Source of the DNA: Cytophagales bacterium
GTDB lineage: Bacteria; Bacteroidota; Bacteroidia; Cytophagales; Spirosomataceae
Assembly (NCBI GenBank): GCA_038327655.1
Contig: JBBQLG010000004.1
Span: 32,302-96,301, forward strand
Direction: 5' to 3'
DNA: 64,000 bases
Part shown: positions 1 to 64,000 of the stretch, in pieces
Layout: every line of letters starts with the position of its first letter
Position numbering within the stretch: position 1 is the first letter of the stretch
Translations under genes and position numbers: made by a program
The notes under the pieces: generated by a model
Told to the model about the DNA's origin: nothing
The model's input: only the letters and a program-made list of their open reading frames with translations
Databases searched by the model: none

Positions 1-853
1 CCAGTGACTGCACCGTTCGCGGGCCAAGTCCTTTGAGCATCAACAGGTTCTCAAAATCTTTGGGTGCTTCTTCCTGCGCCAGCCACAAAATGGAGCCTAA
101 CCGCTTGAGGTCGATGTCTTTAGCGGTTACGTCTTTGCGGGTCGGCATCACCAACCGTTTGATCTCGCGCAGCATTCGTTCCGGCTCTTCGCCCACAATC
201 TGGAGCATGGCTTCCTGCGAGGGTTTAGCCTCTCTGGCCACCAGATTCAGAATCGTACCCTGCGAAATGCCACAGACGGCCGCGTGGGGTTCATCGACAA
301 ACGACTGTAAACTGCCCGAATGCCAGTGATACCGCCGGGCCGAAGCTGATTCGCCCTCGGTATTCATTCCCTGCTGCACCACCGACCAGTTTCCCGTCTG
401 GCTCACCACGAAGCTGTGCAGGTAAAGCTGAAACCCGTCCTGCACGGCACTGTTATCTACCTTCGCGCTCAAGCGGCTGCAATAGGCCAACTGATGGCCA
501 TCCAGCCCCGTTTTATCGCCAACGGCCACGAGTTCGTTGGGTGTCTGGAGCGAGTGCCTGCCCTTACCCCCGCACACGTACAGGCCGAGTTCGTGCGAAC
601 GCGGGTTGAGCGAGCGTTTGAGCGCACTCATCACAGCGGTGGTCACGCCCGACGAGTTCCAGTCCATGCCCAGTACGGCCCCGAAACTCTGAAACCAGAA
701 CGGGTCGGCCAGCCGCCGGAGAAACTCGGCGTGGCCTTTTTCGAGGATGATGGCTTCGGCAATGGCTCCGCCGAGGGTCGTCATTCGGTCGAAGAGCCAG
801 CCGGGAATGGGGCCGCTGTAGAGGGGTAAATCGGCAGTGCCTGATTTTTTCAT
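1..853 (-). CDS. DUF763 family protein (3-prime end truncated by window start)
   Basis: Manual translation of the minus strand from ATG at 853-851 gives MKKSGTADLPLYSGPIPGWLFDRMTTLGGAIAEAIILEKGHAEFLRRLADPFWFQSFGAVLGMDWNSSGVTTAV... with no stops to position 1. This matches the conserved DUF763 pattern. Start overlaps the upstream gene's stop (ATGA). Not in the ORF track because it runs off the window. Confidence 0.6.
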   Translation of the reverse strand, partial: MKKSGTADLPLYSGPIPGWLFDRMTTLGGAIAEAIILEKGHAEFLRRLADPFWFQSFGAVLGMDWNSSGVTTAVMSALKRSLNPRSHELGLYVCGGKGRHSLQTPNELVAVGDKTGLDGHQLAYCSRLSAKVDNSAVQDGFQLYLHSFVVSQTGNWSVVQQGMNTEGESASARRYHWHSGSLQSFVDEPHAAVCGISQGTILNLVAREAKPSQEAMLQIVGEEPERMLREIKRLVMPTRKDVTAKDIDLKRLGSILWLAQEEAPKDFENLLMLKGLGPRTVQSL

Positions 854-1500
854 GGGATTGCAGGTAACAACCTGGTTTTGGCGGGCAAACTGGCATACGC
901 CCAGATGTACTGACAGGCAGTGGAACGGTACGGAGACCAGCGCCGGGCAATCTCCTGTAGCATCTTCACCAGTGGCTGATTGTCGGCAAGTTCGTACAGC
1001 GTTGGTACCGTCTTTTTCAACTGGTAATCATCAACGGGGAATACGTCGGGCCGCTGGATGGTGAAGAGCAGAATCATGTCGATTGTCCAGCGACCGATGC
1101 CGGGCAGCGAGCCAAGGCGTTCCCGAACAAGTGCATCGGGCAGGTTTAGCCAATCGGTTTGCGCCCAGTCTTTATCAAGCCATTGGGTGGCCAGCGCGCA
1201 GATAGTTCGGTATTTCTGACCCGAAATCTTAATCGCCAGTACTTCGTCCTCGGGTAGTTGCAGCAGTTGGGCCGGGTGCGGATAGCCACCGGGAAACAGG
1301 GCCAGTAACCGGGCAAATCCTCCGCTTTTTGGGGTACGGTAGTGAATCTGCTGATCGACCACGCAACTCAATAAATCGTAATAAACATCGCCCGACGAGT
1401 CATGAACCGGCGCGGGAGCAGCATCAATGAGCCGGGCCAGTACCGGGTCGGACTGACGCAGATACTGGATGGCTTCCGGCGTTGTGGCTGGCAGGTGCAT
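850..1500 (-). CDS. DNA-3-methyladenine glycosylase II-like (HhH-GPD family, AlkA-type)
   Basis: 216 aa with helix-hairpin-helix motif LGSLPGIGRWTIDMILLF followed by the catalytic Asp region (VFPVDDY). Typical AlkA C-terminal domain. Confidence 0.7.
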   Translation of the reverse strand: MHLPATTPEAIQYLRQSDPVLARLIDAAPAPVHDSSGDVYYDLLSCVVDQQIHYRTPKSGGFARLLALFPGGYPHPAQLLQLPEDEVLAIKISGQKYRTICALATQWLDKDWAQTDWLNLPDALVRERLGSLPGIGRWTIDMILLFTIQRPDVFPVDDYQLKKTVPTLYELADNQPLVKMLQEIARRWSPYRSTACQYIWAYASLPAKTRLLPAIP

Positions 1501-1516
1501 ATGGGTAGTGGTAATC

Positions 1517-2215
1517 TTACGCCGATTTGGCTACCGTCTTCGCTGGCCCGGCCACGGTAGCCTTCAGTTCGTCCAGGGGCATATCCCGGTGCGCCAGGTG
1601 AGTCAGGTATATCGGTTCGTGAAACTTGTCTAAGCGTAGCAACAGCGCGCTGAGTTGCCGTTGCTCGGCTTCGGTGAGGTCGCCAGTGAAGAGTCCACTG
1701 GCCTGATTCATAACCGGTTGCACCTGCTGGAGCATCGCAAATCCGGCGGGCGTAATCGTCAGTCGGCGGCTGCGCTTATCCTGGTCATCATCCGATTGCG
1801 TAACGAACCCGTTGTTTATCAATCGTTTGATGACCAGCATTCCCGATGTTTTTTCGTTGACGGCGGCCTCTACTAAGTCCGTTTTGGTCATGCTGCCGCG
1901 TTCGGCTAAGTTGGCCAGGGAGATAAAATCATCAAAGGTGACCAGTGGGCTTGCCTCGACCGCTTTTTTCATATAAACCCGCAGATACCGATTGGCTTTA
2001 GTCAGATAGTGGGCGACAAATGTCTGTAACACCGGCACTTCCTCGGCGTAGTAGGTGTGTTCGGGGTCTTTAAGGGTATCCATCGACTGGTCAGCCGACT
2101 GGATCAGACGGGTCCAGGCCAGGAAGTTGGGCAAAGTCTGCTCGGCCCGATCAGGGTATGCCTCCTCAAAGGTATCGCCGAGGTCAAGCAGGGCTTTCAT
2201 CAGATTGGTGTTCAT
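1517..2215 (-). CDS. MarR family transcriptional regulator (N-terminal extension)
   Basis: C-terminal winged-HTH region (GSMTKTDLVEAAVNEKTSGMLVIKRLINNGFVTQSDDDQDKRSRRLTITPAGF) is MarR-like. Divergent from the efflux operon. Confidence 0.65.
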   Translation of the reverse strand: MNTNLMKALLDLGDTFEEAYPDRAEQTLPNFLAWTRLIQSADQSMDTLKDPEHTYYAEEVPVLQTFVAHYLTKANRYLRVYMKKAVEASPLVTFDDFISLANLAERGSMTKTDLVEAAVNEKTSGMLVIKRLINNGFVTQSDDDQDKRSRRLTITPAGFAMLQQVQPVMNQASGLFTGDLTEAEQRQLSALLLRLDKFHEPIYLTHLAHRDMPLDELKATVAGPAKTVAKSA

Positions 2216-2371
2216 AATAGTAAAACAAGCAAAAACAGGCTATCTAACAAAATTAGTTTATTTATGGATCAATAATTTGAGAAAATACTCTACTATCAGG
2301 TTATTTAGTGCATTAATGAAAAATAGTTGCTGATTAATAAACCATTTATAGACTTATTAGGTTCATAAATG

Positions 2372-2386
2372 GACTATATAATAGTC
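2372..2386. promoter_or_regulatory. 15-bp palindrome GACTATATAATAGTC in the AT-rich divergent promoter region (candidate MarR operator)
   Basis: Perfect inverted repeat GACTAT-ata-ATAGTC inside the about 200-bp AT-rich interval (2216-2414) between the marR-like gene and the tolC-like gene. Confidence 0.3.
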
Positions 2387-2414
2387 GAGTCATTATTCAC
2401 CAACTTTTTAGTCT

Positions 2415-3755
2415 ATGCATAGTACTGTACTTGTATTCATCTGTTTAGCGGGCTGGGGTGGCCTGACCGGCCCGGCTCATGGGCAGGATCCGCCCCGGCG
2501 ACCGCTATCACTACCCGAAGCCGTAGGCGGGGCTATTGCCCAGAGTAAAGCCATTAAAGTTAATGCCGCCGAACAGGGCGCGGCACTGGCGAAGGTACAG
2601 CAGGCCCGCAACAACTACGCCCCGGCCATCAGCGTTAACCTGAGCTACATCCGCATCAGCGACAACATCCGGCCGTTTACCCTGGCGTTGCCTGGTATGG
2701 GCGACATTTTGCTGAATCCGCAGATTCTCGATCAGTCCTACAACAACGTGCAGGTGCGGCAACTGCTCTGGGGCGGGGGCAAAGTACGCTACGGCATTCA
2801 GGCCGCCGAACGCGAAGCCGAAGCCACCCGCACCGAAGCCGGGCAATCCCGGCTATCGGCGGCCGACAATGTCACAAACATCTGGTACAATCTCTACCTG
2901 CTGAATGCCTCCGAGCGCATCATTCGCCAGAATATCCGGCTGTTGCAGGACCGGCGCAAAGACCTCGTGAATCTGGAGCGGCAGGGTTTAGTGATGAAGA
3001 ACGATGCGCTGAAAATAGACCTCGCCATCTCGAATCTGGAGGGTAGTCTGATCGACGTGCAAGGGGGTCGAGCCATCAATAATTTTAACATGGCGACGGC
3101 CCTGAACGAATCCCTCGACACCGAATTCATCGTCGATTCGGCTGCGCTTACCGTCAACACCACAGTTGAACCGCTGACTACATATCTGACCGAAGCCGGG
3201 CAAAACCGCCCGGAAATCAGGGCATTGGGGCTGCGACGCGAAGCCGCTTTGATCGGTCAGCGCATTGTGCAGAGTAACCGGTTACCGACGCTGAGCGCGG
3301 GGGGCAGCTACGATTACAACCGGCCCAACATGCGGGTCTTCCCCCTCGAACCGGCCTTTAAAGGTACCTGGAACGTGGGCGTTTTCCTGAGTTTCGACAT
3401 TTCGGGACAATACGGTAACCGGGCCAAAGAAGTTGAAACGCGGTATAATCTGGACAAGCTCAGCACCGGCATCGACCAACTCCGCGACGGTATTCAGATG
3501 GAAGTCAACGCGCAGTACCAGAGCTACCGGCAATCGCTCGATAAGATTCGGGTGGCACAAACGGCCATCGAGCAGGCGACCGAAAACTTTCGGGTGGAGC
3601 AGAACCGCCTGAAAGCCACGTCGAGTACACCCACCGATTTTTTGGACGCCAACACACAACTGCTTCAGGCCCGGCTGAATCTGGAATCGGCACAGGCCAA
3701 CGCCGAACTCGCCCGCTGGAAACTGCTCAAAAGCGTCGGGCGCGTCAATCCGTAA
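2415..3755 (+). CDS. TolC family outer-membrane efflux protein
   Basis: 446 aa with signal peptide and two tandem outer-membrane-efflux-protein repeats (coiled-coil and beta segments, e.g. DLVNLERQGLVMKNDALKIDLAISNLEGSL). First gene of a TolC-HlyD-MFS operon. Confidence 0.8.
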   Translation: MHSTVLVFICLAGWGGLTGPAHGQDPPRRPLSLPEAVGGAIAQSKAIKVNAAEQGAALAKVQQARNNYAPAISVNLSYIRISDNIRPFTLALPGMGDILLNPQILDQSYNNVQVRQLLWGGGKVRYGIQAAEREAEATRTEAGQSRLSAADNVTNIWYNLYLLNASERIIRQNIRLLQDRRKDLVNLERQGLVMKNDALKIDLAISNLEGSLIDVQGGRAINNFNMATALNESLDTEFIVDSAALTVNTTVEPLTTYLTEAGQNRPEIRALGLRREAALIGQRIVQSNRLPTLSAGGSYDYNRPNMRVFPLEPAFKGTWNVGVFLSFDISGQYGNRAKEVETRYNLDKLSTGIDQLRDGIQMEVNAQYQSYRQSLDKIRVAQTAIEQATENFRVEQNRLKATSSTPTDFLDANTQLLQARLNLESAQANAELARWKLLKSVGRVNP

Positions 3756-3813
3756 TCGGGTCATTCTGCACTCATTACTTATCATTCATCGTCATTCGTA
3801 GTTCACCACAGTC

Positions 3814-4887
3814 ATGAAACCAATCGCATACACACTCATTTTCAGTATTTTAACGGCAACGCTAACGGGTTGCGGTTCGGGCGAAGAAACCGATAACGCC
3901 CAGGTGCAGGCTGATATCAGCCCGGTGATTCCGAAAGTACCCGGCACCGTAATCGCCATTAAAACCGACGACAACCGGCCCACCAAAATCGGCGATACGC
4001 TGGTGATACTCGACGACCGCGAGTTCGCCCTGCGGGTGCAACAGGCCGAAGTAGCCGTAGAACAGGCGCGGGCCAACGTGATACTGTCCCGGAAAACGGC
4101 GCAGGCGGCCACCAGCGGCACGGGCAGTGTGCGCGACAATGCCGATGCGGCTCAGGCCGGCATTGCCCAGGCGCGGGCCGGGATCAGGGTAGCCGAAGTG
4201 CGGGTGTTGCAGACCAAACTAAACTTCGACCGGCAGGCCCAGCTCTTCGCCGAGCAATCGACGCCTAAAGCCGTTTACGACAATACCAAAGCCGAATACG
4301 ACGCGGCCGATGCCCAGCTTGCCGTCGCTAAAGAGCAGGTGTCCGTGTTGCAGCGGCAGGCCAGCGCGGCCCGCAAACAGGTAGGCACCGTGTCGACCCA
4401 GGCGGGCGTAGCGGGCGAAGGCGTCAAACTGGCCGAACTCGCCGTGAAGCAGGCGCAGGCCAACCTCGAGACGGCCCGGCTTCAGCACTCCTACTGCGTA
4501 ATTACGGCCCCGGCCAATGGCATTGTCTCCAGCAAAAGCGTGCAGATCGGACAGGTTGTGTCGCCGGGTCAGCCGCTGATGCAGGTGGCGGGTGAGCAGA
4601 AAGTCTGGGTCATCGCCAATTTCAAAGAAACGCAGGTCGGCAAGATGCGCGTGGGCCAACCGGCTGAAATCAAGGTCGATGCCTATCCCGACAAAGTATT
4701 CAAGGCCAAAGTCGAATCGTTGTCCCCGGCTACGGGCGCCCGTTTTTCGATGCTCCCGCCCGACAACGCGACCGGCAACTTCGTGAAAGTAACGCAGCGC
4801 ATTCCAATCCGGCTGGCCTTCACCGAAACCGACCGGGCCATGCCGCTACGGGCGGGCATGAGCGTGGACGTGACCGTGAAAGAATAA
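3814..4887 (+). CDS. HlyD/EmrA family membrane fusion (periplasmic adaptor) protein
   Basis: 357 aa with N-terminal lipoprotein-type signal (LTGCGSG), long Ala/Gln-rich coiled coil, and C-terminal beta-barrel motifs (VITAPANGIVSSKSVQIGQVVSPGQPLM). Confidence 0.85.
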   Translation: MKPIAYTLIFSILTATLTGCGSGEETDNAQVQADISPVIPKVPGTVIAIKTDDNRPTKIGDTLVILDDREFALRVQQAEVAVEQARANVILSRKTAQAATSGTGSVRDNADAAQAGIAQARAGIRVAEVRVLQTKLNFDRQAQLFAEQSTPKAVYDNTKAEYDAADAQLAVAKEQVSVLQRQASAARKQVGTVSTQAGVAGEGVKLAELAVKQAQANLETARLQHSYCVITAPANGIVSSKSVQIGQVVSPGQPLMQVAGEQKVWVIANFKETQVGKMRVGQPAEIKVDAYPDKVFKAKVESLSPATGARFSMLPPDNATGNFVKVTQRIPIRLAFTETDRAMPLRAGMSVDVTVKE

Positions 4888-4916
4888 TCATTTCATGACC
4901 ATCTGCTGACCACAAC

Positions 4917-6497
4917 ATGACAACTACTGACGCCCTGACAGCCCAGCCGACCTACGAAGTTGGCACCCGAAAGCTGCTGATTACGCTGACGGTGATTACC
5001 TGCGCGATCATGGAACTGATCGACACGTCGATTGTAAACGTAGCCACCCGGCAAATTGCGGGCAACCTCGGTGCGACCATCGACGAAGTAGCCTGGGTCA
5101 TCACCGCCTATGCCGTCTCGAACATCATCATCATTCCGCTCACGGGTTTTTTGTCCGACATCATTGGCCGCAAAGTCTACTTCACGGCTTCGGTCATGCT
5201 CTTCACGCTGGCTTCGTTTTTCTGCGGCTCGGCCCACAGTATCGAGATGCTGATTTTCTGGCGATTCGTGCAGGGTATTGGTGGTGGTGCGCTGCTGGCG
5301 ACTGCCCAAACGGTGCTGGTCGAAACCTATCCGCCCGAAGAACTCGACAAGGCAAACGGCATTTTCGGGGCTGGTATCGTGATGGGTCCCACACTTGGCC
5401 CGGTGCTGGGCGGCTACCTGACCGATAACTTTCACTGGGGCTGGATTTTCTACGTCAACATTCCCATCGGGATTGTAGCCACGATCCTGTCCTGGAAATT
5501 CATCAAAGGCACCAAACACAAAATGGAAGGCAAAATCGATTACGCCGGCATTTTGCTGATGGTGATCGGGATTGGATGCCTGCAGATTTTTCTGGAAGAA
5601 GGCGAACGCAAAGACTGGTTCGACAGCCCCCTGATCGTGACGCTGGCCATTGCATCGGTCATCGGGCTGGCCCTCTTCATCTACCGCGAACTGACCATCG
5701 AGCATCCCGTCGTGGATTTGAAAGTACTCAAAAACCGCAACGTGGCGGTGGGGTCTATCCTGCGGTTTGCTTTCGGGGTCGGGATCTATTGCTCGGTGTT
5801 TCTGTATCCGGTGTTCGTGCAGGGGTTTCTGGGCTGGAATGCCACCCGCACGGGCCTGCTGATGCTGCCCTCGTCGCTGCTGACGGGGATGCTGATGGGC
5901 GCGATGGGAGCCGCCATCAAAAAAGGCGTAAACCCCAAACTACTGGTTATCATTGGTTTCAGCTTTGTGATTGCCTACGAAATCCTGACGTATTTCGGAG
6001 CCACCGCGCAGGCGGGTGAAGCTGACTTTTTCTGGCCGCAACTCATCCGGGGCATTGGCTTCGGGTTCATTTTCGTGCCGGTGGCGGGATTGAGTTTATC
6101 GGGACTAACCGGCAAAGACATTGCCCAGGCATCGGGGCTGACGAATATGCTGCAACTCACGGGTGGGGCCATCGGCATCGCAATCGTCAACACCTTCGTG
6201 ATCCGGCGCATCAGCATTCACCGAATGGATATGCTGCCGAATATCTCCATGGCGAACCCGGCTACTTACAGCCGCTGGCAGGGTATGACGATGCAGTTTC
6301 AGGCCGCTGGTCATTCGCTGGGTGACGCTCAGAAAATGGCCATGGGCGCTATCGAAGGAGCCGTTTCTACCCAGGCCGCCGTGATGAGCTACGCCGAAGG
6401 GTTTATGCTCATCGGCATTATTCTGACCGCCGTGCTGCCGCTGGTGCTGATTGCCAAAATCGAAAAAGGGTCCGTCAATATCGGCTCGGCGCACTGA
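4917..6497 (+). CDS. MFS transporter, DHA2 (EmrB/QacA) family, 14-TM drug:H+ antiporter
   Basis: 526 aa with MFS motif GFLSDIIGRKV and a 14-TM hydropathy pattern. Located downstream of HlyD. Confidence 0.85.
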   Translation: MTTTDALTAQPTYEVGTRKLLITLTVITCAIMELIDTSIVNVATRQIAGNLGATIDEVAWVITAYAVSNIIIIPLTGFLSDIIGRKVYFTASVMLFTLASFFCGSAHSIEMLIFWRFVQGIGGGALLATAQTVLVETYPPEELDKANGIFGAGIVMGPTLGPVLGGYLTDNFHWGWIFYVNIPIGIVATILSWKFIKGTKHKMEGKIDYAGILLMVIGIGCLQIFLEEGERKDWFDSPLIVTLAIASVIGLALFIYRELTIEHPVVDLKVLKNRNVAVGSILRFAFGVGIYCSVFLYPVFVQGFLGWNATRTGLLMLPSSLLTGMLMGAMGAAIKKGVNPKLLVIIGFSFVIAYEILTYFGATAQAGEADFFWPQLIRGIGFGFIFVPVAGLSLSGLTGKDIAQASGLTNMLQLTGGAIGIAIVNTFVIRRISIHRMDMLPNISMANPATYSRWQGMTMQFQAAGHSLGDAQKMAMGAIEGAVSTQAAVMSYAEGFMLIGIILTAVLPLVLIAKIEKGSVNIGSAH

Positions 6498-6623
6498 GAT
6501 CGTTCATCATGGGTGCGGTTCCCTGCTGCCTTTATTGGTCATCGCCGGTTTTTCATCAGCGTACCAATCGGGGAGCCGCACCCAAAGTAAACGAGACAAA
6601 TTCTTCACAAAACCAATTCTTGA

Positions 6624-7064
6624 TTGGTCAAAAATATGAAAAAAATGACCTTTTTCGGGCTGCTTATCAGCCTGTTAGCCAGCGTCGCTATGGCACAAGG
6701 TACTGTCACGATCAATGTGAGCGGGATGAAGAACAGCAACGGCAAGTGCAAAGTCTGGTTTTTTGACAAGGCCGACGGCTTCCCGACCGATGAGAAAAAA
6801 GCCGTTAAGTGCGTCGAAGCTCCCATCAACGGCAACAAAAGTCAGTTCGTGTTCGAGAACATCCCGGCGGGAACCTACGCCGTGGGGGTGATCCACGACG
6901 AAAACGGCAACCACAAGTTCGACACCAATTTTATGGGCATCCCCAAAGAAGCCTACGGCACCACCAACGACGTGCGGGGCGGCATCGGTGGCCCGCCCAA
7001 GTTTGAACCAGCCAAAATCACGATCCCCAAAACGGGCGCGACGCTGGCTATTACAGTCAAATGA
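6624..7064 (+). CDS. DUF2141 domain-containing secreted protein
   Basis: 146 aa with signal peptide (start may be the internal MKKMTFF at 6636). Conserved DUF2141-like C-terminal half (FENIPAGTYAVGVIHDENGNHKFDTNFMGIPKEAYG). Confidence 0.55.
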   Translation: MVKNMKKMTFFGLLISLLASVAMAQGTVTINVSGMKNSNGKCKVWFFDKADGFPTDEKKAVKCVEAPINGNKSQFVFENIPAGTYAVGVIHDENGNHKFDTNFMGIPKEAYGTTNDVRGGIGGPPKFEPAKITIPKTGATLAITVK

Positions 7065-7463
7065 GCCGGTTTTAAGATCGATATTGACCAATCCTGAGCA
7101 TCGGCTTTCCCGGAAACGGGTCAGGAATGACCGGGCATCTGATAATCAAAGCAAGGTAGAACTAAGTACCGCAGAACCGGGCAGATACGCCCGGCTGTTC
7201 CGATCCCTACAGGTTCAACGGCGTTTCCATAACCTTCTTTGTAACTTTATCGGGCGTCGCTGCCTTCACGAACGGAGAAATTGAGTGTAGATAGATTTAC
7301 TGATTTCAGATCAGAAAAGCGAGGTACAGCACCTTACCCCAAATCACTGATGCGGAGCTGATCGAGATAATAACCCGCGATATATCGGCGTATTTAAACG
7401 AAGAATTATAAGTCTCATTCCCTGACCACCATTAGCCAGATTACTAAGCCGACGTTATACCTG

Positions 7464-8450
7464 TTACGGCAACTGCGCCAGCCAGAGCGAGGCATTCAGG
7501 TGCAGTTTCGAGTGGCTGCTGATCTCGGTCCAGCCGGGGAAAAGCCGGTCCGTGGGATTGCCCGACCCATCGTCGGCGGGCGAACTGTCCGTGACGACCA
7601 CCACGCGACCGCTGCCAAACGTGGATGACGCACACATGGCACCGGTAGTACCGCCTTTCGTGGCCGACGTTCGCCAGATCAGGCCCTTCACCGAGGCATT
7701 GGCCGATGGCGTCAGGGTCAGCGTGGCCCCGTTCGAGAATTTCAACTGCGTGACGGCCCCCTGCGAACCACTCAAAACCGGACTGGCACTGGCCGCAGCC
7801 ACGTTACTGCTCGTTTCGGAGATGTTGGTTTTGTCGACCGAGAAACCGAACGGATTGGTCTTGACCGAATTAGTCGTCATCAGATCGTTCCAGATCGCGG
7901 GCGAGTCGAACCCGTCGTTGTTCCGGTCTGATTTGTCGTGGTCCGAAATCATGAACAGTCCGCCCCCGGCCTTCACAAAATTCAGGATCGCCGTTTTCTC
8001 AGCCGCCGTAAATCTCGTGTTTGGCTCATCGATGACAAACACCTGGTATTTCGACAAATCCTGCGCGCCGGTGCCCCCAAACGTGATGGCCGTACCCGGT
8101 GGCAGCGTCTCCACCGAATGACCCAATTTAACCAGTGCTACCCCCCACGACGATAGCCCCCCCGTCCAGAACTTTTCGGGTGTAGTCGCCGTAATGCCCG
8201 ATGCAGCCGGGGTCGGAATACGCTGTGGGGTACCATTATCCGCATCGAGTACCCAGTCGGCATTGCCGGCGGTTTCGGCGTGGGCCGCATCGAACAGAAA
8301 CCTTGCCGGACCGGTGCGGGCCGACGAGCGGGTGGCCAGCGTATCCGACTGAACGACTGCGGGCGTCGATGTTTTTGTTTCGGACGTGTTGCGGCAGGCA
8401 ACGGTCAGCAGAACCGCGCCGACACTCACAAGTAGGGTTATGTTTTTCAT
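7464..8450 (-). CDS. hypothetical lipoprotein (signal peptide plus Cys, Thr/Ser/Gly-rich)
   Basis: ORF 7464-8498; likely start MKNITLLVSVGAVLLTVAC at 8450 (lipobox). No confident family assignment. Confidence 0.4.
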   Translation of the reverse strand: MKNITLLVSVGAVLLTVACRNTSETKTSTPAVVQSDTLATRSSARTGPARFLFDAAHAETAGNADWVLDADNGTPQRIPTPAASGITATTPEKFWTGGLSSWGVALVKLGHSVETLPPGTAITFGGTGAQDLSKYQVFVIDEPNTRFTAAEKTAILNFVKAGGGLFMISDHDKSDRNNDGFDSPAIWNDLMTTNSVKTNPFGFSVDKTNISETSSNVAAASASPVLSGSQGAVTQLKFSNGATLTLTPSANASVKGLIWRTSATKGGTTGAMCASSTFGSGRVVVVTDSSPADDGSGNPTDRLFPGWTEISSHSKLHLNASLWLAQLP

Positions 8451-8545
8451 ATCAACGGTTCGGACAAAATAGTCTGCGAAACTATCCAATCTTTCCAAGG
8501 GTTGACCCGGTTGGCTTCAATCGTACTAATTTCATAATAAACTCG

Positions 8546-9079
8546 ATGCGAAAACGCACCATGGACGAGCTCAACCGCCTGTCGGTCGATGAGTTTAAGG
8601 GGACCCCAAAGTTTCCGTACTGCCTGATATTAGACGACATCCGCAGCCTGAACAATGTCGGGTCGGTATTCAGGACGGCGGATGCGTTCCGGGCCGAAAA
8701 ACTGTATCTCTGCGGCATCACGGGCACACCACCGCACCGCGACATTACCAAAACGGCCCTCGGTGCTACCGAGTCGGTGAGTTGGGAACAGGTACCCGAC
8801 TGTTCCGCGCTGGTGCGGCAATTACAACTGGATGGCTGGATTGTCGCTGCGCTGGAACAGGCCGAAGGTAGTGTTATGCTCCACGAATTCGCGCCAGAAC
8901 AGGACAAAAAGTACGCCTTTATCCTGGGAAATGAAGTAACCGGGGTTCAGGAAGCCGTAATTGAGCAGGCCGATTTAACGCTGGAGATCCCGCAATTTGG
9001 CACCAAACACTCGCTGAATGTGGCCGTGAGCGCGGGCGTTGTCTGCTGGCATTTCATCGAAAAGGTAACAAAAACTTAA
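8546..9079 (+). CDS. SpoU/TrmH family RNA 2-prime-O-methyltransferase
   Basis: Listed ORF 8201-9079 has a Pro/Arg-rich non-protein-like N-terminus. Real start taken as ATG 8546 (MRKRTMDELNRL). SpoU motifs: VGSVFRTADAF, ILGNEVTGV and the C-terminal NVAVSAGVVCWH knot region. Confidence 0.75.
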   Translation: MRKRTMDELNRLSVDEFKGTPKFPYCLILDDIRSLNNVGSVFRTADAFRAEKLYLCGITGTPPHRDITKTALGATESVSWEQVPDCSALVRQLQLDGWIVAALEQAEGSVMLHEFAPEQDKKYAFILGNEVTGVQEAVIEQADLTLEIPQFGTKHSLNVAVSAGVVCWHFIEKVTKT

Positions 9080-9159
9080 TATTTAACTTGCAATTATCAG
9101 CTTTATTTGCTATTTCTTTGTAGATTTTTTTATCTGCTCTATCAAATAAAGTAAACCAC

Positions 9160-9705
9160 ATGAAAGCCAAGAAAAAAACCCTCACCAATGACCTTGTCGC
9201 GTCCATTGAAACCAAACTGAGCGAAGCCGGTGCGCAAACCAAAAAAGCAAAGAAAGCAATTGTTAAGTCTGCCGAAAAACTGGCTGCCAAATTAGGCAAG
9301 CTGATGAAAAAGGCGGAGAAGAAAGTGGCCAAAGCCACTACTGCCACTGCCAGCAGCGTAAAGAAGGCCGAGGCTAAAGCGAAGAAAGACGCGAAGAAGT
9401 TAACCAAGAACGCCGATAAAGCCCTAAAGAGTGCTCAGCGTACGGCTACGAAGAAAGCCAAAAAAGCCGCTGAGCCAGTGGCTGTTGCTGTAGCGGCCAC
9501 CAAAGCGACGCCAAAGCCCATTGCCCCCAAACCCGCAGCTACGACCCGGAAGGCAACGCCTGCTCCTGCTACCAAACCAGCCGCCACTAAACCAGCGACG
9601 CCAAAACCAGCCACACCCAAAGCAGAACCGGCCATTGCGACGCCCATTACTAAAGCCGCGTCTCCAGCCGACGATGCCAATCCGAGCGGACCGTCTTTGG
9701 GCTAA
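9160..9705 (+). CDS. histone H1-like Lys/Ala-rich nucleoid-associated protein
   Basis: 181 aa of K/A/T/P-rich low-complexity sequence with KKAKK and PKPATPK repeats, preceded by a very AT-rich promoter (9080-9159). Resembles Bacteroidota histone-H1-like HC proteins. Confidence 0.6.
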   Translation: MKAKKKTLTNDLVASIETKLSEAGAQTKKAKKAIVKSAEKLAAKLGKLMKKAEKKVAKATTATASSVKKAEAKAKKDAKKLTKNADKALKSAQRTATKKAKKAAEPVAVAVAATKATPKPIAPKPAATTRKATPAPATKPAATKPATPKPATPKAEPAIATPITKAASPADDANPSGPSLG

Positions 9706-9723
9706 GGTTAGAATCTGAGCGTA

Positions 9724-9786
9724 CGAAAGAAGGCCGTAGCCGATGCCACATCTTAACGATGTGGCATCGGCTACGGCCTTCTTTCG
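9724..9786. terminator. 29-bp perfect hairpin (loop TTAAC) between convergent genes; bidirectional terminator
   Basis: CGAAAGAAGGCCGTAGCCGATGCCACATC-ttaac-GATGTGGCATCGGCTACGGCCTTCTTTCG. The two arms are exact reverse complements. Confidence 0.7.
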
Positions 9787-9806
9787 TAACAGCGAACGGA
9801 ACAAAA

Positions 9807-12800
9807 CTACTTCGCTGTTGTCGGTTCCGTTGCTTTTATTACCCGCATCACGCCGTTCATGATGCGCCAGTGACCGGGAAACGTGCAGACAAACGGATAG
9901 TCGCCGGGCTGCGCCGGTGCCGTAAACCGAAGCCGGTACGTTTGGTCCGGGTTAACCAGCGGAGTAGCGGCAATCACCTGCGGAATGGATGGCACATAAT
10001 TCCGGTCCGGGCCGTCTTTCGCCGTAATGAGTTTGTCGGCGGCTGCCCCGATGATATCCATCGACTTTGGCTTACCGATAACTAAGTTGTGCTGCATGGC
10101 GTCGGGATTTTCGAGCACAATCTCGATGGTCTTACCCGCCGTAACAGTAAACTCTTTTTTGTCGTACCGCATTTCCTCGCGCACTGTTTTCAGCCGGATC
10201 ACCTCAACGTTCGGATCAACGGGTTCGGCTTTGGTCAGGCCCCAGGCTTCGTAGAGCCGGTTCAGGCGGTCGCGGTTGTCGGGCGAAGCGGACGCGCTCA
10301 GACTGGCCAGAAACAGGTGGTCAGTCTCGCGTACGGTGGCTTTCTGCTTCAGGTTCCAGCCCTCCGAAACGCCTTTAACGATGGCCGCCCGCTGGGCATC
10401 GCCCAGCCTCTGCGACTGACGAAGCAGGGCCACCACCGAATCGACGGGGGCCACGGATGCGTAGCTGCGGGTGGCGCGTTCCAGCACAAACGCCGACATA
10501 CTTTGCGGGGCGCGGTACGTCAGCGGATGCGTAGCGGTGTTGTTTTGTTCGTTGCTCTCCGCGATTTTATTGTCGCGGTCGAGCATCACCGTGATGGTGT
10601 ATTGTCCCGCCCGCTCGAAGTTGACCCCGAAATCGGTACTCCACGGCCCGTTGTTCCCCTTGCTGATCGTGACGGTTTCGCCCGCTTTGATACCGGTCGT
10701 GTGGGCAACGCTGACGTAATCGAGTTTCGACTGATCGGCTGTGCCCATTGGCCCCTCGATCCGCACCGATAGTGGAATCGGCGTTCCGGCCGGAATGGCT
10801 ACGTCACCGGCGTTTTTCACGTCCACAGAAATGCGGGCACCTTCGCGCACGGCGGGCGACTCCGGCGTGGTATGAATAGCCGCCACGACCAGATCCGGCT
10901 GATTGGCTCCGGCAGAAAGTAGCTGCGCCGTTTGGCCGGAATCTACGCGAACGGAAATGGACTGTTTACCACTCTGCGAATGGATATGTTTCGTCATGTC
11001 CTCGGCCGCCTGAGTGGCTGACTTCGGCTGCGTCGACACATTCATCGAGACCTGCTTCAGGTAGGCTTTCATCAATTGTCCGTCGCGGTCTGTGAGGGCG
11101 CAGGCAAACGCATCAGACATCCAGCGGTCGTTCACTTCACTGGCTGCCGTCGATTTATCGAGCCGGGCCAGAATGGCCTGCTGCGAAGCGGGGCTTTGTG
11201 GCATCTCCGACAAGGCTAACAGGGTGTTCAGTACGACCAATGGCTCTTTATCATTCAGCGCATCTACCTTCATCAGTGTTTCGACCGATGCCGCCGTACG
11301 GGGTAACACCTGCACAACGGTTTTCCGAACGCCCGCACACGGATGTGCCAACGCCCCCGTTGTGGCCTGTAACACGGCGGCATCGTCCATCGCGCCTAAG
11401 CCCTGCAACGTCCACAAGGCATGAATCGCGGCCGGGTTGATACCGATTTCGTCGACCGACTGATCGTTCACTAAGGCAATCAACTGCGGCACGACATCGC
11501 GGTTGTTTCGTTCGATGAGCAGCCGCTGTGCCGTCATCCGCCAGAACATATTGTTGTTTTTCAGCGCGGCTACCAGTTCGGCGGAGCGGTCTTTGCTGAG
11601 CGTCATGGGCTTATACGCCGGTGCTGCTTTATAACCAACGCGGTAAATACGGCCGTGGGTAAAGTCGCGCAGGGGCGTTTCGTAGGCGTTGCCCGAGCCG
11701 CTGGTCGAACCCTTCGGCGTCGGGTTGTGCTGGATGATGTAGCTGTACCAGTCGGCCACCCAAACGGCGCCATCCGGTCCCACTTCGGAAAATACGGGCG
11801 CAAACCACTCGTCGGCCCCCGCCATGAGGTTAAAGCCAACGCCACTTGCTTCATGGTCTTCGTAGTCGGTGCCGCTGCGTTCCATGATGTTCTGGTGCAC
11901 AATGTGACCCGTTGGTTCAGAAACAAAGGCAACGCGGTTCCAGTATTCTTTCGGGAAGGCGCGGGCGGTGTAAAAATTCTGACCCGATGCCGCCGTAAAG
12001 CCGCCGAACACATCCACCTGTCGCACTTTCTCGGTGATGGGTTTCATGTCTTTATGGGTGTCCGTGCCCCGGCTGCCGTTCTCGCGCAGGTGTGCCCCGC
12101 CGTGGAAATAGCGGTTCGGAATGGCCATGTACCAGCCGTGCGAATTGTTGGCCGTGGAGCCGAACACGTCGCCGGTTTCGTTAAAACTCATACCCCAGGT
12201 GTTGTTCGAGGTGGCCGTAACGTACTCCAGCTTCGAGCCGTCGGTTTTGAACCGGAAAAAGCCCTGCGAAAACTTCACGCTATCGGCCCCGACCTTACCC
12301 TTGAAACCCGAATACCCGACGCTGCCCCAAATCCAGTTGTCGAACCCGTAGTGCAGATTACTCGGCCCGGCGTGGGTATCGAACGTGCCGAAACCGGTAA
12401 ACAGCACCTGCTTCTGATCCGCTTTATCGTCGCCGTTGGTATCCCTCAGAAACAGCATGTGCGGAGCCTGCGACACAAATAGCCCGCCGTTGCCAAACGC
12501 CAGACCCGTCGGAATACTCAGCCCTTCGGCGAAGTTGGTGAACTTGTCGGCCTTACCGTCGCCATTCGTATCTTCACAAATAACGATGTAATCTGAACCC
12601 CCGGTCGGCTTGCGCTCATTGGGATAGTCTTTGGTAATGAGTACGTACAGTCGGCCGCGTTCGTCCCAGGTCATGGCGATGGGGTGCATCACATTCGGCT
12701 CGTGCGCGAACAGACCGAGCGTAAACTCAACGGGTACCTGCATGTGTTTCATCGACTCTTCGGGCGATAACGGCTCCTGCTCCAACTGCGGATCGGGCCG

Positions 12801-13634
12801 TTTTTCGTAGTTCGGCAGGTTGGCCGGGCGGTACGTAAACGCCTGCGGATTCAGGGCATCGTGCTGCTTTTTTACGCCATCGCCCACGGCCCACAAAATA
12901 CCGCGCTCCAGTAGCTGCTGAAACCCCGGCTGACCCCAGGTACGCTCGTCATGACCATAAGCGGTGTAAAAAACCCGCCCCTTGCCGTAGCTGCGCGTCC
13001 AGGTGTACGGCTCTTCTTTACTACCCGGTTTGTCGGTAGCCTGAGCCGCCATGATTTCCCGTACGGCCAGCACGTTGTTATCGGGTTGCAGATGGGTGTG
13101 CAGGTACGTTTCGTCGTAGGCCCTGAACGAGGGAAGCCCCGCCGTAATCGGGCTGTTGGGCTGCGTAAAGCGCGTCTGAATCGTGTCCATTTTATGCCGC
13201 CAGAACTGCCCGCCCACCACTTTATCGACGTATTCGGCGGAGTTGCGGAAACAGTAGGACGCGCAATGCACCGGAATTACGCCGTGCCCCGATGCGACGT
13301 AGTCCAGCAATGCACGTTCCTGCGGTTTGGAAATACTGTCCCAGTTGGCGTAAATCAGCAGGCCGTCGTACCTGGCTAAATTATCGGCGTTGAGGTCGTC
13401 TAATTTATCCGTGTAGGTGAAGTTGATACCTTTTTGGCCCAGAGCGGCCATCAGTTGCGGCACCCGCTCAATGGGTTTATGGTGCCCATTGTCACCCAGA
13501 AACAGGATTTCCGTCCGGCGAGGTGACGTCCGACCTGATTTTATCGTTTCCGACCGGTTGGCCGACTGGTTCATTGACTGGCGGGCGCATTGGGTCATCA
13601 GACCGAGCAATCCCAATAGAAGTATTTTTTTCAT
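9807..13634 (-). CDS. large secreted multidomain protein: ThuA-like domain, membrane-bound-dehydrogenase-like beta-propeller, HEAT repeats, CARDB-like domain and a C-terminal azurin/plastocyanin-type cupredoxin
   Basis: 1275 aa with signal peptide and Cys (LGLMTQC). ThuA-like N-terminus (ILFLGDNGHHKP...GHGVIPVHCAS). Propeller region typical of PVC-type dehydrogenase-domain proteins (FTLGLFAHEPNVMHPIAMTWDERGRLYV). Leu/Ala-rich HEAT-like helices. C-terminal type-1 copper ligand pattern MQHNLVI and YPFVCTFPGHWRIMNG, cf. azurin MGHNWVL and FFCTFPGHSALMKG. No CxxCH haem motif present. Confidence 0.75.
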   Translation of the reverse strand: MKKILLLGLLGLMTQCARQSMNQSANRSETIKSGRTSPRRTEILFLGDNGHHKPIERVPQLMAALGQKGINFTYTDKLDDLNADNLARYDGLLIYANWDSISKPQERALLDYVASGHGVIPVHCASYCFRNSAEYVDKVVGGQFWRHKMDTIQTRFTQPNSPITAGLPSFRAYDETYLHTHLQPDNNVLAVREIMAAQATDKPGSKEEPYTWTRSYGKGRVFYTAYGHDERTWGQPGFQQLLERGILWAVGDGVKKQHDALNPQAFTYRPANLPNYEKRPDPQLEQEPLSPEESMKHMQVPVEFTLGLFAHEPNVMHPIAMTWDERGRLYVLITKDYPNERKPTGGSDYIVICEDTNGDGKADKFTNFAEGLSIPTGLAFGNGGLFVSQAPHMLFLRDTNGDDKADQKQVLFTGFGTFDTHAGPSNLHYGFDNWIWGSVGYSGFKGKVGADSVKFSQGFFRFKTDGSKLEYVTATSNNTWGMSFNETGDVFGSTANNSHGWYMAIPNRYFHGGAHLRENGSRGTDTHKDMKPITEKVRQVDVFGGFTAASGQNFYTARAFPKEYWNRVAFVSEPTGHIVHQNIMERSGTDYEDHEASGVGFNLMAGADEWFAPVFSEVGPDGAVWVADWYSYIIQHNPTPKGSTSGSGNAYETPLRDFTHGRIYRVGYKAAPAYKPMTLSKDRSAELVAALKNNNMFWRMTAQRLLIERNNRDVVPQLIALVNDQSVDEIGINPAAIHALWTLQGLGAMDDAAVLQATTGALAHPCAGVRKTVVQVLPRTAASVETLMKVDALNDKEPLVVLNTLLALSEMPQSPASQQAILARLDKSTAASEVNDRWMSDAFACALTDRDGQLMKAYLKQVSMNVSTQPKSATQAAEDMTKHIHSQSGKQSISVRVDSGQTAQLLSAGANQPDLVVAAIHTTPESPAVREGARISVDVKNAGDVAIPAGTPIPLSVRIEGPMGTADQSKLDYVSVAHTTGIKAGETVTISKGNNGPWSTDFGVNFERAGQYTITVMLDRDNKIAESNEQNNTATHPLTYRAPQSMSAFVLERATRSYASVAPVDSVVALLRQSQRLGDAQRAAIVKGVSEGWNLKQKATVRETDHLFLASLSASASPDNRDRLNRLYEAWGLTKAEPVDPNVEVIRLKTVREEMRYDKKEFTVTAGKTIEIVLENPDAMQHNLVIGKPKSMDIIGAAADKLITAKDGPDRNYVPSIPQVIAATPLVNPDQTYRLRFTAPAQPGDYPFVCTFPGHWRIMNGVMRVIKATEPTTAK

Positions 13635-13726
13635 GGGTAAACCGCATCGGCGAACCGATAGAGAAAACAGAGCGAAACGAAGGTATAGCGCTACCGTATG
13701 CGCCCGCTCTTCGTTGCCTCCGCGTT

Positions 13727-14848
13727 TTAAAGTTGTACAGTCTTAAAATCCGGTACCTGCCGGAGCTTTCCGCCGTTCATGGCTGATTCGTGCGCCAGAA
13801 TACCCACGCTGGTCCAGTTGGCCGACTGAGCCGCATTCGGGAACGGGTCGCGGTCTTCGGCAATGGCCGACACAAACTCGTGCACCATGTGCGGGTGCGA
13901 CCCGCCGTGCCCCCCTCCCTGCGTGAACGACAAATGCTGTTGCTCATCGGCATCGTACACGCCTTTGGTCGTAAATCGCTGAATGGATTCCGGCAGCAGA
14001 TGGGCGTAGTCGGGCACCGTTACTTTGGCCGGAATGTCGGGTTCGGGCTTTTTGGCGGTATGAATCACCGGCTGCTCGTCTTCGACCAATTGCCACTCGA
14101 ACGACTGCTTATCGCCGTACACCTCGAAACTCTCGCGGTACTGCCGCGCCACGTCGAACAGCGACCGCATAACGTGCGCTGATAAATCGCTGTCCTTGAA
14201 CTTGATGTGTGCCGACTCCACTGCAAACGGCGAGTTGTGAATTTTAGCCAGCTTCTCCCGAATGGTCCCCGACCCGAAACACGACACGTAATCGGCTTCT
14301 AATTTCAGCAAACCGGCCACGGGACCCACGCAGTGCGTAGCGTAGTGCATCGGTGGCAAACCGGGCCAGTAATCGGGCCAGCCGTCCATGTCCTGCTGAT
14401 GGCTGGCTTTCAGAAACTGCACCTTACCAAGCTGGCCGGTTTCGTACAATTCCCTGACAAACAGAAACTCCCGGCTGTACACTACGGTTTCCATCATCAT
14501 GTATTTTTTTCCGGACGCCTTACAGGCCTTCACAATGGCCATGCACTCGTCTACGGAGGTTGCCATCGGTACGGTACAGGCCACGTGTTTGCCCGCCCTC
14601 AACGCTTTCAGGCTTTGTTCGGCGTGGTTCGGAATTGGCGAATTGATATGAACCGCGTCCACAGCCGGGTCGGCCAGCAGGTCGTCGTAGTTGCTGTAGC
14701 GTTTTTCGATGCCAAATGCGTCGCCGAGCTGATTGAGCTTTTCGACGTTGCGCTGGCAGATGGCGTACAGGTTGGCGTTCGGATGCCGCTGGTAAATCGG
14801 AATAAATTCGGCCCCAAAACCGAGGCCCACGATAGCGATGTTGATCAT
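13727..14848 (-). CDS. Gfo/Idh/MocA family NAD(P)-dependent oxidoreductase
   Basis: Start MINIAIVGLGFGAEF at 14848 (Rossmann GxGxxG). Listed ORF extends to 14917. Consensus EKP-like region GKHVACTVPMA. Confidence 0.8.
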   Translation of the reverse strand: MINIAIVGLGFGAEFIPIYQRHPNANLYAICQRNVEKLNQLGDAFGIEKRYSNYDDLLADPAVDAVHINSPIPNHAEQSLKALRAGKHVACTVPMATSVDECMAIVKACKASGKKYMMMETVVYSREFLFVRELYETGQLGKVQFLKASHQQDMDGWPDYWPGLPPMHYATHCVGPVAGLLKLEADYVSCFGSGTIREKLAKIHNSPFAVESAHIKFKDSDLSAHVMRSLFDVARQYRESFEVYGDKQSFEWQLVEDEQPVIHTAKKPEPDIPAKVTVPDYAHLLPESIQRFTTKGVYDADEQQHLSFTQGGGHGGSHPHMVHEFVSAIAEDRDPFPNAAQSANWTSVGILAHESAMNGGKLRQVPDFKTVQL

Positions 14849-14862
14849 TGGAATGGTTGAAT

Positions 14863-14944
14863 AGTAGACTGACTGAATTGTTGACTGATTGAATGGGTAG
14901 ATTAACGAAGTATTCAATCAGTCAACAATTCAATCAGTCTACTC
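14863..14944. repeat. 32-bp inverted repeat (one mismatch) with 16-nt loop, spanning the TIM-barrel stop codon and the intercistronic spacer
   Basis: Arm AGTAGACTGACTGAATTGTTGACTGATTGAAT (14863-14894) pairs with 14913-14944. Built from TGAYTGAAT units; a related element is at 53632-53702. Confidence 0.7.
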
Positions 14945-15786
14945 TTTAAAAAGGCCAGCCCATCGGTGGCTAACTGCTCCGGCGAGTCGAACATGGGGCG
15001 GAAAATATGGGTAGCGGCTGCCAGTTCGGGCGGGTTGGGTCCGAACGCTTCGATGGCAATCGGTCCGTCGTAGCCGACCTCAACCAGCGTCGCAAAAATA
15101 CCATCGAAGTCGATATGGCCCTGTCCCGGTGTAGAGCGGTCGTTCTCCGAAATCTGCACGTGAACCAGATACGGGGCTATTTTCCGGATGGCATCGGCGA
15201 TGTTTTTCTCCTCCATATTGGCATGAAACGTATCAAACGCGGCCCGGCAATTCGGGTGATCGACAGCCTCGATGTAGCGGATCACATCGTCGGTGCAGGT
15301 GAGCAGATAGGTCTCAAACCGGTTCAGGTATTCAATGGCCAGGGTAACGCCCCGCGTTTGGGCGTATTCGGCCACGTCGCGCATCCCCGTCACCGACCAC
15401 TGCCATTCCTGGGCCGTAGCGGGTTTGCCCGTGAAGGTTTTAAAACCAGCGTACAGCGGCCCCATCAGTAGGACAGCCCCGGCGGCAGCGGCACAATCGA
15501 CCACGTATTTCAGGTAGTCGATACCCGTCCGGCGGATGGTTGCGTCGGGACTAATCAGGCTGTGCTCGGGGCCGCAGATGGTGCAGGCCTGAACGCCCAG
15601 TTGCAGGTCCGCCAGTTGCTGCCCCAGTTGCTGCCACTTCGCCAAACGGGCCGGGGTGGTGTCGGACTCGTTAATGGGTACTTCCACGAAGTCGAATCCG
15701 GTCTGTTTCAGGAATCGGAACGTATCGGTGAGGTCTTCATCCATCGTCATGGTCCAGACGAACAGATTCATTCCCAGCTTATTCAT
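14914..15786 (-). CDS. sugar phosphate isomerase/epimerase (xylose isomerase-like TIM barrel) family protein
   Basis: 290 aa; the EVPINE, HVQISEND and IEAFGP segments are typical of AP-endonuclease 2/xylose-isomerase-like TIM barrels. Confidence 0.75.
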   Translation of the reverse strand: MNKLGMNLFVWTMTMDEDLTDTFRFLKQTGFDFVEVPINESDTTPARLAKWQQLGQQLADLQLGVQACTICGPEHSLISPDATIRRTGIDYLKYVVDCAAAAGAVLLMGPLYAGFKTFTGKPATAQEWQWSVTGMRDVAEYAQTRGVTLAIEYLNRFETYLLTCTDDVIRYIEAVDHPNCRAAFDTFHANMEEKNIADAIRKIAPYLVHVQISENDRSTPGQGHIDFDGIFATLVEVGYDGPIAIEAFGPNPPELAAATHIFRPMFDSPEQLATDGLAFLKSRLIELLTD

Positions 15787-15919
15787 AATTTATCTTTACT
15801 GATTTATACAAATTTAAAACCTATTTTACTGGTGTTTTCGGCTTTTCTTTACAACTTTTGACTTTATTTTACCGCTTCAGTCCGAATATCAGGCCCGGCA
15901 ATGTCAAAAAACAGAAACA

Positions 15920-16792
15920 ATGAAGCCACCTCTGCGTAAAGACCTCGAACCCATTGCGTCATCGTTCACGGTGAAGACGCTGGTTGAACCGCACTTCGAC
16001 CCTAACTGGCATTTCCACCCCCATTATCAGTTATTCCTGGTCGAGGAAGGCACCGGAACCCGGTTTATTGGTGATTCCATCCGGCCATTCGCGCCCGGTG
16101 ATCTGGTCTTTCTGGGGCCGAACCTGCCGCACCTCTGGCGCAGCGACCAGGCTTATTTCAACCGGGTGCCGGGTCTGGTTACGAAGGGTATCGTCGTTTA
16201 TTTCGACGAGGAATTTTTGGGTGTGGAGTTCTTCAATCAGCAGGAAGTAAAGGGCCTGCGCCAGTTGCTGACCCACGCCCACCGCGGCCTGACGTGGTTA
16301 AGCACGACCCGCGATCGGGCCGAAGCCGCACTGAATGAACTCGTACAGCAGCCTGTCGGCTTCGGCCGGGTGTTGACACTACTGACCCTGCTCAACGACC
16401 TGGCGCATTCCTCCGATTATCAGTTCATCACCAGCCCCGGCTACAGCAACACCGCAAAACCCGCCGAAACCGATCGTATTCAACGGGTTCATGACTACGT
16501 GCTGGTTCATTTCGCCGACGAGATCAGTCTCGACACCATTGCCGATCTGGTGGGTATGTCGCCCCCGGCTTTCTGCCGGTATTTTAAAACAAGAGCCAAC
16601 AAAACCTTTTCGGAGTTTGTGGCCGAAGTGCGTATCGGGCACGCCTGCAAACTACTGACGGGTAGTTCGCTGAGCATCACGCAGGTGAGTTACGACAGCG
16701 GGTACCGCACGCTGTCCAACTTTAACCGGCAATTCAAAGAGATCACTGGCCAAACGCCTTCGCACTACGTGAAAACCTACCAGGCGCTGTAA
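15920..16792 (+). CDS. AraC family transcriptional regulator (cupin sensor plus HTH)
   Basis: N-terminal cupin (HFHPHYQLFLVEEG). C-terminal AraC HTH (ISLDTIADLVGMSPPAFCRYFK...ITQVSYDSGYRTLSNFNRQFK). Divergent from the Gfo/TIM operon. Confidence 0.85.
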   Translation: MKPPLRKDLEPIASSFTVKTLVEPHFDPNWHFHPHYQLFLVEEGTGTRFIGDSIRPFAPGDLVFLGPNLPHLWRSDQAYFNRVPGLVTKGIVVYFDEEFLGVEFFNQQEVKGLRQLLTHAHRGLTWLSTTRDRAEAALNELVQQPVGFGRVLTLLTLLNDLAHSSDYQFITSPGYSNTAKPAETDRIQRVHDYVLVHFADEISLDTIADLVGMSPPAFCRYFKTRANKTFSEFVAEVRIGHACKLLTGSSLSITQVSYDSGYRTLSNFNRQFKEITGQTPSHYVKTYQAL

Positions 16793-16921
16793 AGCGTTCA
16801 GCCACTCCGAGCCGATGCATTTAGCGATTTGGCAGGGTATATGAATCCGGTTTCGCTAACAAAAAAGTGTCGGCTTCCAACGGAAACCGACACCCTCCAA
16901 ATTAACGTGTTAAGCTAATCC

Positions 16922-17791
16922 TCAATACGTCGTCGATGCGGTCCGGGCCGAAATTGGCTCCTGCACGAAACTCAGCAGATCGCTGGTCAGCCGGTCTTTT
17001 TCGGTGGCAAACAACCCGTGGGGCGCACCGGAATACACGATGTAGTGCGCACTGGGCAACAGAGCCGCCGTCTGCTCACCCGATGTCTCGATGGGCACCG
17101 TTTTGTCATCGTCGCCGTGAATAATCAGCGTTGGTACGTTTACGTGGGTTAAATCCTGCCGGAAATCGGTCATGGCGAAGGCTTTGGCACACTCGACGGT
17201 GGCGTTCGGCGCGGCTAAGTACGCCCGGAAGAAATCGCCGGCTAACTGACCCTGGCTAACGCTGTGGTTCAACATGCTGTAGCTGTAGAACTGTTTGCCG
17301 AAGCTTTGCAGGAAATCGGCGCGGTCTTTCTGCATCCCTTCCAGCATTCCGTCAAATACACTCTGGTCGACGCCGGTTGGGTTATCCTCGGTTTTGAGCA
17401 GGTACGGGGTTACGGAACTGACAAACGCGATTTTCGACACCCGTTTGCCCTGGTAGCGGCTCATGTAGCGGGCTACTTCGCCCCCGCCCATCGAGAAACC
17501 AACGAGCGTAACATTCTCCAGATTCAGGTGTTCCAGCACGGCACTGAGGTCGTCGGTGAGCGTGTCGTAGTCGTAGTTTCCCCACGGTTTCGACGATTTA
17601 CCAAAACCCCGGCGGTCATAAGTAATCACGCGAACGCCGTGCTTGGGCATCTCGGCCATCTGGTAATCCCACATTTCGTGGCTCAGCGGCCAGCCATGAA
17701 TCAGTACCACGGGTTGGCCTTGTCCCCAATCCTGATAGAAAAGGTTGACGTCATTTCCGGCCGCGTCGGTGCCTGCTTTAATGTAGCTCAT
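16922..17791 (-). CDS. alpha/beta hydrolase (non-haem haloperoxidase/arylesterase-like)
   Basis: 289 aa with VVLIHGWPLSHEMWDYQ, nucleophile elbow GFSMGGG and C-terminal GAPHGL. Classic non-haem chloroperoxidase family pattern. Confidence 0.8.
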   Translation of the reverse strand: MSYIKAGTDAAGNDVNLFYQDWGQGQPVVLIHGWPLSHEMWDYQMAEMPKHGVRVITYDRRGFGKSSKPWGNYDYDTLTDDLSAVLEHLNLENVTLVGFSMGGGEVARYMSRYQGKRVSKIAFVSSVTPYLLKTEDNPTGVDQSVFDGMLEGMQKDRADFLQSFGKQFYSYSMLNHSVSQGQLAGDFFRAYLAAPNATVECAKAFAMTDFRQDLTHVNVPTLIIHGDDDKTVPIETSGEQTAALLPSAHYIVYSGAPHGLFATEKDRLTSDLLSFVQEPISARTASTTY

Positions 17792-17937
17792 AACGAATGA
17801 AGTTGTACTGGTTGGTTAACTGTTTAGCGTGGTTTTCCTATAGAGAAACCCGTCAGTAAATCAACCGTCTGTACTCCAAAGTGTTTTCGTGTTCAGACAC
17901 ACATTACCGTTTCGTTGGCCCGGCATTCAGCAACAGC

Positions 17938-18486
17938 CTACCGGTTCAGCGCGTCGCGGAGTTGACGCAATACCTCGGTGGTTTCGGAAGGGCGGGCGGC
18001 ATCGTCGTTCACGATTTCACCGTCCCGGTCAACGATGATGTACCGGGGATACGAATCGATTTCCAGAAACTCGCTCAGTCCACCCTCAAACGCAGTGTTC
18101 ATCATAAAATGCCGTCCCGTGAGGTGTAGTTTTTGCACGGTGGCTTTCCAGTTGGCAATCAATTTCGCGGTGTAGCCGTTTTCGTAGGCGATGTACAGAA
18201 AATCGACCGGTTCGCCGGTTAGCTTTTCTTTTAAACGGGCAGCGTAGGGCATTTCTTTTCGGCAGGGCACACACCACGTTCCCCAGAAGTCGACGTAAAC
18301 GACCCGGCCCCGGTGCGGTTTCAGCAGGCTGTCGAGGCTGGTGATCCGGGTGGGATTAGCCACAAACGTGATGCGGCTTTCCGGTGTTTTCAGGGTACTG
18401 TCCGGCCGAAGAACGGGTGATTGGGCGTGAGCGGATGCGGCCCATAACAAGCCTCCCAGCAGGGTAGTGATAACTCTGTTTTTCAT
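17938..18486 (-). CDS. TlpA-like thioredoxin-fold thiol-disulfide oxidoreductase
   Basis: Start MKNRVITTLLGG at 18486. WGTWCVPCRKEMP active site (CxxC) in a redoxin-like fold, with signal peptide. Confidence 0.75.
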   Translation of the reverse strand: MKNRVITTLLGGLLWAASAHAQSPVLRPDSTLKTPESRITFVANPTRITSLDSLLKPHRGRVVYVDFWGTWCVPCRKEMPYAARLKEKLTGEPVDFLYIAYENGYTAKLIANWKATVQKLHLTGRHFMMNTAFEGGLSEFLEIDSYPRYIIVDRDGEIVNDDAARPSETTEVLRQLRDALNR

Positions 18487-18493
18487 TGGGTAA

Positions 18494-19222
18494 TCAGAAT
18501 AATAATTGAGTGGTTGCGTCCGTCGCGAGGTCCACATAGCGCATCGTACCGGCGTGTTTCGTCTGCGCTACCTGCGTGATACTGACCGTACGTACGCCCT
18601 CCTGCGGCCGGTTCATCACCAGGTCACGGCCGGGACTGCCGTTGCCCGCCGTCCGGTGAAACGTGAACAGGCTGTCGGGCGTATAGTGGTTGTGGTTCGC
18701 CTGCAAAAACTGGGTAAACCAGATTTTGCGCAAGGCAATCGTACCAGCGTCGTAGAGGGTGTATGACGACCAGATGTGCGGGTTGCGGAGGGACAGTTCA
18801 CGCACCCATACCTGCTGTCCCGTCCAGCGAATCTCGAACAGGTCATGCGCCCGGCCATTGGTACCGGCCCCGGCAATGACCAGTGTAAACGGCTGAATGC
18901 CCCCGAAGTCGTACCGGTCCGCAAACTGATAGGGATTTTCGTAGCCAAAAACGTCCAGCACGACTAATCCACGGCTTTTTCGGGGTGTGGTGGTCCGGGA
19001 TGGCGGGTCGGTCGGAAAGGCACCGTTGAGCAGGCAAACGAGGTGTGTTGATGAAGCAGCCAGCCAAGTACCGCCCCCCTGCGGGTCTTTTGGGAAGGTG
19101 AGTAGCTGCCCGTTTATGTCGTACGCCTGCGGGGGAATGGCTAACGGTCGGCTTAGGTGTTCGTCACGATTGGCAGTCAGTAAATAACCATCGGCAATGG
19201 GCAGCAGCGTTACAACGCACAT
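18494..19222 (-). CDS. NRDE family protein (DUF833/TANGO2-like)
   Basis: Begins MC (N-terminal Cys) and contains the literal NRDE motif (LLTANRDEHLSRP). 242 aa. Confidence 0.7.
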   Translation of the reverse strand: MCVVTLLPIADGYLLTANRDEHLSRPLAIPPQAYDINGQLLTFPKDPQGGGTWLAASSTHLVCLLNGAFPTDPPSRTTTPRKSRGLVVLDVFGYENPYQFADRYDFGGIQPFTLVIAGAGTNGRAHDLFEIRWTGQQVWVRELSLRNPHIWSSYTLYDAGTIALRKIWFTQFLQANHNHYTPDSLFTFHRTAGNGSPGRDLVMNRPQEGVRTVSITQVAQTKHAGTMRYVDLATDATTQLLF

Positions 19223-19225
19223 GGG

Positions 19226-19516
19226 TTATCGTTTAGGCGGAAATTTCTTGTAAATGTCTTTCCGGTTCAGGATGCGGGATAAGACAAGTGTATCTCCTTC
19301 CAGATAAAAGCCTATTCGGAAATCATTATGTCTGTTCAGTTTCAGACGGAATGCCTTTACCCTCTTACTGCCCTCCATTTTTTTAACCTCGTAACCAATG
19401 TCGTCTAACGACTGAGCGGTTTCAACGGCTTCATAAATAGCCTTCAGTTCATCCAAGAGAGACGCCGGCAATTTTTTAGCATCCCGCCCAAACGAAGTAT
19501 CAATTTCGATTTTCAT
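19226..19516 (-). CDS. type II toxin-antitoxin system RelE/ParE family toxin
   Basis: 96 aa matching the RelE/ParE pattern (FGRDAKKLP...FRLKLNRHNDFRIGFYLEGDTLVLSRILNRKDIYKKF). Local GC is much lower than flanks. Confidence 0.7.
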   Translation of the reverse strand: MKIEIDTSFGRDAKKLPASLLDELKAIYEAVETAQSLDDIGYEVKKMEGSKRVKAFRLKLNRHNDFRIGFYLEGDTLVLSRILNRKDIYKKFPPKR

Positions 19517-19653
19517 GCGGGCAAGTTACTCGTATGGAGAGGGGTTGTCAACGTCGCCCCTCTTTCGTTACATGTAACCATTTTAGCAGCTACCGGTGTG
19601 GGAAATCGACATAATAGGTGTGATATGAAATCAGTATGAATCTTACTCTTCAT
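19513..19653 (-). CDS. small ORF (46 aa) overlapping the RelE start by ATGA; candidate antitoxin or spurious
   Basis: Manual translation gives MKSKIHTDFISHLLCRFPTPVAAKMVTCNERGATLTTPLHTSNLPA. Its stop TGA overlaps the toxin ATG (coupled arrangement typical of TA pairs). No recognisable antitoxin fold. Confidence 0.2.
   Translation of the reverse strand: MKSKIHTDFISHLLCRFPTPVAAKMVTCNERGATLTTPLHTSNLPA
19567..19578. promoter_or_regulatory. perfect 12-bp palindrome GTTACATGTAAC upstream of the RelE toxin (candidate autoregulatory operator)
   Basis: Seen directly in the sequence, inside the 150-bp gap between the 70-aa ORF and relE. Confidence 0.3.
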
Positions 19654-19666
19654 GAGCAGAGAACAA

Positions 19667-19879
19667 TTACCGATTCAGTAACCAGGTTTTAAAATCAGCC
19701 CGCTCACTTTCGTCTAATCGACCCTCTTTCTTTCCGGCTTCCATTAGTTTCAGCAAACCTTTTTCTTCTTCCTCTTCTGTCAGGTACTGTTCATCAACAC
19801 GCACAGTAGCTCTGGTAGCTTTGGCGGCTTCCATAAATAACTTTTTGTACTGTTTGTCCACGTCTATGACTAAGCGCAT
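19667..19879 (-). CDS. small acidic protein, possible antitoxin partner
   Basis: 70 aa with a Glu-rich helix (LTEEEEEKGLLKLMEAGKK). Encoded upstream of the toxin in the same orientation but separated by 150 bp. Confidence 0.35.
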   Translation of the reverse strand: MRLVIDVDKQYKKLFMEAAKATRATVRVDEQYLTEEEEEKGLLKLMEAGKKEGRLDESERADFKTWLLNR

Positions 19880-19914
19880 ACGTCGTTCCGTTTTTGACCA
19901 AATGTACTAAAAAC

Positions 19915-21294
19915 TTATAGCAACACGCCCTGAAACACCTCATCTAACCGCGAAACGGGGCGGATGCTAATGCCGAAACTTTTTATATCTAACCCTTTCA
20001 GGTTGTATTTCGACACGAATATCTGCTTGAAACCCAGCTTTTCGGCTTCGGCGATGCGCGAGTCAATCCGGCTCACGGCGCGAACTTCGCCCCCCAGCCC
20101 GACCTCGGCGGCAAACGCGGCCGACGGCGGAATTGGTACATCCTCGTAACTCGACACAATGGCAGCACAAACGGCTAAGTCAATGGCGGGGTCTTCGACT
20201 TTCAGCCCACCAGCTACGTTCAGAAACACGTCCTGCTGACCCAGCCGGAACCCACCGCGCTTTTCCAGCACGGCCAGCAGCATCTGCAGCCGTTTGGCGT
20301 CGAAACCGGTGCTGCTCCGCTGGGGAGTGCCGTAATTCGCGACACTCACCAACGCCTGAATTTCGATCAGCAGCGGCCGGTTCCCTTCCAGCATGGAGCC
20401 GATGGCAATGCCGCTCAGGGCATCGTCGCGCTGCGAAATCAGGATTTCGGATGGGTTTGTCACCTGCCGTAAGCCCGTGCCCAGCATCTCGTAAATACCC
20501 AGTTCGGAGGTGCTGCCAAACCGGTTTTTGTTGGTACGGAGCAGCCTATACGTGGTATGCCGGTCGCCCTCGAAGGTCAGCACGGTATCTACCATGTGTT
20601 CGAGCACTTTTGGCCCGGCCAGCGATCCGTCTTTGGTAATGTGGCCGATCATGAACACCGGCGTCCCCGATTCTTTGGCAAACTTCATGAGTTCGGCCGC
20701 GCATTCGCGCACCTGCGACACGCTGCCCGCCCCCGACTCGATCAGCGACGACTGCATGGTTTGGATGGAGTCGATGATGAGAATCTGCGGCTGCGTATTT
20801 TCGATCTGCCGGAAAATGCCCTGCGTCGACGTTTCGGTCAGAATCAGGCAATCGCTCGTGGCGGGGTCCAAGCGTTCGGCCCGCATCTTGATTTGTTGCT
20901 CACTTTCCTCACCCGATACGTACAGTACCCGCATTCCCCGCAAACCCAGGGCGATTTGCAGCATCAGCGTCGATTTGCCGATGCCCGGTTCCCCGCCAAT
21001 TAACACCAGCGAACCCGGCACAATGCCTCCGCCCAACACCCGGTTCAGTTCGCCATCGGTGGTCAGGATGCGAGGCTGCTCTTCGTAATTAATATCGGCG
21101 ATGGCTTTCGGACGTGGCGCGGTTTTTGGTCCGGGTGCGGTAGTGGCCCGCCAGCCGCCAGCCGCCGGTTCATCCTTCTGGATAACTTCTTCGACGAAGG
21201 TATTCCACTCGCCACACGATGGGCAGCGGCCGAGCCATTTGGGTGCCTGCTGCCCGCAATTCTGGCAGAAGTAGGAGGTTTTGATTTTAGCCAT
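19915..21294 (-). CDS. radA: DNA repair protein RadA/Sms
   Basis: N-terminal C4 zinc finger (YFCQNCGQQAPKWLGRCPSCGEWNTF), RecA-like Walker A (GGEPGIGKST), KNRFG motif and Lon-like C-terminal domain. Confidence 0.95.
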   Translation of the reverse strand: MAKIKTSYFCQNCGQQAPKWLGRCPSCGEWNTFVEEVIQKDEPAAGGWRATTAPGPKTAPRPKAIADINYEEQPRILTTDGELNRVLGGGIVPGSLVLIGGEPGIGKSTLMLQIALGLRGMRVLYVSGEESEQQIKMRAERLDPATSDCLILTETSTQGIFRQIENTQPQILIIDSIQTMQSSLIESGAGSVSQVRECAAELMKFAKESGTPVFMIGHITKDGSLAGPKVLEHMVDTVLTFEGDRHTTYRLLRTNKNRFGSTSELGIYEMLGTGLRQVTNPSEILISQRDDALSGIAIGSMLEGNRPLLIEIQALVSVANYGTPQRSSTGFDAKRLQMLLAVLEKRGGFRLGQQDVFLNVAGGLKVEDPAIDLAVCAAIVSSYEDVPIPPSAAFAAEVGLGGEVRAVSRIDSRIAEAEKLGFKQIFVSKYNLKGLDIKSFGISIRPVSRLDEVFQGVLL

Positions 21295-21526
21295 TTTTCA
21301 GGGATTGGCGGTCGGATATTGGTGCGCTCGTATGCTTAACGGAACAGTAGATTAAACCCGCACGCTGAAATATAATCCAACGGAGACAACCGGACGGTTT
21401 ACCCACTGCACACGGATTCCTGACCACGGAAATAACGCCGTTTGGTCGGAATTAGTTGAGGCTAAATACCGCCGACCGGGGCCTATCGTTACGCATACAG
21501 TCTTTACACAAAACAACTAAACAACC

Positions 21527-22222
21527 ATGAAAAAAGCCCTTCTCTTCGTCGCAATGGCTATTCTACCCGCCGTTTCCTTCGCTCAGTTCAGTTTCGGCGT
21601 TAAAGGTGGTGTCAACCTCTCAAAACTGACCTTCGGCGATTTCGTCACCACCCGCCTGAATGCCAACGGTTCACCCGCCGTAGACGTCAATGGACAGACG
21701 TTCCGGGATAATGTCAAACAGAGTTTCGATTCCAGAACGGGTACATCGTTCGGTGCCTACGCCCGCATTGGTGGCAGCCTGTTTATCCAGCCCGAAGTGC
21801 TTTATTCGACCAAAGCCGGTTCGTTCGACATTATCCGTACCGGTACCGATGGTAAAACGACTACGGAGTCGGTGCAGACTAATTTAACCAGTTTCGACGT
21901 ACCGGTGCTGGTCGGCATCAAAGGCGGTCCCATCCGGATTATGGCCGGGCCAATTGTGTCGTTTCGGGTGAATAACAATCAGGGCCTGAACGATGCCCTG
22001 AAACAATACACCACCGGTACACTCAACGATGCCTGGGCGAAGGCTTATTATGGCTATCAGATTGGGGGCGGGCTGGATTTGGGCCGCTTCGGTATCGATG
22101 TCCGGCACGAGGGCAGCCTCTCCGACATCGCATCGGTCGATCTGGGAGCCGCCGGGAGTGTACAGGCGTTCAACCAGAAACTCAGCTCGTGGCAGGTGAC
22201 GCTGGCGATGCGGATATTTTAA
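21527..22222 (+). CDS. outer-membrane beta-barrel protein (porin-family/OmpA-like barrel)
   Basis: 231 aa with signal peptide ending AQF, alternating amphipathic beta strands and terminal aromatic (F). Typical Bacteroidota OM beta-barrel domain protein. Confidence 0.7.
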   Translation: MKKALLFVAMAILPAVSFAQFSFGVKGGVNLSKLTFGDFVTTRLNANGSPAVDVNGQTFRDNVKQSFDSRTGTSFGAYARIGGSLFIQPEVLYSTKAGSFDIIRTGTDGKTTTESVQTNLTSFDVPVLVGIKGGPIRIMAGPIVSFRVNNNQGLNDALKQYTTGTLNDAWAKAYYGYQIGGGLDLGRFGIDVRHEGSLSDIASVDLGAAGSVQAFNQKLSSWQVTLAMRIF

Positions 22223-22230
22223 GTAGGTTA

Positions 22231-22304
22231 ACCCCCTTCCCCTAAAGGGGTGTACGACTTAGCTACCGGTAGCCAAGTCGTACACCCCTTTAGGGGAAGG
22301 GGGT
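22231..22304. terminator. 30-bp perfect hairpin with palindromic 14-nt loop (nested palindromes CCCCTAAAGGGG and GCTACCGGTAGC)
   Basis: ACCCCCTTCCCCTAAAGGGGTGTACGACTT-agctaccggtagcc-AAGTCGTACACCCCTTTAGGGGAAGGGGGT. Lies between convergent genes. Confidence 0.7.
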
Positions 22305-22322
22305 ATTAGTCCACAAAAAACA

Positions 22323-22356
22323 AACCGTTGCCATCCAAGAGATCGTGGCAACGGTT
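22323..22356. terminator. second hairpin (11-bp perfect arms) in tandem
   Basis: AACCGTTGCCA-tccaagagatcg-TGGCAACGGTT, immediately 3-prime of the minus-strand LytTR gene. Confidence 0.55.
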
Positions 22357-22400
22357 GTTCTATCAATTAACCCACTAAATGAATGGTGTGCCGGTTGGCC

Positions 22401-22871
22401 TTAGCTGAGCAGATTCTGCTGGTAACGGTTGAGCCGGGTAGTGATTTCTTTCAGACGTCGGCGCGAGATGGTGACGACCCGGCCGTCGGCTAAGCGGATA
22501 ATGCGCTCTTTGCTGAATACGCTGTGCTGCACGTAGCCGAGGTTGATAATATACGATTTGTGTACCCGCAGAAACATGCTCTCGTCGAGCGATTTTTCAA
22601 ATTCTTTCAACGTCTTCGACACTAAATACCGTTTCCGGTCACGGGTGTAGAGGAATGTATAATTCCCTTCGCCCTGCAGGCAGATCACGTCATCGACGGC
22701 AACCATGATGGTACGGTTCAGGTACGGCAGTGACAAACGGTGCTGACCACGCTGGTAGGCAGCCGGATACGAGGGCGCGATGGACTGAATTGGCGAATTA
22801 ATGAAGTTGGTAGCTTCCATGGGTATGGGTGGTTTAGTGTGCTTCAGGAACAATACAAAGCTACCAGCCAC
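22401..22871 (-). CDS. stand-alone LytTR-domain DNA-binding protein
   Basis: LytTR motifs: IMVAVDDVICLQGEGNYTFLYTRDRKRYLVSKTLKEFEKSL and FLRVHKSYIINLGYV. No receiver domain. Confidence 0.75.
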   Translation of the reverse strand: MAGSFVLFLKHTKPPIPMEATNFINSPIQSIAPSYPAAYQRGQHRLSLPYLNRTIMVAVDDVICLQGEGNYTFLYTRDRKRYLVSKTLKEFEKSLDESMFLRVHKSYIINLGYVQHSVFSKERIIRLADGRVVTISRRRLKEITTRLNRYQQNLLS

Positions 22872-23064
22872 GCCTTACCCCATAAAAAAGCCGTCTGACC
22901 AACAAGTGCGTCGCTAATGCTAACACTTTGTTAATCAGACGGTTATTTGATAGTCAGAGAAAAACTTCGAGTACATTCACTCGAAAAACAAGTAGAACTA
23001 CGCAGTAACTTTCACAGACTTCCTACGTCGAAGCCCTTCCGAAACGCACGTAGCTACCGCGTAA

Positions 23065-23496
23065 TTAACTCACGATGGCCGGTTGATACTCGCGAATGCG
23101 GTCGATGAACATCTGCGCCCGCCGACGCGAAATCTTGATCTGCTGTCCGTCAGCCAGTTCCAGTTCGCCCTCCTTCTTAACGTAGAATTTACGAACGAAC
23201 TCCAGGTTGACAATGCACGATTTGTGTACCCGCACGAAAGCCTGTCCATCCAGCAATGTTTCGTACTCTTTCAGTGTCCGCGATACCAGCATCTTCGTGC
23301 CGTCCTTCAGGAAAAAATTGGTGTAGTTACCCGATCCTTCGAGCCGCACGATTTCGTCGACGGATACGGTGCGCTTACGGTCATAGAAGGGAATGAGTAA
23401 TTTTTGCAGGCAAGAGGAAGGGGAAGGTTTTTCCACACTTTTGGGGAAAGGCATGGACATTGTGTCGAAGATGGAATCGGCTGGTATCGTGTTCAT
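23065..23496 (-). CDS. stand-alone LytTR-domain DNA-binding protein (paralogue of the previous gene)
   Basis: VSVDEIVRLEGSGNYTNFFLKDGTKMLVSRTLKEYETLL and FVRVHKSCIVNLEFV. Same architecture as its neighbour, arranged in tandem. Confidence 0.75.
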   Translation of the reverse strand: MNTIPADSIFDTMSMPFPKSVEKPSPSSCLQKLLIPFYDRKRTVSVDEIVRLEGSGNYTNFFLKDGTKMLVSRTLKEYETLLDGQAFVRVHKSCIVNLEFVRKFYVKKEGELELADGQQIKISRRRAQMFIDRIREYQPAIVS

Positions 23497-23722
23497 GACA
23501 ACTTGAGTAAGGTTGATAGTGTAAGTTTACGTTTGATAGTCAGCACATTACAGCTCATTTGCTGCGTAGCTTTCAGTGGCATGCCGGGTGAGTCACCGAT
23601 GAGGTGTTTACAACAATCAGTCCCTAAACGGCAGGGCTACCGATTACATGATGGTTTCCTGGGCGCTCACCGAAATGAGCACCCAAAATGCCTGCTGCCG
23701 GGCGTATTGCTTTACTTTTGGC

Positions 23723-23730
23723 TATCTTTG
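23723..23730 (+). promoter_or_regulatory. candidate Bacteroidota sigma-A -7 element (TATCTTTG, consensus TAnnTTTG) upstream of pheS
   Basis: Motif lies 32 nt upstream of the pheS ATG with a TTG 14-16 nt further upstream. Pattern match only. Confidence 0.25.
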
Positions 23731-23761
23731 TAGTGCCTATTTTAGTAATTACCACTCGATT

Positions 23762-24817
23762 ATGCTGGATCAGGTTAACGACATACATCAGGAAATTGAC
23801 CGGTTCACGGTTACCGATAAAGAGCAGTTAGAACAGTTCCGGCTGCGGTTTATCAGCCGCAAAGGCTTGGTTACCGAACTCTTTGACCAGCTCAAAACTG
23901 TTGCCCCCGACGAACGCCGGGCTGTAGGGCAGCAACTGAATACGATTAAAAACTTCGCGCAGGAGCGGTTTCAGGCCTTCACGCAGCAGTTGGAAGAGCA
24001 ATCTTCTGTAAATAACACCCCGGCCATCGACCTCACGCTGCCGGGCATTCCGTACCAGACCGGGGCCATTCATCCCCTCTCGGCGGTGCGGCAGCGCATT
24101 ATTCAGATTTTCGAACGCATCGGCTTCAATGTGGCCGACGGTCCTGAGATCGAATCGGACTGGTATAACTTCGGTGCCCTGAATTTTCCCGACAATCACC
24201 CCGCCCGCGAAATGCAGGACACGTTTTTTGTCGAGAAAAAGGGCGTCGGCGAGGCTCCGACAGACATGCTGCTGCGGACGCATACCTCCAACGTCCAGAT
24301 CCGACTGATGGAACACAGCCATCAAGGGTCGGCGGGTCGGCCGCTGCGTTCCATTATGCCGGGGCGGGTATATCGGAACGAGGCCATTTCGGCGCGGGCG
24401 CACTGTCTGTTCCACCAGGTCGAAGGCATTTACATCGACCGGAACGTAGGGTTTAAAGACCTGAAAGACACGCTGTATCATTTCGTGAAGGAGATGTTCG
24501 ACGAGGGGACGCGCATCCGGTTCCGGCCGTCGTACTTTCCGTTTACCGAACCGAGTGCCGAGATCGACATTTCGTGCCAGATCTGCCACGGGTCGGGCTG
24601 TAACGTCTGCAAACACACGGGCTGGGTCGAGATTGCCGGTTCGGGTATGGTCGATCCTAACGTACTGACGAACTGTGGCATCGACGCCGACGAATTTACC
24701 GGCTTCGCCTTCGGGATGGGCATCGAACGCATCACCATGCTGAAATACCAGGTAAAAGACCTGCGGCTTTTCACCGAAAACGACGTCCGCTTTCTGCGGC
24801 AGTTCGAGGGTGCGTAA
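23762..24817 (+). CDS. pheS: phenylalanine--tRNA ligase alpha subunit
   Basis: Start taken at MLDQVNDIHQE (listed ORF starts 114 nt earlier with non-protein-like sequence). Class II aaRS motifs (FRPSYFPFTEPSAE, GWVEIAGSGMVDP, GFAFGMGIERI). Confidence 0.9.
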   Translation: MLDQVNDIHQEIDRFTVTDKEQLEQFRLRFISRKGLVTELFDQLKTVAPDERRAVGQQLNTIKNFAQERFQAFTQQLEEQSSVNNTPAIDLTLPGIPYQTGAIHPLSAVRQRIIQIFERIGFNVADGPEIESDWYNFGALNFPDNHPAREMQDTFFVEKKGVGEAPTDMLLRTHTSNVQIRLMEHSHQGSAGRPLRSIMPGRVYRNEAISARAHCLFHQVEGIYIDRNVGFKDLKDTLYHFVKEMFDEGTRIRFRPSYFPFTEPSAEIDISCQICHGSGCNVCKHTGWVEIAGSGMVDPNVLTNCGIDADEFTGFAFGMGIERITMLKYQVKDLRLFTENDVRFLRQFEGA

Positions 24818-24909
24818 CCAATAGGGGAATGGGCGATTGAGTGAATTAGCGAATGACAGGTTCGACCCATTCACTCAATCACTCATTTGCCTGTTTACTC
24901 ATTACCAAA

Positions 24910-26121
24910 ATGACCCCAATTTCGCTGGCTGATTTAGCCTATACCCTTGAATCCGTGATCGACACGGCCTTCGGTGGCAAAGCCGTCTGGGTCGTGGCCG
25001 AAACGAGCGACATCAAAAATTACCCCGACCGGCAATACTGCTTTTTAACCTTAGTCGAGCGCGAAGCCGATAACGCGTCGGGAAAGCGGGAAACGGTAGC
25101 GAAGCTGGAAGCAGCCATCTGGCGCAAAAACTACCGCATCATCCGCGAATTTGAGACCGCTACCGGTCAGGCATTTGCCCGTAACATTCAACTCCTGTTG
25201 CAGGTATCGGTAGCGTACAACCCGGTCTATGGTTTGCGGCTGGAAATTCTGCGCATCGACCCGTCCTACACCCTCGGCAACTTAGAAAAAGAACGGCAGG
25301 GGGTGCTGGACCAGCTTGCTGAGAACTACCCCGACCTGATCTGGGTCGAAGACGGGCAGTACATCACGGCCAATCAATTGCTGCCCCGCCCGGCCGTGAT
25401 GCAGCGCCTGGCCCTGATTGCCGCCCCCGGTTCGGACGGATGGCGCGACTTTCGGCACGAACTGACCAACAACGGATTCGGGTATCAGTTCGAGATCGAC
25501 GAGTACCTCACGCAGGTACAGGGGCAGGGAGCCGAGCGGGCTATTGTCGGGCAGTTGACCCGCATTCAGGCCAGCGAACACCCCTACGATGCCGTTGTGA
25601 TTGTGCGCGGGGGTGGCTCCCAACTGGATTTCGGTTCGTTCGACACCGAGATTATGGGCCTGACTGTAGCGGCCTTCCCCCTGCCGATTCTGGCGGGGAT
25701 TGGTCACGAACGCAACGTCAGCATTACCGATCTGATGTGCCACCAAAGCGTGAAAACACCTACTAAAGCAGCCGCTTTCCTGATCGACCATAACCGGCAG
25801 TTTGAGACGAACTGCCTGCGGTTGCAGGATCGCTTAGTATCGGCCGCACGGAACACGCTGCTCGAAGCCCGCGAAGACGTAGACCGCGAAACGGACCGGT
25901 TCCGGTTTATCACCCAAACCTATCTGCGTGACCGCCACACGGAACTGGCCGAATTATCCGTCACGGTGCGGCACTTGGACCCCATCAACGTGCTCCAGCG
26001 TGGTTATGCTTTGCTTAGCCGGAATGGCCGCGTGATGACCCGTGCCAGTCAGCTACTACCCGGCGACGACGTGCTGGCCCAACTCGCCGACGGCACGGTC
26101 TCGTTAACAGTTGGTGGTTAG
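24910..26121 (+). CDS. xseA: exodeoxyribonuclease VII large subunit
   Basis: OB-fold N-terminus (VWVVAETSDIKNYPDRQYCFLTLVE), catalytic region (VVIVRGGGSQLDF, GIGHERNVSITD) and C-terminal coiled coil. Confidence 0.85.
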   Translation: MTPISLADLAYTLESVIDTAFGGKAVWVVAETSDIKNYPDRQYCFLTLVEREADNASGKRETVAKLEAAIWRKNYRIIREFETATGQAFARNIQLLLQVSVAYNPVYGLRLEILRIDPSYTLGNLEKERQGVLDQLAENYPDLIWVEDGQYITANQLLPRPAVMQRLALIAAPGSDGWRDFRHELTNNGFGYQFEIDEYLTQVQGQGAERAIVGQLTRIQASEHPYDAVVIVRGGGSQLDFGSFDTEIMGLTVAAFPLPILAGIGHERNVSITDLMCHQSVKTPTKAAAFLIDHNRQFETNCLRLQDRLVSAARNTLLEAREDVDRETDRFRFITQTYLRDRHTELAELSVTVRHLDPINVLQRGYALLSRNGRVMTRASQLLPGDDVLAQLADGTVSLTVGG

Positions 26122-26207
26122 TACCGGGCCAACGCTTCGGTTCGCCATAAAACACCAACCAAAGCGTCGGCCCGGCACTAACCACCAACCATAAACCACA
26201 AACTACT

Positions 26208-26396
26208 ATGACCTATCAGGATGCTTACGATCAGTTAGTTGCCACCGTTGATGAAATTGAAAATGACCAGGTGCCACTGGACGAATTACCCGCTAAAATC
26301 CGGCTGGCGACCGAGTTGATTGCCTTCTGTCAGGAACGGCTGCGGGCGGTAGAAGCCGACTACCAGACAGCACTCGAACGGATGCCCAAACGCTAA
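26208..26396 (+). CDS. xseB: exodeoxyribonuclease VII small subunit
   Basis: 62 aa (MTYQDAYDQLVATVDEIENDQVPLDEL...). Typical XseB, immediately after xseA. Confidence 0.85.
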   Translation: MTYQDAYDQLVATVDEIENDQVPLDELPAKIRLATELIAFCQERLRAVEADYQTALERMPKR

Positions 26397-26533
26397 GCCG
26401 GTAATTTTGTCGTTAATATGTTTGCCGTATAGTCAAAAGGTTGCCTAATTTTAGGGCTTAGGTAGCCTGCAGCGCAGCCGGTACGGCCCTGTTGCTGGCG
26501 CTCAACACCTCCATTGCTGAAGAATCAAGTATG

Positions 26534-27877
26534 AATTTGTTTGCCCAGTTCGACGAATTACTGAATCCGGAAGTCATAGCCAAAATTGCCGTCTACGTGG
26601 ATGAGCCGGTCGAAAAAACCCGGAAGGCAGTTCAGGGGCTGGTATACACCGTTGTCGGAGGCCTGATAAAGCGCATCACCAGCGAAATTGGCATCAATCA
26701 ACTCGCCCTGCAAATCCAGCGGGGTCGTTACGAAGGGCAGTTGATAGCTCAGTTACCTACACTGTTCCGGGAACCCACCCAGGTAAATGCGACCATCACC
26801 GCCGGTAACGATGCCATCAGTCACCTGCTGCCCGCGCTGAAAAGCTCCATTGCCGGTATGATTACCTCCTACGCAGGCATCCGCAACTCCTCGGCCATTT
26901 CGCTGCTCGGCCTCACTACCGCGCTGGTACTGGATGAACTGGGGCGGCAGATGCGGGAGCGTAAACTGGACCCGGACGGCCTGGCCGCTTCGCTTTTCGA
27001 ACAGCGCGAACCGCTGCTGAACGTGGTACCGGAGACGCTGATGCCCCAGTTAACGGAAAAATTAAGCCTGCAACCCCTTTTCAGTGGCCTCAGTGCTCCC
27101 GCCCGGCGTGGCACCGTTGTGGCCGCGCCAGGCCGTCCGGTGACGGCTCCTGTTGCGGCTCCAACACCCGCTTTCGTTCAGGATACCGACGATACCGACT
27201 CGAATGGATTAATAAAATGGGGGGTTGGTGCCCTGGTGGTAGCCACCCTGGCGGGGGGGTATTTTGTGTGGCAGAATACCCAAAAGCCAACCAATCCAAC
27301 GCAGCAAACCAGCGACATCGAAGCCCTGCCGACCGATAGCATCAATGCTGATACCGTAGCCCGTTCGCTGGCCGTGCCCCAGGATCCCCAGCCTGCTGTT
27401 ACCGTGCCTTCAGCAACTACGGCGGTTACGGCCATTAGCACACCCCTTTCCGGTTCGGCCGTGGCAGATGGTTCACTCGCGTCGAAGCTTACCCTTTACC
27501 TGAACGATCCGGCCACGATCAAAGGGCGGCTGTTTCCGCTGTCCACTGTAAACTTTCAGTACGGTACCATTGTGCTGAACCCTGCCTCCGAAGCGACCAT
27601 CACCGAATTGGTGAATGTGTTAAAAACCCACCCTACCACGCAAATCCGGCTGATCGCTTACGCCAACGATGCCGCTGGCAGCGGACTGACCAACAAAGCC
27701 CTCTCCTTCAAGCGGGTCAACATTCTCAAACAGCAGTTGGTGAGCGCGGGTATCAATTACGTCCGGGTTGATGCAGTAGGTGTTGGTACGGGCGTAACGC
27801 CCCCGAAAGCCAGTGATTCAACCGCCGTTCGGAAGCCACCCATGCGGAAGATTGATATGCGGGTGGTGGTTAAATAA
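26534..27877 (+). CDS. DUF937-like N-terminal domain protein with C-terminal OmpA-family (peptidoglycan-binding) domain
   Basis: Start MNLFAQFDELLNPEVIAKIA, a typical DUF937 opening. Pro/Thr-rich linker with one TM segment. C-terminus LNPASEATITELVNVLKTHPTTQIRLIAYAND...ALSFKRVNILKQQLVSAGI is OmpA-like. Confidence 0.6.
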   Translation, partial: NLFAQFDELLNPEVIAKIAVYVDEPVEKTRKAVQGLVYTVVGGLIKRITSEIGINQLALQIQRGRYEGQLIAQLPTLFREPTQVNATITAGNDAISHLLPALKSSIAGMITSYAGIRNSSAISLLGLTTALVLDELGRQMRERKLDPDGLAASLFEQREPLLNVVPETLMPQLTEKLSLQPLFSGLSAPARRGTVVAAPGRPVTAPVAAPTPAFVQDTDDTDSNGLIKWGVGALVVATLAGGYFVWQNTQKPTNPTQQTSDIEALPTDSINADTVARSLAVPQDPQPAVTVPSATTAVTAISTPLSGSAVADGSLASKLTLYLNDPATIKGRLFPLSTVNFQYGTIVLNPASEATITELVNVLKTHPTTQIRLIAYANDAAGSGLTNKALSFKRVNILKQQLVSAGINYVRVDAVGVGTGVTPPKASDSTAVRKPPMRKIDMRVVVK

Positions 27878-27913
27878 CCGAGGACGTCAGATTAAAACGA
27901 CAACGAAAGGAGC

Positions 27914-27981
27914 TTAATTCCATCACACACAAACGCGCTGTTATCCTGGGATAACAGCGCGTTTGTGTGTGATGGAATTAG
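27914..27981. terminator. 31-bp perfect hairpin (loop CTGG) between convergent genes
   Basis: TAATTCCATCACACACAAACGCGCTGTTATC-ctgg-GATAACAGCGCGTTTGTGTGTGATGGAATTA. Confidence 0.7.
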
Positions 27982-27993
27982 TGAAAAACTAAG

Positions 27994-28992
27994 CTACGCG
28001 AATGTAGGCTGGTTAGCAATCCAGGTGAACTGGTAATCGAGTTCGGGTACTTTCAGCCGGTCCGCTACGCGCCGGAGCCGGGCGGGCAGGGCCATCAGGT
28101 AGTCACGGGCTTTTTCGCCGGCATCGTTCAGACCGGTGATCTGGTCGATTTTCCAGTCGACCAGCAGGCTGTCCAGAATCTCGACATAGTCCTGCGCGGT
28201 ATAGACACCTAAGCGCTGAGCGGCATCGGAGAAGTGAGCGTACGTTTTGCTGACCCCCTCGGCGGTTTCGCGCAGGAAGTGGGCAGGCATGACAATCTTT
28301 TTGCGCATCATGTCCTCAAACGACAGCATCATCTCCGACGCGTCGACTTCAAAAATGCCGCTCACAAACGTTTTATAGGCTTTGGCATGCCGGGCTTCGT
28401 CACCCGCGATGATGCCACATATTTTCGACAACTGCGGATTACCGAACGATTTGGCCAAAGTTGCCGTCCGGCGGTGCGAGACGTTAGTCGCCAGTTCCTG
28501 AAACGACGTGTACACGAAGTTACGGTAAGGGTCGGTACCGGTACCGATGTCGAAACCTTCGGCAATCAGGTGCTGCGTCGAGGTTTCGACGGCCCGCATG
28601 TTTACCCGGCCCGACAGGTACAAAAAGCGGTTCAGTAAGTCGCCGTGGCGGTTTTCTTCGGCCGTCCAGCCGCGTACCCACTTGCTCCACCCTTTCGGAT
28701 CGCCCTGGTTTACGCCTTCGACCGTCATCAGCCACGACTCATACGTCGGCAGTGCTTCTTCGGTAATGGTATCGCCAATGAGCACGGCTAAGTAATCGTA
28801 GGGTAATTCGCGGGCACTCTCCCGCAGTTCGCGAATGTCTTCGATGAACGTTTCGCTGGTCGAAACGGGCAACAGATCAGTCGGTTGCCAGTTGGTATCA
28901 ATCGGCTTCAGGAAATCCTCCAGAAACGATTCTATTTTGGTCGCGAGGTATTGCATAACCTCAATACGAGACGGATTCAATAACATAGTCAA
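27994..28992 (-). CDS. soluble acyl-ACP desaturase (diiron, stearoyl-ACP desaturase family)
   Basis: 332 aa with the two diiron-binding motifs EENRHG (TAEENRHGDLL) and DEARH (AGDEARHAKAY) at the expected spacing; overall plant/mycobacterial DesA-like. Confidence 0.8.
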   Translation of the reverse strand: MTMLLNPSRIEVMQYLATKIESFLEDFLKPIDTNWQPTDLLPVSTSETFIEDIRELRESARELPYDYLAVLIGDTITEEALPTYESWLMTVEGVNQGDPKGWSKWVRGWTAEENRHGDLLNRFLYLSGRVNMRAVETSTQHLIAEGFDIGTGTDPYRNFVYTSFQELATNVSHRRTATLAKSFGNPQLSKICGIIAGDEARHAKAYKTFVSGIFEVDASEMMLSFEDMMRKKIVMPAHFLRETAEGVSKTYAHFSDAAQRLGVYTAQDYVEILDSLLVDWKIDQITGLNDAGEKARDYLMALPARLRRVADRLKVPELDYQFTWIANQPTFA

Positions 28993-29159
28993 TGATAGAA
29001 AGCAAGTTCAATTTTTGCCGTAAGATACGTTTTTTCGGCCGATAAAGCTATAACAGCCACCAAACCGGGATGTTTGGCAGACAACTCCCCTTCCCCTCGG
29101 GCAAACATCTTGTCGACGGGGCGGTTAAACTAACGACCACTATCTAATTACTCATTGTT

Positions 29160-30512
29160 ATGACAACTCAGACATCGGGCCAGACGGCCCTCATCACTGG
29201 TGCTTCCAGCGGCATTGGTCAGGAACTTGCCAAACTGTTTGCCAAAGACGGCTACAACCTTGTGCTGGTTGGCCGCAGCGCAGATAAACTCCACCAGCTC
29301 GCCGACGAGTTCAGAACCAGCTACGGACTGGACCAGGTTACGGTAATTAGCAAAGACCTGTCGAAGGAAAATGCGGCTCAGGAACTGTACGACGACATTC
29401 GCAGCCAAGGCATTACCATCAATGTGCTGGTGAACGATGCGGGCGTGGGCACCTACGGCAAGTTTGCCAACGAAACCGACTGGGAAACCGAAAAGGACCT
29501 GATTCACCTGAACACCATTACGCTAACCCACCTGACGAAGCTTTACCTGAAGGAGATGGTGCAGCGCAATGAGGGTAAAATTCTGAATTTGGCTTCGCTC
29601 CTGTCCGTTACGCCTACTCCACTGATGGCGGTCTATGCCGCCACGAAGTCGTACGTCTACAATTTCTCGGCGTCGCTGGTCAACGAACTCAAAGGTACCA
29701 ATGTGACGGTGACGGCCCTGATGCCCAACGCAACCGACACCGACTTTTACAACAAGGCGGGCGCATCCGATATTAGGGTGACCGATCAGTTACAGGACCC
29801 GGCCATAGTCGCCAAAGCCGGTTACGAAGCTCTGATGAAAGGAGAAGCCAAAGTGGTACCCGAGGGACTGAGCAACAAAATGGTCGAATTCATGGGCCAC
29901 GTTGTTCCCCAGCAGACGATGGCGAGTATGATGCGGAGTGGCATGGAGCGTAAACCAAGCCCCGAAGAGAAACAGCAGTTGGTGTGGGCGTGGGGCATTG
30001 GCATTGCCGCCGTAGTTGTGGCCGGGATTGTGGTGGCGGCTCTGCTGACCGGCGACGATGACGACGACACGGAAGAGGTGTATGACGAAGCCAGCCAGGC
30101 CTATAAAACCGGCCGGGCTAAGCACCAGGCCAAAGGGCTGCTGGATAAGGCTCAGGAGACGTACGAAATGGCGAAGGGCAGTTTGAGCGGAACCTTGACG
30201 GACACCGTCGATGGTATCAAAGGTACCTTCGATGAGGCAAAGAGCACCCTCACCAATGGTGCGGTTCAGGCGGCTCACAGTGCGAAAGACCGCTACGACG
30301 ATGCGAAGGATAGCCTGACAAATGGCGCGGCTAACGCGGTTCACGATGCTCAGGACCGGTACGACGCCGTAAAAGGCAGAGCCACCAAAGGCGCGGCTTA
30401 TGCCATGCACGAGGCAAGAGACCGGTACGACGATGCTGTCGACGAGACAAACGATACGTGGGAGACTATTAAAAATATAGTGACCAAAGTAGTAGTCAAC
30501 GCCTTGGCGTAA
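29160..30512 (+). CDS. SDR family oxidoreductase fused to a TM segment, Asp-rich linker and three 21-aa repeats
   Basis: N-terminus TGASSGIG...NDAG...YAATK is classic SDR. Then WAWGIGIAAVVVAGIVVAALL (TM) and DDDDDTEE. Then three copies of a T(N/K)GAxxAxHxAxDRYDDA(K/V)D unit. Confidence 0.75.
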   Translation: MTTQTSGQTALITGASSGIGQELAKLFAKDGYNLVLVGRSADKLHQLADEFRTSYGLDQVTVISKDLSKENAAQELYDDIRSQGITINVLVNDAGVGTYGKFANETDWETEKDLIHLNTITLTHLTKLYLKEMVQRNEGKILNLASLLSVTPTPLMAVYAATKSYVYNFSASLVNELKGTNVTVTALMPNATDTDFYNKAGASDIRVTDQLQDPAIVAKAGYEALMKGEAKVVPEGLSNKMVEFMGHVVPQQTMASMMRSGMERKPSPEEKQQLVWAWGIGIAAVVVAGIVVAALLTGDDDDDTEEVYDEASQAYKTGRAKHQAKGLLDKAQETYEMAKGSLSGTLTDTVDGIKGTFDEAKSTLTNGAVQAAHSAKDRYDDAKDSLTNGAANAVHDAQDRYDAVKGRATKGAAYAMHEARDRYDDAVDETNDTWETIKNIVTKVVVNALA

Positions 30513-30569
30513 AACATCTTCACCTGCCCGGCTTCTGGTTACGGAAGCCGGGTTTTCTTTTTTATAGCC

Positions 30570-31520
30570 ATGAAAAAACTGAATATATGGCGGGTGGCCA
30601 CGGCCCTGTTTGCCGCTGGCAGCATCATTTACACCGCCACCTCGAGCAGCCGGTCACGGCAGACCGGGCGGCAGCAGAAACGGGCCACGTCCGAACCGGA
30701 GTTCGATGTGCCGGTTGAGTACCAAAAAGTCTTCGACCAAAACATGATTATTCCGGCGGGATGGGCGTTCGCGCTGGTTTGGTCTACCGTATATTCGGGT
30801 CTGGGTGCCTTGCTGGTGCACCAGGCTTTACCGGCGCAGGCGGCCAATCCGCGCTACCAGAAAGCACTGCCGTGGTGGTGGGCCAGTTTTGCGCTGAATG
30901 CTGTGTTCGGCCGGTTCTTTAACGATAACCATAAACGCAGCATCCTTATCTCCGACCTGACGACCAAACTGAATCTGTCGGCGGCTCTGGCCCTGCACCA
31001 CAGCCTGGCGATTGGCAAAACGGAGGTGAACGGCCCCGAAAAATACGGGCGCATTCCCGTAAGCCTCTACGTCGGCTGGCTTACGGCGGCAACCGTAGTA
31101 GGCACACCCGACACGCTGCTAACACTGGGCTGGTGGCAACCCAACCGGCAGCGCGACACCCTTTTATCCTCCGCTGTGCTGGGCGCAACGGGTCTGCTGG
31201 GGTACGGCGTTGCCCGTCGCCTGAATGACCCGTGGTACATGGTGCCGTTCGTGGCGGGTTTCGGGGGGATTGCGTCGCGGCAGTGGCAGCGCGAACCGTT
31301 AGTGGCCCTGAAAGCGGTAAGTTGGGCAGTTATTTACGCGGGCTTGCTGGCCTATTGGTTACCGAAGGGCAAATTTCAGGACTATGAGCATCCGGTAAAA
31401 GACACGACTGGCGTAGACCTGATTGACGATGCAGCCAGGCACCTGACGGATGCCGAAGTAATGGAATCCGATAGTCCCTACCGGCAGATGGACCCCATCG
31501 AAGCCGAAGGGCTGGATTAG
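30570..31520 (+). CDS. TspO/MBR (tryptophan-rich sensory protein) family membrane protein, extended
   Basis: Trp-rich TM segments matching TspO signature positions (PAGWAFALVWSTVYSGLGAL; LPWWWASFALNAVFGRFF; VSLYVGWLTAATVVG). About twice the usual TspO length. Confidence 0.5.
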   Translation: MKKLNIWRVATALFAAGSIIYTATSSSRSRQTGRQQKRATSEPEFDVPVEYQKVFDQNMIIPAGWAFALVWSTVYSGLGALLVHQALPAQAANPRYQKALPWWWASFALNAVFGRFFNDNHKRSILISDLTTKLNLSAALALHHSLAIGKTEVNGPEKYGRIPVSLYVGWLTAATVVGTPDTLLTLGWWQPNRQRDTLLSSAVLGATGLLGYGVARRLNDPWYMVPFVAGFGGIASRQWQREPLVALKAVSWAVIYAGLLAYWLPKGKFQDYEHPVKDTTGVDLIDDAARHLTDAEVMESDSPYRQMDPIEAEGLD

Positions 31521-31543
31521 CCGTTGCTGTTGTTTTGCCACCC

Positions 31544-31570
31544 AAAGCCGCCCCGACAGGCGGCTTTTTT
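31544..31570 (+). terminator. rho-independent terminator
   Basis: AAAGCCGCC-ccgaca-GGCGGCTTT followed by TTTT, just after the TspO-like gene. Confidence 0.7.
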
Positions 31571-31695
31571 GTTGCCATCCGGTCGTTCATCCGGCTATAC
31601 GCTCGTTTGTACAAGTCGTATTGATTTTTATCAATTTAATTGGCTGTATTACGTAACTGTTTAGACAGCAGCACTTTTCTAAACCCAATGCACGT

Positions 31696-32943
31696 ATGGA
31701 CTCTCAATTAACGGTACCTTCCCGGCCAACAATCGGCAAGTTGGAACGCATTCAGGTCGTCGATGCCCTGCGCGGCTTTGCCCTGTTTGGCATTTTGCTG
31801 GTCCACGCATCCAGTTGGTTCGATGGCGGCCCGCTGCCCGGCTCGGTCTACCAGATCAATGCGCAGGGACTCGCCAACACGATTATCCAGACCGTCGTCG
31901 GCATCTTCTTCAGTGGTAAGTTTTATACCTTTTTTTCCTTCCTGTTCGGGCTAAGTTTCGCCCTGATGCTGACCCGCGCGACCGAATCGGATGGGGCTTT
32001 TCTCAAACGGTTTGTCTGGCGGCTACTCATTCTGGGCGCAATCGGCGGGCTGCACAGTCTGCACTGGCGGGGTGACATCCTGAGCATTTACGCCATGCTG
32101 GGGTTTATCATGCTCTTCTTTCGCAGGGCACCCACCCGTTTCACCCTCATGGTGGCCGTGCTGCTGACCCTTAACCTGCCCATTCGGATTCGCGATGGGT
32201 ACACATCATTGTTTAGTACCCCACCGGCCAAAGCCCAACTCGACAAACAACGAAAGGCCGATGACGCCCAGATAGCGGCCAATTACGAGGTGATTAAACA
32301 CGGCAGTTATGCGGCTATGCTCCGGGTTAATCTAAACGAGTTCAGGACCAAAATGGATTTCCAGTTCGATAGCGGCCGGATTTACATCACGCTCGGTTTT
32401 TTTCTGCTGGGTCTCTACGCCGGTCGCCGACGGCTGTTCCAGAACCTGCCCGAACACGGGCCGTTGTTTCGTACAGTCACAAAGTACAGTGGCTTCACGG
32501 TATTGGGTATCATTCTGCTGTTTGCAGCCTCTATCGCCCTAATTGGTCAGGACAAGCAACCGCCCAAAGCCGTCGAACTTATTTTTTCGGGGCTGTTCGA
32601 CCTCGGCAACGGTGCCCTGACGGTGTTTTATATTACGGGTCTCACCCTGCTGTTCCAGCGGGTCTCCTGGCAGCGGATTGCGGAGCCATTGGCAGCAGTC
32701 GGGAAGATGGCCCTGACCAACTACGTGAGCCAGTCCGTGATTGGCACCCTGCTCTTTTACGGATACGGCCTCAATCTGCTTGGTGAGATCAGCACAGCTA
32801 CGGCGACCTCTTTAGCCATTCCGATTTTTCTGGCTCAGGTATTATTTAGCCGGTGGTGGCTGGCGCGGTTTCAGTACGGCCCACTGGAATGGATCTGGCG
32901 TTCGCTCACCTACGGCCGCGCCCAGCCAATGCGTTTGGTTTAG
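31696..32943 (+). CDS. DUF418 (YeiB-like) family membrane protein
   Basis: N-terminal signature RIQVVDALRGFALFGILLVHA and multiple TM helices. 415 aa. Confidence 0.65.
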   Translation: MDSQLTVPSRPTIGKLERIQVVDALRGFALFGILLVHASSWFDGGPLPGSVYQINAQGLANTIIQTVVGIFFSGKFYTFFSFLFGLSFALMLTRATESDGAFLKRFVWRLLILGAIGGLHSLHWRGDILSIYAMLGFIMLFFRRAPTRFTLMVAVLLTLNLPIRIRDGYTSLFSTPPAKAQLDKQRKADDAQIAANYEVIKHGSYAAMLRVNLNEFRTKMDFQFDSGRIYITLGFFLLGLYAGRRRLFQNLPEHGPLFRTVTKYSGFTVLGIILLFAASIALIGQDKQPPKAVELIFSGLFDLGNGALTVFYITGLTLLFQRVSWQRIAEPLAAVGKMALTNYVSQSVIGTLLFYGYGLNLLGEISTATATSLAIPIFLAQVLFSRWWLARFQYGPLEWIWRSLTYGRAQPMRLV

Positions 32944-33725
32944 TTCAGGTTCAGGCCAACGGTAATACCCAGCCAGGGCTTGTTCTGATAGATCCAGAGG
33001 CTGCGGTTGCTGTCGGTAATGGTTTCGATGCCGACGGCAAGCCCGGCCGAGAAATTTGCAAAACTAAACGTCGTGTTCAGTCCGTAATTCAGCCCCAGCG
33101 CCTGATAATCGTCCTGCACCCGGCCGAGCGTACTGAATGAGGTGATCGTAGCCGGGGCGAAACACAAAAAGCCGCCCAATCCCACGCTAAACGTCGAGAT
33201 TTCGGACCGTTGATTATGCCGAAAATAAACCGTCCGGTAGCGGCCCAGGTCGTAGCGTTCGCCAATATAAATTCCCACGTTCAGCTTGTCTTCGAGTTGT
33301 CCCGGTTGATTGGCGGTTTTAAACCGGTATTTAAACGGCAGCGTGAATAAGTCGATGTCTATGGCCGTGGTCTGGTAGCGAAACCAGGGGCTTTTTTCCT
33401 CGATCTTGTTCAGCGTCGGGTTGTAGTGCAGAAAAAATACGGCCAGCGAATCCGACTGATCGATGGTATTTGGGTCGCCATCGGGCGGGGGCAGGGTTTC
33501 TGACAGCAGTTCGGCGTAGAGGGTATCGGCCCGTTCGTAGAGAGCCGCTTTGACACGTTGGGTCAGGACTTTTGCTTTTACGCCCCCCTTTTTGGTGTAC
33601 GAATACATCGTCTGGTGGCGCGGAATCTGAAACACCTGATTGAGTGCCGTGGTGTCGTTCCGCTGACGAATGCTGGCGCAGGAGCACATAATGAGCAGTA
33701 CGAATAGGTAAAAGATGGATTTCAT
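32940..33725 (-). CDS. hypothetical lipoprotein / outer-membrane protein
   Basis: Signal peptide with lipobox (LLIMCSCAS). Beta-rich C-terminus ending in aromatic-x-aromatic. No family assignment. Confidence 0.4.
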   Translation of the reverse strand: MKSIFYLFVLLIMCSCASIRQRNDTTALNQVFQIPRHQTMYSYTKKGGVKAKVLTQRVKAALYERADTLYAELLSETLPPPDGDPNTIDQSDSLAVFFLHYNPTLNKIEEKSPWFRYQTTAIDIDLFTLPFKYRFKTANQPGQLEDKLNVGIYIGERYDLGRYRTVYFRHNQRSEISTFSVGLGGFLCFAPATITSFSTLGRVQDDYQALGLNYGLNTTFSFANFSAGLAVGIETITDSNRSLWIYQNKPWLGITVGLNLN

Positions 33726-33869
33726 AAAAGGCTGCGGTTTTATCCAGAACCCAAAACCATGTCAGTTGGCTGTGTTAGTTTAGCGAGTGACCTGCATCCG
33801 TTCGACGAACAGACCGCGTCGGCTGACGTTTTGAGGTATTTTGCGCCCTTCCGCCTTCACCACTATACC

Positions 33870-34355
33870 ATGCCCAACACCTATACCCAACTATATTGCC
33901 AGATAGTCTTCGCGGTGAAAGGCCGTCAGAACCTGATTTCCCGGACGTACAACGAAGAGTTGCATAAATACATAACCGGTATTGTACAGAATCGTGGAGC
34001 CAAATTACTGGCCGTTTACGCCATGCCCGACCATGTCCATTTGTTTGTCGGCTTCAACCCGACCCATACCCTCTCCGATTTGATTCGTGACGTAAAATCG
34101 TCCCCATCCGGCTTTATCAAGGAGAAGGGCTGGGTAAACGCTTTTGCCTGGCAGGAAGGGTACGGCGCGTTCACGTATGGGCAGTCGCAGGTAAAGGACG
34201 TGATTCGGTACGTGTTAGATCAGGAGGAGCATCACCGCAAATGCACCTTTCAATCGGAATACCTGCTGTTCCTGAAGCGATTCGAGGTACCCTATGACCC
34301 AAAATATGTATTCGAGTTTTACGACGAACCAGCCGAAAGTCAGCCACGCGAATAG
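33870..34355 (+). CDS. IS200-like Y1 (HuH) transposase; probable REP-associated tyrosine transposase (RAYT)
   Basis: Start taken at MPNTYTQLY (listed ORF begins 111 nt earlier). Motifs align with IS200 TnpA: LYCQIVFAVKGRQ (cf. YHIVFAPKYRR), HuH motif MPDHVHLFVGFNP (cf. CPDHIHMLVEIPP) and catalytic Tyr region AWQEGYGAFTYG. No tnpB partner. Followed by a REP-like repeat array. Confidence 0.75.
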   Translation: MPNTYTQLYCQIVFAVKGRQNLISRTYNEELHKYITGIVQNRGAKLLAVYAMPDHVHLFVGFNPTHTLSDLIRDVKSSPSGFIKEKGWVNAFAWQEGYGAFTYGQSQVKDVIRYVLDQEEHHRKCTFQSEYLLFLKRFEVPYDPKYVFEFYDEPAESQPRE

Positions 34356-34540
34356 CCTCAGAGGACGATCTGTCAATAGAGAAAGCTATATCGTCACGCA
34401 CAGATAATGCCCCGGAGGGGCGACCTGTCAATAGCAAGGATATCACCTACGCATCGTTGAAGCCCCGGCGGGGCGACCTGTCAATAGAGAATGCCGAATG
34501 TGAAGCGACATAAGCCCTCGAGGGGCGACCTATCAATCGA
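34356..34540 (+). repeat. array of four ~25-bp REP-like direct repeats at 52-55 bp periodicity
   Basis: Copies contain the cores CTGTCAATAG at 34370, 34425 and 34478 and CTATCAATCG at 34530. Consensus CCCCGG(A/C)GGGGCGACCTGTCAATAG with a GC-rich self-complementary 5-prime part. Terminal copies are more degenerate. Confidence 0.7.
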
Positions 34541-34692
34541 AACGATCTTCCACAAAACCCCGATTTACGTTAAGCCATTCTGTCACAAAAACACTATTTC
34601 CGCCAGATTTACCGCCAAAATGACCGAAATTCCCACCTGGCCCACCTTTTGTTGGTAGTAATGTGTAAGTAATAACGGTAACCCGACAACCC

Positions 34693-37341
34693 ATGAATCT
34701 CAACGCATACACCATAAAAGCGCAGGAAATTATTCAGCAGGCCGCCCAGATTGCGCAGGGCAACGGCCAGCAAACCGTCGAAACCGGCCATGTGCTGAAA
34801 GCCATTCTGGACGAAGACCCCAACACCGTCGGGTTTCTGGCCAAAAAATCGGGTGTCGATAGCAGTCGCCTGACAATGGCCTTAGACGCCATCGTGAGCA
34901 GCTACCCGAAGGTAACTCTGTCCGGCAGTGACCAACAGGGCATCTATCTGGGCAACGACCTGAACGCAGCCTTACAACGCGCCACCACGAACATGAAAAC
35001 GTTCGGCGATGAGTACGTCAGCGTCGAACTGATGCTGCTGGGGCTCATCGGCGGAAAAGATACCATCGCAACCTTACTGAAAGATGTCGGGTTTAGCGAG
35101 AAGAAAGTCAATGAAGCCATCAAAGAACTACGAGGTAAAGACAACGCTGTGAAAGATCAAAACGCGGAAGCCAAGTACCGGTCCTTAGAGCGGTATAGCA
35201 AGAACCTGAATGAGATGGCGCGTGCGGGAAAAATCGACCCCGTGATTGGCCGCGACGAAGAAATACGGCGGGTGCTCCAGATTCTGAGCCGCCGGACCAA
35301 AAACAACCCGATCCTGATCGGTGAGCCGGGCGTTGGTAAAACCGCCATTGTCGAAGGTTTAGCGCAGCGAATTGTGCAGGGCGACGTTCCCGAAAACCTC
35401 AAATCGAAGATCATTGTCTCGCTCGACATGGGTCTGCTGGTGGCCGGTGCCAAATACAAAGGCGAGTTTGAAGAGCGGCTGAAGGCCGTTATTAAGGAAG
35501 TAACCGATGCCGAAGGCGAAATCATCCTGTTCATCGACGAGATTCATACGCTCATCGGGGCCGGTGGTGGCGAGGGCGCGATGGACGCGGCCAACCTCCT
35601 GAAACCCGCTTTGGCCCGTGGTGAACTCCACGCCATTGGTGCCACCACACTGAAAGAATATCAGAAATACATCGAGAAAGATAAGGCCCTCGAGCGCCGG
35701 TTCCAGTCCGTGTTGGTGGATGAGCCGGACGTAGCGGATGCGATCTCGATTCTGCGCGGTATCAAGGATAAATACGAACTGCACCACGGCGTTCGGATTC
35801 AGGACGACGCCGTTATTGCCGCCGTGGAACTCTCGAACCGCTACATCTCCGACCGGTTTTTGCCCGACAAGGCCATTGACCTCATGGACGAAGCGGCTGC
35901 CAAGATGCGGCTGGAAATCGACTCCGTTCCCGAAGAATTGGACGAGTTGAACCGCCGGATTATGCAGTTGGAGATCGAGCGCGAAGCCATCCGCCGGGAA
36001 GAAAATCGCGAAAAAGAAACCGTTTTGAGCCGTCAACTCGCTGACCTCAGCGAACAGCGTGACGATCTGAAAGCCAAGTGGCAGAACGAAAAATCGGCAC
36101 TTGACCTGATTAGGGCCGAAAAAGAGAAGATTGACCAGTACAAAATCGAAGCCGAGCAGGCCGAACGCGCCGGTGATTACGGCCGCGTTGCTGAACTACG
36201 CTACGGCAAGATTCTGGAAAGCGAGAACAAGCTGAAGGAGTTGCAGAGCCAGAGCAAAGATAGTCAGGGCGACAAAGGCATGTTGCAGGAGGAAGTTACC
36301 GCCGACGACATCGCTGAAGTAGTGGCCAAGTGGACGGGCATTCCGGTGAGCCGAATGATGCAGTCGGAACGCGAAAAACTGCTGCACCTCGAAGATGAGC
36401 TGGCCAAACGCGTAGCCGGTCAGGAAGAAGCCATCGAAGTCGTGGCCGACGCCGTTCGCCGGAGCCGCGCCGGGATGCAGGACCCCAAGCGGCCGATTGG
36501 CTCGTTCATTTTCCTCGGCACCACCGGCGTTGGCAAAACCGAACTGGCGAAAGCCTTAGCCGATTACCTGTTCAATGACGACAATGCGCTGGTACGGATC
36601 GACATGTCGGAATACCAGGAACGCCATGCCGTCAGCCGCCTGATTGGTGCCCCTCCGGGTTACGTGGGCTACGACGAAGGTGGTCAGTTGACCGAAGCCG
36701 TACGCCGGAAACCATACAGCGTCATTCTGCTGGACGAGATCGAAAAAGCCCACCCCGATGTGTTCAACATCCTGCTCCAGGTGCTGGACGATGGCCGCCT
36801 GACGGACAGTAAAGGACGCGTGGCGAACTTCAAAAATACGATCATCATCATGACCTCGAACATCGGTTCGCACATCATCCGCGAGCGGTTCGCCGAGATC
36901 ACCAAGAGCAACCGGGAGCAGATCATCGACGATACCAAGATCGAAGTGTTCGAGTTGCTGAAACAGACCCTACGGCCCGAGTTTTTAAACCGGATCGACG
37001 AGATTGTGATGTTCCAGCCGCTGACCCGCGCCGAGATTCGCAAGATTGTGGGTATTCAGTTCAAGCAGATTCAGCAGCGGCTGGCCGATCAGGGCATCAC
37101 GCTTGAAGCAGACTCCGAGGTACTCGACTTCATCGGCAACGAAGGCTTCGATCCGCAGTTTGGTGCCCGGCCGTTGAAACGTGTATTACAGCGTCGCATC
37201 CTGAACGCCCTCTCGAAAGAGATTTTATCGGGCCGCATTCAGAAAGACGCCGTCGTGGGCATGATGATGAACGAAGACGAAACCGGCAGCAAAGACATCA
37301 TCTTCTACAACCTCGACAAGATGGTGCCGGTGCTGGAGTAA
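34693..37341 (+). CDS. clpB: ATP-dependent chaperone ClpB
   Basis: 882 aa; Clp N domain, two AAA+ modules (GEPGVGKT; GTTGVGKT), long middle coiled coil, sensor GARPLKR. Confidence 0.95.
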
Positions 37342-37431
37342 CAGATTTGAGATATGGAAAACGCCCGGCTGGAAGGTCGGGCGTTTTCGTCTATACTGTG
37401 TATCTTTGTTGACTGCCTAAACGCTCATTTT

Positions 37432-37641
37432 ATGCCTACTGTCCAATACGTCACAGATGTCAACGGCAAGCCGCTTTACGTGCAGCTTCCGATTAAGGAG
37501 TACGAAAAATTACTGGCTGGTGCTGAAGAATTGGCCGACATTACCGCTTACAAAAAAGCAAAGGCACAGCCCGGAAAATCCATACCGTTCGACGAAGCCT
37601 TCAAAGAGATTGAAGCGCATCACCGCAAGCACAACGCGTGA
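37432..37641 (+). CDS. type II antitoxin (Phd/YefM- or RelB-like) paired with the downstream RelE/ParE toxin
   Basis: 69 aa from MPTVQYVTDVNGKPLYVQLPIKEYEKLL. Its stop overlaps the toxin start (ATGA at 37638). Listed ORF starts earlier at 37354. Confidence 0.55.
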   Translation: MPTVQYVTDVNGKPLYVQLPIKEYEKLLAGAEELADITAYKKAKAQPGKSIPFDEAFKEIEAHHRKHNA

Positions 37642-47657: not shown

Positions 47658-48917
47658 TTAAACCGGTACAGCCGCCCCACGTTTGCGGTTGGCCGTGTCG
47701 ATGAGGGCGGTTTCAATGCGGTCGATGGCTTTACCAAGTGTCCACTGCTCCCGAACCGATTGCCGGGCATTCAGCGACAGGCGTTCAAACAGGGTATTAT
47801 TCGTCATCACCTCCTCTACGGCACGGGCCAACGCCACCGGGTCGCGGGGACGTAGCAGCCCGTTATAGCCGTCGATAACGGTTTCGCGGACTCCGCCTTC
47901 GGCTACGGCAACCACCGGCAGGCCACACGAATTAGCTTCCAGCGGGGCCAGGCCAAATGGTTCCAGCGACGACGTATAAAGCAGGCACGATGCCGTGTTT
48001 AGCAACTGAATCAGTTCGGTCTGTGTAATGCGCTCCCGCGGCTCAAAACGAACCTGCAACCGCTCACTTAGCTGCTGCATTTCCCGTACGTATTCCTGGT
48101 TCCCCATGTTGCCAATCCAGATCAGCGGTGGGCGTCGATGAACGGGTATCTGCGCCAGTGTTTTAAGGGCCGTTTCAACGCCTTTAGCGGGATAGAAAGC
48201 ACCTAATCCCAGCACAAACGGCTCGCGGGGTAAGTCCAGAAATGGAAACAGATCCGTATCGACGCCGAGGTAACAGACGTCGCCCGACCGACCGTAGGCT
48301 CTCACGGTACTTTCGCTGCTGAAATAGGAGTTGACCAACAGTGTATCATAACTGCGGGCATTTCGAATCTCTTCCCGTACCCGCACCCGTGCCTTCCGAA
48401 TGCGAAACAGATCGTCCCAATACCGGCTTCTGTAAGCGGCCTCCCGCCAGTGTGCGGATGCGGGCGGAAGTCCCTCCCAGATCAGGTCGGGGTGGGCCTC
48501 GAACAGCGACCGGTTTGGCTCACCCAAATACAGCACGGTTGGAATAGTAACAAACCGGCCGATATAGGGCATCATGAAATAAACGCAGGAGTTGGCAAAC
48601 AGCACATCGAAGCCCCCCGCGTTGATTTCGTCGGCACACCGGCGGCAGAAATCCAGCATCCGGCGCACCTGCTCATCCGGCTCGAACCCCAGCGCCGAGA
48701 GTTTATCCTGGTGCTGGTGGCGAATACGGATCGTCATGTCCAGGGGTAACACGTGCGGTTCACCGGCGTAGGCGGCAACGTCTAAAAACTGACTGTCGGC
48801 CAGCGACGATGTCCACACCGTTAGCTGATGGCCGCGCTGAGCCAGTCCTTTGATGTGCTGATGCAACGCCCGGCTACCGCCCCCGCTTAACAAATTATGC
48901 CAGACTGCGATTTTCAT
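47658..48917 (-). CDS. glycosyltransferase family 4 (GT-B fold) protein
   Basis: 419 aa with C-terminal EPFGLAPLEANSCGLPVVAVAEGGVRETV, the GT4 EX7E region. Confidence 0.75.
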   Translation of the reverse strand: MKIAVWHNLLSGGGSRALHQHIKGLAQRGHQLTVWTSSLADSQFLDVAAYAGEPHVLPLDMTIRIRHQHQDKLSALGFEPDEQVRRMLDFCRRCADEINAGGFDVLFANSCVYFMMPYIGRFVTIPTVLYLGEPNRSLFEAHPDLIWEGLPPASAHWREAAYRSRYWDDLFRIRKARVRVREEIRNARSYDTLLVNSYFSSESTVRAYGRSGDVCYLGVDTDLFPFLDLPREPFVLGLGAFYPAKGVETALKTLAQIPVHRRPPLIWIGNMGNQEYVREMQQLSERLQVRFEPRERITQTELIQLLNTASCLLYTSSLEPFGLAPLEANSCGLPVVAVAEGGVRETVIDGYNGLLRPRDPVALARAVEEVMTNNTLFERLSLNARQSVREQWTLGKAIDRIETALIDTANRKRGAAVPV

Positions 48918-48940
48918 GAAACCTGTTTCCGTTTACCCAC

Positions 48941-49438
48941 CTACCGCTTTCCTAACTCAATAACTTCCATATCCGTGATGCGCCCTGCGTCAAGCGCAAA
49001 CCGGATACAGGTCCGTACCTGGTGAAAACCAATTTTACCGGCCGCTCCCGGATTGATGAACAGCAGATTATCGAATTTGGGGTCGCGGGTTACTTTCAGA
49101 ATATGAGAATGCCCGCAAATAAACACATCCGGGGCACTAATCTGCAAATTAGGTCGGATAATGGGTGTGTAGCGCGGGGGCGTACCGCCGATGTGCGTCA
49201 TCCAGACCGTTACGTCGTCAAGCGCAAACCGTTGGTCTTCCGGGCACACCTGCGACACGGGCGGACCATCAATGTTGCCGCTGACTCCCCGAAATGGACG
49301 GAACGCCTGTAGCCGATCCACCACGTCGATGGAGCCAACATCCCCCGCGTGCCATACCTCATCGCAGGCGTCGAAATGCGAAAAAATCTGGGGGTCTAAA
49401 TAACCGTGCGTATCGGATAGAAGGCCAATTCGGGTCAT
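48941..49438 (-). CDS. metallophosphoesterase (YfcE/MJ0936-like)
   Basis: MTRIGLLSDTHGY...VWHAGDVGS...GNIDG...FICGHSH. Calcineurin-like phosphoesterase motifs in 165 aa. Confidence 0.8.
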   Translation of the reverse strand: MTRIGLLSDTHGYLDPQIFSHFDACDEVWHAGDVGSIDVVDRLQAFRPFRGVSGNIDGPPVSQVCPEDQRFALDDVTVWMTHIGGTPPRYTPIIRPNLQISAPDVFICGHSHILKVTRDPKFDNLLFINPGAAGKIGFHQVRTCIRFALDAGRITDMEVIELGKR

Positions 49439-49453
49439 AAAAAGAGGGACTGA

Positions 49454-51139
49454 TTACCCCAAAATTAACGCTTTCATCTCACTGCGAATCTTTTTCTTGT
49501 CGATCTTTCCCACGCTGGTCTTTGGAATTTCACTGACCAGCACAATGTTGTCGGGGACGTACCATTTGTTGAGATCACCCCGCTCTACCCGACTCTGAAA
49601 CGTCTGCTTAATGCCCTCGGCGGTGAGCGTATCGGCAAAACCGGCTTTCGCTACCACCAGCGCGTGCGGGCGTTCACCCCAGCGCTCGTCGGGAAAACCC
49701 ACCACGGCTGCTTCGGCTACTCCCTCAACCTGCGACAGTAAGTCTTCGATCTCCAGCGATGATACCCACTCGCCCCCGGTTTTAATAACGTCTTTGGTTC
49801 GGTCGGCAATCTGTACCCAGTTATCGGCCGTAATCGTGGCCACGTCGCCGGTGTGCAGCCAGCCGTTCTTCCAGAGTTCTTCGCTGCGTTCGGGATCGTT
49901 GTAATAGCCCTGCGTAGTCCAGGGGCAGCGCACCACAATTTCACCCAGCGAATGACCGTCATGCGGCACAAAATCGCCATCGTCATCCATGAGCCGCATC
50001 TCCACGAAGGGGGCAATCCGCCCCGCCCGTGTCCGCAACTCAAGCTGTTCATCGGCGGATAATTGCTTTTCCTGATCGTTCAGGTACACCACCGCCGTCA
50101 CCGGAGCCGTTTCCGACATGCCGTACCCCTGCGAGAGCGTGATGCCCAGTTCAGCCGCGGCTTTGGTCAGCCCTTTGGTCAGGGCTGAGCCGCCGATGAG
50201 CACTTTCCAGCGGCTTAGTTGCGGCCGAAACTGCTGCGCGGCCGGGTTATTCACCAGCATGTTCATGATCGTGGGGACACAATGTGACAGCGTTACGCCC
50301 TCTTTCACCAATAACCGAAGCAGCATTTCCGGCTCATACCGACCGGGATAAACCTGCTTGGCCGACATCATCACGGCCAGAAACGGAAACCCCCACGCGT
50401 GTACGTGAAACATGGGCGTAATGGGCATGTACACGTCCGACGATCCTTTGAACGGCATGGCTTCGTAGCCGATAATATACGTCAGCAGCCCCATGGTGTG
50501 CATAAACAACTGCCGGTGCGAGAAGTAAACGCCTTTGGGGCTACCCGTTGTACCGGTGGTATAGAACGTTGTGGCCCAGGTATCTTCGTCGAAATCCGGG
50601 AACTCATACTGATCCGATGCACCGGTGAGCAGGTTCTCGTACTCTCCCGTCAACCCGTCGGGCACTTCGGGTGCAACAGCCGCATCGCCGTAGACTTTAT
50701 CGCTGATGAGGATGATGGTTTCAACCGTGGTAAGCTGATCGCGGATAGCGTTGAGGATGGGCAGAAAATCTTCGTGTACCAACACGACTTTATCCTCGGC
50801 GTGATTCATGGTGTAGAGAATCTGGGCAGGCGACAAGCGTACGTTGATGGTGTGAATGATAGCTCCCATACCCGGCGCGGCAAAGTAGCATTCGAGGTAG
50901 CGGTGGCTATCCCAGTCGAGCACGGCCACGGTATCGCCGGGTTGAACACCCGCATCGGTGAGCACATTGGCCAGCCGGCGCACCCGCTGATTGAACGTGA
51001 CGTAGTTCATGCGGAACAAATCCCGGTAAACAATTTCGCGCTGTGGTTCGTATTTGAGCGATTGAGCGAGTAGGTTTTTAAGGAGCAGGCCCGATTCGTG
51101 GGCGGATGGGGTACGCGGAATTAGTTTAGTCTGAATCAT
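49454..51139 (-). CDS. long-chain-fatty-acid--CoA ligase (AMP-binding enzyme)
   Basis: 561 aa with AMP-binding motifs TTGTTGSPKGV, GYGMSET, WLHTGD and the C-terminal Lys region. Confidence 0.85.
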   Translation of the reverse strand: MIQTKLIPRTPSAHESGLLLKNLLAQSLKYEPQREIVYRDLFRMNYVTFNQRVRRLANVLTDAGVQPGDTVAVLDWDSHRYLECYFAAPGMGAIIHTINVRLSPAQILYTMNHAEDKVVLVHEDFLPILNAIRDQLTTVETIILISDKVYGDAAVAPEVPDGLTGEYENLLTGASDQYEFPDFDEDTWATTFYTTGTTGSPKGVYFSHRQLFMHTMGLLTYIIGYEAMPFKGSSDVYMPITPMFHVHAWGFPFLAVMMSAKQVYPGRYEPEMLLRLLVKEGVTLSHCVPTIMNMLVNNPAAQQFRPQLSRWKVLIGGSALTKGLTKAAAELGITLSQGYGMSETAPVTAVVYLNDQEKQLSADEQLELRTRAGRIAPFVEMRLMDDDGDFVPHDGHSLGEIVVRCPWTTQGYYNDPERSEELWKNGWLHTGDVATITADNWVQIADRTKDVIKTGGEWVSSLEIEDLLSQVEGVAEAAVVGFPDERWGERPHALVVAKAGFADTLTAEGIKQTFQSRVERGDLNKWYVPDNIVLVSEIPKTSVGKIDKKKIRSEMKALILG

Positions 51140-51259
51140 GACAGGACGTTTCTAAGGCAGAAAGACTGTCTAAAGTTATAAATAATATCGGTTCAGGTCT
51201 ATCCTCCGGCTCAAACAGCCATCGGTCTGCCACCCTAAATGTACCCTCCGTACAATGGG

Positions 51260-51970
51260 TCAGGTACTTCTGAAGAAATCTTCCTTGAAATAATCGCGGT
51301 CGAAGTAATTATTCCGGTCGTATTTACTGACCCAAAGACCCAATGCTGTCACGAGGCAAAACACGATGTACAGTATCTCCATCAGATTCCAGTACCGGTC
51401 AAATACAGCATCCGGAGTAGTTTTAGCGTACAGCGATTCGTTGAAGAGCATGGTAAAAAGGGTACCGCCCGCATAAAACAGCAGGCCCGCGCTGAACCAA
51501 AACATGCTGTGATGCTGTAGTTTTTTCAGGTTCAGGTCCGACAGGATAGCGTTGTAATACGCCAGGGCAGTTCCCATCGCATAAACCCGAAACGCGGTTT
51601 GTGCCCAGGGGGAAACGTTGTTTCCACTGTAAAAAACAAGGCTGAAGACCAGAAAGCCTGCGCCCACACCGGCAACTATTTTTTTCTGAACCGGCCGGAT
51701 CAGGGCTGCGTGGTAAGTGCCCGCTAAGAATATAATGTTCAGGCAAGACCGTATATCCTGCGTAACAAGCGTAGTACCTCCCCTGAGCATCAGAAAAAGA
51801 GAGGTCGTTTCGGCGATAAAATCGGTAAGGAAAAATCCAAACACCCATTTCATCTCCGGTTTCAGGTACCGGTACCGAACCAGTCCAGTCAGCAGCGGAA
51901 GCAGTATGGAGAGATGGGTGATGACATCAAGCGGGTATTTGGCCGCGAGAGAATTGAATCGCTCCAGCAT
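51260..51970 (-). CDS. hypothetical polytopic membrane protein
   Basis: 236 aa with about 7 hydrophobic helices. No family assignment. Confidence 0.45.
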   Translation of the reverse strand: MLERFNSLAAKYPLDVITHLSILLPLLTGLVRYRYLKPEMKWVFGFFLTDFIAETTSLFLMLRGGTTLVTQDIRSCLNIIFLAGTYHAALIRPVQKKIVAGVGAGFLVFSLVFYSGNNVSPWAQTAFRVYAMGTALAYYNAILSDLNLKKLQHHSMFWFSAGLLFYAGGTLFTMLFNESLYAKTTPDAVFDRYWNLMEILYIVFCLVTALGLWVSKYDRNNYFDRDYFKEDFFRST

Positions 51971-52000
51971 TATAACGCGTGTTCAATCAACGATGAAGGA

Positions 52001-52390
52001 TCAAACGGGGCAATGGCGCGGGCAGGTGTATCCGTCGCCAACAGCGTCGCCGTCGCCGTCGTCTTTAAGACCGCGCAGGCTGCCCCCGTTAAAGACGTCT
52101 TTCCCTTTGGCATCGACAGCCACGAGTGTGAGCCGCCGGGTATTAGGGCCGTCGGGGTCGTTGGCGTTGATGCCGTAGTACATGCGGATACCTACGCAGC
52201 CGGGATTACGTTTGATGAGATCTTCGATCACGTCGAGGCCAAAGAACTCCGCTTCGGTGTAGGTCTCGGGTTTGTTCCCCCGGCTCTCCTCGTCTTTGCG
52301 GTGGGCTTCGGTACGATACAGGGCCTCTTTGGCGGTCAACTTACGGCCAATACCCCGGCCAAATTCGTACGATTCTGATTGCAATGCCAT
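52001..52390 (-). CDS. hypothetical protein (129 aa)
   Basis: ORF with plausible codon usage. Gly/Asp-rich C-terminus. No recognisable motifs. Confidence 0.35.
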   Translation of the reverse strand: MALQSESYEFGRGIGRKLTAKEALYRTEAHRKDEESRGNKPETYTEAEFFGLDVIEDLIKRNPGCVGIRMYYGINANDPDGPNTRRLTLVAVDAKGKDVFNGGSLRGLKDDGDGDAVGDGYTCPRHCPV

Positions 52391-52704
52391 GGCAGCGTGT
52401 GGAAAAAAAAGAGAGGTTGAACAGTGGTGGATTGTGGCCTGAAAGTAACGGAAAACCCAAAGGCGTACAACTGCCCTGCCCGCCGGAACCCGTTTTCCGG
52501 CTTATTCACCCTCATACGCAGATGAAATGCGTAGTTCTACGCATTCATCCGCGGAGTTACCCTTGTGGTAAGCTGGTCCCAAAAAACGGTGTTTATGCGC
52601 TTACCTGGGTATCTGTTCGCAACTACCTTTGGGCTTCTCCACAACAGGCTCCGGCCACCTTCCCTTTACGCATTCAGTTGCTCATCTTATAGGTTTTAGG
52701 TACG

Positions 52705-52740
52705 AAAAAGCCGGGGCACTTGCCCCGGCTTTTTTTATTG
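52705..52740 (-). terminator. bidirectional rho-independent terminator after rfbA
   Basis: AAAAAGCCGGGGC-acttg-CCCCGGCTTTTTTT, with A-run and T-run flanks. Confidence 0.75.
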
Positions 52741-52765
52741 GTACATCGTGGTAGCGAACCGTGAG

Positions 52766-53626
52766 TTATTTCAACAGATTCAACAGGTACTGGCCGTAAC
52801 CACTTTTGACCAACGGCTGTGCAATGATCCGAAGTTGCTCCGCGTCGATGTAATGCATGCGGTAAGCGATTTCCTCAATGCACCCGATCTTCAGTCCCTG
52901 ACGCTCTTCGATGACCTGCACGAACTGCCCGGCCTGCATCAGCGACGCAAACGTACCCGTGTCGAGCCAGGCCGTTCCCCGGTCCAGGATGCTCACCTTA
53001 AGCTGTCCCCGCTCCAGATAAACCTTGTTCACGTCCGTGATTTCGTACTCACCCCGTGGGCTGGGTTGCAGGTTTTTGGCAATTTCAACCACATCGTTGT
53101 TGTAGAAATACAAACCCGGTACCGCATAATTCGACTTGGGTTCCTGGGGCTTCTCCTCGATCGACACGGCGTTCATGTCGGCATCGAACTCCACTACGCC
53201 GTACCGTTCGGGGTCGTGTACATGGTAAGCGTAGACGATTCCGCCGTCGGGACTATTGTTGGCCTGCAACAACTGCGACATGCCCGATCCGTAAAAGATA
53301 TTATCGCCCAGAATGAGGGCCACTTTATCCGCTCCGATAAATTGTTCACCAATCACGAACGCCTGCGCCAGTCCGTTGGGTTCGGGTTGCACGGCATACG
53401 TAAACGAGCAACCCAACCGCGACCCATCGCCGAGTAACTTCTCGAAGTGCGGCAGGTCGTGGGGCGTCGAGATGATGAGAATCTCCCGAATACCGGCCAC
53501 CATCAGAATCGAGAGTGGGTAATAAATCATCGGCTTGTCATATACCGGCATCAACTGCTTCGATACCGCTAAGGTCAGCGGATGCAACCGGGTGCCGGAG
53601 CCGCCGGCCAGAATAATTCCTTTCAT
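52766..53626 (-). CDS. rfbA: glucose-1-phosphate thymidylyltransferase
   Basis: [18 protein letters not shown]...[17 protein letters not shown]. Classic RmlA. Confidence 0.95.
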
Positions 53627-53631
53627 GATAA

Positions 53632-53702
53632 ATTGAGGGATTGAATGATTGAATGACTGAGGGATTGAATTGATTAGTCAGTTAATCATTCAATCCCTCA
53701 AT
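53632..53702. repeat. 19-bp perfect inverted repeat (ATTGAGGGATTGAATGATT) with internal direct repeats, between rfbB and rfbA
   Basis: Arms 53632-53650 and 53684-53702. Spacer contains a second GAGGGATTGAAT copy and TGAYTGAAT units like the 14863-14944 element. Confidence 0.65.
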
Positions 53703-53711
53703 CAGTCAACC

Positions 53712-54773
53712 TTATCTATTGGCATACATTGAATCGTAGTAGCCCTGGTAGTTGCCCGACGTTACGTTTTCGAGCCAGTCCTGATTGGTCAGGAACCAGT
53801 CGACGGTTTTTTCTAAGCCTTCCTCGAATTGGAGCGACGGTTGCCAGCCCAGTTCGTTCATGATCTTGTGAGCGTCGATGGCATAGCGCAGATCATGTCC
53901 GGCGCGGTCGGTCACGTACGTGATGAGTTGCGCCGACGTACCCTCCGCGCGACCTAATTTCTGATCCATAATCCGGCAGAGCAGATGCACCAGATCAATG
54001 TTTTTCCACTCGTTGAACCCGCCGATGTTGTACGTTTCTCCCAGCCGACCGTTGTGAAAAATAGTATCAATAGCGCGGGCATGATCGACCACGAATAGCC
54101 AGTCACGGACGTTTTCGCCCTTGCCGTACACGGGTAAAGGTTTGTGCTGCTGGATGTTATGAATCATCAACGGAATCAGCTTTTCGGGAAAGTGATTCGG
54201 GCCGTAGTTGTTGGAGCAGTTCGAGAGTACCACCGGCAGTTTATACGTGTTGCCGTAGGCCCGAACGAAATGGTCCGAAGCGGCTTTGGAGGCCGAGTAC
54301 GGCGACTGCGGATCGTAGGCGGTTTCTTCGGTAAAAAAATCCTCCGGGTTGTGCAGCGACCCGTACACCTCATCCGTCGAAACGTGGTAGAACCGCTTGT
54401 CGGCAAAGCCCGACGGCGTTTTGGCCCAGGCGGTTTTGGCCGCGTTCAACAGGTTTACCGTACCCACCACGTTGGTCATCACGAACGACATCGGGTCGGT
54501 GATGGACCGATCAACGTGTGACTCGGCCGCGAGGTGAATCACCCCGTCAACTTGCTGTTCGGCGAAGAATTCGTCCAGGAAGGCCGCGTCGGTGATGTCG
54601 CCCCGCACAAAGGTGTAGTTCGGTGCGTCTTCGATGTCTGACAGGTTCGCCAGGTTACCGGCATAGGTCAGCTTATCGAGATTGACGATCTGGTAGTCGG
54701 GGTATTTGGTGACGAATAAGCGGACAACGTGGGAGCCGATAAACCCGGCCCCACCGGTAATGCATAGTTTCAT
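53712..54773 (-). CDS. rfbB: dTDP-glucose 4,6-dehydratase
   Basis: MKLCITGGAGFIGSH...YSASKAASD. SDR-extended RmlB signature; 353 aa. Confidence 0.95.
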   Translation of the reverse strand: MKLCITGGAGFIGSHVVRLFVTKYPDYQIVNLDKLTYAGNLANLSDIEDAPNYTFVRGDITDAAFLDEFFAEQQVDGVIHLAAESHVDRSITDPMSFVMTNVVGTVNLLNAAKTAWAKTPSGFADKRFYHVSTDEVYGSLHNPEDFFTEETAYDPQSPYSASKAASDHFVRAYGNTYKLPVVLSNCSNNYGPNHFPEKLIPLMIHNIQQHKPLPVYGKGENVRDWLFVVDHARAIDTIFHNGRLGETYNIGGFNEWKNIDLVHLLCRIMDQKLGRAEGTSAQLITYVTDRAGHDLRYAIDAHKIMNELGWQPSLQFEEGLEKTVDWFLTNQDWLENVTSGNYQGYYDSMYANR

Positions 54774-54780
54774 GGAGTAT

Positions 54781-54852
54781 AGTTTGTGGTTAAACAGTTT
54801 GTCGTTTGTGGTTTACGAGTTGTTCGACAGGCAACCACAAACCACAAACTAC
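54781..54852. repeat. nested inverted repeats of GTTTGTGGTT (two direct plus two inverted copies) between galE stop and rfbB start
   Basis: AGTTTGTGGTT (54781-91) pairs with AACCACAAACT (54842-52). GTTTGTGGTT (54804-13) pairs with AACCACAAAC (54833-42). Confidence 0.6.
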
Positions 54853-54861
54853 GAACCGGTT

Positions 54862-55887
54862 TTAACCGAGTTTCTGCTGCCAGCGCCAGGCATCGGCTAC
54901 CCCTTCGGCTAAGGTACGCTGCGCCTGCCAGCCGAGGTCGCGGTTGGCTTTGGTTACTTCGGCGTAAATCTGCTCGACATCCCCCGCCCGGCGCGGCCCG
55001 ATGTGGTAGTTCAGTTTCACTCCGGTCACTTCCTCGAAGGTTTTGATCAGTTCGAGCACCGTTGCCCCATGACCCGTACCAATGTTGAACACATCGTACG
55101 ACGCATCTTCGTTGGTCTCGTTAAGCAGCTTTAACGCTTTCACATGGGCTTCGGCGAGGTCCATGACGTGAATAAAATCGCGTACACAGGTGCCATCCGG
55201 CGTATTATAATCGTCGCCGAAGACGGTCAGGCTTTCGCGCTTTCCGGCGGCTGTCTGCGTCAGGAACGGCACTAAATTACCGGGTACACCCCGTGGCAAC
55301 TCACCAATTTCGGCGGATGGATGCGCACCAATCGGGTTAAAATAGCGCAGCGCAATGGCTTTCAGCGGGGCTACGGCATGGGCCGTATCGCGGATGATGT
55401 CTTCACAGATGGCTTTGGTATTGCCGTAGGGCGACTGCGCGGGCAGGCGCGGGGTTTCTTCCGTAACGGGCAGGTGTTCGGGCTGACCATAGACCGTACA
55501 CGACGACGAAAACACCAGGTTATGGACCTGATGGGTACACATCAGATCGAGCAGCAACATGGTGGAACCGAGGTTGTTGCGGTAGTATTTGAGCGGTTGC
55601 TGTACGGATTCGCCCACGGCCTTAAACGCGGCAAAATGGATAACGCCGGTGATGCCTTCGGCCTCGAAAATGTGGTTCATGGCGTCGGCATCGTTGCAGT
55701 CCGCTTCGTAAAACGGCACGTCGCGCCCCAGAATGGCCCGGATACCGGCCAGCACGGTGCGCTCCGAATTAGCAAAATCATCGACGATGACCGGCTCGAA
55801 ACCGGCCTCGACCAGGGCCACAACGGTATGCGAGCCAATGAAACCGGCCCCGCCGGTTACCAGAATTTTCAGGGGAGAATTCGCTTG
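54862..55887 (-). CDS. galE: UDP-glucose 4-epimerase
   Basis: KILVTGGAGFIGSH...YGNTKAICE...NPIGAHPS. The listed ORF (to 56022) adds 47 low-complexity residues from an AT-rich stretch. A TTG at 55887 giving M-APQANSPLKILVTGG is the more plausible start. Confidence 0.8.
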   Translation of the reverse strand, partial: QANSPLKILVTGGAGFIGSHTVVALVEAGFEPVIVDDFANSERTVLAGIRAILGRDVPFYEADCNDADAMNHIFEAEGITGVIHFAAFKAVGESVQQPLKYYRNNLGSTMLLLDLMCTHQVHNLVFSSSCTVYGQPEHLPVTEETPRLPAQSPYGNTKAICEDIIRDTAHAVAPLKAIALRYFNPIGAHPSAEIGELPRGVPGNLVPFLTQTAAGKRESLTVFGDDYNTPDGTCVRDFIHVMDLAEAHVKALKLLNETNEDASYDVFNIGTGHGATVLELIKTFEEVTGVKLNYHIGPRRAGDVEQIYAEVTKANRDLGWQAQRTLAEGVADAWRWQQKLG

Positions 55888-56027
55888 TGGAGCCAAACCG
55901 TTTTTTAGAAAAATTTTGTTGTTACTTGCAGTAAAGGTTCGTAAAAACCGGACAAAAGTAGGAAATTCGGTAGCTTTCTGAAAAGAGTTTTTTAGGAACA
56001 AGTCACCGGTCGACCGAAGCACAACGC

Positions 56028-56903
56028 ATGAACGATAAGGAAATCAAAGCCCTCATCTCGCTCTTAGACGACGAAGACAGAGAGGTGACTACCCACGTTG
56101 AACAGCAAATCCGCACCTTAGGCGGGCAAATCATCCCCTTCCTGGAATCGGAATGGGAAGGCAGTTTCAACCCGAATCTGCAAAAAAAGATCGAAGAACT
56201 CATTCACGACCTGCAGTACGAATCGGTGTTGGAGCGCATTCAGCACTGGAAAAACGGCGGGGCGATGGACCTGCTCGAAGGGCTGTGGATCGTGGCGACG
56301 TACCAATACCCCGACCTGTCGCTGGAGAAACTGCGCCGGGACCTGGAGCAGCTTTACTACGATGTGTGGTTAGAGGTGAACACCGAGATGCACCCCGCCG
56401 ACCAGGTTAAGGCCCTCAACAACGCCTTTTTCAGTAAGCTCAAATTTGGGGCCAACACCAAGCATTTCCACTCCCCGGCCAACTCGATGATTAATCAGGT
56501 GCTGGAAACGCGCCGGGGCAACCCGATTTCGCTCTGCGTGATTTACCTGATGGTAGCCCAGAAAATCGGGTTACCCGTCTACGGCGTGAACCTGCCCAAC
56601 CTGTTCGTGCTGACCTACAAAGGCGAAACCGGGGCGCAGTTTTACATCAACGTGTTTAACCGGGGACTGGTGTTTTCGACCAAAGACATCGACCACTACA
56701 TCGACCAGTTGAACCTCAAACGAAGCCCTATCTTTTACCAGCCCTGCACCAATCTGGACATTGTCCGGCGGATGCTGCGCAACCTGATGCTGGCTTTCGA
56801 CAAAAATGGCGACCGCGAACGGATGCGCGAAGTGGAGCGGATTCTGGAATCGGTTAGGGACGATGCCGATTCGCTGCCCCTTTCGGATTACACACAGCGG
56901 TGA
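56028..56903 (+). CDS. transglutaminase-like / SirB1-type domain protein
   Basis: 291 aa; central GNPISLCVIYLMVAQKIGLPVYGVNLPNLFVL region matches transglutaminase-like superfamily (Transglut_core2) proteins with a C-terminal TPR-like helix. Confidence 0.55.
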   Translation: MNDKEIKALISLLDDEDREVTTHVEQQIRTLGGQIIPFLESEWEGSFNPNLQKKIEELIHDLQYESVLERIQHWKNGGAMDLLEGLWIVATYQYPDLSLEKLRRDLEQLYYDVWLEVNTEMHPADQVKALNNAFFSKLKFGANTKHFHSPANSMINQVLETRRGNPISLCVIYLMVAQKIGLPVYGVNLPNLFVLTYKGETGAQFYINVFNRGLVFSTKDIDHYIDQLNLKRSPIFYQPCTNLDIVRRMLRNLMLAFDKNGDRERMREVERILESVRDDADSLPLSDYTQR

Positions 56904-56972
56904 ACGTCTTTCACGGACAGGTAAGCCGAAATCCGTTACTTTAGCGGATTATTCAACTCATGAAAACGACGA

Positions 56973-59900
56973 ATGGCCGAACGCATCAGCTACGGTAAAA
57001 CCTGGTGGGGACAGCAATGGCTCAACGCCCTGACGAGTATTGACGAGGGGAACCGCCTGCCGCGCGGCAAAACCTACGCCAACAAAGGAGCCGTTCAGGG
57101 GCTGAAAATCGACGGGAACGAGATCAGCGCCTTAGTGAAAGGCACCAAACCCCGCCCCTACCGGACTAAATTATCGGTACCGCTCTTCACCCCCGAGGAA
57201 AAGGCAGCACTGCTGACCGAAATCCGCGACAACCCGGCCACATTAGCCCAGCTTCTGAACCGACAGCTCCCGCCCGAACTAATCGACTTCGCCACCAAGC
57301 AGGGCATTCAACTGTTTCCCCGCACGTTCGAGGATTTGACGATGGGCTGCTCCTGCCCGGATTATGCCATTCCGTGCAAACACCTCGCGGCCGTCATTTA
57401 CGTCATCGCCAATGAGATCGACCGGAATCCGTTTCTGGTTTTTCAGCTAAAAGGGCTGGACATCCTGACGGAACTACAGAAGGATCAGGCCGAAAACGTT
57501 GCCGGAACAATGGGCAGTGTTTTATCCCTGCGCGACATTTGTACCGACGACCTGCCCGACGACGAGAACTGGGAACCGAGCGAAAAAGCCCGCGCCCGGC
57601 TCGATTTCGCCATTATTCCGCCGTTGGCCGATTCCCTGCTGGGCCTGCTGGCACCGGAGGTTACCTTCACCAAGGGCGACTTTCATAAATCACTTAGCAA
57701 AGCCTACACCCTGTTCGGTAAGCCGATCGAGAGCAAGCCCATTTCGATTCGGAACGGGCAAGCGGCCAAACCCACCGCCGACCCGAATGCCCGAACCACA
57801 CCGGACTTAAGCGATAGCATCGAACTGCAACTCGATGAGTTGATGGCGTTTCGGCGCATCAATGTCTTCAGCGAACACGGCGAACAACGGTCACTCGCCG
57901 ATTTTGAGATGAGCGAACTGACCGACTGGCTGGCTACCCTCACCGAAGCCGACTGGCCCGAAATGAGCGACTCGGTCCGGGCGCTGTACCTCACGCGGCA
58001 ATTTTCGGCGGTCCTGCTCCGGCGCGGTGCGGTGGTGCCGCAACTCCTGCGCGTTGGTCCCGCCGAAGAGCAATACCGGATGCGGTGGCTCCCGGCAACC
58101 CTGAACGACGCCGTTCGGCAGCAAACCGAAATCATTGCCACGCAACTCCCGCCCACGCTGCTGACCCTGCGCTGGCAAAAAGATATTCTGGCGTTTCCCG
58201 GTGAGCAGCAGGTGCTCATGCTGTGTTCGCTGTTCATGCGCCGAACCATCAAACCAACGACCATTGAACTCTGGGAACGGTGGCCGCTGGAAGATGCCGA
58301 CCGGCTGTTTTTTGGCGTCGAGACGCTGCGTTTCGAGGGGTTCGGCAAGAAGGAAATGCCGCTGGCCATGCAACTCTGGCTCAACGATTTTTTCCTGACC
58401 CACAAACGGTTCGTGCCGATTCTGGCCGTCGAAGACTCTGAACTGGGCGATGAGTTTCGTGTCAGTCTGCTCATCCGCGACCGCGAAGCCGATGCGCCTG
58501 CCCCAACTCCCGAACCGGCGAAGAAAACAACCAAAACAACCAAGAAAGCGGCTCCGTCCGTAACCGCAACGCCTGCTGCACCCATTCCGTTGCCGGAAAT
58601 CCTGAAAGAGAAGAAACACGCGGGCATTCGAATGGCCGTTTTGCAGGATTTGCTGGTCCTGTCGCGGCACTTCCCGGACCTGGCCAATCTGACCCGGTCA
58701 GACGGTGCGGCTCATCTGTTTTACAAGCCCGAAGCCTTCGTGAAAGTCCTGCTCGAAACCCTGCCCCGGATGCAGTTGCTGGGCATTGCGCTCTGGTTAC
58801 CAAAATCGTTGCAACACTGGGTCCGGCCGCAGGTGGGTGGCCGGTTGAAAGCGAAAGTCACGGCGAAAAACGCGTTTATGAAGTTAGACGACATGCTTTC
58901 GTTCGACTGGCAGGTGGCTTTGGGCGACGAGATGGTGAGCGTTCGGGAGTTTCAGAAATTGGTGAACAATACAACCGGATTGGTCAAAATTAAAGATCAG
59001 TACGTCCTGATTGACCCTAATGACCTGACCAAACTCTACCGGCAACTCGAAAATCCGCCCGAACTGACCGGCACGGCCCTGCTCAAAGCCGCGCTGACGG
59101 AAGAATACAACGGCGGGCGACTGGGCATCGCCCCGGAGGTGCGGCAACTCATCCAGCAGTTTACCGACAGCCCCGCCCAAACCCTGCCCGACGACCTCCA
59201 CGCTACCCTCCGCCCCTATCAGCAGCGGGGTTACGACTGGCTCATCAAAAACACAGCCCTTGGCATGGGTAGTCTGCTGGCCGATGACATGGGGCTGGGT
59301 AAAACGGTACAGGTGATTGCGTTGCTGTTGAAATTCAAGCAGGAAGGGCGATTCGCCAGGCAAAAAGGATTGGTCGTACTACCCACAACGCTGCTCACCA
59401 ACTGGCAGAAAGAGATTGCCCGGTTCGCGCCTGACTTGCAGGCGCGGGTGTACCACGGCCCGAACCGCAAACTGCCGGGCAACGCTTCGCCGGATGGCGA
59501 TGGCTACGACCTGCTTCTGACGACGTATGGCGTGGTGCGCTCCGACCTGGAAACGCTGAAGAAAATCACCTGGGCGGTGGTCATCATCGACGAAGCGCAG
59601 AACATCAAAAACAGCGATACCGAACAGACCAAAGCCGTTAAAGCCCTGAAATCGCCCATCCGAATTGCCCTCAGCGGTACGCCCGTCGAAAACCGGCTGT
59701 CGGAGTTCTGGAGCATCATGGATTTCGTGAACAAGGGGTACCTTGGCGGACTGAGCAAATTCAACGAGGAGTTTGGCAAGCCCATTCAGCAAGAACGCGA
59801 CCAGCAGAAACTCGATCAATTCAAACGCGTGACGAGTCCGTTTCTGCTCCGGCGCGTGAAGACCGATAAAACCATCATCAGCGACCTGCCCGACAAAATC

Positions 59901-60620
59901 GAGAACAACCAGTTTTGTGCTCTTACTACCGAGCAGGCGGCTCTGTATGAAAGTGTAGTCAGCGAAAGCATCCGGGCCATCGAAGACAAGGACGGCATTG
60001 CCCGGCGCGGGCTGGTGCTAAAGCTGATGACGGCCCTGAAGCAAATCGGCAATCACCCGCATCAGTACCTCAAAGGCGGCAGCGAAAACCCGGCGTTGTC
60101 GGGCAAAGCGACGCTGCTGCTCAACCTGCTCGAAAACATTTACGCCAGCCACGAGAAGGTGCTGATCTTCACCCAGTACCGTGAAATGGGCGAGTTGCTG
60201 CAAACGTTCATTCAACAGGCGTTTGGCAACCCGCCCCTGTTTCTGCACGGTGGCACGTCCCGTCCCGAACGTGACCGGATGGTGGAGCAATTTCAGAATA
60301 ACCGCTCCGACCACACCTTTATTCTGTCGCTCAAAGCCGGCGGCACGGGCCTGAACCTGACGCAGGCCAACCACGTTATTCACTACGATCTGTGGTGGAA
60401 TCCGGCCGTCGAGAATCAGGCCACCGACCGGGCATTCCGCATTGGGCAAACCAAAAACGTGCTGGTATACCGCCTGATGAATCAGGGTACGCTGGAAGAA
60501 AAAATCGACGCCATGATCCGTAGCAAAAAAGAACTCGCCGACCTCAGCGTCAAAACCGGCGAAACCTGGCTCGGTGATTTAAGCGATGATGAATTGAAGG
60601 AGTTGGTGAGTCTGGGATAG
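56973..60620 (+). CDS. SNF2-family helicase with N-terminal SWIM zinc finger and SNF2-associated middle region
   Basis: SWIM CxCx(n)CxH (GCSCPDYAIPCKHLAAVIYV). Pro/Thr/Lys-rich linker. SNF2 motifs LADDMGLGKT, DEAQNIKN, LSGTPVENRL and helicase-C region (LFLHGGTS...LSLKAGGTGLNLT...QATDRAFRIGQ). 1215 aa. Confidence 0.85.
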   Translation: MAERISYGKTWWGQQWLNALTSIDEGNRLPRGKTYANKGAVQGLKIDGNEISALVKGTKPRPYRTKLSVPLFTPEEKAALLTEIRDNPATLAQLLNRQLPPELIDFATKQGIQLFPRTFEDLTMGCSCPDYAIPCKHLAAVIYVIANEIDRNPFLVFQLKGLDILTELQKDQAENVAGTMGSVLSLRDICTDDLPDDENWEPSEKARARLDFAIIPPLADSLLGLLAPEVTFTKGDFHKSLSKAYTLFGKPIESKPISIRNGQAAKPTADPNARTTPDLSDSIELQLDELMAFRRINVFSEHGEQRSLADFEMSELTDWLATLTEADWPEMSDSVRALYLTRQFSAVLLRRGAVVPQLLRVGPAEEQYRMRWLPATLNDAVRQQTEIIATQLPPTLLTLRWQKDILAFPGEQQVLMLCSLFMRRTIKPTTIELWERWPLEDADRLFFGVETLRFEGFGKKEMPLAMQLWLNDFFLTHKRFVPILAVEDSELGDEFRVSLLIRDREADAPAPTPEPAKKTTKTTKKAAPSVTATPAAPIPLPEILKEKKHAGIRMAVLQDLLVLSRHFPDLANLTRSDGAAHLFYKPEAFVKVLLETLPRMQLLGIALWLPKSLQHWVRPQVGGRLKAKVTAKNAFMKLDDMLSFDWQVALGDEMVSVREFQKLVNNTTGLVKIKDQYVLIDPNDLTKLYRQLENPPELTGTALLKAALTEEYNGGRLGIAPEVRQLIQQFTDSPAQTLPDDLHATLRPYQQRGYDWLIKNTALGMGSLLADDMGLGKTVQVIALLLKFKQEGRFARQKGLVVLPTTLLTNWQKEIARFAPDLQARVYHGPNRKLPGNASPDGDGYDLLLTTYGVVRSDLETLKKITWAVVIIDEAQNIKNSDTEQTKAVKALKSPIRIALSGTPVENRLSEFWSIMDFVNKGYLGGLSKFNEEFGKPIQQERDQQKLDQFKRVTSPFLLRRVKTDKTIISDLPDKIENNQFCALTTEQAALYESVVSESIRAIEDKDGIARRGLVLKLMTALKQIGNHPHQYLKGGSENPALSGKATLLLNLLENIYASHEKVLIFTQYREMGELLQTFIQQAFGNPPLFLHGGTSRPERDRMVEQFQNNRSDHTFILSLKAGGTGLNLTQANHVIHYDLWWNPAVENQATDRAFRIGQTKNVLVYRLMNQGTLEEKIDAMIRSKKELADLSVKTGETWLGDLSDDELKELVSLG

Positions 60621-60667
60621 TTGTGCAGGCAGTAGGATCGAACTAAATTAGTAAAAAATGCAAGACC

Positions 60668-60877
60668 ATGACGGAGATCATTTTTGTCGTTCACGAAGCG
60701 GAAGAAGGCGGTTACTACGCGAAGTCGGAAGGTCCCGCCATTTTTGCGGAAGGCGATACGGTAGACGAACTGAAAGCGAATATCAAAGGGGGCGTTGAAT
60801 GCTACTATGAGAACAGTACGGATATGCCCAAGCTGGCGCATCTACATTTCGTTAAAGATGAGGTTTTTGCGCTTTAG
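60668..60877 (+). CDS. hicB: HicB-like antitoxin (type II TA, UPF0150/HicB family)
   Basis: 69 aa (IIFVVHEAEEGGYYAKSEGPAIFAEGDTVDELKANIKGGVECYYEN). HicB N-terminal fold pattern. Lower GC than flanks. Confidence 0.55.
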   Translation: MTEIIFVVHEAEEGGYYAKSEGPAIFAEGDTVDELKANIKGGVECYYENSTDMPKLAHLHFVKDEVFAL

Positions 60878-60880
60878 TCG

Positions 60881-61104
60881 ATGAAAATCCCGCGCGATGT
60901 AAGGCCTTGACGGTATATGGCTACGAAGTCGTTAAACAAAATGGTAGTCATATTAAAGTGACGACGGAGCAGAACGGACAGCACCACCTTGCCATTCCCA
61001 ATCACAACCCAATTAAGATCGGGACATTGACCGGAATCCTGTCGGAGGTAGCCAAACACTTCGGCATTTCCAAAGAAGAGGTAGTGCAGACACTGTTTAG
61101 ATAA
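60881..61104 (+). CDS. hicA: HicA family mRNA interferase toxin, apparently frameshifted near the 5-prime end
   Basis: The TTG-initiated frame (60907-61104) encodes ...YGYEVVKQNGSHIKVTTEQNGQHHLAIPNHNPIKIGTLTGILSEVAKHFGI, matching the HicA pattern GSH...P.H...I..GTL..IL. A 9-codon ATG ORF (MKIPRDVRP*, 60881-60910) sits in the +1 frame. Joining the two across the (CG)3 tract at 60892-60897 gives a full-length HicA-like N-terminus. Confidence 0.55.
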
Positions 61105-61131
61105 GTTTGCTCCGATTCAACACCCTGTTTT

Positions 61132-61740
61132 ATGCTCATGATTACCTTTCAGGACTTACGGGACCGCTTTGGTGTACAGGTTGAGACGGAGGCATTTCTG
61201 CCAATCATTAAGCCGTTGACACTCCCCAATTGGTTGAATAGCTATTTAGCCGTCAACCAGTTATCACCCGCGTTGGCAAAGTCGGAGAAGGCCGTTTCCG
61301 AAATGCTGATTGCACCAGTCCTCTCGGCTGTGAAAGAAAATAATGCCGATAAAATCTCGCTGTTTTCGGGTGAGCCGCTGACCATGCCGGGCGAGTTATC
61401 GGGTGTATGCGATTTCATTATTGCCTCGAATCCGAAAGCGTATTTGCCCGAACCACCCATCATTGTCTTGGTAGAGGCCAAAAAACAGGATTTGTACGGG
61501 GGTATCCCACAGTGTATCGCCGAAATGCTGACCGCCCGGAGTATCAACGACCGGGCAGGCATTCAGTACGACGCTGTTTTTGGCTGTGTCACAACCGGCA
61601 ACGAGTGGCTGTTTCTCAAACTGTCGGGCAACCGGGCCGTCACCGATCCGACGATTCTGTATTATCCTGAGTTAGATAAGGTCCTGGGCGTATTTCAATG
61701 GCTCATCGAACAGTTCACGCCGACAGGCTTTCCGAAGTGA
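61132..61740 (+). CDS. PD-(D/E)xK nuclease-fold protein (HsdR N-terminal-domain-like)
   Basis: GVCDFIIAS ... PIIVLVEAKKQD reproduces the D ... (E)xK catalytic arrangement of restriction-endonuclease-like folds. 202 aa. Confidence 0.5.
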   Translation: MLMITFQDLRDRFGVQVETEAFLPIIKPLTLPNWLNSYLAVNQLSPALAKSEKAVSEMLIAPVLSAVKENNADKISLFSGEPLTMPGELSGVCDFIIASNPKAYLPEPPIIVLVEAKKQDLYGGIPQCIAEMLTARSINDRAGIQYDAVFGCVTTGNEWLFLKLSGNRAVTDPTILYYPELDKVLGVFQWLIEQFTPTGFPK

Positions 61741-61787
61741 CCAGATTGACGCAATAGCTGCGCTCAAACTGCTTTATAAAGTCGCGC

Positions 61788-62435
61788 TCAAAACGCCACG
61801 GCCAGCAGGCCCGGTCCAGCGAGCTGACATAAAATCTGGACGGTTTCATCGTGGCCCGGCAGGCGAACGTGGCCCGTCAGCCGGGTATCGCCATCGGCAA
61901 AGGGGTCAATCAGCAGGTGTTCGCGGAAGGTGAGCTGCCGTTTTCCGTAGAGTTTATACAGGCTTTCTTTGGCACACCAGTACATGGCCAGCCGCATCAG
62001 GTCGCCGTTGGCATGAGCAATTTCGGCGTCAGACAGTACCCGGGGCACCACCCGGCCAAACTGCGCCCGCAACGGCTCAATATCAATACCAACCGGCTTC
62101 GATTTATGCCAGACGGCAGCCGCCCAGCCGCCCGTGTGCGACAGCGAAACATAGCCCGTAACAGGGGAATTTGGCGACGGTACTGAGCGAATCAGGTGCG
62201 GCTTTCCGAATTCATCTTTTTGCAAACCGGCATAATCGGTCCCCACCAACGCCCGAATGGCCACCCGACATGCCAGCCACTCCACCCGCTGCGTTAGATG
62301 CGTAATGCCCGCTAAGTCAGCCGCTTCGTCAGTCGTTAAAGGCAGATCGGCATACAGGGATGGTTCGTCTTCGGTGATGCGCCATAGTACAGCGGTGCAG
62401 TCATCGTTGAGGGATATGAGCGTTTGCAGGGGCAT
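61788..62435 (-). CDS. 4-prime-phosphopantetheinyl transferase (Sfp/EntD-type)
   Basis: GIDIEPL and WCAKESLYKLYG motifs. 215 aa. Confidence 0.75.
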   Translation of the reverse strand: MPLQTLISLNDDCTAVLWRITEDEPSLYADLPLTTDEAADLAGITHLTQRVEWLACRVAIRALVGTDYAGLQKDEFGKPHLIRSVPSPNSPVTGYVSLSHTGGWAAAVWHKSKPVGIDIEPLRAQFGRVVPRVLSDAEIAHANGDLMRLAMYWCAKESLYKLYGKRQLTFREHLLIDPFADGDTRLTGHVRLPGHDETVQILCQLAGPGLLAVAF

Positions 62436-62550
62436 TTACCTTACTTTTGGGCGAAATTAGTCCGTAACGCGGTAAGTTACCAAGTTAGTGAGTGCTTCGC
62501 TTCGGAGCGCCTACCCATTTAATAACTTGCCGACTTACCAACTCTACCCC

Positions 62551-63453
62551 ATGCAGGTTCACAAACGCGATACGTTCGGCGGCCACCGCGACGGGGTTTA
62601 CGCCCTCGAAGCGGGTCCTGAACCAACCCTGTTTTTTTCCGCCGGTGCCGACGGGCAGGTTGTGCGCTGGCGACTGGACCAGCCCGACCTCGGCGAACTG
62701 ATTGCCCGCGTACCGGCTTCGGTTTATGCACTGGCGTTCGACCCGGCTACGGGGCTGCTCTGGGCCGGACAAAATTACGAGGGCCTGCACCTGATCGACC
62801 CCGCAACCAAAACCGAAACCCAATCGCTGAAATTGACTACGGCGGCTGTCTTTGATATTAAGCTTTACAAACAAACAGCGTTCGTTGCCCTCGGCGATGG
62901 CGTTGTGATTGTGCTGGATACCAATCCGTTAGCCATTCGGAAACACCTGAAAGCCAGCGATCAATCGGCGCGGTGCATTGCTATTAACCCGGTTGAACGG
63001 GAGTTTTGCGTGGGCTACAGCGATAACAACATTCGCATTTTCGACCTGGAAACCTACGCCCTGAAACGAGTGTTACCAGCCCATTTGAACTCCGTTTTTA
63101 CGGCTCATTACACGCCCGACTTCCGCCACCTCGTTACCGGCGGGCGTGATGCTCACCTGAAAGTGTGGGATGTAGAACGGAATTACGCGCTTCAGCACGA
63201 CATTGTAGCGCACCTGTTCACCATCAATCACATCGCTTTCAGCCCCGACGGTCGCTGGCTGGCAACGGCCAGTATGGACAAGGCCATCAAGATTTGGGAT
63301 GCCGATACGTTCCGATTGCTGAAGGTAGTAGACCGCGCCCGACATGCCGGGCATGGCACGTCGGTAAACCGATTGCTGTGGACAAACTACGAACACCAAC
63401 TGCTTTCGGCGAGCGATGACCGGACAATTTCGATCTGGCAACTGACCGAATAG
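62551..63453 (+). CDS. WD40-repeat protein
   Basis: Start MQVHKRDTFGGHRDGVYAL. Repeated GH...WD/WR units (VVRWRL, IRIFDL, LKVWDV, IKIWDA, ISIWQL). Confidence 0.75.
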   Translation: MQVHKRDTFGGHRDGVYALEAGPEPTLFFSAGADGQVVRWRLDQPDLGELIARVPASVYALAFDPATGLLWAGQNYEGLHLIDPATKTETQSLKLTTAAVFDIKLYKQTAFVALGDGVVIVLDTNPLAIRKHLKASDQSARCIAINPVEREFCVGYSDNNIRIFDLETYALKRVLPAHLNSVFTAHYTPDFRHLVTGGRDAHLKVWDVERNYALQHDIVAHLFTINHIAFSPDGRWLATASMDKAIKIWDADTFRLLKVVDRARHAGHGTSVNRLLWTNYEHQLLSASDDRTISIWQLTE

Positions 63454-63579
63454 ACAGTTTTAGGCCCGAAATTTGCCTGTAACCCATAAAATCTTACTAA
63501 TTTGTCCTTGATTCTAATCTAAGTCTATCGTTATCCTGACACTGTCGGCCAAACCTACCCCATAACCTACGGGCACCTA

Positions 63580-64000
63580 TGAAAATTACTCCCATCGAAA
63601 TTCGGCAGCATACCTTCGAAAAAGCAATGCGCGGCTACCGTCCCGACGAGGTCGATGCCTTTTTATCGTCACTCTCGCAGGAGTGGGAACGCGTCGTGGG
63701 CGATCAGAAAATGCTGCGCATGCAACTCGAACTGGCCGAAAAAGAACTGAATAAACTCCGTGAAGTCGAGATGACCCTGTTTCGGACGCTCAAAACGGCC
63801 GAAGATACCAGCAGTCAGATTGCTGAACAGGCCAGAGTAGCCGGCGAACAGCACGTTGGCGATGCCCGGCAAAAGGCCGACGACATGCTGGCCGATGCCC
63901 GCAAGCGGTCAGCGGTGATGGTACAGGATGCCGAAAATCAGGCCCGTTTCATCAAAGACAATATCATCAACGACCTCAAATCGACCGAACACGATCTGAA
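63580..64000 (+). CDS. DivIVA domain-containing protein (5-prime part; continues beyond the window)
   Basis: MKITPIEIRQHTFEKAMRGYRPDEVDAFL is the canonical DivIVA N-terminus, followed by coiled coil. Confidence 0.75.

Follow-up and report, generated by a model that had tools for sequence, protein, structure and literature searches.

Immediately upstream of clpB, the window (the whole 64 kb stretch of DNA that was analysed) carries what is probably the resident locus of a domesticated HUH/Y1 enzyme of IS200 type (subclass 1.2), accompanied by copies of the DNA module cognate to it. On the best reading, this locus is a REPtron-like system whose enzyme comes from a Y1 lineage other than that of the RAYTs. 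The gene is intact and conserved, and the module has a defined anatomy with covarying stems, is associated with the gene across genera and is dispersed, without the gene, in the genomes of relatives.

The Y1 gene and the class of its product

The gene and the residues that characterize its product are as follows.

33870–34355, + strand: intact HUH/Y1 gene encoding 161 aa (Pfam Y1_Tnp, E 8.9e-23)
Key residues of the product: HUH motif D54 H55 V56 H57; W94 Q95; catalytic Y114 in YVLDQEEHH; C-terminal domain at about residues 120–152

The initial annotation of this DNA had described a 161-aa HuH/Y1 ORF, and both the domain match and the presence of the HuH motif MPDHVHLFV bear this out. The public gene call is longer (198 aa, start at 33759; P0001) and begins too early; orthologues all start at MPNTYTQ, which corresponds to window position 33870. 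Because the public call has 198 aa, an exact-protein look-up with the 161-aa product found no record. The catalytic tyrosine had been placed in GYGAFTY, which is wrong: in a family alignment of 28 sequences, the tyrosines of that stretch (Y98 and Y103) are variable, whereas D54, H55, H57, W94, Q95, Y114, Q118 and H122 are invariant, and Y114 (IRYVLDQEEHH) aligns with Tyr132 of ISDra2 TnpA, which we take to be the catalytic residue of that enzyme. No second Y1 gene was found by tblastn in the 64 kb window. Among the ORFs checked within ~10 kb of the gene there is no tnpB, as had been annotated, and none of the cas genes that had been named as evidence for a CRISPR array. A left-end hairpin is likewise absent from the window, in agreement with the earlier remark that no IS terminal hairpins were obvious.

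The protein had been compared in outline with REP-associated tyrosine transposases (RAYTs), and its alignment to RAYT groups and to IS200 TnpA had been proposed. The comparison falls on the IS200 side. The protein scores 69.7 bits against the NCBIfam IS200 model NF033573, above the cut-off of 55, and 30.1 bits against the RAYT model NF047646, below the cut-off of 80. The solved structures that it matches are the IS200/IS605 TnpAs of Sulfolobus, Deinococcus and Helicobacter. A profile of the 28-sequence family finds IS200, IS608 and ISDra2 TnpA structures with E values from 1e-10 to 5e-15, and has no match at E ≤ 10 to the solved structure of the E. coli RAYT (PDB entry 4ER8).

Quentin, Siguier, Chandler and Fichant (2018; BMC Genomics 19:475; PMC6006769) split the Y1 family into classes. 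In their scheme, subclass 1.2 is characterized by the motifs DH[IV]H, WQ and Y---Q--HH, by proteins of about 148–150 aa that end in a conserved domain of ~30 aa specific to the subclass, by low copy number without IS200-type ends and by a distribution in Cyanobacteria and Bacteroidetes; it is tabulated as 'REP: no' (PMC6006769). The window protein carries DHVH, WQ and the Y-motif Y---Q--HH (Y114VLDQEEHH122), not Y---NP, and the residues of these three motifs vary little or not at all across the 28 sequences. The C-terminal domain, judged from the same alignment, comprises residues ~120–152 (HHRK.TF..EYL.FL..F.V.YD.KY.FE), and its conservation extends to members with no more than 33% identity. 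The gene is the only one of its kind in the window and lacks a left-end hairpin. By its sequence motifs and this conserved C-terminal stretch, the protein is a member of TnpA-Y1 subclass 1.2. Identity as a RAYT (class 2) was rejected on the Y-motif and on the RAYT model score; identity as a classical IS200 transposase (subclass 1.1) was rejected on the same motif and on the extra C-terminal domain.

Homologues number more than 4000, the nearest being in Spirosoma, Fibrella, Larkinella, Nibrella and Chryseobacterium, and their protein clusters are mostly represented by one contig each. The Y1 gene adjoins clpB, in either orientation, in the window, in S. foliorum, in S. knui and in a third complete-contig relative, that is, in 4/4 Spirosoma genomes with a visible downstream neighbour (window included). 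In a fifth close relative, metagenomic locus L026, a GH30 gene takes the place of clpB and the upstream synteny is kept; the upstream genes (DUF937/OmpA, the short-chain dehydrogenase adh_short and a gene for a 316-aa protein) are common to the window, S. foliorum and L026. The window has two extra genes between Y1 and its usual upstream neighbour. In Chryseobacterium, the gene lies between fadB and a thiolase gene in all of more than 19 recorded places, and its neighbour in Fibrella is mgtE. The Y1 neighbourhood in a further relative, L028, is grpE–dnaJ, which we note as a curiosity.

Y1 identity between the window and its orthologues is 72–78%, compared with 76–85% for ClpB, and pN ranges from 0.13 to 0.23 with pS saturated. 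Judged by these values, the Y1 gene is about as conserved as ClpB and is under purifying selection. Its fixed sites, ClpB-like divergence and low pN form the pattern that would be expected of a long-resident, selected host gene and not of an active insertion sequence. The one copy in the window, the synteny with clpB and the ClpB-like divergence correspond to the single copy, conserved locus and vertical inheritance by which RAYTs are recognized.

These data bear on the possibility that the locus is an ordinary autonomous, tnpA-only IS200, with the repeats being right-end sub-terminal hairpins duplicated by slippage. The score above the IS200 cut-off and the IS200/IS605 TnpAs as nearest structures would fit such an element. 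Against this, the gene is single-copy, occupies the same chromosomal site in species that are only 72–80% identical and is as conserved as ClpB; no left-end structure is present in the window; and Y---Q--HH and the extra C-terminal domain set the protein apart from subclass 1.1. We regard an autonomous IS200 as unlikely; the arrangement of the module in relatives, described below, bears on it further.

The hairpin module in the window and in relatives

Four same-strand (+) repeats lie directly 3' of the Y1 stop codon.

34352–34381, + strand: unit 1, degenerate, overlapping the stop codon; 3 bp of stem left (CCT/AGG); tail CTGTCAATAG intact; covariance model score 18.9 bits, E 0.003
34406–34436, + strand: unit 2, hairpin GCCCC-GGA-GGGGC (34409–34421), linker GACC, tail TGTCAATAG; 42.7 bits; hairpin in the predicted fold
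34459–34489, + strand: unit 3, hairpin GCCCC-GGC-GGGGC (34462–34474), linker GACC, tail TGTCAATAG; 43.5 bits; hairpin in the predicted fold
34511–34541, + strand: unit 4, mildly degenerate, hairpin GCCCT-CGA-GGGGC including a T.G wobble (34514–34526), linker GACC, tail TATCAATCG; 35.8 bits

The start-to-start spacing is 55, 53 and 52 bp. When as many as 3 mismatches are allowed, the 18-mer GGGGCGACCTGTCAATAG matches the window four times, each time at the array, where 0.05 matches are expected, and 0/100 shuffles reach four. A covariance model made from the units of several genera was applied, without filters, to both strands of the whole 64 kb and recovered these four units only, all on the + strand. 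Four repeats at 52–55 bp spacing with degenerate outer copies had been annotated, and both points hold, the outer units scoring 18.9 and 35.8 bits against 42.7 and 43.5 for the inner ones. The covariance model found no units upstream of Y1, no inverted partners and no second locus in the window; the longest inverted match between the two Y1 flanks is 6 nt, and looser motif searches of the window gave just chance matches in coding sequence, at 59130 and 62981. For a RAYT system, the initial annotation had predicted tens to hundreds of intergenic copies per genome; in the 63 kb of the window outside the array there are none.

The repeat cores are 76–96% identical, with spacers between them at the level of shuffled sequence; because the spacers are unrelated, Tandem Repeats Finder did not call the array. 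Units 2 and 3 are 24/25 identical. This identity, next to spacers at shuffle level, implies that constraint, conversion or recent addition acts on the unit cores. The lack of upstream units, of an inverted partner and of a second locus means that the array in the window may be a relic, and activity on these copies is therefore described here as putative. A stronger form of this, in which the array is the non-functional debris of a former composite kept by chance, could draw on the degeneracy of units 1 and 4, on the missing inverted partners and upstream units, which nearly all relatives have, and on the two extra genes beside Y1. It is very unlikely, since the near-identity of units 2 and 3 between shuffle-level spacers does not fit free decay and the Y1 gene is intact.

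Across genera, the module consists of a 5-bp GC-rich stem, a 3–4-nt loop, a 4-nt linker (often GACC) and the sequence TGTYAATAG, usually then AA. The 5' foot of the units lacks the GT[AG]G that defines canonical REPs. In 61 distinct units from 24 sources, realigned to the covariance model, 97.7% of stem cells are paired and compensatory changes occur in 5/5 pairs; sliding the partner columns lowers pairing to 59% or less, and no shuffle reaches the observed covariation score. A hand-picked set of 22 units, with 3-nt loops only, gave 98.2% of stem cells paired, two-sided changes in 4/5 pairs and no more than 58% pairing when slid. The excess of G.T wobbles over A.C mismatches in the stems (21 vs 3) suggests that the strand that folds may be the one reading hairpin then tail, a count to be taken as a hint, the alignment being fitted to the model and the copies related.

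Folding of the repeat, which had been proposed as a hairpin, gave a mixed result. The hairpins of units 2 and 3 appear in the predicted fold, but unit 1 forms no stable hairpin, the folding energies of single hairpins do not stand out (z about −1), and the array of 221 nt gains no stability over its shuffles (z = −0.25). With folding energies so near those of shuffles, the support for structure comes from covariation and not from energy. Rfam gave nothing in the whole window at gathering thresholds, nor in the region at E ≤ 10.

Orthologous Y1 genes of Spirosoma, Fibrella, Larkinella, Chryseobacterium and numerous metagenomic relatives have the module in their flanks, and in every close locus the units are concentrated there. 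The usual arrangement is a nested inverted composite, in which an outer unit with its tail is followed ~52 nt on by an inner hairpin and then by the mirror image of the two. In S. foliorum, S. knui and the relatives L003 and L028, gene-less composites of ~150 bp lie beside Y1 on one or both sides, while the two inner hairpins enclose the Y1 gene in Fibrella, in Chryseobacterium, in L026 and in Flavobacteriia-like metagenomic loci. The 200-nt flanks of 80 metagenomic relatives (30–73% identity, nearly all with Y...Q..HH) were compared, and in ~45 of the ~78 testable family loci they match exactly, in inverted orientation, over 13 nt or more, with shuffles reaching at most 8–12.

The next same-strand hairpin follows at 50–54 nt in 44/54 units (mode 52). 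The hairpin spacings of 53 and 52 in the window fall within this register, though the spacers are unrelated in sequence. The window array is atypical in being one-sided and direct, whereas nearly all relatives have inverted partners. Same-orientation runs do occur, as is evident from Larkinella knui, in which six reverse and then six forward units are found downstream of Y1.

This arrangement has a bearing on two of the alternatives. The autonomous IS200 could account for a hairpin followed ~10 nt on by a TCAA-containing conserved motif, which recalls the right end of IS608, where a hairpin also has a motif nearby. It could also account for the several relatives in which the gene sits inside inverted modules, in the manner of an IS with gene-less MITE derivatives. 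The flanking modules of relatives are, however, inverted, whereas those of IS200/IS605 elements are on the same strand. The second alternative is that the repeats form a small, orphan guide-RNA array, CRISPR-like or of another kind, with 25-nt repeats and 27–30-nt unrelated spacers. Cores of 76–96% identity, shuffle-level spacers and a regular period have that appearance, but the array has only four units, two of them degenerate, and the fixed register is common to the composites of relatives. A CRISPR array was rejected on the lack of cas genes (and of tnpB) among the ORFs checked within ~10 kb and on the inverted nested pairs that surround Y1 in relatives, which is not a CRISPR architecture; this reading is scarcely credible.

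Composites are also found away from the gene. A scan of 185,579 species-representative genomes with the single 18-mer query GGGGCGACCNGTCAATAG, in a collection outside which the source genome of the window falls, gave 16 hits, 8 of which are chance matches in unrelated phyla or coding sequence. The other hits are complete composites on four S. utsteinense contigs, two S. fluviale contigs and one Bacteroidota MAG, with no Y1 gene in the 6–8 kb fetched around each. L026 has a further composite 2.3 kb from its Y1 gene. An element of 412–427 bp with 24-bp terminal inverted repeats encloses three of the S. utsteinense copies, and part of the spread of the composites may thus be owed to another mobile element or transposase. 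The fourth copy (L018) is a bare composite that starts right after the stop codon of a gene. Since S. utsteinense has only four exact matches to the 18-mer that marks the composites, they may be much less numerous than classical REPs. Neither the composite nor the array had a match in a plasmid collection.

The array, clpB and gene expression

A further alternative is that the four repeats are cis-acting expression sites (protein-binding sites, a terminator/attenuator or an mRNA stabiliser for Y1 or clpB) with no catalytic tie to Y1. The array does follow the Y1 stop codon and precede the promoter region of clpB, its period of 52–53 bp is about five helical turns, and Y1 stands beside heat-shock genes in two lineages (clpB in Spirosoma; grpE–dnaJ in L028). 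REP-like hairpins are also reported to affect mRNA stability and termination (PMC3733652). However, the block that is conserved upstream of clpB in four Spirosoma genomes corresponds to 34578–34656 in the window, downstream of the array and separate from it, and is kept whichever way Y1 faces. The module also flanks Y1 genes with unrelated neighbours (mgtE in Fibrella; the fadB–thiolase operon in Chryseobacterium), is present at unrelated intergenic sites and has no Rfam match. We consider expression sites of this kind improbable.

Action as a terminator was rejected, there being no T-run after the hairpins and 1 site in the terminator scan where 1.7 are expected; the sigma-70 promoter and terminator scan of the region was uninformative. 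An effect of the array on clpB expression had been suggested in the initial annotation. Given the separate clpB block, the unrelated neighbours of Y1 in other genera and the lack of a T-run, nothing supports a role for the array in heat-shock or clpB control.

Proposed mechanism and relation to known systems

The four alternatives, namely an autonomous IS200, an expression element, a CRISPR-like array and debris, each appear less likely than a REPtron-like system. For such a system, we infer binding, cleavage and mobilisation of the module, and the origin of the direct array, by analogy with the TnpAs of IS608 and ISDra2 and with E. coli TnpA-REP. In the likeliest scheme, the enzyme would attach to the hairpin while the DNA is transiently single-stranded and cut in or beside the conserved tail TGTYAATAG. 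Modules would be excised, copied or locally amplified in trans, with the gene staying put. Hairpin recognition and cutting by E. coli TnpA-REP, and local BIME amplification at REPtrons, have been described (PMC3333891). The window array is most simply seen as a locally amplified or rearranged, partly decayed half-composite, made up of four same-orientation 'outer-type' modules. A dimeric, IS200-like enzyme that grips a pair of hairpins would be consistent with the fixed two-hairpin register.

The suggestion in the initial annotation of a RAYT/REP architecture thus stands in part. What remains of it is a Y1 enzyme that looks domesticated, does not belong to an IS and has hairpin repeats of its own, as seen in the flanking modules across genera, the gene-less composites and the synteny; what does not is the class, the protein lying outside the RAYT clade and the repeats lacking GT[AG]G. 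The REPtron or RAYT–REPIN systems of E. coli (yafM) and of Pseudomonas (PMC3333891, PMC3116915) resemble the present one in that the Y1 gene is single-copy, inherited vertically and fixed in its locus, with its own inverted hairpin repeats around it in varying numbers; gene-less inverted doublets are dispersed in the genome, and repeats can be amplified locally. They differ in that RAYTs belong to class 2, with Y---NP, and this enzyme to class 1, with Y---Q--HH. The module here has a short 5-bp stem and carries its conserved single-stranded motif, TGTYAATAG, on the 3' side of the hairpin, compared with the 5' GT[AG]G foot of REPs, and forms a nested double pair in a ~52-nt register, apparently at low copy, the window units being direct.

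IS200/IS605 elements of subclass 1.1 (IS200, IS608 and ISDra2) are the closest relatives in sequence and structure, use a hairpin with a nearby cleavage motif as substrate and include tnpA-only elements. They are, however, multi-copy and horizontally spread, with end hairpins on the same strand, whereas the present gene is syntenic and single-copy, and the modules of its relatives are inverted. In place of same-strand left and right hairpins bounding a multi-copy unit, the window has units downstream only, next to a gene that is syntenic across species.

Subclass 2.6 (RAYT group 5) of the Bacteroidetes shares the phylum and has weak, atypical flanking secondary structures that lack GTAG and recur elsewhere in the genome, but its proteins, of ~179 aa, have NH[LIV]H and YIH[QN]NP, neither of which is found in the window protein. 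The CGTC-tagged repeats and TIRYT elements (PMC3733652) were rejected as counterparts because they differ in stem length, tag and protein class.

The protein family is already known and classified. The window protein agrees with subclass 1.2 as described (PMC6006769) in its motifs, C-terminal domain, low copy number, lack of IS200-type ends and occurrence in Bacteroidota. It departs from the survey's 'REP: no' in that these genes are regularly bracketed by inverted hairpin modules, with gene-less copies in related genomes. A REP-like association of subclass 1.2 did not appear in the literature searched, and the one described here contradicts that entry. The association is clear and general at family level; the mechanism is a proposal that draws on the analogies given above.

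The REP/RAYT pair is the standard example of a bacterial transposase that has been domesticated and coexists with non-autonomous elements of its own; to our knowledge, such systems have been recognized almost only with class 2 Y1 enzymes, mainly in Proteobacteria. We suggest, tentatively and at slightly less than even confidence, that subclass 1.2 could be a second, independent lineage of domesticated single-strand transposases that keep their own REPIN-like elements. These would be two-hairpin modules with a 3' TGTYAATAG-type tail, a ~52-nt register and nested inverted pairs, found across Bacteroidota and more distant high-GC members, and the register might reflect a dimeric enzyme.

If the association holds genome-wide, the same lifestyle would have arisen separately in an IS200-like class 1 lineage, and research into the way HUH enzymes select single-stranded DNA would gain a new compact substrate, consisting of a 13-nt hairpin and a 9-nt tail in a fixed register. 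Thousands of Bacteroidota genes annotated as 'IS200/IS605 family transposase' would then not be insertion sequences. What the window itself teaches is more modest: its locus is probably a somewhat decayed member of that system, with no support for action as a regulator of clpB.

Spacing and arrangement of the hairpin units

Across the window array (34406-34541) and the related loci L001-L003 and L010-L029, which represent four genera, 44 of 54 hairpins have the next one on the same strand at a distance of 50-54 nt, with a mode of 52. The repeat period within the window falls in this same register. The sequence of the spacer between hairpins is not conserved, despite the regularity of its length.

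In Larkinella knui (locus L021, 4546-5310), the Y1 gene has a large head-to-head array on its downstream side, in which approximately six reverse units are followed by approximately six forward units, and a second type of hairpin alternates with them. In S. utsteinense, a hairpin composite (nested inverted pairs of units) is located mid-way inside a MITE-like element of 412-427 bp, which has terminal inverted repeats of 24 bp (AACATGAGTCATCCCGAATTTTAA). Three loci carry this arrangement:

L010, 3502-3913: MITE-like element with composite
L019, 25-451: MITE-like element with composite
L016, around 830-1112: MITE-like element with composite

These embedded copies of the composite may be spread by another transposase.

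Upstream region and start of the Y1 gene

Two genes intervene in the window between the Y1 gene and its usual upstream neighbour, which encodes a 316-aa protein:

within 31696-33725: DUF418/YeiB-like gene
within 31696-33725: gene for a protein of 261 aa that matches no family

Both are absent from S. foliorum and from the metagenomic locus L026, where hairpin composites occupy this position. In the closest relative (L027, 653-1530; 80% identity), the usual upstream units are replaced by a DDE_Tnp_1 insertion sequence, whose end is 20 bp short of the Y1 start.

The public record of the window protein (P0001) starts at an in-frame ATG upstream of 33870, giving 198 aa; the additional stretch corresponds to 33759-33869. 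The N-terminal 37 residues of this annotated protein are probably not translated, because every orthologue begins at MPNTYTQ, equivalent to 33870 in the window.

The clpB region and heat-shock contexts

Directly 3' of clpB, the window encodes a RelB-like antitoxin/ParE toxin pair (37354-37898), and genes for an RtcB RNA ligase, a Band 7/SPFH protein and a WYL-WCX regulator are situated near one another at 38444-42921. Upstream of clpB, and separate from the repeat array, is a block at 34578-34656 (TTCTGTCACAA ... CCGCCAAAATGACCGAAA ... GGCCCACCTTTTGTTGG) that is kept in four Spirosoma genomes and may be the promoter of clpB or a heat-shock operator. In a metagenomic relative with 79% identity (L028, 1933-4570), grpE-dnaJ is followed by the Y1 gene. 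Y1 is thus found in two heat-shock contexts, grpE-dnaJ in L028 and clpB in Spirosoma, and this may be coincidence.
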